From Carcharhinus amblyrhynchos (Eukaryota), in assembly GCA_965287045.1 (NCBI GenBank), contig OZ336884.1:21638001-21702000 (forward strand): a stretch of DNA of 64,000 nucleotides, in the 5' to 3' direction. This document shows, in pieces, positions 1-64,000 of the stretch; position 1 is the first letter of the stretch, and every line of letters starts with the position of its first letter. The position numbers were made by a program, and so were the translations under genes. The notes under the pieces were generated by a model. It saw only the letters and a program-made list of their open reading frames with translations, was not told where the DNA came from and ran no database searches.

Positions 1-343
1 CCACAGGGTATGTTGAAAATTGATTCTGGGGTCATTATAATATGCAATACTTTACAACTGATTGAAGCAGATGCATCATTCTCATTCAAAGGGCGAATTC
101 AATTAGTATTTTTAAAATATCGTAAACAGCAGGGGCGAAGCTGGCAAACGGATTCCAGAGGTCTTTAGTGGGGTACAGGCAGCTCTGTGATATATTTCTC
201 TGCATCACATTACCTGCCCTTCTCCTCTAGTCAAACATGCTTCTGTTTCTAACTAACCATTGCCCGTATTTCAGCCTCTGTCTGCTCCTCCCTCACTCCC
301 ATTCCCGCTTTCAGCCGGCCCCTCTCTTCCCCTCCTTCCCTAC

Positions 344-571
344 CAGACTATCCGTCTCATTCTCCCCTCGGACGCCTTCCTCCTTGGGCACTGGGCTGGA
401 GCTGCCCTCGGGCGCTTTCCTCTCGCTCCGCTTCGACACCGTCCTCCTGTGCCACAGATAGACGGCGCCGGCCCCTAGCAGGAGGGGGCCGCCGATAGCG
501 AGGGCCAGCTGCCAGCGGGGCAGGCCGGAGCCGGAGCCGCTCTGCGAGTCCACTGGTTTCAAGGCCGCCAT
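344..571 (-). CDS. TOMM70: TOMM70 (mitochondrial import receptor Tom70), first coding exon (76 aa); the rest of the gene lies left of the window
   Basis: ATG at 571-569 gives MAALKPVDSQSGSGSGLPRWQLALAIGGPLLLGAGAVYLWHRR...RKAPEG.SSP, matching the vertebrate Tom70 N-terminal signal-anchor (LPRWQLALA.G.PLLLGAGA.YLW, RK.PEG..SP). Phase-0 donor CTG|GTAGGG at 344/343; 228 nt = 76 codons. Confidence 0.93.
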
Positions 572-720
572 CACGGAGCAGGCAGCAAGAGGCCGAAGCA
601 GGGGTCAAGGGGAAAGTCACGCGGCAGCAACTACTTCCGGAGCACATCCTCCTCCAATCACAGCGAACGCCAGGTAGGGGTAGGAGGAGTCATTGCAGCG
701 CCACTGCTCGGCGTGGAGGA
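380..720. promoter_or_regulatory. CpG island / TOMM70 promoter
   Basis: High CpG/GC. ETS/GABP site ACTTCCGG at 633-640, YY1-like GCCGCCATC over the start codon, CCAAT near 655. Confidence 0.8.
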
Positions 721-1067
721 GCAAAGGACAGAAGTAGTCCCCATTGCTTCTTGCAACATCTCCATCACTTTATCTCAATACTTCTTATGTTCATACATTT
801 TTATCATCCTTTTTCTTCTGGGATTTTCTCCCCGTTGGCTCACAAAGGTGCAATCATGAACCGGTTTTCAGGGATCTCCAACCTATTTTTCTCCATATCA
901 GATTTCTGCATTTATTGATTTAGTAGAGCAGAATTCATAAATAACATTCTCAGTGTGTCATGCCTACTGTCAGTCTTTTTGGATACTTGGTCAGCATGTT
1001 AGCACTTCGTATCAAAAATCAGCAACAACTCCCTTCATTCCCGTTGAGTCCAGCTTTGCATTCAGTA

Positions 1068-1222
1068 TGAAAGCGAAATACTGCGGATGCTGGAATCTGA
1101 AACAAAATCAGAAAATGTAAAATCTCAGCAGATCTGATTGCATCTGTGGAGAAAGAAAAGAGCCAATGTTTCGAGTTCTGATGACCTGCCGAGATTTTAC
1201 AGCATTTTCTGTCTCTGTTTGA
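1068..1222 (-). mobile_element. Penelope-like-derived short repeat (family 2) with internal inversion and partial hammerhead motif
   Basis: Shares ATACTGCGGATGCTGGAATCTGAA...CATCTGTGGAGA..TGTTTCGAGT with 28660-28778 and, in reverse, 44275-44402. The ends fold back. Confidence 0.55.
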
Positions 1223-3889
1223 ACTTAATATATTGGTTATGTTGAGCAATCCCTTTCACTACTCTCCAAGTGCTAATGTCTCTGCTGTCTTTTTACTGTA
1301 ATTGAACCAGTGAAGAAAACAGTTTATTAGCATTATTACCTTAGTTTCCCTCCCTCCACACATGCTGGCAACTCTGAGACTTGTTTTTGTTTCAGTTTCC
1401 AGCATCCATTGTGTTTTGCTTTTCCATTTATCGACCATCTAAAAACAAAGGAACGGGGCCCCAAGTCCATTCATCAGATCAAAATTAGTTTGCCCAAGCA
1501 GATAGAAGGGAATAGAAACTTCATGAAAGAGGTAGGTTTTAAGAGGGTCTTGAAAGAGGAGAGAGGTGGTAAGGCAGCCACATTTATGGAAATTAAAAGC
1601 TCAACGGAGCCAGTGAAAGCACTAGACAAAATAGGCGGCTGTCCAGAGTGACCAAATTTAGCAGGGAGGGGGCTGCAAAAAACTGAATGAATTCTTCATG
1701 AAATTAAATATGTACACAAACAGGGAATGAAATGCCTAGATCTAGGTCTATTGGTATGTTTAAATTTAAGTTTATTTATTAGTGTCATTAGCAGGCTTAC
1801 ATTAACACTACAATTAAGTTACTGTGAAAATCTCCATATTCTAACACACATATAGATTTTTATGTATTTACATTAAAAAATTTAGATTATATTCCACATT
1901 CTGTTTATGCTATGTTTTTACAAAGTTGTCCTAAATCTGATTATTTCAAAAATGCAAATCAGCAAACATATCAAAAAATGTAATTTAACTTAGTCCATTC
2001 TATTGTAATGATTATTGATTGGTCATAAAATCATCTGGTTGCTGGGGCAGGAACACACATCATGTGAGCCATACTACACATTAGAATGCACATTTCTTCT
2101 TGTACATATCCTATGAGAACTGTAGAACAACGAGTATCATAATATTCTTCTTTCTCGTGTGGAAATGGTGGCGTGATGTTAATGACTCTGGATTAGTCAT
2201 CCAGAGGCCCAGGCTAATGCTCTAGGGTTCTAAAGATACTGGTGGCTCTCTGATACCTAGCTCATGACCAGAAATTCCTCAAAGTTGGTCCCTCTCCACC
2301 AGCCTTATTTACCAGAAACTCTCTTTGGTGGATTGAACCTAATCCATGTGTTTTTTTTTGGTTTTGTGTAATAATTCTAATTTCTAATTTGAAACATACA
2401 TAGGTAAAGGAGAAAGGATGGCCATTTTGCAATCCTCTCTTTGTGGTATCCATAAATTGAGTATGACACATCTAAAAGAGCAATACTTTATAAAAAAAAT
2501 TAACAACAACTCTGATGGGAAAGCAAAATAACAGTAGGAAGAAGATTTTCACTTTTTTAAAAATGTTGGGACCTCGGTCTGGATTATTGCTTGCCCTTTT
2601 TTATCTCAGAACAGAATTCAGATTCAGCTGAGGCTGAACAGATCTCCTAAACAGGAGAAGAGTTCCACATACATGGAACTGCAACACATAGTTGGTTCTA
2701 AATTGAACTGAAGCTCTACGTGGCAGCAGGAACAAGCCTGGGTATTTTTTTTGTCAGGCTTCTAGCTTCCCGAAAGTGGGGAGCTAGCGGGAGAGGCTAA
2801 GTGGGCCCGGAGAATTCACTCCTGGGCTCGCTAATACCACTTAAATGATATTTAATATATAATTTAAATTCTAACCCCGCCTCCCCAGAAATCTGGTACT
2901 GGGAGAGCTAGAGGGACGCGAAGACTCACACCAATTCTGCGCATCACCCCCCCCCCCAGCGTAATTCTCCCCAAAAAATTAGCTCAGCAAGATGGGAGAA
3001 ATGCGGCCATTGAATTTTTGACACATGACCAACTGTTGGAATTTTCTGATACTGAACTAACTGGTGTGAGACACGAAAATGCCACATAAGTTCAGTTAGA
3101 GATTCATTTCTGAAACTGAAGGTATGTGCTGGTAATGAAAGTGGTCCTGTTCCAGTTTCTAAAGCTCCTTGACACATATTCTATGCTTTGTATGGATCTT
3201 CGGTTCCTACCATGCACTAAAAGACGGGCTTGTGCCTTGCAATGCATGAATCATGTACTGTCTGATTGCAATTCTCATTATGTTTTATTTGTTACTCTCT
3301 TTCCTCAAGAAGTGTAGAATATTTAATTATTGTAGAACATTTACAAGTTATAAGTACGGAAAAATCCTAAAGCTCCTTTACAATCATCAGTGATGATAGA
3401 TGTCGTTATTTCCAGAAATTAGCTCCAGATATTTATTTAATAGAGCCACTCGGACACTGAATGCCTCACAATTGCATCAATAACAAATACTTTGTTGCTA
3501 TCTCCTACCGTTTTATCACTAAAATCAACTATCCAGGAAGATACACCCTTCACAAAAGCTGTTGATTGAATAGCAGATTTTCCAGCTGGCTCTGGTCTGA
3601 ACTTTCTGTTGTTTCAACTCGTAGCATTTGTGTTCAGAAGAGCAGATGAGCAAACAATTTGTCAGCCAAACTAAAGTTAAGTACACCCCCACCAACTGCT
3701 CATCATCCGACCACCTCTTCTAATGAATACTGATTGTACAAGATAATAAAATTGATTCAGAATGCAACCTGTAATTTTCTATTGAGAAGAGATACATCAC
3801 AAATGTTCTGTGTGAGAAATATCTTACCACACTTGGATAGCCCGTTAAAAAGTTGCACAGGATTGCAGACTGATTTTCTGCAGTTAGGT

Positions 3890-4030
3890 AGACTGGTTGG
3901 TTCAGCTGGTTGGATGGCTGCTTTGTGAGCAATGCCAACAATGCAGGATTCAGTCCCTGTTCTGGCTGAGGTAGGTTTGGGGCCTGCCCCCACACCCTGC
4001 CCTGTAGTAAAATCTTGGCACAAGCTGTGG
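3890..4030 (+). mobile_element. tRNA-headed SINE fragment (second SINE family)
   Basis: GGTTCAGCTGGTTGGATGGCTG...GCAGGATTCAGTCC head, similar to the reverse complement of 15815-16030. Confidence 0.45.
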
Positions 4031-4465
4031 TTTGGCAATGAATAATTGAGAATGCTACCTAAAGAAAGAGATTTAACAGGATTGTTACCCTCAAACTTGG
4101 GTCTACTGCTACCTGAACAAAGACAGTCAAAGTACCATGGGTTGGCCATGGTAGATTGCCCCCCGTGTGTCAGGGGGACTAGCTAGGGTAAATGCATGGA
4201 GCTATGAGAATAGGCCCTGGGTGGGATTGTGGCCAGTGCAGACTCAACAGGCCAAACAGCCTCCTTCCACATAACCATCAGACTACAGGGTTGTCACCAT
4301 TGAATGATAGTGTGTGATTTATCTCAAAAATGAGGTTGCAGTAATGCACCAAGATTTAACATCCAGTTTAAGCTGGTGGTGATTTATTGAATGTAAGGTA
4401 TTTCTAGCCACAGATTTTTAAATAATAGTGAAACATGCCAGAAAAACAACAAATATAGAGTTACA

Positions 4466-4651
4466 GGGGGGAATTCTCCTACCACCTGGCCACATGTTTC
4501 TTGGTGGCGGGAGGTGGCATACTGGTTGCTGGCAGTGGGACTCTGTGCTCCTACCTCTGTCAGTGGGATTTCCCATTGATGCAACCCTACATTGCTGTGA
4601 AACATATGGGATGAGATGGGCAGCCGGCGTGAATGGCTGGAGAAATCCTCC
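4466..4651. mobile_element. PIF/Harbinger-type MITE
   Basis: Imperfect TIRs GGGGGAATTCTCC ... GGAGAAATCCTCC. Confidence 0.5.
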
Positions 4652-4682
4652 TACAATCTATACTCAACTTTAACAACATATT

Positions 4683-4966
4683 AAAGTTAAGTTTATTTAT
4701 TAGCCATGAGTAAGGCTTCCATTAACACTGCAATGAAGTTACTGTGAAATTCTCCTAGTCGCCACAGTCTGGCACCTGTTCGGGTCAACGCACCTAACCA
4801 GCACGTCTTTCAGAGTGTGGGAGGAAAGCGGAGCACTCGGAGGAAACCCATGCAGACATGGGGAGAGCATACAAACTCTACACAGACAATGACGCAAGCC
4901 AGTAATTGAACCTGGGTCCCTGGCACTTGAGGCAGCAGTGATAACCATTGTGCAACTCTGCTGCCC
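4683..4966 (-). mobile_element. HE1/V-SINE-type tRNA-derived SINE
   Basis: Reverse complement has the tRNA-like head (GCACAATGGTTATCACTGCTGCCTCA...GGTTCAATT), the V-domain (TTTGTATGCTCTCCCCATGTCTGCATGGGTTTCCTCC) and the family tail. Confidence 0.85.
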
Positions 4967-5584
4967 CGATTCAGAAAATTCAGACAAGTCTGCATTGTAG
5001 AGGAAACTGAAGCCCAGTTTGAAAGATGCTGTCATAGACAGGTTTTTCTGTACTGTATTAGAAACAATTGCTGATCTGTTAGCTCTAACTTCTATTGGCC
5101 CATGTTTATACTTTCATACAAATACTTCAAAGCTATAACTTAGGTAACAGTAAGCTGTGATTTAAAATTGAGAAACAAACTTTGAAATCTCTTTGAGTTG
5201 TTTTCTTTTGGACTGGGTGGATGTTTGACTCAAAGCACCAGCTGAAGAAGTAAATATTTTCAAAACCGCAAGGTACTTATTTAAGTGAACTAGTAAAATG
5301 ATCATAAAGATAGGGTGGGCAGCTTGTGAAGTAACCTGTCTGAATACTATGATATAATTTTAAAATATGCATAGTCAGTCTGAGCTGGTGGTAGAATCTG
5401 CACCTCTTGAAGTTGTGGTTTCAATTCTTACATGAGGACATAAGCACATTGCTGCAGGTGATATTTCAGTGAGTAACTGACATTACTGGAGCTGATGACA
5501 GAGAGAGCTGCATTGTTGTCCCCAAGGTTTGATTGGGCCTGTTAAAGTGGTTAGAAAAGATGCATAGAAAGCATTCAGGCTTCT

Positions 5585-5778
5585 AGGTTGGAGGCGCTGG
5601 TTCAGGCTGCAATCAGGAGAAGGAGGATCTTTCGTTTTGCCTGCGAGCAGAAAATTTTTCAGGCAACTTCAAAAGGGAAGATGTCATTGAAGGGATTAAT
5701 CCCACAGGCTTAGCTCCCAGGACATGGCTGTAATACAGGAAAACATTCAATGACCTCAGCAGAGTTACCGAGGTAAGG
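5585..5778 (+). pseudogene. Decayed Myb/SANT-like (Harbinger ORF2) remnant
   Basis: LEALVQAAIRRRRI... and RTWL*YRKTFNDLSR resemble the RTWxQCRKKFNDL motif of Harbinger Myb/SANT proteins. In-frame stop and frameshift; donor GAG|GTAAGG. Confidence 0.55.
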
Positions 5779-5917
5779 AAATTGCCTCTCACTCCAATTA
5801 CTCTCCACATCTCTGCACCAGAAGCCATATTACCCAAATACTCCCTCTCCATGCTTCCCTCCATACTGCAACAACTTTATTCCAACTACCTGTCCTCCCG
5901 CTCTGCACTCCTTTCCA

Positions 5918-6220
5918 GGGGCGGCACAGTGGCACAGTAGTTAACACTGCTGCCTCACAGCATCAGGGACCTGAGTTTGATTCCCAGCTTTGATCTCTGT
6001 CCATGCGGAGTTTGCATGTTCTCCCCATGTCTGTGTAGGTTTCCTCAGGGTGCTCTGGTTTCCTCCCACAATCCAATGGTGTGCTGGTGAGTTGAATTGG
6101 CCATGTCAAATTCTCCCTCATTGTACCCGTACAGGCACCGTAGTGTGGCAATTAGGGGATTTTCACAGTAACTTCATTACAGTGTTAATGTAAGATTACT
6201 TATAATTAATAACTAAACTT
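5918..6220 (+). mobile_element. HE1/V-SINE-type SINE, near full length
   Basis: GGGGCGGCACAGTGGCACAGTAGTTAACACTGCTGCCTCACAG head, V-domain, tail CAGTAACTTCATTACAGTGTTAATGTAAG. Confidence 0.88.
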
Positions 6221-7221
6221 TTTAACATTTTCCTAACCTCACCATTATTTCAACCCTCTTCACCATGCACCTTATACCTTCCACGCCATGAAAGAACTAC
6301 TAAACTATGTTAGAAATATTCTCAAAGCCACTTTACAAGGTTGTCACTTGCACATTCCCTCCCTTTGTTCAGAACATAGGAGGCTTAGCATGCCTGCACA
6401 CCCTGTGTGCCTTTGGAGAAAACTTGCTGGGCATAATGTGCAAGGGAAAAGTCATAAAGCTAGTCCGTGGTGAAGTTTTACTCAGGGTTCTTCAGAATGT
6501 TTCCTTTCTTGTTTCTGTTTCACCTTGCGCACACAGCATAATGAAAGGCAGTTGCGTTTGGCAACTATTTCCCTCTCCACTCATCCTTCATATTTAATCT
6601 GACCCTTGTCCATTTCTTTCATTACAACTGCTGGAAATATCAGTGCCTTTGTACCAATTTAGGCAGAAGATGTCAACCTTCCTGAAGATGCAGCATCATT
6701 CAATCTAACTTTGCATGGACTAGCTCAGAGGCTGGCAACGCAGGCACTTCAGAGGATAGGCTAGAGGAGAGTTACATTGCGAGTTGCTCGCTACCGATTG
6801 GCAGGAAATGGGGTGGGGGATAGGACTTAGAATTTCCAGCTCGCCACATGTTGAGGTCACGTACTAACCCTGCTGCAGAGGACTCCAATTCATATTTCAC
6901 AGAGTCAGGCGTTTGATAAAGGCTGATTGGAAATACAAAGTGCACAGGACAGCTTGACAACAATTGTGCATACAGGTGATGCAGATCATGGAATTCTGCC
7001 AAGTCCCCCTCACTGACAGTGGGACTCATTCTGCCATGCTGCTTTAAGAATGGGACCTGTCACATCCTTTTGGTTGCAGCTCTTCTACAAGATAAAAGTT
7101 CAGTTCCTTTTCATTACTGGGGTGTTGATAACTCAGCTGTCCTGAATGCTGGTTTTAAAAGAAAAAACTTGTATCATGGATTAACACAGAACATAACTGT
7201 TCTATTCACTGGGGAAACACA

Positions 7222-7744
7222 TTGAAGCAGCATTTACTTCAGTTATACAAGGCATTTGTGAGACTGTATCTCAAATACTGTGTGCAGTTTTGGTCTCCTT
7301 ATTTAAGGAAGGATGGAAATGCAGATTGGAGGCAGTTCAGAGGAGATTGATACTTGGAATGAATGGATTGTCTTAAATAAGATAGAAGAACTGGGCTGGT
7401 CTCCATTGGAGATTAGAAAGTGAGGGATGACTTGATTGAAGTCTGTGAGATCCTGAACAATATTGACGAGGTGGACATTGAAAGGATGTTTCCTCTTCAT
7501 TAAGGGGTACATACTTAAAACTTAAGAGTTATACTTCTTAGACAGAGGTGAGGAGAAATCTTTTCTCTCAGTGGGTCGTGTGACTTTGGAATGCTGCCTC
7601 AGCAGGCAGTGGAAGTGGAATCATCGAATATTTTTAAGGTAGAGGTACATAGATTCTTATTGGAAAAGGGAATTAAAGTTAGTCAGGGTAAATGGGGAAT
7701 GTGGAACTCAACACAAACAGCTCAGCCATGATCTTGTAGAATGA
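7222..7744 (+). mobile_element. CR1-clade LINE 3' fragment (continues briefly after 8516)
   Basis: Decayed LVRP.LEYCVQFWSP...LRGDLIEV..I..RRNFFSQ.VV.LWN coding and the CAGCCATGATCTT 3' UTR. Confidence 0.8.
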
Positions 7745-7798
7745 GTAAAAAGTCTGACAACACCAGGTTTTAGTCCAACCTATTTATTTGATAATATA

Positions 7799-7836
7799 CT
7801 CACAAGCTTTCGGGGTCAGCCCCTTCGTCAGGTGAA
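7799..7836 (-). ncRNA. Minimal type I hammerhead ribozyme motif (left-arm copy)
   Basis: Reverse complement: TTCAC CTGACGA A GGGG CTGA CCCC GAAA GCTT GTGAG. Confidence 0.7.
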
Positions 7837-8382
7837 TGGAGAGTTCTGGCCTCAGACAGAGCATATAAAGCACAGACAGCTTAGAGATTACTGATTAGAA
7901 TGCGAATCCTTACACCTAACCTGCTGTTCAAGACCTGAAGTGGCTGATAATGTGAGTGGAAGGAGCACTGATGACAGTTTAAAGAGATGTGTATTGTCTC
8001 CAGACAGTACAGTAAGTGAGGTTTTGCAAACCCAGGCAAGTCACGGGGGTTACAGATAGTGCGACATGAACCCAAGATCCCTGTTGAGACCGTCCTCATG
8101 TGTGCGGAACTTGGCTATCAGTCTGACGGTCTCAACAGGGATCTTGGGTTCATGTCGCACTATCTGTAACCCCCGTGACTTGCCTGGGTTTGCAAAACCT
8201 CACTTACTGTACTGTCTGGAGACAATACACATCTCTTTAAACTGTCATCAGTGCTCCTTCCACTCACATTATCAGCCACTTCAGGTCTTGAACAGCAGGT
8301 TAGGTGTAAGGATTCGCATTCTAATCAGTAATCTCTAAACTGTCTGTGCTTTATATGCTCTGTCTGAGGCCAGAACTCTCCA

Positions 8383-8420
8383 TTCACCTGACGAAGGGGC
8401 TAACCCCGAAAGCTTGTGAG
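8383..8420 (+). ncRNA. Minimal type I hammerhead ribozyme motif (right-arm copy)
   Basis: TTCAC CTGACGA A GGGG CTAA CCCC GAAA GCTT GTGAG: stem I TCAC/GTGA, core CUGANGA and GAAA, stem II GGGG/CCCC, palindromic stem III AAGCTT. Confidence 0.72.
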
Positions 8421-9329
8421 TATATTATCAAATAAATAGGTTGGACTAAAACCTGGTGTTGTCAGACTTTTTACTGTGTTTACGCCAGTCCAACGCCGGC
8501 ATACCCACATCATGACTTGTAGAATGATGCATCAGGCGCGAGGGGTTGCTTCTATTTTGTATGTTTGTATGAAGATATGCACTTTGTGCTGTCACCAGAG
8601 GAAAGCTCTGTTGTGCAACACAATAACAGCACCTATAGTACCTCATCACACATACAAGACAATGATTGATAGATATTTGGATATTATGGGAATTAAGGGA
8701 TATGGGATTAGTACAAGACAAGAAGAGGTGAGGTAGAATAATAGCCACAATTACAACACAGCAGCTCAAGGGCCATATTACTTATTCTTGCTGCTATTTC
8801 TTATGTTGTATATTAACTCCTATTAAGGGCAAAGTCAACACTAAAAGGGAATGTGGGTGCATAATACAGCGGCAACATTGCAGCATCAACCCTGCAAAGC
8901 ATGACCCCTTGAAATCGAGCTCCCCATCTCGCTGGTGCAGGTGCTCAATTTATTCTATAGAATATTAAACTTGTTTATACGCTTTTTAAAAAAATATTGT
9001 CCAGTTAGTTTTCCACTGGTGTGATCAAGGTGTTAGCGGATCAAAAATGATTTGCAGTGATAGTTGAGTTAATGTTTAAAGAGCAATGTTTGTAGAAGTA
9101 TAAGGGGCCATTGTACTATGACCATGTGAACTGGATTGCTTGCGTACTGAGCAGGTTAGGTAATATATGAGAGTTTTGTTTATGTATTAGTGTGTGAGTC
9201 TTGCTGCCTGCAGAGAGATTTGGCAAGGAATTGGCAAATAAATGCGGGCCTTGCCAACAATGCCCTCATCCCGAGGAGAATCATCTGGCAGAACTTCAGC
9301 ACTAGATTGGGCACCATCAAGAGATCACC

Positions 9330-9765
9330 ACCATAGAACCCCTTTAGTGCTGAAGGAGGCTGTTCAGCCCACCAAGACTGCATTGACTCTCTGACAGTGT
9401 GTCTTAACCAGGCCCAACCCCCTCCACCCTGTCCTATCCCCATAACCCCACACATTTACCATGGCTAATCCATGAGTGGCACAGCAGTTAGCACTGCTGT
9501 CTCACAGTGCCAGGGACCTGGGTTTGATTCCCAGCTTGGGTCACTGTCCGTATGGAGTCTGCACATTCTCCCTGTGTCTGTGTGAGTTTTCTCTGGGTGC
9601 TCCGTTTTCCTCCCACAGTCTGAAAGACATGCTGGCCATGCTACATTCTCCCCCAGTGTAACCGAACTGGTGCCAGAGTACGGCAACTAGGGGATTTTCG
9701 CAGTAACTACATTGCAGTGTTAATGTAAACCTACTTGTGACACTAATAAATAAATTTTAAACTTT
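9330..9765. mobile_element. Two V-SINE pieces (minus 3' part 9330-9468; plus copy 9476-9765)
   Basis: Family head, V-domain and both tail types are recognisable. Confidence 0.8.
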
Positions 9766-10134
9766 ATTTTAGTGGGCATTTCTTCAGGATCACTCTCAGT
9801 ATCCTTGCTCTGTGTCTGACTTTAGTTGGACTTCTTCACCATTTCCTTGATTAGATCTCTCCGGATGGTAACATTGTATTGCAATTAGCTAACGATCATC
9901 TCGGAGACTCTGGGAAGGATATAGGATATTAGGCCTTCTGATCGGCCTGGAGATAAAGAGTGCTACCTAAGGATGCCTATGGTGTAGCTTATGATGACCT
10001 GATTGACTGTATTACTCGCAATGTGTGCACTCTTGGCTGTTGCAGCTGCAACTATCTTCACATTGAAGCTTCTTTTTCAAGGCATACAGGCACAAAGAAT
10101 TGTCTGAAAACAGATGAATCAAGGAAGAAAATCT

Positions 10135-10345
10135 AGAATAGTCCAATTGTGGCCTAACTAGTGTTTTATAAAGGTTCAGCTTAACCTCCTGCCCTGCTTC
10201 TTTAATCTTTATTAATATAGCCAAGCATCCCAATACCTATTGGACAACCTTCTCAATTTGCCCTGAATTTGTGTACATACTTCCCCAGGTCTCTCTATTC
10301 CTATATTCCCTTTAAAATTATACTCATTCGTTTGCATTGCTTTTC
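10135..10345 (-). mobile_element. CR1 LINE fragment
   Basis: EVKLNLYKTLVRPQLDY motif. Confidence 0.7.
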
Positions 10346-10374
10346 CAAATGAGTACTTGGCATTGATACTCCCA

Positions 10375-11050
10375 ATGAGAAGAACATGGAGGATAATGAG
10401 TTTAGTGTGGAGCATGCTAATATGCGAGGGCATTTTGAGATCAAGAAAGAAGTGGAATTGGTTCTCTTAAAGAGGAATAAGATGGATAAGTCTCCAGGAC
10501 CCGATGGGATCAACCCTAGATTATTGAGAGAGGCAAGAGAAGAGATTACTGGGACCCTGACAAAAATCTTTGTAACCTTGCTAACTGCTGGAGAAGACCC
10601 AGAGGAATGGTGAGTAGCTGATGTTATTCGTCTGTTCAAGAAAGAAAAAAGGGATAATGCAGGAATTTATAGACTGGTGAGTCTCAAATTGGTGTTTGGG
10701 AAGATTTTGGAGAGGATTCTAAGGAGTAGGATTTACACATATTTGGAAAAGCATGGCCCAATTAGGGAAAGTCAGCATGGCTTTGTGCAAATCTTACTAA
10801 TTTGATTGATTTTTTTCGAGGAGGTGATCGATGAGGGTAGCACAATGGATGTTGTCTAAACTGATTTAAGTAAGGCTTTCGGCAAAGCCTCTCATGGCAG
10901 GCTCATACAGAAGATTAAGATGTGTAGAATCCATGGTGACCTGGCCACTTGGATTCAGAATTGGCTTGCCCACAGAAGTCAGGGAGTAGCGATGGAAGAT
11001 TGTTTTTCTGGCAGGAGGTCTGTGACTAGTGGTGTTCTGCAGGGATCTTT
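10375..11050 (+). mobile_element. CR1 LINE ORF2 reverse-transcriptase fragment (decayed)
   Basis: KMDKSPGPDGINPRLLRE, SQHGF, DLSKAF, WIQNWLAHRSQ, VTSGVLQGS motifs with frameshifts. Confidence 0.85.
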
Positions 11051-11084
11051 GCTGAGATGTCTAACAAATCTTAGAATTTTCCAT

Positions 11085-11515
11085 TTATTTATTTGGGTCA
11101 CAAGTAGGCTGATATTAACACTGCAATGAAGTGACAGTCAAAATCCTTTAGTCGCCACATTCCGGCACCTGTTCGGATACATGAGCACTCCGGACATTCT
11201 CTCTTCTACCTTCTTCCATCAGGAATAAGATACAAAAGTCTGAGGTCATGTACCAACTGACTCAAGAACAGCTTCTTCCCTGCTGCCACCAGACTTTAGA
11301 ATGGACTTACCTTGCATTAAGTTGATCTTTCTCTACACTCTAGCTACAACTGAAACATTACATTCTGCACTGTCTCACTTCCTTCTCTGTGAACAGTGTG
11401 CTTTGTTTGTATAGCAAGCAAGAAACAATACTTTTCATTGTATGCTAATACATGTGACAATAATAAATCAAATTAAACTTGAACTGAGGGAGAATTTAAC
11501 ATGGCTAATGCCCTG
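11085..11515. mobile_element. Minus-strand V-SINE tail split by a plus-strand Rex1/Babar-type LINE 3' end (about 11185-11475)
   Basis: The SINE sequence stops at about 11180 and resumes at about 11483 (ACTGAGGGAGAATTTAACATGGCTAATGC). The insert ends ACAATAATAAATCAAAT. Confidence 0.7.
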
Positions 11516-11516
11516 C

Positions 11517-12480
11517 AAAAAGTAAGAATAGGCAACAATATGTCCTCCACAATCATCCTCAACACCGGTGCCCCACAAGGCTGTGCTCTCAGCCCCCTAC
11601 AATACTCTTTATACATCCATGAATGTGCGACCAAATTACCATTCAACTTGATTTTCAAGTTTGCTGATGGCACTACCATAGTGGTGCCATCATAGTGGGT
11701 CAGATCTCAAACAATAATGAGACAGAGTACAGGAATGAGACAGAAAATATGTTGAACAACAATAATCTCTCCATCAATGTCAACAAAATGAAAGAGATAG
11801 CCGTTGATCTCAGAATGTGTAAAGGAGAACATGCCCCTGTCTACATCAATGGGGACAGAGTAGGAATGGTCGAGAGCTTCAAGTTTTTAGGTGTCCAAAT
11901 CACCAACAACCTGTCCTGGTCCCCCCATGCTGACACTATAGTTAAGAAAGCCCACCAACATTTCTACTTTCTCAGAAGACTAAGGAAATTTGGCATTTCA
12001 GCTACAACTCTCACCAACTTTTACAGATGCACCATAGAAAGCATTCTTTCCGGTTATATTGCAGCGTGGAATGGCTCCTACTCTGTCCAAGATCACGAGA
12101 AACTACATGGGGTCATGACTGAAACCGGCCTTCCCCCATTGACACTGTCTCCACTTCCAGCTGCCTTGAAAAAGCAGCCAGAATATAAAAAGGACCCCAC
12201 ACACCCTGGACGTTCTTTCTAGTGCCTTCTTCCAATGGGAGAAAGATACAAAATGTACCAACTGACTCAAGAATAGCTTTCTTCCCTGTTGCCATCAAAC
12301 TTTTAAATGGACCTACCTTGCATTAAGTTAATCTTTCTCTTCACCCTAGCTATGACTGTAACATTACATTCTGCACTCTCAGTTTTTCTTCTCTATGAAC
12401 AGTATACTTTGTGTAGTGCACAAAAAGCAATAATTTTCGCTGTATATTAGTACATGTGACAATAATAAATCAAATCAAAC
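11517..12480 (+). mobile_element. Rex1/Babar-type LINE RT C-terminus and 3' UTR
   Basis: TGAPQGCALSPL.YSLY.H, KFADGTT, VESFKFLGVQIT, KKAHQ..YFLRRLRKF, FYRCTIESIL motifs; (ATCAA)n tail. Confidence 0.85.
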
Positions 12481-12485
12481 ATAAC

Positions 12486-14499
12486 CAGCCTTCCAGCGCC
12501 TGGGTATTGTTCCTCGATGTACTCTTCCTCTTCTTCCTCCACCTCGTGCTGGGCAGTCTCCTTCCCAACGATGCCCAGCTGGCCAGCTTCCACAACCCCC
12601 TCCTCCTCCTCCTCCAATAGGTCACCTCTCTGCTGTGCCAGGTTGTGCAAGGCACCGCACACACCACTATGCAGTAAGAGATCATTGGTCTGTATTGGAA
12701 GGCCCCACCAGAGTGGTCCAGGCACTGGAATCGCATTGTGAGAAGCCTAATGCACCTCTCCACTATCGCACGGGTGGCTATATGAGCCTCATTATAGAGG
12801 GTCTCTGCCTCAGGCACAGGCCTCTGCACAGACATCATTAGTCATGTCTGAAGCATATTCTCCACGAACCACCTCTGCAACCTGGGCTCCTCCTCAAATG
12901 CCTCTGGGATGTCAGAACTCGTGACTATGAAGCTGTCATGCAACTGCCAGGGTATCTTGTGCAGAGATGCATAATGTTCATATTGTGGTCACACACCAGT
13001 TGGACATTCAGGGAGTGAAACCTCTTTTTGATGATGAATCTTCGTGGATTTTGCAGCAGGGCCTTGAGAGTGACATGGAGTCGATGGACCCCTGACCATT
13101 AGGCATCCCCGCAATGACCGCAGCCAGGGCTTCCTGATGGGTGCGCTCCAGGTTAAATTTGATGTACTGCCCAGCCCGGGCACACAGGGCTTCTGTGACC
13201 TGCTTGACACAGGTGTGCACAGCTGACTGGAAGATGCCATATACATCTCCGCGAGGCATCTGGAAGGAGCCAGTTGCATAAAAGTTAAAAGCGGCCGTCA
13301 ATTTGACAACCACTGTGAGTGGGTACCGCCTCCCCTCCGAAGGTGCCAGGTCCTACAACAGGTGGCACAGGTGTTGCACTGTTTCCTTTCATAGGTAGAG
13401 GCGTCGGCGGTACACAGTGTCTGAAATCTGTTCAGATGACACTTGTGCACAGAACTGCCGGGGTGTCTGCTCCCTCCATCTCCTCAACCACAGCTTCTGG
13501 GTGAATGGCGGCCGCCTCTTGCCTCTGGTCGTCGTCTCTCTCTATCCCTGCAAGTAGTAAGGCCTTGGCCTCCTGCTCTTCCTCCTCAGCTCCAGCAGCA
13601 ACCAAAAGAACAGCAAGATCAATCAGTTGCATCACAAAAGCCATCTTGTCATTCTGAAGGTGGGGGGAGGGGGGTGGGGGAGGACATTGGAGATGGAGAG
13701 GAGCACACGTAGAGGTTCAGGAACTGCTTGCCCTTAGCCCAGCAACAGTCACTCTACATACTGCCCATTCCCCTAGCCACATGCTCCCCAGAATCACAGA
13801 CTCCCATTACCCCACCCACGTGCTCCTTAGAATCATAGATGCCCCCATTACCCCACCCACGTGCTTTCCAGAATCACAGAGCACCCCCATTACTCCACTC
13901 ATATGTCCTCCAGAATCACAGCTCCTTGAAAAGCTGAGATGCTGCAGAAATGCAATTTGCAAAGGCTTTATGCACATCCTTCAGCTGGCAGAGTGCTGAG
14001 TGCACTAGGACCCAGCAGCATCCACAAGACCTGCGGTCAGTGCTGAGACCTGGGTCCGTGCTGCAAATTGGACATCAGACACCCTGTTGAGCAACAGCCT
14101 TCCCTTCCGCATACTCGCAGAGCCCCCACCGACCCGAGAAAGAAAGTGGTCACAATGAAAGTGAGCATCAGGGAGCGGTCGGACGCTACACACTTACCTC
14201 CTCACTGGCCCTCACTGATGAAGTGCCTGAATCAGACTTTTATGGAGCATGTCTGTTTCGTGCTGATTCCGAATGCTGTGGTAAAGGGGGAAGTGTCAGT
14301 AAAGTTGGGTGTGCAACCCATTAAGTCAATTTAAATACATGCAAATGGCCATCGCACCCATTTTGAGTGCGATGCGGTCGTTTTCGGGCCTTGGTAAAGG
14401 GGGAACCAGCGTGGATCGCGCTACTCACCTCACACCCGACTTTACCAAGTTTTCGCGCCCAAGAACGGGTGGGCGCAACTTGATGGTAAAATCAGGCCC
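12486..14499 (-). mobile_element. PIF/Harbinger DNA transposon with frameshifted HARBI1-like DDE transposase
   Basis: Motifs KLTAAFNFYATGSFQ, GSID, RGFHSLNVQLVCD, YPGS, YNEAHIATRAIVERCIRLLTMRFQCLD, ALHNL. TIR-like GGGCCTGATTTTACCA at 14499-14484. Confidence 0.85.
13778..13925. repeat. Minisatellite, ~40-bp unit x ~3.5, inside the Harbinger element
   Basis: CACRTGCTYYCCAGAATCACAGA..CCCATTACCCCACC repeated. Confidence 0.8.
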
Positions 14500-14699
14500 A
14501 TTGCTCCTGTTGGCTGATGAATCAGTATTAAATGATCATGGCCTTAGAATTATAATTAGAAATTCAGAAAAAAATTATTTCACACAGGAGATATTTGGAA
14601 CATGGAATGCTTTCACCGCTGTGTAGCAGTAGGTATAGAAACAGAATTTGTATAATATAAAATTGGAGAAGCATTTGATCGCTGCTATTCCCAAAATCC

Positions 14700-15330
14700 A
14701 GAAGATGGCGCAACTGAGCCACTGTCTGGTTGATGAACCCGAATCCCAACTGGGATTTTGTGATTCCTGCTGACCAGCTAGTGGCCTTTGTTAACAGGAA
14801 AGGATTCAGTTCCATCATGGTGCAGCTGGAATATGACAACCACCAGTGAATGCTGCAGTGTATTCATACGTTCTAAAGATGAGATTCCGGCCCTGGAATA
14901 ACTCTGCTGGGCATTTTAACATGCCCCAATGAAGATTGTGATTTGACTTGATTTAGTATTGACATATGTATTCATATAGAGTGAAAAGTATTGTTTCTTG
15001 CGCATAATACAGTCAAAGCATACCATACATAGAGAAGGAAAGGAAAGGATGCAGAATGCAGTGTTACAGTCATGGCTCTGGAGAATAGAGTTTTAGAACA
15101 TGAGCAAAAGATAGCATTAGAGGGTACGCTGGGCATAGCTCGCAAGAAGTCGCCTTGCTCCAGTGCCATCGAGTATGGACAGTGCCAGTCTCCTGCGCAT
15201 TGCACAACTTGGTGCCAATGGGGGAGACCCGAGTCACTGAGGATTTAGTGAAGAGTGAGGCATGCTCAGGTGTGGAGGGTGATGAGAAATCTGGCGACCA
15301 GCTACACGCATCATAAGGAAATACATGGAA
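14700..15330 (+). mobile_element. Second, older Harbinger transposase remnant interrupted by a Rex1-type 3' end (14937-15075, minus)
   Basis: AFVNRKGFSSIMVQLEYD (about 14780-14840) and SCALHNL (about 15190-15210). Confidence 0.6.
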
Positions 15331-15814
15331 AACTGTACAGAAAGTGCAGCAAGATACGTGCAAGGCAGTCACGGAAAGTGCTTATCATCACTCAATTCAA
15401 ATGAACCTCCCACTGTGGTCATCAATAAAATAAAGGGTCACATTCACCCTCCATGTTTACCATTCTTCTCAATTCCAACCTCAGTCTTTGCTGTGGCCGC
15501 TTGTACCCTCAATAGTCCAAAAACTGATTGCACCCAACATTGTCCCTCCTAAATATCCCCCCAACTACCCTTCTGACCCCCAAAATACTCCCCACCCACC
15601 TGACTGCCCCGCACTGGCCTAACTACCCTCCCAACCTCAGTATCCATCCCCACCCCTACCTTCCTAACTCACCCCAAATACCCTCCCACCCCCTGGACTA
15701 CCTCCCACTGCCTCAGCTTCCCATCTTCACCCCAACTGTTTCCCAACCGTGTCTAACCCTCCCCTCTCCTAACCCACCACTGACCAGCGGAGCCAGCCGT
15801 CCCCAGATAAAGTT

Positions 15815-16030
15815 GCCATAGTCCCAGGTGACCACAGGCTGCTTTCTCCATTGACGGGGAGAGCTGGCTGATGGTGATTTAATCTGAAGATCACCACACC
15901 TCAGGCGAGGACAAGGTTGAGGAGGCAGGACCTTCGTGAATAACCTCAGCCGGTACGGAAAATGAACCTGCTCTGCTGGTGTTGCTCTGCATCACAAACT
16001 AGCCATCCAGTCAACCGACCAAACTGACCC
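15815..16030 (-). mobile_element. tRNA-headed SINE (second family)
   Basis: Reverse complement has a head with A/B-box-like motifs (GGTCAGTTTGGTCGG...GCAGGTTCATTTTCC); related pieces at 3890-4030 and 43620-43745. Confidence 0.55.
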
Positions 16031-16224
16031 CATCCCCAACTGATGCCTCAGCTGACTACCCGCCTCACCCTAACTAGCCAGCTAAACACAGCCATCCTCT
16101 TACACATTACTTTCTACCTGGCTTCTCAAAATGACTGGGATCTTTAAAATTGCCTGATTAATGGCAAATAATGCCATGTGCCTTAAAAGAAAGCCTGGTT
16201 TCCTCTCCCCGATGCTTTTTAAAT

Positions 16225-16545
16225 TCAATCGTGAGATGTGGTGTCGTTGGCTGGGGCAATATTTGTTGCCTATCCCTGAGGGCAGTTAAGAGTCAGCCAC
16301 ATTGCTGTGGGTTTGGAGTCACATGTAGGCCAGAGAAGATAAGGATACCAGATTTCTTTCCCTAAGAACCAGGTGGGTTTTTACGACAATGGTTTTGTGG
16401 TCATTGTCAGACTTTTAATTCCAGATTTTTATTGAATTCAAATATCATCATATGCTGTGGTGAGATTCGAACTCAGGTCCCTAGAGCAATACTCTGGGTC
16501 TCTGGATTACGAGTTCAGTGACAATACCACCACACCACTGCCTTC
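16225..16545 (-). mobile_element. SINE/L2-related repeat
   Basis: Shares AAGAGTCA.CCACATTGCTGTGGGT and CTGGATTAC blocks with 35850-36185; tRNA-like end. Confidence 0.55.
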
Positions 16546-16879
16546 CCCTCGCCTGCACCTTGACAGAGGGCCTCGAAAGCCACGACATTGCACTTTTCTC
16601 ACCCAATTAGGGTGTATGAGAAAGGTGCGGATGCAATTCAGTGAAAGTAAATAGGGGTGGAGTGGCAATCTAACTCTGACTGCCATAACACAGAGGCTCA
16701 GGCCCATAAGTGGCTTCTATTTGGTCTTCACACAAGTTGTGCATAAAATGTGGAAGCATGTGATGCTGGAATAAATGGCAAATGATACTAATAGTTTATC
16801 CTGAAATAACCCTCATTGCCATCATTACATTTTCCCAACGCACTCCATCCATTTGAATCACTGATGAGCTAAGGACCTG

Positions 16880-17245
16880 CAGTTTCTTTCATGGCCTAAG
16901 GATGTTCCACAGCAACATTCAGCCAACTTTTTAAAATGCAGTCTCCACTGTAATGAAGGAAACACAAGCAGCCAGTTTGCAAAGTTCCCATTGTGATAAT
17001 GTTCAGCTAGTTTCTTTTCAGTGCTGTCTGAGGGATAGCTATTTGTCAGGATACTGGGAAGCACTCCCATGCTCTTCTTCAAAATACTGCCATGAGATCT
17101 TTTACCCAAGAGGAAAGATGGGACGTTAGCATCCCAGGTCTCATCCAAAAGTAGCATCTCTGGTAAGTGCAGCACTACCTCAGTACAAGACTGGAGTGTC
17201 AAGTCTCTGATCTCTCAGCCTTCTAATACAGACACTCACCCAACC
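16880..17245 (-). mobile_element. Deu-domain SINE (SacSINE1/AmnSINE-like)
   Basis: Reverse complement contains TAAAAGATCTCATGGCAGTATTTTGAAGAAGAGCATGGGAGT, a Deu-domain signature; related decayed copy at 54135-54340. Confidence 0.6.
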
Positions 17246-17329
17246 ACAGCTGACAATGCCCTCTGTTAATCTCTCTCTCTCCTCTCTAAGGTCCCTGAAT
17301 GTGTTATTGCTGAACAGAATAGAAATCTT

Positions 17330-17636
17330 GGGGGTGATTTTGCACCCATATTTGCTATGAGTGCAAATGGTGACTTGGGCATGAAATCGCACGGGATTCA
17401 GAAAATAGAAATCTAAATCTCTGGCGAGATCTTGTTTTCTGATTTACCCCACTCCTTCGCCGGGGTTCTATCAGGCCCCGTCCTACCACTGCGATGGCGT
17501 GGGCCACACCACCAGAATATTTGTGCACAGAATGGCAGAATATCTGGAGGGAAAGCCCGGCTGTGTAACTGATGACCTGCATGCCAGTTTTCGCGTCTCC
17601 ACCAGCACTGCTTGCGTAGAGTGGAAAATTACACCC
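17330..17636. mobile_element. PIF/Harbinger-type MITE
   Basis: TIRs GGGGGTGATTTTGCAC ... GTGGAAAATTACACCC. Confidence 0.55.
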
Positions 17637-17897
17637 ACCTGGTTTGTTTGCGGATCCCCTTATTGCTACCTATTCTATCTGATTTGGTTTTAATGAGTTT
17701 CAGCAGTCCACAACTTTTTGTGGGCAAAGAGATTATGTTGGCAGTGACAAAGATTGTTTTCTATATCCATGTCCTACGATAAAGAAATACACATCCGATT
17801 TATGGACAAGGATCATTCTCTTTATTTAATTGTGGAAGGAACTGAGTGAAGGTCAGCAAAAGTCCCATTGGGTGACAGAGGTGAGGCAACATGTAAT

Positions 17898-18110
17898 GCG
17901 GTCTTTTGGTTAAGATCAAACATAGGATCGAATGCAAGATCAGGGACATTGCCTGTTCTTATTGGTTTGGATCTTCTATGCCTCTTTTTTAGGGACAATG
18001 AAGTGGACTGAATTTGAATTGATATTTTTTGGAGCAAGCAAGAAGATGGATTAAACGCTTGCCCTGTCAACTCTACAGGTTGGCTTTGTAACTCTGAGAA
18101 AGGAATAACA
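17898..18110 (+). pseudogene. U2 snRNA-derived element, copy 1
   Basis: Collinear with U2: GGTCTTTTGGTTAAGATCAA, CTGTTCTTAT, CCTCT...GGACAAT, Sm-like ATTTTTTGGAGCA, GATGGA..A.GCTTGC, GTCAACTCTAC. About 24 nt extra over the branch-point recognition region. Confidence 0.75.
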
Positions 18111-19639
18111 TTTTTTAAAAATCTAGTGCATGCATTTGCGAGGAGACTTGTCTATCAAATTCTGTTTCAGTAGCAGAGGGTGGCACATGAATAAAAGTGG
18201 AGGGAAGCTAATAGATGCCTGACAACCTTAGAAGGTGGAGAAAGGCACATTATGAAGCCAATAATGTGAATGGCAATGTTTACCTTAAGTAAAGTCATCC
18301 CTTCATTTACTTGGCACACTGATCAGTGAGCATGAATGCTTCTTTCCAGTTTTTGACAGGACAGAAACCCCAGCACACCCTGGGTAACTCCCCCAGAGAG
18401 AGTCTATCAAATATTATGATCACCCAAAAAGTTCTGCCTATATTTCCCTATTGGAATGTTTGGATTTGCACATTTAACAGGTCAATTCAGGGACAGGTGG
18501 CAACTGTGCTTCTGTCCTTCATTATCCAAACACTTTGAAATGGAATTAAAACAATGCTGCTCATTCAAAAATGAACCAATCGGAAATTCCTTTTTAAGAG
18601 GTCTGGCAATCTTTCAACCGAGTAAAGTTCAAAGGTGAAATATTTGGAAAGCTGCAATTTATCAATTAAATATTTCTCAAGATACCTGTAAACAACAGTG
18701 GAATTTAAAAAAAAATCCGAATTCAACTGTATAAAAATGCATTTGGTATTAGTAACCTTTGTCCTTGAAGAAACTTTTGAAAATTCCTCAAGGGTCTTTG
18801 CTGGAGCGCGGTTGAATTGACATGTGACGCCAACATTACATGTTGAAGTACAGAACTGCATCCAATTCTATCAATGATCTCCTTTTGTATTTAAAAACTG
18901 AGCAAACTCATATGTACATTTATAAATATATATATTTCTGTCTGCGGCCAGATTGGGCTAGGATTTTGTCTGGAAACGTTTGAATGGAAATTTGTTTGCC
19001 AGGGCTGCTTTGTTGTATACAGACTGGTATCAATTCTCCAGGGGTCGACAATGCCGCGGGCCACTACCTGCTCAGTGTCATATGAATATATATTCCTTTC
19101 TTGATACTTTACAATGCTTGCACCATTCAATGCTGATGAACAGTGTAATGGATAGGTCGTTTCCAACATAAGAATTGCTGAGTCGTCAAGAGGATTTTGG
19201 ATCTCATTCTTTCAACATCCATTCTTCTATTCTCTTATTATTTGTACGAGGTTTTTAAAGACAAGATGTCCAGTTTTGTAAAACGCAAGAAAAGGCCTAA
19301 GAGAAGCCACAGTGACAATCTGGTAAAAACCCCCCCAGCAGCATAAATAAAAACTTATATTCTGTCAAACTGAGAGGGTTAAAGGGGGGTGACCTGATCA
19401 AAGATGAAGGGGGATGGATGGAGTTGCTATTTCTGTGCTGTCCAGGAGGGGGCAGAATCAAACATTCAGAGATGAAGCTTCCAGGAGTTAAATTGGGAAT
19501 CATTTCTCCAGAGGTTTGGAATTCTCTTCCACAAGGAGCAGATAATCCTGGCTTCATTATTCATTAAAATCTGAGATTGAGAGACTTTTGTTTCCCAAAA
19601 GGTATTCAGGGAAACGGGGAAAAGCTGGGAAATCGTTAG

Positions 19640-20053
19640 TTTAGAAGAATGAGGGGAGATCTCATTGAGACGTATAAGATGATGAATGGGATGGATAGGA
19701 TAGAGGTGGAGAGACTCTTCCCGCTCAGAAAGGACAGTAGGATTAGGGGGCACAGCCTCAAGATAAAGGGGGGGCGGTTTAGAACGGAGTTGAGAAGGAA
19801 CTTCTTCACTCAAAGGGTGGTGAATCTCTGGAATTCTCTGCCCGTTGAAGTGGTGGAGGCTGCCTTGCTAAATATTTTTAAGTCGCGGGTTGATGGGTTT
19901 TTGATAAGAGAGGGGATTAAGGGTTATGGGGAGAGGGCGGGAATGTGGAACTGAGCCACGACAGATCAGCCATGATCTTATTGAATGGTGGGGCAGGCTC
20001 GAAGGGCTAGATGACCTACTCCTGCTCCTATTTCTTATGTTCTTATGTTCTTA
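19640..20053 (+). mobile_element. Young CR1 LINE 3' end
   Basis: MRGDLIETYKMM...RGHSLKI..RRNFFTQRVVNLWNSLP ORF end; (TTCTTATG)n tail. Confidence 0.9.
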
Positions 20054-20274
20054 CAGTTTGACTGTACAGTAGTTGCATTTACTCCCTTTTTGAACAGTTT
20101 TTTTTGAGGAAAGCTTAATTGAAAATGACAAATTGGTTGAGGCTGAAAGAAATTGTTTTACTTGAAATATTAATGGTTGGGTTTGATTGCATTCATGAGT
20201 ATAAGGGCAAAAGGATAATATTATGTACAATTTACTGCAGTGATTTTTTGCATGTTGCTCTCACCTCCTGACTT

Positions 20275-20925
20275 AAAAGTTTGTTTATAAGTCACAAGTA
20301 AAGCTTACAGTAACACTGCAATGAAGTTAAATTCCCCTGGTCGCCACAATCTGGAACTTGCTCAGGGTAATGCACCTAATCAGCATGTCTTTCAGAATGT
20401 GGGAAGAAACCAGGACACTCAAAGGAAACCCACGCAGACATGGGGAGAATGTGCAAACTCCACACACAGTGACCCAAGCTGGGAATCAAACCTAGGTCCC
20501 TGGCACGGTGAGGCAGCAGTGGTAACCACTATGCCTGCGTGCCACTTGTATTCCAGACTATAAGATTCCATCCAGAGAGTCTGGATAAATCGAACATTCT
20601 CAGTTAGGCAGACTGGAAGAGTGTTACAGGGATCAGTGTTTAAAGTTTATTTATTAGTCACAAGTAGGCTTACATTAACACCTCAATGAAATTACACTCT
20701 GGCACCTGTTCGGGTACACTGACGGAGAATCTAGCATGGCCAATGCACCTAACCAGCATGTCTTTTAGACTATAGGAGGAAACTGGCGCACTCGGAGAAA
20801 ACCCACACAAACACAGGGAGAACGTATAGATTCTGCACAGTCACCCAAGTCTGGAATTGAACCCAGGTCCCTGGCACTGTGAGGCAGCACTGCTGACGTG
20901 CTGCCCTAGGTACCACTGTGCTGCC
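20275..20925 (-). mobile_element. Two V-SINE copies (20275-20545; 20641-20925)
   Basis: Family head, V-domain and tail on the minus strand. Confidence 0.85.
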
Positions 20926-21001
20926 TTATGTCTGGGGCCTCAACTATTCATGACCCTTATTTGGATGAAGCGATGGACTGCGTTGTAGCCTAATTTGATG
21001 A

Positions 21002-21210
21002 CTGCATCTTGGCCTTTTGGCTAAGATCGAGCATTGTCAGGTCAAGCCCAAGATGGGCTGCAACGCCTTATTTTGACAACTTGGATCTTGCTTATCTCCC
21101 ATGTTAGGATCATGAATTAGATTCAATTAGAATTTGAATTTGGTTTTTTGAGTGAGCAAGGAATGGATTTGGGTTTGTTCAGTCTATTCTGAGCATTGGC
21201 TTTGTAACAA
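21002..21210 (+). pseudogene. U2 snRNA-derived element, copy 2
   Basis: CTGCATCTTGGCCTTTTGGCTAAGATCGAG vs U2 ATCGCTTCTCGGCCTTTTGGCTAAGATCAAG. Shares GAATTTGAATT and TTGGCTTTGTAAC with copy 1. Confidence 0.75.
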
Positions 21211-23208
21211 TCTGAACCGGCACCCACCTCCACCCCCACAATGGCCACCATCAGCACCCCCAGCTCCTCTGTTGACCTGTGGCCATGAAATGCATGCCCC
21301 CATCCTCCATGAGGACCCCATGAGGGTTCCACTGGGGTCTGCCCCTTGGCATAAATTGCCAACTTGTGCTTGGGGGCAGTGCCATGGGGTATTGTCTGGC
21401 CACTGTCTGCCCATGTCCCTGTCTCACAGGGGCCATACCTACCTTTGTGCCCACAACAGATTCACATCTCTGTGAATCTTTTGTAAACTGCGACGAGTAT
21501 TATGTACGGTATGAGGGTTAATATCTGGCAAGGCACAGATGAATTATTTTTAAATCTATTCAAACGCATATAAAGCCGACTCATGCCTACTATGAACCTG
21601 ATGACATTGCTGACGGGGAGCAGGGAGGATCCATTTTATGAACTCGCTGGCAAGAACTGCGACTTCCAGATCTTGAGCTCCAGCAACATTTGCACAGATG
21701 GCTCGAGCTCACGCTCACCCTCATTGGCTCTATAATGTCACACTTTTAATTCAGTACCTAGAATTTCACTGAGCTGCTGAGGAAAAAAATATAAGTGCGC
21801 GAATATACAAAGAGGGAATACATAGATCAAAAAAACGGACTGAGTTTAATGGCCATGAGTGTGGGGAATTGGGCCAAGCCCACCACAGCCATTTCCAGTA
21901 GCACCAAAACAATTGCATGGCCATTAGTTAGCTAACCACCTGGCATCCATCCCTTTAAGGGCTGAGGGCCCAGCTCCAAGGCCTGTCAGAAAATCAGAAG
22001 GCCAGCTAGTGTTTCAGTCCCAACAGGAGTGGTGACCACTGCTGGATCTACAGCTAGCCTGAAGCAGCAACATGGAGGATGTACCAGCCAGGTCAGTGGG
22101 TCGGGCTCCTCAGGGCCAATCAGGCCGACACCAGTAAAATGAAGGGCCATTGTTAAAGGAGGTGGGGCTTTCCACGCAGGTGATAGATGTCTGTGGACCA
22201 CAAGGTGCCTAATCAGAGATCTCTCCCCCTCTCCTTCCTCGATCCCACAAGGTGGCCACCAGTTTTCACTGAGAGGCCTCACAATGTGGTGAATGGACTC
22301 ATCACTGTAGATGGTAGGCTAGCAGTGGCAGCAAGATGAGGTCCTTAACTGGCCATTAATTGGCTACTTAAAGGTCTCAATTGCCCTTTTTGACCTCTGC
22401 ATTGGAAGGCCATCTATTACATTCCCAGTCCCTGTATGAATCGGAGGGAGTTTGGAAGCTGTATCCTGATTCTATGGTCCCCTGCTCCCCAAGGCAAAAT
22501 TATATTCCATTCACAGATGCATTGTTGAAGGCGGGGAGAGGCACAGAGTGGAAGTCCCCTTCCAGAAAACTTTGTTTTTTAATGTTAAAACGCTGAGACA
22601 AATGATTGGGAGAGATTTTCGAAGGCTATTAAGGCAGGGAGGGATGGTAAGCCCTGGACAGGAGGGATCTAAGTTATTTTTGGGGCCCTGAGGTGCAGTT
22701 CTACTCAGTTATTTGATGGGGAAGCCACGATAACTTCCCTGCGTATGTCACTGTTTGGAACGAAGGCCCAATAGAGTTATCAAAGTCCAATCTGCATATT
22801 TGAAACAACAATGCAGCGCACTTCCAACAGACGTCTCTCTCAGTTGTTCAGGAAAGCAGGTCCCATGGGAACACATTGGAATTGGTATAAATAAATCCAA
22901 CTAACCGCTTGGCTTTCTACATGTCCAGTTTCTGCCAGGAATGCAGGATCAAAATCAGCACTCAAACATTTGTTTTGCTTTTCTTATGACTGCATTACCA
23001 CTGCCACTTTTAATGACTTGCGTACCTGCACACGAAGGTCCTTTTTTTAATCTCCTCCTCAAACTAAAGGCTTCCCATTTTAAGTGAATATCCTGTTTTC
23101 ATCCCTCCAATTTGTGTGGTTTTCTATGTTGAAACATAGCTGTCCTATTTACGTTCTCCTGCATTCTTTTACTCTCTTATCATCATTTGATGTAATGATT
23201 TTGAAATT

Positions 23209-23954
23209 CAGGGTCTGACTTTTTCTGATGGCAGGAAGCTCGACACTTCCTCCATCCAGAGAGTCAGTGGGAAATTTATCCCCGCTGTTCCAACAGGCCT
23301 GCTGCTACTTTATGCCCAATTGGGTATTCATTGGCAGGAGGCAGGACTTCCGCCTGTACTTGGACGCAGGTCCCGCCTTGGCTGACAGCTCTCCAGCTCC
23401 TCCAAGCACAGTGCTGGAAGAGGCACTGTCGTGATTTGCCTGGGACTAAGTATCAGGAACCAGTGTGAAGCTAAGTGGCAGTGGCCTTAAGGAGAAGAGG
23501 GTAGTGGATTGGGGTTAGGGTTAGGGTTAGGGCTGTGGGAATTGGGAGAAGGGGAGGGGGTGAAAAGGGTATAGAAAAGGTAGGGGGTAGCAGAAGGGGC
23601 TATCAGGGTATAGGCTGGGGGGGGGGCGCTGGCAGGAGGGATTATCAGGGAGGGGGGGGAGGGAGGTGCAGATGTGTCCTGTCTCTGAATGGAGGGCCTC
23701 TGATGGAGATGCCTCCTCCCCCCACCTCCTGACCCAATATCAAAGTCCTTACCCTTTTCTGTTTCCCATCCTGGGCTACCTGGCACTCACTAGGCTGAAA
23801 TTTGAGAGCAAGGAATGGCTTGCCATCCGAGATTCTGACCACCCCAATGTAAAATCGCATCCGAGTTAGGGAGGGAATTTGGTCCATGTGATTTCATGCT
23901 CCCCTAGCCTCAAAACCTGCCGGGGGTGGTGGAGGGTGAGTGAAAAATTCAGGG
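23209..23954. mobile_element. Non-autonomous Harbinger-like element with G-rich interior
   Basis: TIR-like ends GGGTCTGACTTTTT / GAAAAATTCAGGG. Confidence 0.4.
23509..23532 (+). repeat. Telomere-type repeat TTGGGG(TTAGGG)3
   Basis: Direct reading. Confidence 0.85.
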
Positions 23955-24556
23955 TTAGATTATGTGTGTATATAGGAAACAAGTGCAGCATCAATACCAA
24001 TCCCAGTGGAGCATTATCACATTGACTAAACTAAGAAATTGTCCTTTATTCCTTCATTGTTTTTTGTTTTCCAACCAATTCTCTACCCATGCTTCTGCTG
24101 CCCTTATTCCTCATGCTAATAGCTTTGACAGAAAACTCTTACCCAATTGTAGCCATATGCCTTTTTAAAATTTAACGCAAGCTGCACCCAAATCATTTTT
24201 CTCATCTACCTTCTCATGTGTTTCTTCAAGGAGTACAGAATGGCTCCTCAAAGAACTGCCTTTGATCAATGGGGCTGCCTCATCCTGATTAGCTCATGTT
24301 TTTCCAAATCCTTCATAATTTTATCCTATTCTACTGACTGCAGAGAGTAGCTGAGGCATTCTTTTACTCCAGTAATGTTGCAGCACCAGAGAGGATGCCT
24401 GTTGGTTTGTCTGGTGCAGAATCCTGAGACCTGCTGTGTTCCTGTTGCATCCACACATCTACACAAGGTAATTTGGAAACACTTATGATTTTGAAGGCTT
24501 TTGCACAAGCCATAAGGCTTCAGATTTCAGGCGAAAGATTTGTTTTAAATGAATAT

Positions 24557-24610
24557 CACTAACATTATTGGATAGCACTAACATTAGTGGATAGCACTAA
24601 CATTGTTGAT
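24557..24610. repeat. 19-bp tandem repeat x ~2.7
   Basis: CACTAACATTA(T/G)TGGATAG repeated. Confidence 0.8.
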
Positions 24611-24980
24611 TTATCTCTTTCATCAACACCAGCAAATAAGGGAAACTATGGTTGATGGGCAGCATGGTTGGTGCAGGCTTGGAGGGCCGAAGGGCCTGTT
24701 CCTGTGCTGTAATTTTCTTTGTATGGTGCAGTCCTCAAAATGGCTAAAGCTTTTTTTAAAAAGTTTACAGTCCATTTTTAAGCGTGGTGTTGACTACCCT
24801 TGTCTACCCTTCAACATCCAAGCTTTCGTGCTGAACTTGCTGCTGGTGACATTACAAGTCATAGTTCCACATGTTCTTTCTCAGGTCTCCAGTTAGAAAG
24901 AGTTGATGGCAACTTCCAATGTCCATATTTTCTGGGAAGCCTTCATTTGGCACATCAGCTAGCCAGGGTCCCAGGGGAAT

Positions 24981-25555
24981 GATTTGATTTGATTTGATTT
25001 AATTTATTATTGTCACATGTATTAGCAAACAGTGAAAAATATTGTTTCTTGCACACTTTATAGACAAAACATACTGTTCATAGAAAAGGAAACACGAGAG
25101 TGCAGAATGTAGCATTGCAGTCATAGCTAGGGTGTAGAGAAAGATCAGGTTAATGCAAGGTAAGTCCATTCAAAAGTCTGATGGCAGCAGGAAAGAAACT
25201 ATTCTTGAGTCGGCTGGTACGTGACCTCAGGCTTTTGTATCTTTTTCCTGACAGAAGATGGAAGACAGAATGTCCGGGGTGCGTGGGGTTCTTAGTTATG
25301 CTAGCGGCTTTGTCGAGGCAGTGGGAGTGGAGATAGAATCAGTGGGGTGGGAGGCTGATCTGCATGATGGATTGGGCTACATTCATGACCTTTTGTAGTT
25401 TCTTGCGGTCTTGGACAGAGCAGCAGACATACCAAGCTGTGATACAATCAGAAAGAATGCTTTCTATGGTGCATCTGTAAAAGTTGGTGGGAGTCGTAGC
25501 TGACATGCCAAATTTCCTGAGTCTTCTGAGAAAGTAGAGGCATTGGTGGGCTTCA
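24981..25555 (-). mobile_element. Rex1/Babar-type LINE 3' end
   Basis: Reverse complement of the 11950-12480 segment, with (TTTGA)n tail. Confidence 0.85.
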
Positions 25556-26336
25556 TGACAATATCATGTCCACATCATTTTTTTTAAGTTAACATTTTCT
25601 TTAACTTTTCATGTAGGTGTTTCCTATCCATTAAATATTTTAAAAGCATTGCATTCTTGCTTAAACAGCTGATCATGTGATTTGATGTTGATGTCATTCA
25701 GCTGTGTGCTTAGGCTACTGTTTTACTTTCAGTCTTGTCCTGGATGCTAACAGAGACTAGCACTTCAAGAAAACCTGTTGTTACTTTGAATCTACATATG
25801 CAGGCCTTAGTTTTTCTGTCTGTGTAAAATCCACAACCTCTAACATAATTAGAACATTATACGATCCACACCAAGGAATACAGTCGAGAAAATGTGCCCT
25901 AACCCAAAAGGAAAAAATGAGGAAACAGGAACAGTGATCTGAACTATTTTTCCTTCTGAAAGTATATGTGGAGGTTTTCCATTCCAATTACCTTTTACTA
26001 ATGCTCAAGACTGCTCGCAAGGTATTGTCAGAGAAAGTTCAGCCCTTGTTGCCATAACTTCATCACCTTCATTTGTTTTGAGTAAATTCATTCCTTCATT
26101 TGTCCGTAAAATATAATTTATAAGTCTTAAAAATAATGCAACTTTCACTGATTTTTCCCAGTTCAGAGCAAAATAGGAACTTTTTGTTCATTATTCTGTC
26201 ATCAGCTATTAAGAACAATGCTAAAGGCGAACAACATTTTCAAATGGCCATTTGGATTGGACCACATTTCTGGCACCAACTGTATTTCTGGGGTGGAAGT
26301 GACAATTAATGATTAAAATGGTATCTGGTCCAGATT

Positions 26337-26588
26337 TAAAAAGTTTATTTATTTATTAGTCACAAATAAGGCTTACATTAATACTGCAATGAAGTTACTG
26401 TGAAATTCCCCTAGTCGCCACAGTCCAGCACCTGTTCGGGTCAATGCATCTAACCAGCACATCTTTCAGGATGTGGGACAAAACCGGAGCACCCGGAGGA
26501 AACCCACACAGACACGGGGAGAACGTGCAAACTCCAAACAGACAGTCACTCAAGCCGGGAATTCAACCTGGGTCCCTGGCGCTGTGAA
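26337..26588 (-). mobile_element. V-SINE
   Basis: V-domain and tail. Confidence 0.85.
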
Positions 26589-26599
26589 CCAAGCAGATT

Positions 26600-27432
26600 A
26601 ATACAGAGAGTACTCTTAGAATCTAAACATTTCCAGCTCCAGGATCTACTCTGACTGCAAAAGCCAATGCTGTGCCCCGAGATCCCTGCACTCATTCCCC
26701 ATTGGGTGATTGGATCACATGACCCTCCTGATGTATGCCCCTTAAAGGGTCTAGTTACTACATCCCTCCCCTTTAAGCCCCTTTTTATACAGTATATGAA
26801 TAAGTTATACAATTTCCAAAACAAGAGCAATAATGAACATTTTTACAGTTTCTTAGAAACTCAGTTTATCAGGAATTTTCTCTTTCACTGGGAGTAACAT
26901 AGCTCAACAGGCTGTGATTCAACTGTAGAAGTAGTTTCCATTGGACTTGCTTCACTGGGATTCACCTTTGGAATCTGTGCCTCACCTCCCACTATTCCCT
27001 CAGTTTCACTGGGAGCAGCACCTTGGCCTGCCACTGGCTCCTTCATCCCATGGACTGACAATAACAACACTTGTTGGCACAATTGCATCAGGCAGTATCA
27101 CTGGCTCTTGGGATTGCTGTTCCCTCCTCAAATTTCCTCTGTGTTTCTTCATTAACTTGTCCTGCACTTCCACCTCATAAGACAGTGGCCCCATCCAGGC
27201 CACCATAACTCCTGAGACCTAATTTGGTCCACTTTGAAAATTCTAAGCACCATCTATTTCAAATGCTTTTCCAATTTACATCATGATACTTTTTCTGACA
27301 ATTCTGCCTAGTCTCCACCCTCCTCGCTAAATTTGGAACTACCAGGGTCAACCTGGTCTTTAAGTGTTGACCCATTAGCAGCTCAGCTGTAGCTGTTCCA
27401 CTAGTAGTATGCGGGATGTTTCTATAAGGTAG
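26600..27432 (-). mobile_element. Gypsy/Ty3 LTR retrotransposon 3' remnant (integrase C-terminus, PPT, start of 3' LTR)
   Basis: NIPHTTSGTATAELLMGQHL and GPLSYEVEV motifs. Polypurine tract AAAGGGGAGGGA directly followed by TGTAGT (LTR begins at 26762). Confidence 0.75.
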
Positions 27433-27444
27433 CAAAAAAACAAA

Positions 27445-27837
27445 GAAAATTACAGCACAGGAACAGGCTCTTTAGTTCTCCAACCCTGCACCGACCAAGC
27501 TGCCCGACTGAACTAAAACCCCCTACCCTTCTGGGGACCACATCGCCCTATACCCATCCTATTCATGTATTTAAAACATGTCACTATATTTCTAATGAAG
27601 CAGGTGTTTCTACTTCATACTGTTCTTGAACACTTGCACTGTTGATTCAACAAACCCATTTTGCCAATGGTTAGGTTGATTGGCCATGCTAAATTGAGCC
27701 TTAGTGTTAGAAGGATGTCTGGGAGGATTAGCAGGGTAAATACATAGGATTACGGGGATAGGGCCAGGGTGGGATCATTGTCAGTGCCGGCTTGATTGGC
27801 CAAATGGGCACCTTCTGCACTGTAGGGATCCTATGAT
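27445..27837. mobile_element. CR1 3' fragment (minus, 27445-27575) and V-SINE 3' part (plus, 27668-27837)
   Basis: Similar to 32215-32350 and to 37125-37280. Confidence 0.65.
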
Positions 27838-28659
27838 TTGATGAGGGGTGGTAAGATGCAGTATGGAAATGTTTTATTCTATTGAAGGCAGTGGAGCTTC
27901 TGGAGTTTGGCGCTTGTGAATACTGTCCCACTGTCTGAGACAAGTATTTCTAGTATGTCATGGTCACAAAATATCGGCACAGCTCCTTAAATGTGGCGTG
28001 TGAAATTGTGACCTCAGGTTGAACCAGACAGTTGGTAATGTTGAAATTGTATTTGGCCTTGAGCTAAGTTTATGGGCCCATATTCTCTACATGCCATATG
28101 AATGCCTACTTCCGCCTTGGTAGATGCTGCTGGCCCAGTCAGAAGGCTGGCCACCTGAGAGTCCCTGCAGTCCGACTGGGAGTGCTAGGCACTGCTAAGG
28201 CAGCAAGGGGATCAAGGAATGCATCAACTCAAAAGCTGGCACTTAGAGGCAAACTTCTTTTAAACTCAGCAGCCGAAAAGAACTTTATAACCAATTGTGT
28301 CCTTTTGAAAAGCAGATGCTGTTGTTACGGAGGAAATGAAGCAGCTAATTAGTATGCAGAAATCTCTCATAAACTGCAATGTGATAATGAGCAACTAATC
28401 TGTTTCTGTGACGTTGCTTGTTGACAGGAGACCAATGGAGGTCAATGAGAACAGGAATGAGAGATGAACGGGATTTGATACAAATTAAGACACCTGAAAT
28501 AGATTTTTAGATGACCTCAGGATTACAGAGGGTAGAATATGGGGACCAGTCAGGGGTGCATTGAAATAGTCAAAGCATGAATGAAGGCTTCAGCAACAGA
28601 GGAGCTGAGGCAAGAGTGAAGTTAGGCAATGTTAAAAGAGGTGGAAATAGGTGAATGCT

Positions 28660-28778
28660 CCATACTGCGGATGCTGGAATCTGAAGCAAAAGCAGAAAAA
28701 TGCTGGAAAATCTCAGCAGGTCTGACAGCATCTGTGGAGAGATGTTTCGAGTCTAGATGACCCTTCATCAGAGCTGAT
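28660..28778 (-). mobile_element. Penelope-like-derived repeat (family 2) with hammerhead core
   Basis: Reverse complement: AGCT CTGATGA A GGGTC ATCTA GACTC GAAAC; the 3' strand of stem I is deleted in this copy. Confidence 0.65.
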
Positions 28779-29129
28779 CTTGGTGATGAGAGTGGGAGTT
28801 CATATTAAATGTGATACCAAGTTTGCAGACAGACTGGCTAAATCTCAGACTGTTGCCAAGGTGAGTGATGGAGTTGCTAATTAGGGAACAGAGTTTGGAG
28901 TGAGACTAAAGCTGATGGTTTCAATTCTCACAATATATTTATTTGGAGAGAATTTCTTCTCTGCTCATCCAGAACTGGATATCAGATAAGCAAATTCCTG
29001 CCTCTCAGTGACCAATTCAAAGGCATATTAAGTTCCAGGCTATCTCCAGGAGCATCAGAAGTGTTCACCACTGATCTGTGCTCATTTAATTGATTTTTAG
29101 GTGAGTTGTTTTTTATTTGACTTACATAG

Positions 29130-29333
29130 AGTCAAAGAGGCAGCAACCAAAGCTTATAGGTAAGTAAGAATTTTATTTTGTTACAGGTAATCTGTAGGGT
29201 TGGTTTCCTTGGGTCCAGACAGTTCTTTTTGTTTCCTCACAGGAATCCAATGTCATAATGGGGGGCCTGATGCAAGTGTTAGGCCTTATAGATTTTGTCT
29301 TATTTGTCCTACTCTCCAGTGAGCCGCTTTCTC
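29130..29333 (+). repeat. ~200-bp segment similar to 29977-30142, flanked by the 14-bp direct repeat TTTGACTTACATAG
   Basis: GAGGCAGCAA..AAA..TTA.AGGTAAG, AATTTTATT.TGTTACAGG.AATCT..AGGGTTGGTTTCCTTG.GTCCAGACAGTTCT occur in both; direct repeats at 29116-29129 and 29334-29347. Confidence 0.8.
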
Positions 29334-31424
29334 TTTGACTTACATAGTTTTAGACATTGAGAGTCTTCCAGGTTTTACTCTTGTTGGAGAATGTGGCTGA
29401 ATGGTTAGGAATTTGGCAATTAAAAATTGCAACAATTTGTCACATCCTGATAAATATTGTGATTTTCTTGCATTGACCTCATAATTATGAAAGCTTCTTG
29501 TTTTGGAATACTGAAATCTTTTATTGGCTCACATATTGTATAAATAATCATACTCTATCTACATCAGTGACACTGCTGTAGGAGGTAACGATATAGAAAT
29601 TTGGAAGCGCCATACAGACTCAATATCAGCAGGAAAGGTCTGAGGATCCCATGATACTGAACCTCAGACTTCTTTAGCAAGAGGTCAGTGTTATGCCTTC
29701 CAGGAAGACAGAATGAAGATTGGGCTGAAGTAGCATCGCAGTGTCTTCAGAATGAAGGGTCATGGGATCACATGGCAGAACGTTCATTGTCTGGAGGAGA
29801 AGGAGGTCAAAGATCAGGAGCCTAGAAGTCAGGGACTGTGGGGGAATGATGGAGTGGAGTGGGGCAATATGACTGCAGGTGGGGAGCCTACGGATTGGAA
29901 TTGGGGGGGGTGGAAATTATTGAGAATTGGGGAGCCTGGAATTTGAAGGCCAGAGATCTCAGGGCTGGTGGATGTTGTCAGAGGCAGCAATCAAACTTTA
30001 CAGGTAAGAATTTTATTGTGTTACAGGCAATCTACAGGGTTGGTTTCCTTGAGTCCAGACAGTTCTGGACTTCTTGTTTCCTCACAAGAAATCAATGTTA
30101 TAATGGGAGCCTTAGAGCTTTTGTCTTTATTTTCCAACTCTACATGATGAACAGCAGAGTTCTGGACTGAAATATACACATGCTTCTTGCCTACCATTTT
30201 TGGGTCTTAGGATGATTTGTGACCCAATTTCCAGGCCATAGACTCTCTTTAAGACTGTTGTCACCATGATATCAAGGTCCTCAATAGTAATTCTGATAAT
30301 GGCAACAATAGAAATAGCTTAGCACTTCTAACTTAATTAAATGTCTGGAGAATCATCAAAGGAGCATTATAAAAAAAATGACACTCAGCAACAGAAGATA
30401 TTAGATCAGATGACCAAATGTGTAGTGAAAGTGGTAGGCTAAAGGAGAAAGCTAGGTGGAGAGATGAAGAGATGTCGGGACAGTAACATGGACTGCCAGG
30501 GTTTTTGACAACTGAAGGCATAGCCACCAAATGGTGGAGTGATACACAAGAAGCCAGAATTAGAGGAGTGCAGCGAGCCTTGGAGGGTTGTTAGTTGGAG
30601 GTAATTTTAGAGATAGGGTGGGCCATGGAGGAATTTGAAAATGAGGATGAGATTTTTAAAATCAAATTATTACTGGTCTGGGAGCCAATGTAAGTTAGTG
30701 ATCATGGGGGAGATGGGAAAGGGAGTTACTGAAAGTTTAGGGAGGGGCAGCAGAATTTTGGATGACCTCACGTTGACAGAAGGTAGAAAGTGAGAGACCA
30801 GACATGAGTGTGTCGGAATAGTTGAGTGTAGACATAATGAAGGGTTTCAGCAGTAGCTGAGCTGTTACAATCGTAATTTGTTTTTGACATTCTTTAATAC
30901 CAAATAATATACATAACAAGGAAACAAACATTATTGGTGACTTGGTGTAAAAATTAAAAGAGATAATCTTCTGTTTCCAATTTCAGCTCTTCAGTTTATT
31001 TTGATTTTAATAAATTGACCTGAAATGATCAAAACATGTTGCTTAAAATTAAATTGCCTGCCCACATGTTCTTTCAAGTAGTTAATCTCAAAATACTCAT
31101 TGAAATGAATATCTTAAATGATTACATTTTTTGAAGATATTCAAACTTAATTAATTGGGTCTGTCCGTTCCTCATGCAAAATAGATGAACATTAAACGAA
31201 GTATGTGATAATGTGAGTTGGCTGAGGTCTGTGCTTACACGAGTCAAGTATCATTCTTGAATGTAAATAATTAATCTCTTTAATTAGCTTCTTACTAAAG
31301 AGAGAAATAAATTGCTATAAAATTTGGAGTGAGGAACTGTGACAAGTAATCATATACCTCCCCTTTTATTCTTTCTTCCCGCATCACATCTTCCCTGGCT
31401 CTGTTCTGAACAGTTAATTTTCAA

Positions 31425-34400
31425 ATTTTATTCATTCATGGGATGTGGACATCTATGGCGAAGCTGGCATTTATTGCTCATTGCTGATTGCCCTTCAGAA
31501 GGTGGTGGTCTGCTTTCTTGAACCACTGTAGTGCATGTGGTGTAGTTACATCAACAGTGCTGTTTTTGAGGGAGTCCCAGGATTTGACACAGCAATAGTG
31601 AAGGAACAGTAACATACGTCCAAGTCAATATGGTGAATGGCATGAAGGTGAGCTTGATGGAGGTAGTCTTCCAATGCATCTGCTGTTCTTGTCCTTCCTG
31701 GTGGTAGAAGTTGAAGGTGGTGTTTGGAGTGCCAAACAAGTGAGTTGCTTTGTCCTGGATAATGTCTAGCTTCTTAAGTGTTGTTGGAGTTGTATGCATC
31801 TCAGAAAGTAGAGATCGTTCTCACACGTGCCTAATTTGTGCCCTGGATATGATGGACAGGCTTTGGAGAGTTTGGAGGTGAGCTCCTCTCTACAGAATTC
31901 CCAGATCCTGACCTGCTCTTGTAGTCACTGTATTTATATGGCTGATCTAGTTTGTGGCCAATGGCAACTCCCAGGATGTTGATAGTGGAGGATTCAGCGA
32001 TGATAATGCCATTGAATGGCATGGGTAGATGGTCTAACTTCTTCCAGCTTGAAGGAATTGTTATGTTGTGTTACTGGTGTCTATGCTGCAGAAGCACAGA
32101 AGATACAAAATTACACCGTCTGTGCTCGAAACGAGTAATGGTACGGCCTGCGTGGCCTCCCATGATGCGAAGGATGTTACCCCAAATATCCCGGGTGAGA
32201 TTTTATGTCCAAAGAAGAACAAAGAAAAGTACAGCACAGGAACAGGCCCTTCGGCCCTTCAAGTCTGTACCAATCATGGTGCCCTGACTAAACTAAATAA
32301 AACCTTCTGCCCTTACTCGGTCCATATTCCTCTATTCCCTCCCATTTCATGTACACCTCCAGATGCCTCTTAAATGTTGCTAATGTGCCTGCTTCTACCA
32401 CCTCCTTTGGCAGGCATCCACCACTCTCTGCGTAAAAAACTTGTCTCACACATCTCCCTTAAACTTTCCCCCTCTCACCTTGAACCCGTGCCCCCTTGTA
32501 ATTGAAACTTCCACCTTTGGAAAAAGCCTCCGGCTATCCACCCTGTCTATGCCTCTCATAATTTTGCAGACCCCAATCAGGTCTCCACTCAGCCTCTGTC
32601 TTTCCAATGAAAACAATCCTATTTGATTCAATCTCTCCTCATAGCCAACATCCTCAAGATCAGCAACTAGTTTCAGGATGTTGCGTGGTTGAGAGGAGAA
32701 CTTGCAGGTGGTGATGCTCCCATGTGTTTACTGCCCTTGTCCTTCAAGGTGATAGAGGTTGTGGTTTTGGAAGACGCTGTCAAAAGAGTCCTCATGAGTT
32801 GCTGCAATGTATCTTTAAGAAGGTGTGCCCTGCTGCCATGGTTGCATGGATAGTGGAAGGAGTGGATTTTGGAGATGGTGGATGAGGTGCCAATCACGCG
32901 GTTGCTTTGTCCCGGATGTTGCTGACCGTTTTGAGAGTTGATGGAGTTGCACTCATCCAAGCATGTGGAGAATATTGCATCCACTCCTGAATTGTACCTT
33001 ATAGATGATGGACAAGCTTCAGGGAATCTGGAGGTGAGTTACTTGCTGCAGAATTCCTAGTCTCCGACCTGCTCTTGCTGCCATAGTGTTTATATGGATA
33101 GTCCAGTCAATTTCTGGTCAATGATAACTCCCAGGATGTTGATAGTGAGGTCATTGATGGTAATGCCATTGAATATTGAGGAGTGATGGTTGGACCTCTC
33201 TTGTTGGAGATGATCGTTGCCTGGCACTTGTGTGGCTTGAATGTTACTTGATGCTTATCACCCCAGCCTAAATGCTGGCTATGTTTTACTGCATATGGAC
33301 ATAGATTGCTTCAGTATCTGAGGAGTCGCAAATGTTGCTGAACATTGTGTAATTATCAGCGAAAATCCCCACTTCTGACCTTAAGATCGAGGGAAGGTCA
33401 TTGATGAAACAGGTGAAGATGGTTGGACCTAAGATGCTACCCCGAGGAACTACTGCAATGATGTTCTGGAATTGAAATGATTGATCTCCTTCATGCAAGG
33501 TATAACTCTAACGAATGGAGAATTTCCCCCCAATTTCCAATGATCCCAGTTTTTCCAGGCTCCTTGATGTCAGATTCAGTCAAACCTGCTGTCGAGAGTG
33601 GTCACTCCCGCTTCACTCCTTGAGTTCGGCTCTTTTGTCCATGTTTCAATTAAGGCTGTACTGAGATCAGGAGCTGGTGGCCATGGCGAAATCCAAACTG
33701 AGCATCCGTGAGCTGTTTTTTTCTGAGTAATTTTTTCGGGTGGCACGGTGGCACAGTAGTTAGCTCTGCTGCCTCACAGTGCCAGGGACCCGGGTTCAAT
33801 TCCGGCCTCGGGTCACTGTCTGTGTGGAGTTCTTCCCATGTCGGTGTGGGTTTCTTCTGGTTTCCTTCCACAATCCAAAGATATGTGGGTGAGGTGGGGG
33901 ATTGGCCATTCTAAAATGACCCTTAGTGTCCCAAGATATGTAGGTTAGATGGATTAACCATGGTAAATGTGTGGGCTTACGGTGAACAGGTCTGGGTAGG
34001 ATTGCCTCTTCATGTCAGGGCAATTACGTAGAGTTGCAAGGATAGGTCCTGGGTGGGATTGTTGTCAGTGCAAACTCAATGGGCCAGATGGTCTTCTTCT
34101 GCACTGCAGGGATTCTATCAATATAATTGCCTCTTGATAACACTGTCAATGACACCTTTCATCACCTGGCTGATGAACAAGAGTAAACTGCTTGGTCAGC
34201 AATAGGCTGGATTGGATTTGTCCTGCATTTCATGGACAGCATACACCTGGGAAATATTCCACATTGCCAGATAGATGGCAGTGTTATAGCTTGAGCAGCT
34301 TGGCTCAGGGTGCAGCTGGTAATGGAGCTTAAATCCTTCAGTACTATTGCTGGAATGTTCTCGGGGGCTTTGCAGTGTCTGTAGTTCTTAATATTGAATG

Positions 34401-36190
34401 GAGTGAATTGAATTAGCTGAAGACTGGCATCAGTGATGCTGGGGACCTCAGGAGCAGGCCGTGAATCATTCATTCAGCACTTCTGGCTGAATGTTATTGT
34501 GAATGATTCAGTCTTGTCTTTAGCACTGATGTGCTGGACTTCCCTATCATTGAGGATGTGGGTAATTGTAGTGTGTCCTCCTCCCATTAGTTGTTTAGCT
34601 GTTCACCACCATTCACAACTGAAATGTGTCACGGCAGCAAAGCTTAGATCTGATCTGTTAGTTGTGGGATCGCTTAACTCTGCGTATCACAAAGCACTTT
34701 TGTTGTTTGGCATGCAAATAAGCCTATGTTGTAGCTTCACCAGGTTGACAGCTCATTTTTAGATATGCCTGGCATTGCTCCTGGCCTGCCCTCTTGCATT
34801 CTTCATTAATACAGGGTTTAGAGTCATAGAGGTTACAGCATGGAAACAGGCCCTTCGGCCCAACTTGTCCAAGATGGCCTTTTTAAACCCCTAAGCTAGT
34901 CCCAATTGCCTGCGTTTGGCTCATATCCCTCTATAGCCATCTTATCCATGAAACTGTCTAAATGTTTTTTAAAAGACAAGATTGTACCCGCCTCTACTAC
35001 TACCTTTGGCAGCTTGTTCCAGACACTCACCACTCTCTGTGTGAAAAAATTGCCCCCCAGTTTGATGATAATGGTGGAACGGTGTAAGTGCTGGGCCATG
35101 AAGTTACAGATTGGAGTTGTATTGTTCCGCTACTGCTGATGGCCCACAACACTGGCTGGATGCCCAGACTTGTGTTGCTAAAGCTTTTGAAATGCATCCC
35201 ATGTAGAATGATGGTAGTGCCACCCAACACGACAGAGGGTATCTTCAATGTGAAGAAAGGACTTTCTGTGCAGTTGTGACTCCTGGCCACGCTGTCATGC
35301 TCAGCTGCATTCTGAGACAGGTAGGTTGGTGAAGACGAGGTCAAGTACATTTTTTTCTCTTCACCACCTGAGGCATACCCAATTTGTCAGTTATGTCCTT
35401 TTGAACTCAGCCAGCTTGGTACGTAAAAGCTTACTGGTGATGGGCATTGAGGTCACCCACTCTCAATATGATTTGTGCCCACGTGTCACCCTCTGTTCTT
35501 CCATAAAGTGATGTTCAAAATGGGGTCCAGAGTCGATGTTAAGACCTTCCAGTGCAACTCCCCCCTGAATACCCCACTGCACTGCCAGATCTGGTGGGCC
35601 TGTCCTGTCAATAGGACAGAGCAGGAATGATGATGGTGGTGTCTGAGACATCGTCTGCTGCTTATGTTTCTGTGAATGTGACTATGTCAGGCTGTTGCTT
35701 GACTAGTCTGTGGGACAGTGCACCTAATTTTGGCAAGTCCCCAGATGTTAAAAAGGAGAGCATGCAGAGTTGACAGGGCTGGTTTTGCAGTTGTCATTTC
35801 CAGTGCCTGGGTCGATGCCTGGTAGCCATTAAATTTTTTTCCTTTTTGTAGACTTCGTAGCAGTTTTTAATACAACTGAGTTGCTTGCTGGCCCATTTCA
35901 GAGGACATTTAAGAGTCAATCACATTGCTGTGGGTCTGAAGTCGCACATCAGCCAGATCAGGGAAGATGGCAGCTTTCATTCCCTAAAGGACATAAGTGA
36001 ACCAGATGAATTTTTACAACAATCAATTTACGATCACTATTATTGAGAGTAGATTTTCTTTTAGATTCCAGATTTATGAACTGGATTTAAATTCCACCAG
36101 TTGTTATGTCGATCCAAACCATGTCTCCAAAGCCTGGGATTCTGGATTACTAGTCAAGTTACATTAGTACCACATCACAGCCTCCCTACA
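31425..36190 (-). mobile_element. Fragmented L2/CR1-group LINE array with nested CR1 3' ends (32215-32660, 34820-35058) and a V-SINE (33739-34118)
   Basis: RT motifs VPRGSILGPTIFTCFINDLP, GIFAD, QFGFR, LKKLDIIQDKA on the minus strand; nested elements recognisable by their tails. Confidence 0.75.
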
Positions 36191-36422
36191 TCTGGCTGAA
36201 TGAAAAATGGCACTTCCTCACACAAGTCACTCTACTTTAATATAATTCCATGAAATTCTTCACTTTCAGATAGAATAATGTGTCAAGTATATCAGCGGAA
36301 GCCAGCAGTTTTAACTTAATTCAGAAACTGAGAAGAACAGATTCATTGTTTGTTCAATATGCGGCCTGATTTTACTCGCCATTGAAGGAAATAGAAATTA
36401 ATATTGGGTGGCATGGAAATCT

Positions 36423-36552
36423 GGGGCAGAATTTTCCCATCCCGCATGTCATGTGAGTCGCAGCAGGCAGGACATGGACGATGCAAAGGTTCGTTGACCT
36501 TGGGTGGGATTCTTTGGTCTTGGAGTGAGTGCAGCCAGAAAATCCCTCCCCC
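36423..36552. mobile_element. PIF/Harbinger-type MITE
   Basis: TIRs GGGGCAGAATTTTC ... GAAAATCCCTCCCC. Confidence 0.55.
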
Positions 36553-36647
36553 AGCATTTCACTCAAATCCATTGTATTTTTCTGTCTGGCTGCTGAGGTT
36601 CACTTTAAACCCTTTCATTTCTATCTCTCTTTCTCCACAACCTGGAC

Positions 36648-37280
36648 AGCACGGTGGCACAGCAGTTCGTACTGCTCCCTCACAGCACCAGGAACCTGGA
36701 TCCAATTCCCAGATCACTGTGTGGAGTCTGCATATTCTCCCCGTGTCTGCGTGGGTTTCCTCCAGGTGCTCTGGTTTCCTCCCACAGTCCAAGGACATGC
36801 TGGTTAGGTGCATTGGCCATGTTAAATTCTCCCTCAGTGTACCTGAACAGGCGCCAAAGTGTGGCGACTAGGGGATTTTCACAGTAGTGTCATCTGCAGT
36901 GTTAATGTAAGCCTACTTGTGACATTATTAAATACATTTTAAAACTTTAATTTATGGGTGACACAGTGGTACAGTTGTTAGCACTGCTGCCTCACTGTGC
37001 CAGGTAGGCAGGTTCAATTCCAAACTTGCGTGACTGCCTGTGTGGAGTTTGCATGTTCTTTCCATGTCTGCATGGGTTTCCTCCAGGTGCTCCAGTTGCC
37101 TCCCACACCCCAGTAATGTGCAAGTTAGGTTGATTGGCCATGCTAAATTGCCCCTTAGTGCTAGGAGGACTAGTAGGGTAAATACTTGGCATTACAGGGA
37201 TGGGGCCTGGGTGGAATTGGTTTTGGTGCAGGCTCAATAGGCCAAATGGCCTCCTTCTACACTGTAGGGATTCTATGATT
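36648..37280 (+). mobile_element. Two tandem V-SINEs with different 3' tails (36648-36945; 36956-37280)
   Basis: The first ends TGTTAATGTAAGCCTACTTGTGAC; the second ends GGCCAAATGGCCTCCTTCTACACTGTAGGGATTCTATG. Confidence 0.85.
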
Positions 37281-38039
37281 CTGTGAACATAAAAGCTGAA
37301 ATCCATCTTACTGTTCTCAGTCTTGGGCTCCTCATACTTGACACCATTTAACCAGTATTTTATTGATCTGACTTCACTCCTATCCTTTTCACCCCTGTCC
37401 TGTATTGTGCATCTTGGCTTGTCAGCAAGGTTCCTCAATTCAAAGGCAGAAAAATGACATAGGGTGCATTTTGGTGAGAGATGTATAGTTCTACTGAATG
37501 TCCGTGAAGCAAACGTTAGAAGAAATTATCAACATTCCTTCACGATAATGAAACCCTTTTAAAACAAATTTATGTAACTTTTCTCTTGTTTTGGTGCCTG
37601 TGCACTCTTTAAAGATGGATAGGCACTGTGCACTGGAACTTTTTCCATTTATGCAGCCAGTAACAGCATCAGGTTTCGATAGACCAAACAGCTTGGATTC
37701 CTGATGGTTCTTTTATGTTTCACTGCACCATTTTTAAAAGCCAGGTGTCATGTTGTTTTTACTAAGGCAATGCAATGCCAAAACATTTTATCCGAATATT
37801 AATTTATTATTAAGGGTGATTTCTCTAACTTATAACAAGCTATGCTTGTTTTGAAATTTGAAGTTCAAGTGATTTGTAATAGTCCCCTGCAATCCAACTA
37901 AGTCTTTAATGAATCCTATGTTGTTACCTGTTACGGTTCTTGTACAATTCCCCCCTCTCCTGTCTTGATGGAATTGGCTTACGCACAGTTTTACTATAGC
38001 AACGGGAGTGGCTCACTCAACCCCAAGGGCCGGCTTACT

Positions 38040-38580
38040 TCTTAATTAGATCATGGCTGACCTGTATTTCAGCTCCATTCACCCAACTTTGACCTATATC
38101 CCTTGGTATTATTATTATGTCATTTTAATAAGTGTCAGTTTGCAGGTTTTAAAACTTGAAACAACATTTTTAGCCGTGTGCGAGAGTGAATTCAACATTT
38201 CTGCCACCCTTTGGGTGATGTGCAGCTTCAAATTTAATCATGTGCTCCCTTGTTCTGGATTTTTCCATCAGAGGAAATAGCTTCTCTGCGCCATCTCCTT
38301 AAAGTCTTGTGGTCAACTGAAACACCTCAGTTAGATTGTTCCTAAACTCAAGGAAATGAAATCCAAGTTTATGTGAGCTGCCCTCATAAACCCTGCATCA
38401 TTTTGTTAAAATAGCATTTTGCCTCCTCTAAGACAGTGTCTTTCCTGATGCAAAGCCCAGAAATGAATGCAATACTCCATGTGGGATTTTACAAAAGCTG
38501 TGTATATGTGGAGCATAACTTCTTCCTGTTTGTTTTGCAAACTTTTGAGGTAAAAGGTCAACATTAACTCTCCAATGGGG
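38040..38580 (-). mobile_element. Old CR1 LINE fragment
   Basis: EVMLHIYTAFVKSHMEYCIHFWA motif. Confidence 0.6.
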
Positions 38581-39464
38581 CCATTACCTAGGGCTGGGAT
38601 TTTCAATTCTGAATCGGGAAGCCAGCTGCTGGTTCAGTTCCCAACTCTGCATGATGACATGCCTCCTGGGAATTTTAAAGGACCAAGTCAATTAGTGCCA
38701 AGGAACAATCTTGCTATCCAATCAGAAATGGGCTTTCTGGTGCTCAGAGATTGGACAGCCCACTGGGTGGGAGCTATTGATCTGTGCATGTAGGCTGTAA
38801 GGAAGAAAGTTTGGTGAGTTTATGGTTATTTTAAAAAGAGCATAGGTGTTGAATATGAGTTGTGGCCCTGTGGCTGTTATAAAACTGGCACAGAGACTGG
38901 TGGTGCCCAACTGTGTGCACAGCACCCACATCCAAACTCAGCCCTGACCCATTTACAACTCACAAGCTAGTTAGGGATTCTCAGCACAAATCTTAGGATC
39001 CTATTCAACTTTCACCGTGATAGGCAATGCTGTACATTGACCCGCTGAGACATTGGAAAGGTGTGCTGTACTACTGGCTCATTCATACCTGCAGGAATTA
39101 TTAACCTGGGAACTGGATTGCAGTGCACCTATTTTACATGTGCAACATAAGATTCCAACGTGACAGTGAGTGATTGTGAGCTAATTCCAGACCAAACGTG
39201 CATTGCCCACCATTAGTTAGGATTACTCATTGGCTTGTCTAGGTTGTGTGACTGAAACTAGTGTTGGGCCCATTGCATGTATAAATCCAGGATCTAACAT
39301 CTGGTTAAGACCCGTTTCCTACAGTTCACTGTGAATGATTACAGTATGCAGTTTTTTCAGGTGCTCAGTAGTCAAGCCAATAAATTTGACTACTGGAGAT
39401 TGCCATTGAAAAAATAAACTTCTTGTTCTTTGTTTAACTTATTGTTGAGTCTGTAGGAGCCTCA

Positions 39465-39808
39465 TCACAGAATAATTGTAACAGTGCAAAAGGATGCCAT
39501 TTGGCCCATGACGTCTGCACCAGTTTTCCAAACAAGCATTTTGGCTTAGTGCCATTCCCCTACCTTTCCCTGCACCCCTACATGTTGTTTCTGTTCAAGA
39601 AATCATGCAGTGCCCTCTTGAAAGCCTCGGCTGAACTTGCCTGCACCACACTTACAGGCAGTTCATTCCAGATCACATCATGTTTTCTGCTTTTGCAAAT
39701 CACTTTAAATCTGTGCCCTCTCGTTCTTGATCATTTTACAAGCAGGAACAGTTTCTCCCTTTCTACACTGTCCAGCCCCCTTGTGATTTTGAACATCTCT
39801 ATCAAATA
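39465..39808 (-). mobile_element. CR1 LINE 3' fragment
   Basis: Reverse complement resembles the CR1 ORF2 end (GLDSVEREKLF..TRGHRFKV) and 3' UTR. Confidence 0.65.
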
Positions 39809-40974
39809 GTGGACCAGCATACCCAAGGTGATTGGCAGACTAATTTATCACAGTCTTGTTGCCAGCTTCATTTAGGAATGTGCTGCTCCAGGAGAAGATC
39901 CAGATTCAAGCATGATCCAGTTACTCAACCATGTTGTTTTAAATCTATGTTGCTCACAGATGACAATATAAATTTCAGCTACGGATATGAAATGACATTC
40001 ACAAAAGAGAAATCATAATTCTGATATTATTCCTGCAGATTTATTGAGAAATAATTTGTAGCTAATTTCCAGAACATTCTCAGTGCAGTGTATCTTATCT
40101 GAGGAATATTGCACAGTTGTATATCAGTTATTTAATCAGTGTATGTGAATGGTTCACAGCTGTCGAGCTGACTAGAAAATGACTGTTTAAGTGTTGTGAA
40201 GCCTGTCTCTGAGTAAATTCCCCTGAATAAACTATTTGAAAAACATGACAACGTACTCACTTAACTATATCTTAATTAAAACCCCCCTAACACTGACTAA
40301 AGTACTGTGCACGCCTTTCACTCATTGTTAATTTAAGGGTGACACCCTCATTTCTCAACAGACTATATTTTTAAATATATGTGCATTCATTTCCAAGTTG
40401 AGCTTAATGGTACATATTTTATATCAACAGAATAAGTGAAGTATTTACGATAAACCAAAGTTGCTAGAAAATAAAAAGCCTGGAATCTCCAACTTTTAGA
40501 GGGGACTGGATAGAGTAGAAAGGAAAGGCCTGTTTCCCTAGCTGAGGGATCAATTATCAGGCTCCTGGTGCCAAATGGCCTACTCCTGCTCCTAATTGCT
40601 GTGTAGGAAACTGCTGGTGAGCTTCTGGGGCAATCTTGAGCAGCTCTGATTTTTGTGGGCTTATTTACTCTGATTGTAGGTATTGCCATGGGGAATGAAC
40701 CAGGGGATAGCTGTCTTTCATTTGGATGAGAAGGCACAATTTTTTTTTGTAAAGGAGAAACACACATTTTGGACTATTCCAGTCACTTTGTTGCCTCCCA
40801 CATGCTCTCATTGATGACTCAGTGAGTCTGTCAATTTTTCCAATTCAACACCCTGTTGCAGCATCTTTCGAACGTGAAATTGGCTGCTGCCAAGTTAAGA
40901 AGGCATCTGCCGGGAATGCATTGGGAATATACCACAAAGCCCTATATCTTAACTTCTTGCCCAGCTTTCTTGCC

Positions 40975-41365
40975 AATCCACCATGCAAACCAGCCTCCCA
41001 TCCACTGGCTCTATCTACACTTCCCGCTGCCTTGGGAAAGCAGCCAGCATAATTAAAGATCCCATACATCCCAGACGTTCTCTCTTCCACCTTCTTCTGT
41101 CAGGAAAAAGTTACAAAAGTCTGAGGTCACATACTAACAGACTGAAGTACAGCTTCTTCCCTGCTGCTGTCAGACTTTTGAATGGACTTACCTTGCATTA
41201 AGTTGATCTTTCTCTACAACCTAGCTATGACTGTCACACTATGTTCTGCACTCTCTTGTTTCTTTCTCTATGAACGGTATGCTCTGTCTACATAATACAC
41301 AGAAACAATATTTTTCACTGCACACTAATACGTGTGACAATAATAAATCAAATCAAATCAAATCA
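40975..41365 (+). mobile_element. Rex1/Babar-type LINE 3' end
   Basis: IIKDP.HP..SLF.LL.SGK.YKS...TNRLKYSFFPAAVRLLN; (AAATC)n tail. Confidence 0.88.
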
Positions 41366-41433
41366 AAAAAGAAAGCCTGTTGGTGCTGGCCTTGCTGAGT
41401 TAAAAATGGGGCTAGAAACGCAGTTTGAAAGAT

Positions 41434-41568
41434 NNNNNNNNNNNNNNNNNNNNNNNNNNNNNNNNNNNNNNNNNNNNNNNNNNNNNNNNNNNNNNNNNNN
41501 NNNNNNNNNNNNNNNNNNNNNNNNNNNNNNNNNNNNNNNNNNNNNNNNNNNNNNNNNNNNNNNNNNNN
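41434..41568. other. Assembly gap (135 N)
   Basis: Run of N. Confidence 1.
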
Positions 41569-41635
41569 CAGCCACTGAGGGAAAGGAATCATTTACAATG
41601 TTTGTTTAATTATTATTATTATTATTTAAAATTAT

Positions 41636-42210
41636 TGTGTGCAGTTTTGGTTGCCGCACTTGCAGAAGGATGTATTGGCCTTGGAGGGAGTGCAGAGAAG
41701 GCTCAGTAGGCTGATACTGGAGATGAGGGGGTTAGCCTATGAAGAGAGACTGAATAGACTGGGTCTGTACTCCTTGGAGTTTAGAAGGCTGAGGGGGGAT
41801 TTTATAGAGATATATAAGATAATGAAGGGAATAGATAGGGTAGAGGTAGAGAGATTCTTCCCGCTTAGAAAGGATAGCAGGACTAGAGGGCACAGCCTCA
41901 AGTGGCGGGGGGGGGGGGGGGGGGGGGTGCAGTTTAGATCGGAGTTGAGGAGGAACTTCTTCACTCAAAGGGTGGTGAATCTCTGGAATTCTCTGCCTAT
42001 TGAAGTGGTGGAGGCTACCTTGCTAAATATATTTAAGTCACGGGTAGATAGGTTTCTGAAAGACAACGGAATTAAGGGTTATGGGGAGAAAGCGGGAAAG
42101 TGGAACTGATCCACTTCAGATCAGCCATGATCTTATTGAATGGCGGGGCAGGCTCAAAGGGCTAGATGGCCTACTCCTGCTCCTGTTTCTTATGTTCTTC
42201 TTATGTTCTT
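41636..42210 (+). mobile_element. Young CR1 LINE 3' end
   Basis: VQFW.PHL.KDVLALEGVQRR...YEERLNRLGLYSLE.RRLRGD ORF; (TTCTTATG)n tail; close to 19640-20053. Confidence 0.9.
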
Positions 42211-42642
42211 ACAATGTCACCCAGCATGGTGACTTGGATGGGAGTTATAGAGTCATTGCTTCCACTGGAACGTGTTCCAATGAGCAGCAGATCCAATAAC
42301 TGTACATTAGGTAATAAAATAGTTCAAAGAATAACAATGTGTGGATAAGTAAAACAAGCTGCTGCTTTAGTTCAATGTCTTGCATTTTATTATGTGTGTT
42401 TCAGTATTTGGCTGATCACTAATAAAGCCACATTCTTTAGCAAACTCATACTGCATTGAAAGAATAAATATACACAAGAAGAAATAACCAGGCACACAAA
42501 TATGAAATTTGTCATGTTGTTATAAATACTTAATTGTATAATTATTTTTAAAATTTTACCATGGCCTGGTTAAGGCATAATTGCCTGCTAAAATAATATA
42601 GTGGTTACCTTTGCTATTTTATTGACATGACCAACACAATAA

Positions 42643-42935
42643 GTGGCACAGTGGTTAGCACTGCTGCCCCACAGCGCCAGGGACCCAGGTTCAATTCCTG
42701 GCTTGGGTCACTGTCTGTGTGGAGTTTGCGTGTTCTCTCCATGTCTGTGTGGGTTTCCTCCAGGTTTTCTGGTTTTCTCCCATAGCCCTAAAGATGTGCA
42801 GGTTAGGTGCATTGGCCATGCTAAATTCTCCCTCAGTGTACCTGAACAGGTGCCAGGGTGTGGTGACTTGGGGATTTTCACAGTGACTTCATTGCAGTGT
42901 TAATGTAAGCCTACTTGTGACACTAATAAATAAAC
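42643..42935 (+). mobile_element. V-SINE
   Basis: Head, V-domain and tail. Confidence 0.88.
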
Positions 42936-43184
42936 CTACTGTTGTTAGATTTTTTTGACTTGAAGATGATATCTATTCTATTCATTCGTGGGACATGGGC
43001 GTCACTGGCTGGCCAGTGTATATTGCCCATCCCTTATTGCCCTTGAGAAGGTGGTGGTGAACTGCCTCCTTGAAACGCTGCAGTCCACGTACTGTGGGTT
43101 GACCCACAATGCCATTAGGGACAGAATTCCAAGATTTTGACCCAACAACTGCAAAGGAAAGGGAATATATTTCCATGATTGTAA

Positions 43185-43475
43185 GATGCAGGCATTGGAT
43201 TGGGGTGGGTTTAGTAAAAAGTCTCACAACACCAGATTAAAGTCCAACAGTTTTATTTGGAATCACGAGCTTTCAGAGCGCTACTTCTTCATCAGATGAG
43301 TGGAGAGGTGGATTTATAAACACAGCGTATATAGTAAAGACACAACTGCAAGATGATCATTGGAATGTGGAGTCTTTACAAGTAATCATGTCTTTACAGA
43401 TACAGATTGTGTGAGTGGAGAGAGGAATAACTACAGGTTAAAGAGGTGTGAATTGTCTCAAGCCAGGCCAATTAG
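43185..43475 (-). mobile_element. Penelope-like pLTR fragment (family 1) with degenerate hammerhead (43263-43299)
   Basis: Matches the 7744-8040 arm; reverse complement TCAT CTGATGA AGAAGTAGCGCTCT GAAA GCTC GTGA. Confidence 0.75.
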
Positions 43476-44274
43476 TAGATATAAAAGGATCGACTTCTAA
43501 TGTCAAATCATTACTTCTGGGAACAATGCTCTTGTAGAAGACAAGCTTATGTGTCAATCAGTGAGGTTACTGGATTATGAGTAAAAAAAACAATTATATT
43601 TCTTTTTTTCAGTTCTCTACCCACAGCACAGCGATCTCCACCATAGGTAGGGCAAGGAGGCAGGTCCCAAATTCACTTCAATCAGAATTGAACTCTGTGC
43701 TGTTGGCACTAGTCTGGTCCACGGCAGCCACCCAGCCAAATGAGTCAATGGGCCCCAAAGCAGTCCCAATTACTGTGGCAATACATACATCTACATATTC
43801 TGAGCTATTAATAGTGATGGTAGAGGCTCTAATTTTCTTTCCATTATGTGGTTGATGAGGAGTCTCTCCTGCTTTAACTGCCTGCCATTGGCATATGTTG
43901 GAAAATTGACAGTGTCATGAATGCACCTTCCTTGGCCATAGAGTCCAGGAGTTTGGCTTGAACCCAGAGAAATGTCACCCACTGCTCCACAAGAACTCCT
44001 TTTAACATCAATGACACTTGGTATGTTTTATCCCATAGAAGCACCACAGAGCACTTCAACATAGGTCAATTTAAGAAAAGCCATCATTGTTGTTCAGGGA
44101 AACAATTGTCAGTGCTCTAGTAGCATCGCACAATAAAATGCTGACCAGTTAACTCAAAGCAAACAACTGCCAATGGGCAAAAATACCTAGCTTTGCAGAA
44201 AGAGCACTACAAACCACCAGGCTGCCCCTGAATGGCATAAACTGATCAGTATGTGGACAATGAGGAGATTGTTG

Positions 44275-44402
44275 AATTTGCCAAAGGATCATCCAGACTC
44301 AAAACGTTGGCTCTATTCTCACTCCACAAATACTGTCAGATCTGCTAAGTTTCTGCAGCATTTTATTTGTTTCAGATTCCAGCATCCACAGTATTTTACC
44401 TT
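44275..44402 (+). mobile_element. Penelope-like-derived repeat (family 2), decayed
   Basis: AAGGATCATCCAGACTCAAAACGTTGGCTCT...TTCAGATTCCAGCATCCACAGTAT. Confidence 0.6.
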
Positions 44403-44617
44403 TTTTTTAGGAAATTAATTAATTTTTTTGAGCACGGGAGTTGAAATCGGCATACATTTTTTCAAGGAAAATTGTACTGTCCGAGAAATCAATGTTTTAT
44501 CACTGCAGGATTAGCCTACTCTTCATAGCAAAACAAAAAATCCAGATGCTTGGAAGTTACATTCATCATGGATGGTACAATTGAAATGTATGTATTTCTG
44601 GTTAAATCAAACCAATT

Positions 44618-45720
44618 CATAGAAACACAGAAAATAGAAGCAGGAGTAGGCCATTTGGCTCCGCCATTCATTTTGATCATGGCTAATGCTCAATTTCAAT
44701 ATCTTGATCCTGCCTTCTCCCCATGTACTTTGGTTCCCTTAGCCCAAAGAGTAATATCTAATTTCTTCCTAAAATCACATAATCTTTTAGTGTCAACTAC
44801 TTTCTATGGTACTAAATTCCACAGATTCACCACCCTCTGGGTGGAGAAATTTCTCCTCATCTCAATCCTTAATGGCTTACCCTTTATTCTCAAATTATGA
44901 TCCTTGGTTCTGGACTGCCCTAAAGTTGGGAACATTCTTTCTGAATCTACTCTGTCTAATCCTGGCAGAGAATTTTAAAAGTAGGGTGGCACAATGGTTA
45001 GCACTTGCTGCCTCACAATGAACCTAACCAGCATGTCTTTTGGACTTCAGTCCGAAAGACGTGCTGGTTAGGTGCTTTGGCTGTGCTAAATTCTCTCACT
45101 GTGTACCCAAACAGGTGCCAGAGTGTGGCAACTAAGGGATTTTCATTGCGATATTAATATGAGCCTACTTTTTGATTTATTATTGTCACATGTATTAGCA
45201 TACAGGGAAAAGTATTGTTTCTTGCTTGCTATACAGACACAGCAAACAGTTCAGAGAGAAGGAAAGGAGAGAATGCAGAATGTAATATTACAGTCATAGC
45301 TAGGCTGTAGAGAAAGATCGACTTAATGCGAGTAGGTCCATTCAAAAGTCTGATGGCAGCAGGGAAGAAGCTGTTCTTGAGTCAGTAGGTACGTGACCTC
45401 AGACTTTTATATCTTTTTCCTGACGGAAGAGGATGGAAGAGAGAATGTCCGGGGTGTGTGGGATCCTGAATTACACTGGCTGCTTTGCCGAGGCACCGGC
45501 AAGTGTTGACAGAGTCAGTGGATGGGAGACTGGTTTGTGTGACGGATTGGGCTACATTCACAACCTTTTATAGTTGCTTGCGGTCTTGGGCAGAGCAGAA
45601 GCCATATCAAGCTGAGATACAACCAGAAAGAACACTTTCTATGGTGAATCTGTCAAAATTGGTGAGAGTCATAGCAGACATGCCAAATTTCTGAGAAAGT
45701 GGGGGCGTTGATGGGCTTTC
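44618..45720. mobile_element. CR1 3' fragment (minus, 44618-44965), rearranged V-SINE (plus, 44983-45170), Rex1-type 3' end (minus, 45172-45720)
   Basis: Family-diagnostic sequences as in the other copies. Confidence 0.75.
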
Positions 45721-45849
45721 TTAAATAAACACAAAATATCCATAAAACTTGAACGAGTTTGTTAACTAACTGACATTTTAAATCTTTCTCCCCCTTGGAC
45801 TTTAACCTGGTGTTGTGAGACTTCTTATTATCTCGGGATGGCCAACTTT

Positions 45850-46205
45850 GCGCAGCTTTGCCGAGCCGACAAAACTTTGGGAAACTTTCGGACAAACTTT
45901 TTTCGCTTGCCACATCGACCCTACACACGGGGAGAAAAAAAACCCAGCTGCACAGTGACACACTCCGCCCGGAAGGTGGCGCCGGCGGCCGGGTAGGAAG
46001 ATTGACAGCTGAACTGACCATAGGGAGGTCGCGGTTGGGACGTGGCGACCAATGGGCACTGGCGGGGGGAGGGGCCGGTAGGCGCAGGGGGTGGGGCTGA
46101 GTTCCTCACGGCTGCTGCCGCGTTAAAGAGTTTGGACAACTTTTTATGAAACGAAACGTCCGCGGCTTCTACACTCACAAAACAGGAGAGGCGAGGAAAG
46201 TATGA
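45850..46205. promoter_or_regulatory. CpG island / probable promoter of an unidentified gene (likely plus strand)
   Basis: Dense CpG. GC-box CTCCGCCC 45963-45970, CCGGAAG, CCAAT 46049-46053, Sp/KLF GGGGGAGGGG and GGGGTGGGG. Possible donor AA|GTATGA near 46200. Confidence 0.7.
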
Positions 46206-46831
46206 CATGTAAAACTTCTGGAGGAAGGATCTCTTCACCTTGAAAGAGGAGAGGCTGCCTGGAGCTTCTTTAAAGCCACTTTTTGGGGCAAGTCAATCAA
46301 TGATCAAAACTCTCAAAGAGCTGAAAATTAGATGTTTGTTGAATTGTACCTCGACTTTCTTTTGTGTTCTGGTCCTTAGCAACAATTTAAAGGCTTTAAC
46401 CCCCCTGAAGCGACACCCTTGTTTGATTGATTGTCTGAATATTGGTGACTCAGATTAGATGCCGGGTGTAAGATTTGTGATTAATTGCTAAATGCTTCCC
46501 CCATCAAAAAATACACCCGGCCACCCCCTTGTCTTAACATATGGAAACAGTTAGTTGTCTGGGCTGAAGGCATTGTTGCTGGACCAGAGCACTCCAGCCG
46601 TCAGCGAAGCAGAAAATACACAGCAGCTCTGGCATCATCTGGGAAGAGAGGGAGACAGACAAGAAGAGTTCACATTGCAGGTCGGTGTTTTTTTCCCTCC
46701 CCCCCCCCCTCTGCCACTCGTCGATCCAGAGTATGTTTGTCTCAGTGGAACAGTTCCGTGAGTTTTCAGAAGGGTTCAATCTTAGTTCATCTGTCCAGAT
46801 GCAGCAGAGTGGATTGCTAAAGTGAGGAGGC

Positions 46832-47110
46832 ATGATGTGGAGATGCCTGCGTTGGACTGGGGGTGGGCACAGTAAGAAGTCTCACAACACCAGGTTAAAG
46901 TCCAACAGGTTTATTTGGAGTCACGAGCTTTCGGAGCACTGCTCCTTCACCAGGCTCTTCCGGTGTTCGTGACGTGGAGATGCCAGCGTTGGACTGGGGC
47001 AGGCACAGTACGTAGTCTCACAACACCCAAGTTAAAATTCAACAGGTTTATTTGATAGCACGAGCTTTCAAGCTCTAAACTTACTACTCCTCCAGTGTTG
47101 TGAGACTTCT
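46832..47110 (-). mobile_element. Penelope-like pLTR (family 1): two tandem partial units plus a short inverted end, with degenerate TSD
   Basis: Units start (AT)GATGTGGAGATGCC.GCGTTGGACTGGG. Hammerhead-like CTGGTGA AGGAGC AGT GCTCC GAAA GCTC GTGA (reverse complement of 46921-46953). Inverted GTGTTGTGAGACTTCT at the end. TAAAGTGAG at 46818 and 47111. Confidence 0.75.
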
Positions 47111-47596
47111 TAAAGTGAGAAGGGCATTTTCAATTGGATTTTAATAATTTCCTCCTACAATTTTTATTTAGTTTACTTCTATCTGTTTTATTTATTCAAA
47201 CACTTGGGTGACCCTGAATAACGTCCTCTGCCGTTTTGCAGTTCTGCAGTACATAGTACTCGACAAAGGTGTGCTTATATGCAGGGTTGGATTGGTGACA
47301 TTTGTTTATTGTAAAGGTTGAAGAACTGGATTTCATATTTTTAAATTGAAGTATTGTGTTAAAAAATGGTTGTTATTTCTAGTGGAATGTTTACTTGAGC
47401 AATCTTGATTGATGCAGATTTAGGTCTGAATGAGGATTTTAAAGGTATAAGCAGACTTTCATTAGTTTGGTTGGAATTGTTCCATTTTTTAAAAGTAATT
47501 GAGTCATTTTTATGTAGAATCAAGCATTATTAGCTCCTTGTTTCGAGCCTATGTTATGCAGCATTCATACCCATCAGTGGCACGTTGTACTACATT

Positions 47597-47920
47597 TAGG
47601 GTGGCACAGTGGTTTGCACTACTGCCTCACAGCGCCAGGGACCCAGGTTCAATTCCAACCTTGGATGACTGTCTGTGTGGAGTTTGCATGTTCTCCCCAT
47701 GTCTGCGTGGGTTGCCTCCCACAATCCAAAGATGCACAGGTTAGGTGAATTGACCATGCTAAATTGCCCTTTGCTCTCCAAAGATGTGTAGGTTAGGGGG
47801 CTCAATGGGATAAATGTGTCCGCTTAGGGCAGGGTGAGGGGCTGGGTGAGAGGCTCTGTTGGACCTTTGGTACAGACTCAATGGGTCAAATGGCCTCCTT
47901 CTGCACTGTAGAGATTCTGT
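47597..47920 (+). mobile_element. V-SINE (CR1-type tail)
   Basis: Head, V-domain, GGCCTCCTTCTGCACTGTAG tail. Confidence 0.85.
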
Positions 47921-49309
47921 AGTTCTTTGTCAACAATGCTTTCAAAAGAAACCAGTTATGATTTCTGGACAAGAAATCTGAGTTTAGAAAATTTGTTTTT
48001 ATCAGTTTCAAAAAAGTATTTAGCTACAAAACTGCTTGTGAGAACTTATTTTTTAATTAAAATATATTTGAGAATACACGGCTAGAGAGGGTGGTAGAAG
48101 CAGATTCAACTGTGGCTTTCAGAGAAGAATTAGAGAAGCATTTGAAGGGAAAACATTTATAGGGCTATGAGGAAGGTGTGGCATTGGGAGTGGAAATAGC
48201 TAACCTGCTTTTTCAGAGAGCTGTCATTGACTCAACTGGCCAAGTAGCTCCTTTCATTCTGTAACCATTCTATAATTCTATCTGACCACTCTCCTAATCT
48301 TGTGCAAATTCTAAATAATTTTCCATTTAAAATAAATACATTTATGACACTATGATATATTGGCACTGTAAATTGTGAGCATGTAACCCAGTATATTTTC
48401 CAGGTTTTGCTTTGACTTGCTGTATGCTAGCTTTTCTCAGTTGTGACTATTACAATTGACTTAAATATCCCTAGGTCAAGGAACCGAAAGTCAATTAGGG
48501 TTCCTGATCTTGTCGGAAATGCATGGACAGCGGGTGAGAACTTGTTCAAACCAACCAGTGAGGTGCCCATAATTGAATACTCTGCTGACATGCATGTCAG
48601 GATTCACATGTGAACTGACTCCTTGAACAAGGTACCGGCTGCTGTTTGATATGCAAGGAACTGCACAAATTTCAAAGGGCAGGAAGAGAAAATAATTGGC
48701 AAGATATGTATGTTAGACAAAATCAGGGTGATCGTATACACTGTAATTTTACCGATGGTCTTGGATGCCTAAAGTTGACTGGTTAGTTTGATGGCTCATA
48801 GGTAGATATTCCTGAAGTGCAGGTTGTGAAAGTCCCAGGTTTTATTGTTGAACAGAGGTATTGGATATTTCATATTGTCATGAAGTACGTGGAGTTGAGA
48901 TTACAGTCAGATCAGTCACGTTCTTATTGAATGGCAGACTGGGCTCAACAGACTGAGTGGCCTACTCCTGCATATGTTTGAATGTTCAGGTTGTGATATG
49001 AGTGTAAATTTGCCAATCCATGCCAGTTGGGAACATGGAAAAGGCGAAGATACGAGAGTGCTGATTTTCTCATCATCAAATATGAGGTCATGAGATTGAT
49101 GAATTAAGCCTATAGTGATGGTTGTTTGAGGAAATGGACTTTTTTACTTAATAATTGTTACGATTTTTGTGAAGCTTTTTGACTATATAGTTTCTAACTA
49201 AACACATCCAAGAATATGATAAATTGACAGTTTTAAACTTATGTAGATTACATCTTTTGTACTTGCAAACATTGTCTAAGCAAATCATTGATGAAATTCT
49301 GATATTAAG

Positions 49310-50218
49310 CCGGACTATCTGGATCCACTACAGTTTTGCCTACTGCCGCAACAAGTCCCACAGTAGTCACCATCTCCCGACACCACCATAGTGGATCGGA
49401 TCTCAAACAACGATGAGACAGACTGCAGGAATGAGATAGAGAATCTAGTGAACTGGTGTGGCAACAATAATCTCTACCTCAATGTCAACAAAACAAAGGA
49501 GATTGTTATCGACTTCAGGAAGCGTAAAGGAGAACATGTCCCTGTTTACATCAATGGGAACAAAGTAGAAAGGGTCAAGGGCTTCAAGTTTTCAGGTGCC
49601 CAGATTACCAACAACCTGTCCTGGTTTCCCCCCCACCATGCTGTAGTTATAGTTAGACCACTAAGAAAGCCCACCAATGCCTCTATATTTTCAGAAGACT
49701 AAAGAAATTTGGCACATCAGCTATAACTCAACACCTTTTACAGATGCACCATAGAAAGCATTCTTTCTGGTTGTATCACAGCTTGGTATGGCTCCTGCTC
49801 TGCCCAAGACCGCAAGGAACTACAAAAAGTCGTGAATGTAGCCCAATCCATCATGCAAACCAGCCTCCCATCCATTGACTCTGTCTACACTTCCCACTGC
49901 CTCGGCAAAGCAGCCAGCATAATTAAAGACCCCATGCATCCCGGACATTCTCTCATCCACCTTCTTCCATCGGGAAAAAGATACGAAGTCTGAGGTCACC
50001 GACCAACCAACTCAAGGAGAGCTTCTTCCCTGCTGCTGCCAGACTTTTGAATGGACCTACCTTGCATTAAGTTGATCTTTCTTTACACCCTAGCTATGAC
50101 TGTAACCTACGTTCTGCGCTCTCTCATTTCCTTCTCTATGAACGGTATGCTTTGTCTGTATAGCGTGCAGGAAACAATATTTTTCACTGTTAATACATGT
50201 GACAGTAATAAATCAAAC
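49310..50218 (+). mobile_element. Rex1/Babar-type LINE 3' portion
   Basis: RISNNDET..RNEIENLVNWCGNNNL.LNVNKTKEIVIDFRK motif and the 3' UTR. Confidence 0.88.
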
Positions 50219-53194
50219 TTATTATCAAGTGAGGCTCCACAGTTTACCTAATGCTGCTGGATAGGTTTTAAACAGGTTTTATTGTTTATAATCTTAGTCT
50301 GTCAATTTATTGCATAAAAATCAATCTCATTTTTTCTCTTTAAAAATGCTTCCCGCTAAGCTATCTTCACCCACTTTAATTTCCAAAAATGTTGCTTCTC
50401 GATGGTATATGGTTCTGCAGGTATTGGCTGTCCTCTGGTAGCTTGCTTGAACTATTCATGTGTACGGTTTGACAGTGAGTATCATTTGGCATTTTGCCTA
50501 TGAGAAAATTGGATCAATATTAATCTTGATCTGTGCTTACTCAATGTCCACACAGAGAGTTTCCAACAGAGGCCACTGAGTAACAGTCAGGAGCAGGAAC
50601 CCTGGCAAATATTGTTTTGCACTTCTTAAGAATCCTGTTCAGGTTCAATGCGAGGGCATCCCAAAGCCCAGAAGGGAAGTTTAGAACATTGGTTCTTAGC
50701 TATTTAATTTTGCACTTTGGAAAAAAGTATGAGAGAAGAGATGAAACCTGGTGAGGAAAGGGGTCCGCCTAGTCATAAATATTCAGATTAGAAGATCTTT
50801 ATTAAACTTTAATATATGCAAGAAAGACAACAGCAAAGAATAACATTTGCAATTAACTTCAATAATGGTTACCCAGACTGTATGCTTAAATTAACCCCAA
50901 TCCAACCTTTATTTTTCTAAAACACAAGAATATTCCTTCCCCAAAACGACATCCCATAGGTTTTAAAACTATTAACCAAATCCAGCAAATAATTACTAAA
51001 CATGACCTATAGCTTTTTTTAGGGACGTTTTTAATTTAGTATAGAACCTTTGGGGCCTCACAAAGACAGAATTTCTTCTGCCTCCTTCTCTGCCCAACAG
51101 CTTGATTCTGTAAGGGAGCTCTGCTTTGCAATAGGATGTGGCTAAGATCTAGGTCCTGAGACTGGTACTCTCCACTTTGCTTAACAAACTAACTGTTTCA
51201 CCATGCCACTTGGCTAATCTGCATCTTACAAGTCCTCAGTGCAGCTAAATTTCTATCGGTTTCTTTTTTATCCAATTCCTTACTTTTCATTCCAACTTCC
51301 TAACAGACTCTTTAAAGTAGTAAGTTCAGGACAGTTGGTAGTTCAACAACTGTTGTCCCAGCTTTGGATATCAAACCAGGGACCTTCTGGTAGGTATAAC
51401 ATAGGGCCAAACTTTATCCATGGGATCAAAGGATGAACCAGCAATGTGCTTTATTTTATTTCTTCCTTCTCAGCACCCCATTTGCAAATGAAATACTATA
51501 CCTCAGTTTACTACCTGACTTAAAGACCAAGTTGAGAGTGGGAGCTTAATGCGTGTGATATGTTGGCCATTGATCCCTGTCCTACGAAGCATGTTTGTTT
51601 GTAATAAACTGCATTCTAAATTATACTTGGAGGTTGCAATTCGAGTTGGCTGACCTGATCTGTTTTTGACACAACCTTATTCATTCTCACTGGAATCCGA
51701 ATTAACACATGGATAATCATATCCTTACCATCACTAATTACTCCAGTTCTTCACAGGCATAACAGCAATGAGAAACATCTTAAAAAATGCTGGTTTTAAA
51801 GACAAAGCATAACATCTTGTTCACTACTAAAATAGAAAAATCCTTTCTCAGTCTGTAGGTTCTCAAACAGCAACATCTTCCTCCTTTCTTCTGGTTAGTA
51901 ACCTAAACCAAGTAATCAAATATTTATTTCTATTGTTTCCAGTTTTCTACATGTTTTATCCCTCCTTTGCTTAAGTCACTGAAAGTTGGTTTCATGGACA
52001 GTGACAACCATTCAGTACTTTGCCAAGTGACCATCAATCAAGTGCAGAAAAAGAAGTATTTATAAAGCACCTTTCACACCCTCACTGCCCAAAATGCAGT
52101 CAGTTAATTTATTTCAAAGTGTTTTGACTATAATGTGGGAAATATGGGAGTTAATTGTTTTACAAACAGCAATCAGACAAATAACCAGTTATCATAGATC
52201 ACAGCGTGTATGTCAGTTGACCTTTGAAGCATCAAAGTGTTTCCAAAAAAGGTCAAAAAAGGGGGTCAACTTGTACATCAGGTGTAAAACAGCCGGTGTT
52301 GGTGCAGCTCATCATCCTTTTGAAATGTGAAAGAAGTATAACACTGGTAATTTAAATTTGACAGACTTTATTGAATTAGTTAATTAATTCTACAGGGATA
52401 CCCTTAACAACAATCAAAACTTAAAATCAAAATGACAAATTCATTTCCAGTGACATCTGACATGAATAGTCCATCAAACTCATTCTGAATCACTTTGGAA
52501 ATGGCACTGTGATAAAATTCTCAATCTGGATCAGATTAGGGGGCCATATGTGGCATCCTGGGTTCTGAGTGCAGTCCACAAGACATTTTGTTGACCATTG
52601 CCCACAAGCAGGGTTGTCAGGTTCTGCTTGTTCATCTGCTTAGTTTTTTTCTTACTGTTATGACTGACACGATGCGCTCATAAAGCAAGGACAATTTAAG
52701 TGAGGTGCATGCTGATTCTGTACAATATTGACACCGTGTCCAATGAAAGCATAAATATTTCTTTTGTTTTTACCATTTGAAGTTGATGACAGTTCTCTTA
52801 AGACATGAATGATTAAGCATTTTCTACAGCTTATGAAATATTCAGCATGTATTAAACGTATTCAAACTTATTTGTAGGGTCATGGTTCGTGAACAAGCCT
52901 GATTTCAATCTGATTTCAATCTCATGGCCCACTGAGATGATGGGCAGCTACTAAAATGGCCCACTGACTAGCCTAGGTTTCCTATCACTCACCTAGCAAA
53001 AATGACTTTTGAATAGCTTGTTGAGGCACACCTTCAGCATTTGAACACTCCGGTGTAACTGCAATTTGCATGTTATTTCTTCACAGGTGCACCTTGATGT
53101 CAGGAAAACAGAGATTGTCAAATAAGAATAAGGTATAGATTTAAGTGGGTTTAATTCAGTGGTTTTGTGCAGGAAGGAGTTCAACTTAGATTCA

Positions 53195-54120
53195 TGTTAA
53201 ACAAAGGTGTTTGCACATATGGGGGCTTTCGTTTCAGTTCAATTGTGCTGAGAGAGTTTATGATGGGATAAGTAGACAAAAGCTTAGAGGAGGATTGAGA
53301 TGTTTCTTTGCAACTAGAAGTCTTTTAGTGAGAGGACCTTTTTGAGTGTAGTTTTAACTGGAAGCCAGAGGAGGAGGAGCGTCGGAGAGAGAAGGAACAT
53401 CTCTAACAGGTTTACTAAAATAAAAGCCATGCAATGGAGTAAGGATCAAGAAACCAAGTGCCAGAAACTTAAAGTCCAGCTAGTTAAGGAAACTAGAGAA
53501 ATGAAGAGAAGTTTCCAAAAATTCTGATGTCAAAAGATCAGAGGAAACTTGAACTAGAACAGAGTACCGTTCATTGAAACCACAGGCAGAGCTGAGAAGG
53601 AGTTGGCTAGCAAGAAGCCAAGCAGATATATGTCATGATTCTAAGGTTTGTGATATCCTATTACAGCCCGTGAAGCAGTGATTGGAAAAAAAATTTGGAA
53701 ATCGGTGGCTGGATCTGTATAAAAGCATTCAAAACAAAGGAATCCTGAAAGGAGCATTAAAAAACCTGGAAGCAGATCTTTCTCAAAACAGTGGAGAGGA
53801 AGCTTTGTTTAGAAACATAGTTGGCAGACCTGGAGGTGCATCCTTGAAGAAAATTGCTGAGAATAAGCATAGTTTGAAAGAAGATTTTAACGCGTGTCTT
53901 TTGAGTTTGGAAACACTCAGGTGACAATCATCTGGGGGAATTTGAGGAGAAATACATAGAAGATCACTTGAGCAGCATCTGTCACTGGATTTCAGAGTGG
54001 GATGTTATCCTTGAAATCTGTGTACATTTGTAAAGATAAGTGGGAGTGAAGGAATATTATATTACAGTCAAATGTTCCATGTTTAATGAATGTTTTTTTC
54101 TTTCTTTGTTACAAGTTAAT
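53195..54120 (+). mobile_element. Possible long LTR-like repeat fragment
   Basis: Purine-rich plus strand with a T-rich end, typical in composition of fish Gypsy/ERV LTRs; no diagnostic motif. Confidence 0.25.
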
Positions 54121-54654
54121 TGTCCGAGTGACAAATGTTGGCCAGATAATTATGAGAAGTCTATTGCTCTCCTTTGAATAATACCATAGTATCTTTTATA
54201 TCCACCTGAATAAATAGTTAGACCATACCAAAGAGATGGCATCCCAAACAATGCAGATGCCCCTTTATACTACAGTGGAGTGCCAGGCTGGAGCTGGTAT
54301 TGATTATACATCTCTGATAGAAGAGGTGAGAATGCTATCACTGAACCAATCTAGAACCTGTCCATAGCCTGTTGGCCTGTGGAAGGCATCATGATTAGGA
54401 TCAGTCCTGTGCTCATCCAATGTCTAAATTCAGGTATCCAGCAATAAGTTCCACGTTACAGCAATCAAAAACTGAAGCCCCTCCAAACATTCACATTATT
54501 ATTTGATGCACTAGTCATTGTCATTGAGTAGAAAGGTGCAGCAATCAGTTAATGCCTAACAAGGTCACATGAAGGGCATATCAGATAAATGACTCGCTAA
54601 TCTATTATTATTGGTGTTAGTTGGAGCAATGATACCAAAAGAACTCCCTGTAAA

Positions 54655-54950
54655 CTTTAAAGTTTAGTTATTAGTGTCACAAGTAAGCTTACATTAACAC
54701 TAATTAATTTACCGTGGAAATCCCCCAGTCTCTACGCTCCGGCACCTGTTTGGGTTCACCGAGGGAGAATTTAGCATAACCAGTGCACCTAACCAGCATG
54801 TCTTTCGGAATGTGGGAGGGAACCAGATCACCCAGAGGAAACCCACGCAGACACTGGGAGCACGTGCAGACACCGCACAGACAGTGGCCTATGCTGGAAT
54901 CAAACCCAGGTCCCTGGCGCCAGTGCTAACCACTCTGCCACTGTGCTGCC
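54655..54950 (-). mobile_element. V-SINE
   Basis: Head, V-domain and tail; a further tail fragment at 55245-55355. Confidence 0.85.
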
Positions 54951-56894
54951 ATCTGGAAAAGATAGAATATCAGTGCTAAATCCATTAAATTAATAATTGT
55001 AGTCATAACTCTCCTCCATGTCCTTTCGGTTAATTGAATGGAAACATCTGCTGATGCAGTGCTTTCATTTATTGACATCGTTTTTAGCTGACTTATGTAA
55101 CACACTATGTAGATCTGATGCTATTTTTGTGTTATTGAAAAACCTACGTGCAGAATCAACCTGCAAGGAGTAATTAGTGGAAGGTTTGGATTTCAAAATT
55201 TTACAGATCGTCAGTGGAAGTTGGGACTGAAGGAGTTAAAAGCAAAGTAAAGTTTACTAATCACAAGTAAGGTTTACATTAACACCAATTAAGTTACTGT
55301 GAGATTCCCCTAGTTGCCGCAGTCCAGCATCTGTTCGGGTCAATGCACCTAACCAATTAGATATTCTGGCCTTAAATAGTACAGGCCATCTTAGACACAA
55401 TTCCATTTAGGAGCAGAATAATTATGCATTAAGTAGCACAACACCTGGCTGTTCTAAAACAGAGTATGGTTCTGATTCTGTTGTCTGAGCAGTGTCATTG
55501 GCAATTTATGTATGGATCAAATATATGTCATCATAAGTTCTAATGTAACATTTTTAAATTAAAGTTAATTCTTAAATAGAAGAAAGAAAAGCTATCAGTG
55601 TCACAAAAACTCCCTCGATGGAGAACAATCTCTCAATGACTTCTGGATGTAACCAGAAGCAATTAATCTCAAAATGAAGGTAGAAAGGTGTTTATTGAGT
55701 GTCTTTGACACCTTCAGGGTACCTTGTGTTATTGTCAGTAAAGTTATTTGAACTGTAGTCATTGTTCCTTTGTACTGAAAAATGACAGCTGGTTTTATCC
55801 CAAGGGGATGGGGGTGCTCAATGGCGTCTGATTCTATCAGTGAGGGCATCATGTCCGGTCCCCATTGATGGGGGACCATATGTGATCATTGCCAGAGAAA
55901 ACCTCCCCCGGCGAGGCCACACAGGCAAGTGAGCACGGATGAAGAAAGAATTTATTCGACCTCGTGCCAAAAATGGGCACAAGACTGAATGCGCCAGATA
56001 TCCAGTGCCAGTAATATTGTGAAAGATGAAAAATCAGGCTCGAACCTGATTTCTTGACTTGCAATCTTACCAGCCTACCCTGACCATTGGCCGGTGAGGT
56101 GCAATGGTAAGATTGCCCCCAGAAATGTCATCTTGGGTGAGAAAACCAGTGCAATTGCCGGCGCAAATCAGATTGCAATTGTCCGCTGCTTAGCAATTTC
56201 TGTGGGAGGAGGTGTTTTGCGCTGAATCGGAGGAGGTGGAGCAGAAACATGCTGGAAAACCCAGTTTCATGGAGATCCAGCATTGTTTCTGAATGGCACC
56301 TCAATCTCAAAGTGAAATTGAACCCTCCCTACCCCATGTTGGCACTGCCCAGCAATATCCCTGATCAACCTGGGTCTTCAATGTCTTTTGCACAGCCTGG
56401 CATGGCCATCACACCTGGTCTCTGTTTGTGGAAACCAGTAGTGATTCGTGCCGGGTTCCTGCTATGCCCATGGGTCGGAAAATCCGGGAGCAGGGAGAAT
56501 GTGATTTGGAACTGACTATGCATATTTTAAGGAAGATTTAAGTATGCTAATCTGGTTCCCGCCCTTGCTGGGTGTGAACCGGATTACGTCCGGGTGCGGC
56601 AGGAGATTCCCAAAGGGGCTTCCCACTGATGCTGACTGTGATAGGCCCCCTCCCCTACAATTTCCTGATCCTGTGTAGCCCCAATGCAATCCACAACTGA
56701 GTGAGTGGGATTGGAAAATTGCCTCCAGTATTTCACTCACCAGCTCCAATAATGTAGACTTACTAATGATTATCTCATTACTGTAGTGAGACTTTCATGT
56801 CTTCTAAAAATGTGTTTCTCCACTGAGCAGCGACTATTTTCCAATTAATATTTGGACTGCTCCTGAGAACGTAATAGAGCTTTGCTAATGCAAC

Positions 56895-57210
56895 TACTTT
56901 CTATTTATTGAAGATCTTGTTTGAAACCCAGATAAAAAAGCAATAACCATTTGGAAGAAGTATCCAGAAAAGCCCCCAGAATCTTTTGTAATAGTTTTGT
57001 TGACAAAGCACATGTTTTCTGGAATGCAATAGTGCAAGCTCATGAACAGTATAATGGCCCTGTTGAGATATCTATAACAGTTGATCTCAATTAGAATGCA
57101 GGCATGACAATCCATTTTGATGAGGAATGTAATGACCTTTTGACACTTGGCACAGATGTCTATCCAGTGACACCAACAGAAGCGCAGGTGTGTTCACTAA
57201 TAGCAGTCCC
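56895..57210 (-). repeat. Left arm of an old inverted repeat (pairs with 60418-60720)
   Basis: Reverse complement has ATCTGTGCCAAGTGTCAAAAGGTCATTACATTCCTCATCAAAATGGATTGTCATGC and TGCATTCCAGAAAACAT, both matched at 60464-60602. Confidence 0.8.
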
Positions 57211-57407
57211 TTGATCACAAAGTCGGAATTAGAGCTGTTTGCTGATAGTATTCAGCCTCATTCACAGCTTCTCTCATGACATAACAACCTTTCCTATCCC
57301 AAAAAGCATCACACCTAGGCTAGGGCAGATATGACACAGGTGACAATCATGATGCATAAAATGCCAGATGTTAACAATTAACGATAAAACTCCAAATAAC
57401 CTCATCC

Positions 57408-59305
57408 TGATTTGATTTGATTTATTATTGTCACATGTATTAACATAAAGTAAAAAGTATTGTTTCTTGCGCACTATATTGACAAAGTATGCTGTACATA
57501 GAGAAGGAAAGGAGAGAGTGCAAAATGTAGTATTATAGTCATAGTTAGGGTGTAGAGAAAGATCAACTTAACACAAGGTAGAAAACATTATTTCTGGTTG
57601 TATCACAGCTTGGTATGGCTTCTGCTCTTCCCAAGACTACAAAGAACTACAAAATGTTGTAAATGTAGCCCACTCCATCACACAAATTCAAAAATCTGAT
57701 GGCAGCAGGGAAAAAGCTGTTCTTGAGTCAGTTGGTACATGACCTCAGACTTTTTTCTCTTTTTCCCAATAGAAGGCGGCGGAAGAAAGTATGTCCGGGG
57801 TGCGTGGGATCCTTAATTACGCTGACTGCTTTTCCGAGGCAGTAGGAAGTGTAGACAGAGTCAGTGGGTGGGAGGCTGTTTGAGTGATAGACTGGGCTTC
57901 ATTCATGACCCTTTGTAGTTTTTTGGGGTTTTGGGCAGAACAGGAACTATACCAAGCTGTGATACAACCATAAAAAATGCTTTCTGTGGTGCATCTGTAA
58001 AATTTGGCGAGAGTCATAGCGGACACACGATATTTCCTTAATCTTCTGAGAAAATGGAGGTGTTAGCGGGCTTCCTTAACTACAGTGTTGGCCTGGAGGG
58101 ACCAGGACAAGTTGTTGGTGATCTGGACACTTAGAAACTTGAAGTTCTTGACCATTTCTACTTAGTCCGCATTGATGTAGACAGGGGCATTTCCTGTACT
58201 ATACTTCCTGAAGTCGATAACCATCTCCTTCGTTTTGTTGACATTGAGGGAGTGATTGTTGTCATCGCACCATTTGGTTTGATTTATTATTGTTACATGT
58301 GTTAGCTTACAGTGAAAAAGTATTGTTCATTGTTTGCTATACAGATAGAGCATACCATTCTTAGAGAAGGAGATGAGACAGTGCAGAATGTAGTGTTACT
58401 GTCATAGCTAGGATATAGAGAAAGATCAACTTAATATGAGCTCCCAGTTAACGAGATTCTCTATCTCTTACCTGTACTCCATATCATTGTTTGAGATCTG
58501 ACCCACTATGGTGCTGTCACTAGCAAACTTGAAAATCGAGTTGGAAGGGAATTTGGCCACACAGTTATAAGCATATAAGGAGTATAATAAGGGGCTGAGG
58601 ACACAACCTTATGAGGCACTGGTGTTGAGGATGATCATGGAGGGGGTGTTGTTGCCTATCTGTACTGTTTGCAGTTTATGGGTTAGGAAGTTCAAGATCC
58701 TGTCACAGAGGGAGGAGCCAAACCCCAGGCTACGGAGTTTGGAGATGAGTTCCATAGGAATAATGATGTTAAAGGATGAACTATAGTCGATAAATAGGAG
58801 TCTGACATGTGTGTCTTTATTATCTAGCTGATGGGTTGAGGGCAGATAAAGGGGGATGGCATTGGCTGTGGACCTGCTATGGAGATAGTCGAACTTTAAT
58901 GGATCCAGGCAACCTGGGAAATCGGAATTGATTGGTGCCATGACTAACGTTGCAAAGCACTTCATATTGATGGATGTTAGAGCCACTGGAAGATAGTCAT
59001 TAAGGCATGCTGCCTGGCCGTTCTTTGGTACTGGAATGATGGTCATCTTCTTGAAGCAGATAGGGACCTCAGATTATTGTAGAGAGCAGTTAAGATGTCT
59101 GTGAATATCCCGCCAGCTGGTCCACGCAGCACTTGAGTGCTTTTCCGGGTACCCATCCAGGCCAATCACTTTCTGTGGATTGATCTTTGAGAAGGCTGTT
59201 CTGACGTCTGCAATGGTGACCTCAGATACAGGTTCATCCGAAGCTTCCAGGGTGAATGGCATGCTCTTGCTCGCCTCTTACTCAAAACAGGCATAGAATG
59301 CTTGA
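57408..59305 (-). mobile_element. Rex1/Babar-type LINE (RT region and 3' end) with internal inversion (57580-57686) and a self-nested 3' end (58275-58440)
   Basis: TIIPVPK..ACLNDY.PVALTS, HVRLLFIDYSSSFNII motifs; (TTTGA)n tail. Confidence 0.85.
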
Positions 59306-59729
59306 ACATCCTTTGAGCCATCTTTGACCAAAAGCTTTACAGGACTGGCCACATTAGCAGCACGGCTAACAGTACAGAGAAAAGGCTAGATATGCTTCAC
59401 CTCCTGGCTTCCCAAAGCATCTCAATAATCAACAAGACTGGAGTCATAAATGTGCAGAGTTATCACCGTTCACTAGACAGAAGATCTTGACGCAATCCAG
59501 TTTGCTTGATTAGTACCTCTGTTACTGGATTGAATATCCACTTCCTCCATCAGGACTGTACTGTAGCTACAATATGTACTCGATGTAATATGTTTTAGCT
59601 ACATAACAGATGAGGCAAACTTGCACAGTTAATTCAGTCATTTCTACCAGCACCACAATGCTTAAAAACAAGGACAACAGTTGCAATCTGTGGAAACACC
59701 AATACCACAAATCCCCTGTAGGTCACATA

Positions 59730-59997
59730 CCTTCAACTTTCAAGTTTGCTGATGGCTCCACCATAGTGGGCCGGATCTCAAACAATGACGAGACAGAGTA
59801 CAGGAATGAGATAGAGAATCTGGTGAACTGTTGCGGCAACAATAATCTCCACCAATGGCAACAAAATGAAGGAGACTGTCATCGACTTCAGGAAGCGTAA
59901 AAGAGAACATGCCCCTATCTACATCAATGGGGACACAGTAGAAAGGGTTGAGAGCTTCAAGTTTTTAGGTGTCCAGATCACAAACAACCTGTCCTGG
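59730..59997 (+). mobile_element. Rex1/Babar-type LINE fragment
   Basis: FKFADGSTIVGRISNNDETEYRNEIENLV; VESFKFLGVQIT. Confidence 0.85.
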
Positions 59998-60417
59998 CAG
60001 GAATTTTACTGGCATGCCTGCCCTGATTCTCGCAGAGTGGCATTCTCCGTTAGCCTTGGGCGGGCAAGGCAGTAGAATTCCGGGAGGAATGTTAACTCTG
60101 CTTCTCACTTTTTGTTTGTGCAGCATGTTTAGTGTTTATTTCAGATCCGCAGCATTTTGCTTTTGTATGTATGTAAGTACTTATTTGTGTGTATGATATG
60201 TCCCTCCTATAACTTTCCTTAGGACAGTAGAAAGTTACCCGTTTTAACTGGTAGAACAGCTGGAGAAATTTTCATGTGAACATTTCTAATGTTCTTTTTA
60301 CTGTGCTTACCCCAGTCCAATGCCGGCATCTCCACATCATAACATTTCTAATGCCAGTGTTGTGACTAAAATTACTAAGCCAGGAGATTCTTCTTACAGA
60401 AGCACTTTTTAATGGAA

Positions 60418-60720
60418 GGATTGTTATTAATGCAGCATTGCACCTGCACTTCTGTTGGATAGAAATCTGTGCCAAGTATCAAAAGTTCATAACATTCCTC
60501 ATCAAAATGGATTGTCATGCTTGCAACTTAATTGGGGTCAACTGTTATGGATAACCCAAAAGGACCATTCACGAGCTCACACAGTTGCATTCCAGAAAAC
60601 ATATATGCTTTGTTAAATTAACAAAGCCCTTGCAAAAAATTCTTGGGTATATTTCTGTGTACTTTTTCCACGTGTTCATTATTATTTATTCTGGAATTCA
60701 GTCAGGATCTTCCACAGACA
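60418..60720 (+). repeat. Right arm of the old inverted repeat
   Basis: See 56895-57210. Confidence 0.8.
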
Positions 60721-60781
60721 GGATGGAAGTGCATCCTGAAAGCTCCATCACATTCTCCGAAACGTTAACGCAAAACACGTT

Positions 60782-61457
60782 GGTCGCGATTCTCCCAGCC
60801 TGCCACTCTGCTCAAGTAGTGCAGCAAGCCGGGAAATATCAGCAGGTGCCTGTAGCAGGATTTGTTGCATCGGCATCCGATTGATTGCAACTTTCCCAGG
60901 CCTCTCTTTTTAAGTGTATTCAGCCTCGCACCGGAAATCAGTGTGAGACTGATTACAGCTAGTCTGATTACATTAGCGAGTGTGGGACAGTATTGTCCAG
61001 GCTTGTTATTGTTTCCCACTCCATCAGGAGAGATTCCCACCAGTGGGGATCACGTCTGGTCCTCATAAATAGGGGCAGGGGCCTGCCGTTTGGGAAGTGC
61101 TAGCCTGGCACCCTAGCACTATCCACCAGGCAATGTCAAAGAGGCAGGGTGTGCAGGGGCAGGACCTAATGGGGGTTAGGGCCAATCAATTGTGGTGGTG
61201 GGGGCAGACATGCTGCACACTGTGCATTGGGGAATAGTGAGTCTGGGAGGGAGGGGACAATCGGGTCTGGTCAAGGGGAGCAGGGTTTGGGTTGGAAATG
61301 GGGAAAGGGGGATCGGGCTAAACATGGGAAGGAGTGAGGGTTGGGCTGAATATGGGGGTGGAGGGGGTCACAGCAGTCAGCGATTGGGGGGGTCACAGAG
61401 GTCGGCATTCGGGAGGCTGGCGATATGGAGGCCGGTGATTGGGGGAGAATCACCTCC
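60782..61457. mobile_element. Non-autonomous Harbinger-like element
   Basis: TIR-like GGTCGCGATTCTCCC ... GGGAGAATCACCTCC; G-rich interior. Confidence 0.5.
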
Positions 61458-64000
61458 AATTTCTTTGACAAAGACAGCATTTTCATATTAGTCCATAGAG
61501 AAGCTTATTGGGAGAGGTTCACCGTGATACGTTTGTGCAGAAAAATTTACTCTAAATAATTGGGAAGGATGCTCACAGCAGGTTGATGGGAACTGTGGTA
61601 GTAAGCTTCGCAACATGAAACAACCAAGCAAATTATTTCACTGTGGTGCCAAGGCAGGGAGTTCAGTTTGCTGCTGGAAGTCAGAAGGGGCAACCTTCAA
61701 ATATACGACCTTCAATTTCTGTTCTAGCATCAGAGAAATCCTATCAGTGCTCAGTGTAAAATTGAGTTGGATCAAAATGATGGATTGATTAATAATAGTT
61801 CATATCAGAATGGTGTCACTTTGGCAACTAAAGAAAATCCTGCTTCCACCAAGGAATTCCTCCAATAGTATCCCTCTACTAGAAATAATAACTGATTTTT
61901 AAAAATCCGTGTAGTTTATTGAAATATGCTTTCTACAGTTACCAAATACAATGTTATTTAACATTGGAAATTGAAGAAAATTACTTTTCTCTTGTAATTT
62001 AACCCACTTTTGTTGCCTTTGTGCCCTCATTACTCTGCAGCCAAGAGGGCAAGTGTGTGGCTTGTTTTAAAAGACACTGCCAGTTTTGATGGGGATGCAT
62101 CAGGAGTGGCCGAGGCGTGACTCTTTGCTCTAGTGTTCCTTTTTCAACAGTATTGTCTGCTGAGGAAAAAAGAATCAGAAGTTGCTTGGAGAACTATATC
62201 TACAGCACCATGCTATAATACTGGCTAGATTTTGGCTACCACAGTGGGTAGCTTGAGTCAGGAAATTTCTTGCCTCACTAAAACCCACCTTGGTAGAGAA
62301 CACAAAAATACACCAAACCACACAATATTTGCACTGTGGAGGGGTGGGGTGATGGTAGAGATGGGGTGGTTGGTGTGAAATGGAGTGTGGCTTACTGACC
62401 TCGAAAGCAGAGTATAGATGACTATGGAGGTGAGTGATTGCCAAGGCAGACTCATTAGGAGAGCACCTCTGGTTCTCTGGGACTTCATTCTACTTATTTA
62501 GAAATTATTTGATCCTCTCGCTCTCCCCTTTCTGTCGACTCCTCTCATGACCCTTCATACTCTCCATGCTAATCCAATACCAGCTCATGCCCCCACTGCC
62601 CCCCCAACAACCCACTTGGTTCCTCATACATCCCTTGACAACTCCATAGCCACTCATCCAGTATCCACCATGGGAAGACCTCAGGAGCCATATGAAGATG
62701 AAAAAAAAACTTCTCACAATGTAATACAGCTCTTACTCCTTCAAACTTGAAAGTGAAAGAAACTGTCATTTATTAAGCTATAAAATCTCCTCAATCTTGT
62801 GCAAAAACAAGTAAACCTTTATTCAGGCATCACAACAAAGGTAGCTACTCCTTTAATAAACTATTTTTCTTTGTCAATCAAACTGTGAACTCAGAAGCCC
62901 CGGCTGAGAGAATTTTAGCTTTTTGAAATTCAACCAAACATTCAGAATGACATAATGATAGACCTTGAGAAATGTCACCAAAGAGCTCAATTGGAACTGT
63001 ATGATCAGCTGCTAATTATTTTTTCTAACCTACATCTGCCAATTAAGGCAGTTCAGCAGATGAATTGTTTTTTAACTATACTGACAACTGTAGTCTGTTT
63101 TGTAAGGTTAAGGCATTTAAAAAAAACTTCAGATCATGAAAGTTATGCAGATCTTATCTACCCTTCCCGTAGCGTTTACGTCTACTCCATCAACTAGTGC
63201 CTCCCCATGCTATAGATTAAGGCATTGCAATAGTCAAAATGGAGTCTGTTGGCACTCATCACTGGACTGAGTTCAGATGGCCCTGCTGACTTTAGATTTC
63301 CTCCCCTGTGAAGCACTCCCATCCCCTTTCCCCACCAGCAAAATTGTATCTGTTCCAAATGCAGGGAGGGGTGTGGGGGGGATGGGGTGAAGCTTCCCCA
63401 TTCAAGTCCCACTTGCCATTTTTATAGGTCTGTGGAGTCTTCACGACTCTGTAAAAATCTAGACCACTACTGGAGTGCTTTGCTCCAGAGAATCATTTTT
63501 ACTGATGAAGCTTTGAGAGAAGAAAAAAACCCTATTTCGAAAGCAAAAAAGAGATCTCAATACACAAGGGTGAATTTTCCAATCTCAAATAATAAATCAC
63601 AAGCACCTATTCGAGTATTTCACAAATCTCTCTGTTCTCATACATTTTGAAGTGGCCTCTTAGCTGATGTTACCAATGGAGACTTGTGATCTAGGATGCT
63701 ATCTGACGCATATTCCCAGGCCAGTGAGTCTCTGGCACTCTGTCTACATGACAACCGCAACTGATGCATTTTACTAACATTGCATTTATTTATGCTCGAG
63801 CTATTCCTTGATTTCTCGCTGGAGGCAAAGGATCTGGTTTCAACTCATGTAGGTAGTCTGACTAGAATTCTAGCTGTGTGTACTTGTTTTGATATTCAAC
63901 ACAAGCGTCACCGTGTAATGTAAGAAAATATCATATGCACGGACTGCTTTGGCAACAGGATGGCTTATAAATGGAAACGTTTTTTCTCCTGATCGGTAAT

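What the first reader, a model, noticed from the sequence alone, without database searches (positions are those of the whole stretch)
7733..8527. Young Penelope-like palindrome: 351-bp near-perfect arms, 30-nt spacer, 12-bp TSD, a hammerhead on each strand
Seen: arms 7744-8094 and 8125-8475 differ at only about 2 positions that I found. The spacer plus left arm encodes the GIY-YIG C-terminus (RLIAKFRTHEDGLNRDLGFMSHYL*). The element sits inside a CR1 3' UTR between CTTGTAGAATGA repeats, so it inserted as one event. Each strand carries a minimal hammerhead motif (8383-8420 plus; 7799-7836 minus). Established: Penelope-like elements form inverted pLTR structures and carry minimal hammerheads with palindromic stem III that are thought to act as dimers. 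Inference: a recently active family. Read-through from either direction would form a ~350-bp dsRNA hairpin (ADAR/Dicer substrate) that sequesters the ribozyme; the DNA could form a cruciform.
Basis: partly seen in the sequence, partly recalled or inferred. Interest (0 to 1): 0.7.

Follow-up and report, generated by a model that had tools for sequence, protein, structure and literature searches.

The report
Twin-primed Penelope retroelement palindrome, shark
This mirror-image insertion is real but ordinary in kind: it is one of thousands of cut-short copies of a Penelope-type jumping gene in what is likely a shark genome, and its sister copies suggest that one RNA is likely copied onto both cut DNA strands at once.

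Summary
Observation confirmed: 351-bp arms with 2 mismatches, 30-nt spacer, 12-bp target duplication, a minimal hammerhead motif on each strand, inside a LINE 3' end. The element is a 5'-truncated copy of a very abundant, young RT+GIY-YIG Penelope-like family (15,545 exact hits of a pLTR 30-mer; intact 893-aa ORFs; shark homologues; Neptune-type Cys linker). Inverted copy + one-sided tail + duplication, and hammerheads on opposite strands, are in print. Sister copies add mechanism. Of 139 head-to-head insertions, 118 have one tailed and one tail-less end, none have two of a kind, and 21 could not be classed. The two arms' 5' ends correlate. Locus-private junctions recur on both arms in 7 loci (3 loci are discordant). 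Best reading: both nicked target strands prime reverse transcription on one RNA, from two start sites 40 nt apart. The dsRNA/ADAR/cruciform role is untested; no A>G excess in DNA. This scan noted such palindromes before on other DNA (102 findings), some with the twin-priming reading.

The parts
7733..7744 (+). Left target-site duplication (12 bp; last base also fits the element, 1-nt ambiguity)
   Evidence: family mode 12 bp
7745..8124 (-). Tail-less inverted arm: last 25 codons of the ORF plus pLTR, ending at the inner end site; 8095-8124 (the 'spacer') is its extra 5' 30 nt
   Evidence: 97% to an intact copy, reference positions 2604-2984
8050..8124 (-). GIY-YIG C-terminal codons RLIAK...HYL*
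7799..7836 (-). Minimal type I hammerhead motif, minus-strand copy
   Evidence: by eye; core conserved in 185 copies
8125..8475 (+). Direct arm: last 15 codons of the ORF plus pLTR
   Evidence: 98% to intact copy, reference 2634-2984
8350..8356 (+). TATA-like motif; family 5' ends pile up 10-35 nt behind it (8366-8390), a likely transcription start (inferred)
   Evidence: 24 of 97 ends in 25 nt, against 16 of 97 in the 75 nt before
8383..8420 (+). Minimal type I hammerhead motif; predicted cut after 8415
8416..8488 (+). Candidate 73-nt GT-AG 5'-UTR intron; donor at the predicted hammerhead cut, inner end site inside it (untested)
   Evidence: sequence; acceptor G in 92 of 92 copies, donor GT 155 / GC 28 of 185; no spliced copy among 185
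8476..8515 (+). 40-nt PLE tail, on this end only; ends at the ORF start codon (8512-8514)
8516..8527 (+). Right target-site duplication
7600..7732 (+). Host LINE (CR1-type, recalled label) 3' end, left part
   Evidence: about 72% to other copies
8528..8575 (+). Continuation of the host LINE 3' UTR beyond the insertion
   Evidence: read by eye against the continuations printed

Best explanation
This is a 5'-truncated insertion of an abundant endonuclease-bearing Penelope-like retrotransposon, likely of the Neptune clade, whose two mirror arms were likely made at the site when both nicked target strands primed reverse transcription on one element RNA. Shown: anatomy, duplication, family membership and the one-tail rule across copies. 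Inferred: (1) the GIY-YIG domains nick both strands about 12 nt apart; (2) one 3' end primes at the outer start site (tail end, at the ATG) and the other at the inner site 40 nt upstream; (3) both polymerases run towards the RNA's 5' end, the trailing one displacing the first cDNA; (4) both stopped early here, 30 nt apart, and the two cDNA ends were joined head to head (blunt here, often with a few shared bases elsewhere); (5) fill-in gave the palindrome and the 12-bp duplication. The copy has no RT and is a passive remnant. Its two hammerheads lie on opposite strands, so they cannot form the tandem dimer in cis.
For: 118 of 139 head-to-head insertions have one tailed and one tail-less end, 0 have two of a kind, 21 unclassed. 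In the sample picked without regard to the tail: 38 of 41, 3 unclassed (p = 7e-12 for 38 of 38 against independent 50:50 choice). 5 further pairs split by other DNA but sharing a duplication obey the rule. Duplications of 11-15 bp in 69 of 77 two-arm insertions, mode 12. 5' ends of the two arms within 15 nt in 18 of 35, against a shuffled mean of 5.6 and maximum 13 in 10,000. The tail-less arm reaches more than 15 nt further 5' in 31 of 77 (the tailed arm in 16 of 77), as in this window, so neither arm is a plain copy of the other. 32 loci carry an ORF-start-to-pLTR junction, none shared between loci; 7 have it identically on both arms, and in 7 more the other arm stops within 8 nt of it (read). 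Arm-arm difference is below that to the nearest other insertion in 8 of 10 long cases, 2 ties. In vitro, an anole PLE cuts and extends both strands from two RT start sites that bound the tail and is predicted to dimerise (PMC11167929).
Against: No intermediate was observed; all of it is read from end products. In 3 loci (L224, L257, L262) the tail-less arm reads through a junction or deletion that the tailed arm carries: this needs a template jump by one polymerase, or two templates. The test of which pLTR copy the inverted arm follows was mixed: 14:2 for the downstream copy in L153 and 0:1 in L103; 15:9 sites and 3:1 loci. 26 of 67 clusters in the tail-blind sample show one arm only. PMC11167929 saw no strand difference in start-site use, and it studied a Poseidon, not a Neptune. 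Arm-to-arm gene conversion could add to arm likeness. The Neptune label rests on the Cys linker motif, not on a tree.
Confidence: 0.7

Rival explanations
1. Twin priming, but on two separate RNA molecules, with the two subunits or steps fixed to different start sites.
For: Explains the one-tail rule and the 3 discordant loci; needs no strand displacement.
Against: Does not explain locus-private junctions on both arms in 7 loci or 5' ends that coincide well above shuffled expectation, also among long arms (12 of 39 within 50 nt against 3.5), unless both RNAs come from a source that is absent from the sample.
Confidence: 0.15
2. Fold-back or self-priming: one cDNA (or an antisense template, as proposed in PMC3846280) turns back and copies itself.
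For: Gives near-identical arms, shared junctions and correlated lengths. The inverted arm matched the adjacent copy in 1 of 4 informative loci.
Against: A fold-back of the tailed strand cannot give a tail-less arm that is longer at its 5' end (31 of 77, and this window), and a fold-back of the tail-less strand has no tail to copy.
Confidence: 0.1
3. A functional or selected hairpin or cruciform (ADAR/Dicer substrate that sequesters the ribozyme).
For: A read-through RNA would fold into a 350-bp duplex. PLE copies yield small RNAs in a rotifer (PMC3846280 discussion).
Against: The shape is the family default. The insertion is apparently absent from four other organisms, so it is not conserved. 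No A>G excess in genomic copies.
Confidence: 0.04
4. Fold-back assembly artefact.
For: No laid contig spans the whole element or its centre.
Against: One-sided tail, unique spacer, 2 mismatches, unmirrored flanks, duplication; the same design at 117 other loci; contigs of two samples cross the tail-duplication-flank joint (one may be the assembly's own source).
Confidence: 0.01

Closest known systems
EN+ PLE insertions with inverted pLTR, one-sided 30-40 bp tail and target duplication (Pen2a_Av and others, PMC3846280; general scheme in PMC8557442 Fig. 2 legend)
   Same: Head-to-head inverted 5'-truncated copy, tail at one end, short duplication (8-10 bp there, 12 here).
   Different: Those papers call the tail optional or often one-sided and favour self-priming or endonuclease resolution. 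Here the one-tail rule held in 118 of 118 classable insertions.
Neptune clade of Penelope-like elements (PMC8557442)
   Same: Single ORF with RT, then CX2-5CxxC linker (C-x4-C-xx-C), then C-terminal GIY-YIG; hammerhead in the pLTR.
   Different: Nematis shares the linker; no tree against named Neptune references was built. The closest named homologues are uncharacterised shark proteins at 84-91% identity.
Poseidon of Anolis carolinensis (PAc), in vitro (PMC11167929)
   Same: Tail bounded by two end sites; hammerhead in the pLTR.
   Different: In PAc the ORF starts at the hammerhead and the tail lies about 110 nt inside the ORF. Here the tail ends at the start codon. That paper does not derive the inverted copy from double priming in the parts read.
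Minimal hammerheads of metazoan PLEs (PMC4209133)
   Same: Short stem I, unpaired base before stem II, palindromic 15.2-16.2; dual motifs on opposite strands 100-700 bp apart were already noted.
   Different: Cleavage was not tested here. A candidate intron donor sits at the predicted cut, whereas in D. virilis the intron's 3' end meets helix I.
L1 twin priming (recalled; PMC2837659 seen as a search listing only)
   Same: Both target strands prime on one RNA, giving an inversion flanked by duplications.
   Different: L1 pieces copy different parts of the RNA; here both arms copy the same part from fixed sites 40 nt apart.

Membership tests
EN+ Penelope-like element | One ORF with RT and C-terminal GIY-YIG endonuclease | tested here: met
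   893-aa ORF in sister copies: RVT_1, GIY-YIG 24.2 bits against cut-off 22.6 on the last 120 aa; the window holds its last 25 codons
EN+ Penelope-like element | pLTRs formed by partial tandems, direct or inverted | tested here: met
EN+ Penelope-like element | 30-40 bp tail at one end | tested here: met
   8476-8515; family tail ends centre on reference 3019-3023, inner ends on 2982-2985
EN+ Penelope-like element | Short target-site duplication | tested here: met
   12 bp; 69 of 77 at 11-15 bp; null 4 of 425
EN+ Penelope-like element | Telomerase-like RT by phylogeny | not tested
   no tree built
Neptune clade | CX2-5CxxC zinc-finger-like linker between RT and EN (shared with Nematis) | tested here: met
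   C-x4-C-xx-C in the ORF printed; definition from PMC8557442
Neptune clade | Grouping with named Neptune RTs | not tested
   no named reference sequences were returned by the tools
Minimal type I hammerhead | Conserved core, stem II, short stem I, palindromic stem III | tested here: met
   core positions 95-100% conserved in 185 copies, apart from the variable N7 and cleavage-site bases; stem II pair 2 is A-U in 69 and G-C in 67 of 140 contexts (may reflect few events); no Rfam hit
Minimal type I hammerhead | Self-cleavage as monomer or dimer | not testable with these tools
   no sharp pile-up of 5' ends at the predicted cut: 1 of 97 within 2 nt
Non-LTR retrozyme | Tandem short repeats, each with a hammerhead | tested here: not met
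   the window element has no tandem units; sister loci such as L250 do
MITE / DNA transposon | Fixed ends and a fixed internal sequence moving as a unit | tested here: not met
   arm lengths and centres differ from locus to locus

The most novel reading that the evidence does not exclude
The PLE inverted repeat and tail are the obligatory product of one RNA being reverse-transcribed twice by a dimer, one subunit from each start site onto each nicked strand. The inner start site lies inside a 5'-UTR intron whose donor is the hammerhead cut site, so only unspliced, uncut RNA can be inserted, which would explain intron retention in this family. Jumps from an RNA's 5' end to its own 3' end make the tandem hammerhead 'retrozyme' arrays at the moment of insertion.
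Probability: 0.4. Interest if true: 0.6.

Novelty: new member of a known kind. Interest (0 to 1): 0.3.

Why it matters
The single locus is ordinary. The family matters as a natural data set. How PLEs build their inverted copy and one-sided tail is stated as open in the papers read (PMC3846280, PMC8557442, PMC11167929). Thousands of young copies in one genome give a strict rule and private junction markers that make a one-RNA, two-primer model directly testable in the existing in vitro system. Intact 893-aa ORFs offer a Neptune-type enzyme for it.

Tried and rejected
Rfam: only mir-607, below its gathering score, a hairpin artefact. PDB sequence search with the 893-aa protein: 0 hits. The protein atlas look-up gave no result. 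No RNA holder listed, so expression, splicing and editing were not examined. ADAR signature in DNA: none (shared 6 A>G against 5 T>C; arm-private 20 against 17), although both mismatches in the window are A/G in sense. Spliced genomic copies: none among 185 pLTR segments. Hammerhead cut as a common 5' end: not seen (1 of 97 in the tail-blind sample, 5 of 357 overall). Target motif: no strong base preference in 73 duplications. Structure around the two end sites: z = -1.05, not above shuffles. Host gene: four candidate exon peptides had no Pfam hit, so whether the element lies in an intron is unknown. The letters of the presumed empty sites were not displayed, and no laid contig covered the centre. 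Three distant arm pairs without a shared duplication (L174 two inner ends, L076 one of each, L027 two tails) were not counted as single insertions. Clusters touching a locus edge were dropped before counting. Literature searches found no paper stating the one-tail rule or a one-RNA double-priming model; subscription papers (e.g. Arkhipova 2006, recalled only) and all supplements were not seen.

Full report
Observation. The arms are at 7744-8094 and 8125-8475, 351 nt, with two mismatches. A 30-nt spacer lies between them and an identical 12-mer at 7733-7744 and 8516-8527. The minus strand from 8124 reads RLIAKFRTHEDGLNRDLGFMSHYL*. A hammerhead-type core stands on each strand, with the CUU triplet ending at 8415 (by eye); Rfam gave only a sub-threshold mir-607 hairpin match. 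Forty further bases, 8476-8515, lie between the right arm and the duplication and have no mirror. Other copies of the host LINE 3' end read straight from the left-flank sequence into sequence like the right flank (90 hits, 14 printed, compared by eye; 'CR1' is a recalled label).

Is it real and young? Contigs of two samples of one study run from inside the tail (8499, 8495) across the duplication to 9300 with 0 and 4 other letters; one may be the assembly's source, and no contig spans the centre. In 4 of 4 runs of other organisms the matching contig begins exactly at 8516 with 42 unmatched letters before it. This is what an empty site would give, but the letters were not shown. The nearest other insertion differs by 1-2 nt in about 330.

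Family. The genome is 2.92 Gb. A pLTR 30-mer has 15,545 exact hits and a degenerate tail 30-mer 8,186 (controls 0; the patterns differ in looseness, so the ratio is rough). Nine of 20 loci fetched for long frames hold a 917-codon open frame, 893 aa from the ATG that ends the tail. It hits RVT_1 and GIY-YIG and has a C-x4-C-xx-C linker, the mark of Neptune and Nematis in PMC8557442 (passages). The best named homologues are shark proteins at 84-91%, so the host is probably a shark (inference).

What is known. PMC3846280 (passages and Discussion) describes inverted pLTR, a 31-bp tail on one end and an 8-10 bp duplication, and favours self-priming. PMC8557442 (passages) gives the same scheme. PMC4209133 (parts 1-2 of 4) defines the minimal hammerhead, notes pairs on opposite strands 100-700 bp apart and reports low activity, seen only in dimers or extended forms. 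PMC11167929 (parts 1-2 of 4) shows an anole PLE cutting and extending both strands from two RT start sites that bound the tail, with the hammerhead dispensable for insertion. The retrozyme preprint 10.64898/2026.07.22.740005 (passages) links tandem hammerhead repeats to PLE pLTRs. PMC12602865 held none of my terms. The architecture is therefore known.

What the sister copies add. With a real tandem copy (L105) as reference, I classed both outer ends of every head-to-head cluster. Sample anchored on the pLTR 30-mer, blind to the tail: 67 clusters, 41 head-to-head, 38 with one tail and one inner end, 3 unclassed, none with two of a kind; 26 showed one arm. Other samples, partly tail-biased: 49 of 58 and 31 of 40, again none with two of a kind. 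Total 118 of 139, 21 unclassed. Five split pairs sharing a duplication also obey the rule; three distant pairs without a duplication were set aside. Duplications are 11-15 bp in 69 of 77, mode 12, found with 8 nt of slack (null 4 of 425).

One template or two. The arms' 5' ends lie within 15 nt in 18 of 35 tail-blind two-arm cases (shuffled mean 5.6, maximum 13; Spearman 0.71) and within 50 nt in 12 of 39 long cases (3.5 expected). Among 60 loci fetched from 90 ORF-start hits, 32 carry a junction from the ORF's first 28-484 nt back into the pLTR. No two loci share it, yet 7 loci have it identically on both arms, and in 7 more the other arm ends within 8 nt of it (read). Against this, 3 loci have a junction or deletion on the tailed arm that the tail-less arm reads through. 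The tail-less arm is more than 15 nt longer at its 5' end in 31 of 77 and shorter in 16 (p = 0.04). This fits a leading inner and a trailing outer polymerase and does not fit a plain fold-back; the window's element, with a private 30 nt on one arm and a private 40 nt on the other, is such a case. Which pLTR copy the inverted arm follows was mixed (14:2 and 0:1; 15:9). At the centre, 35 of the 49 cases without inserted bases overlap by 2 nt or more in the BLAST alignments (about 16% expected by my arithmetic, rough); the window's joint is blunt.

Mechanism (inferred). Two nicks about 12 nt apart; each 3' end primes on the same RNA, one at the tail end and one 40 nt inside; synthesis stops early; the two cDNA ends are joined head to head; fill-in completes the palindrome. 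Family 5' ends pile up at 8366-8390, behind a TATA-like motif (24 of 97), a likely transcription start. The window's arms run about 240-290 nt past that point into endonuclease codons, so their template was the 3' end of an ORF-bearing or read-through RNA. Confidence 0.7; two RNAs 0.15; fold-back 0.1.

Hammerhead and intron. The core is conserved in 185 copies, and one stem II pair alternates between A-U and G-C. The two motifs here are on opposite strands, so no cis dimer forms. 5' ends do not pile up at the predicted cut. GT at 8416 and CAG at 8486-8488 define a 73-nt candidate intron, close to the 75-bp 5'-UTR intron of D. virilis Penelope (PMC8557442); no spliced copy was found among 185 and no RNA was tested.

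The duplex folds in silico, but transcription here is unshown and genomic copies carry no editing bias.

Earlier scan notes. None by sequence; 102 by words in at least 21 genomes, 8 shown, several proposing twin priming. I had that reading before the look-up; the test of 5' ends was prompted by them.

Verdict. Real; a new member of a known kind; interest 0.3, carried by the family-level mechanism rather than by this locus.

Noticed in passing
L250:3170-6315 (G000:C21:4180435-4183084); also L238, L259, L262: Retrozyme-like arrays: 288-bp units (pLTR with hammerhead plus the first 85 nt of the ORF), 3 on one arm and 7 on the other of a single head-to-head insertion with a 13-bp duplication and one private junction.
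   Followed up: partly
L213, L227, L234, L266: A minority of insertions end 56-177 nt inside the ORF with an 11-13 bp duplication, suggesting priming at the 3' end of short RNA fragments.
   Followed up: no
L004-L012 (G000:C161): Nine near-identical single-arm tailed copies embedded in a 33-bp tandem repeat array, apparently multiplied with the array.
   Followed up: no
window 43186-43466, 45795-47057, 60294-60340: Older, diverged copies of related Penelope-like ends (71-89%); 45795-45827 and 46873-46905 are a perfect 33-nt inverted pair about 1.1 kb apart.
   Followed up: no
window 1-700: CpG-rich stretch with a possible splice donor near 674 on the + strand; may be a gene's first exon, which would put the element in an intron.
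   Followed up: partly
L211, L246: Complex insertions with a second internal inversion or nested pLTR pieces, still bounded by one tail, one inner end and a 13-bp duplication.
   Followed up: no
P0038, P0024-P0026: Pieces of this protein family appear fused in predicted host proteins (a NOXP20-like model in a shark, zinc-finger models in a turtle); may be annotation artefacts.
   Followed up: no
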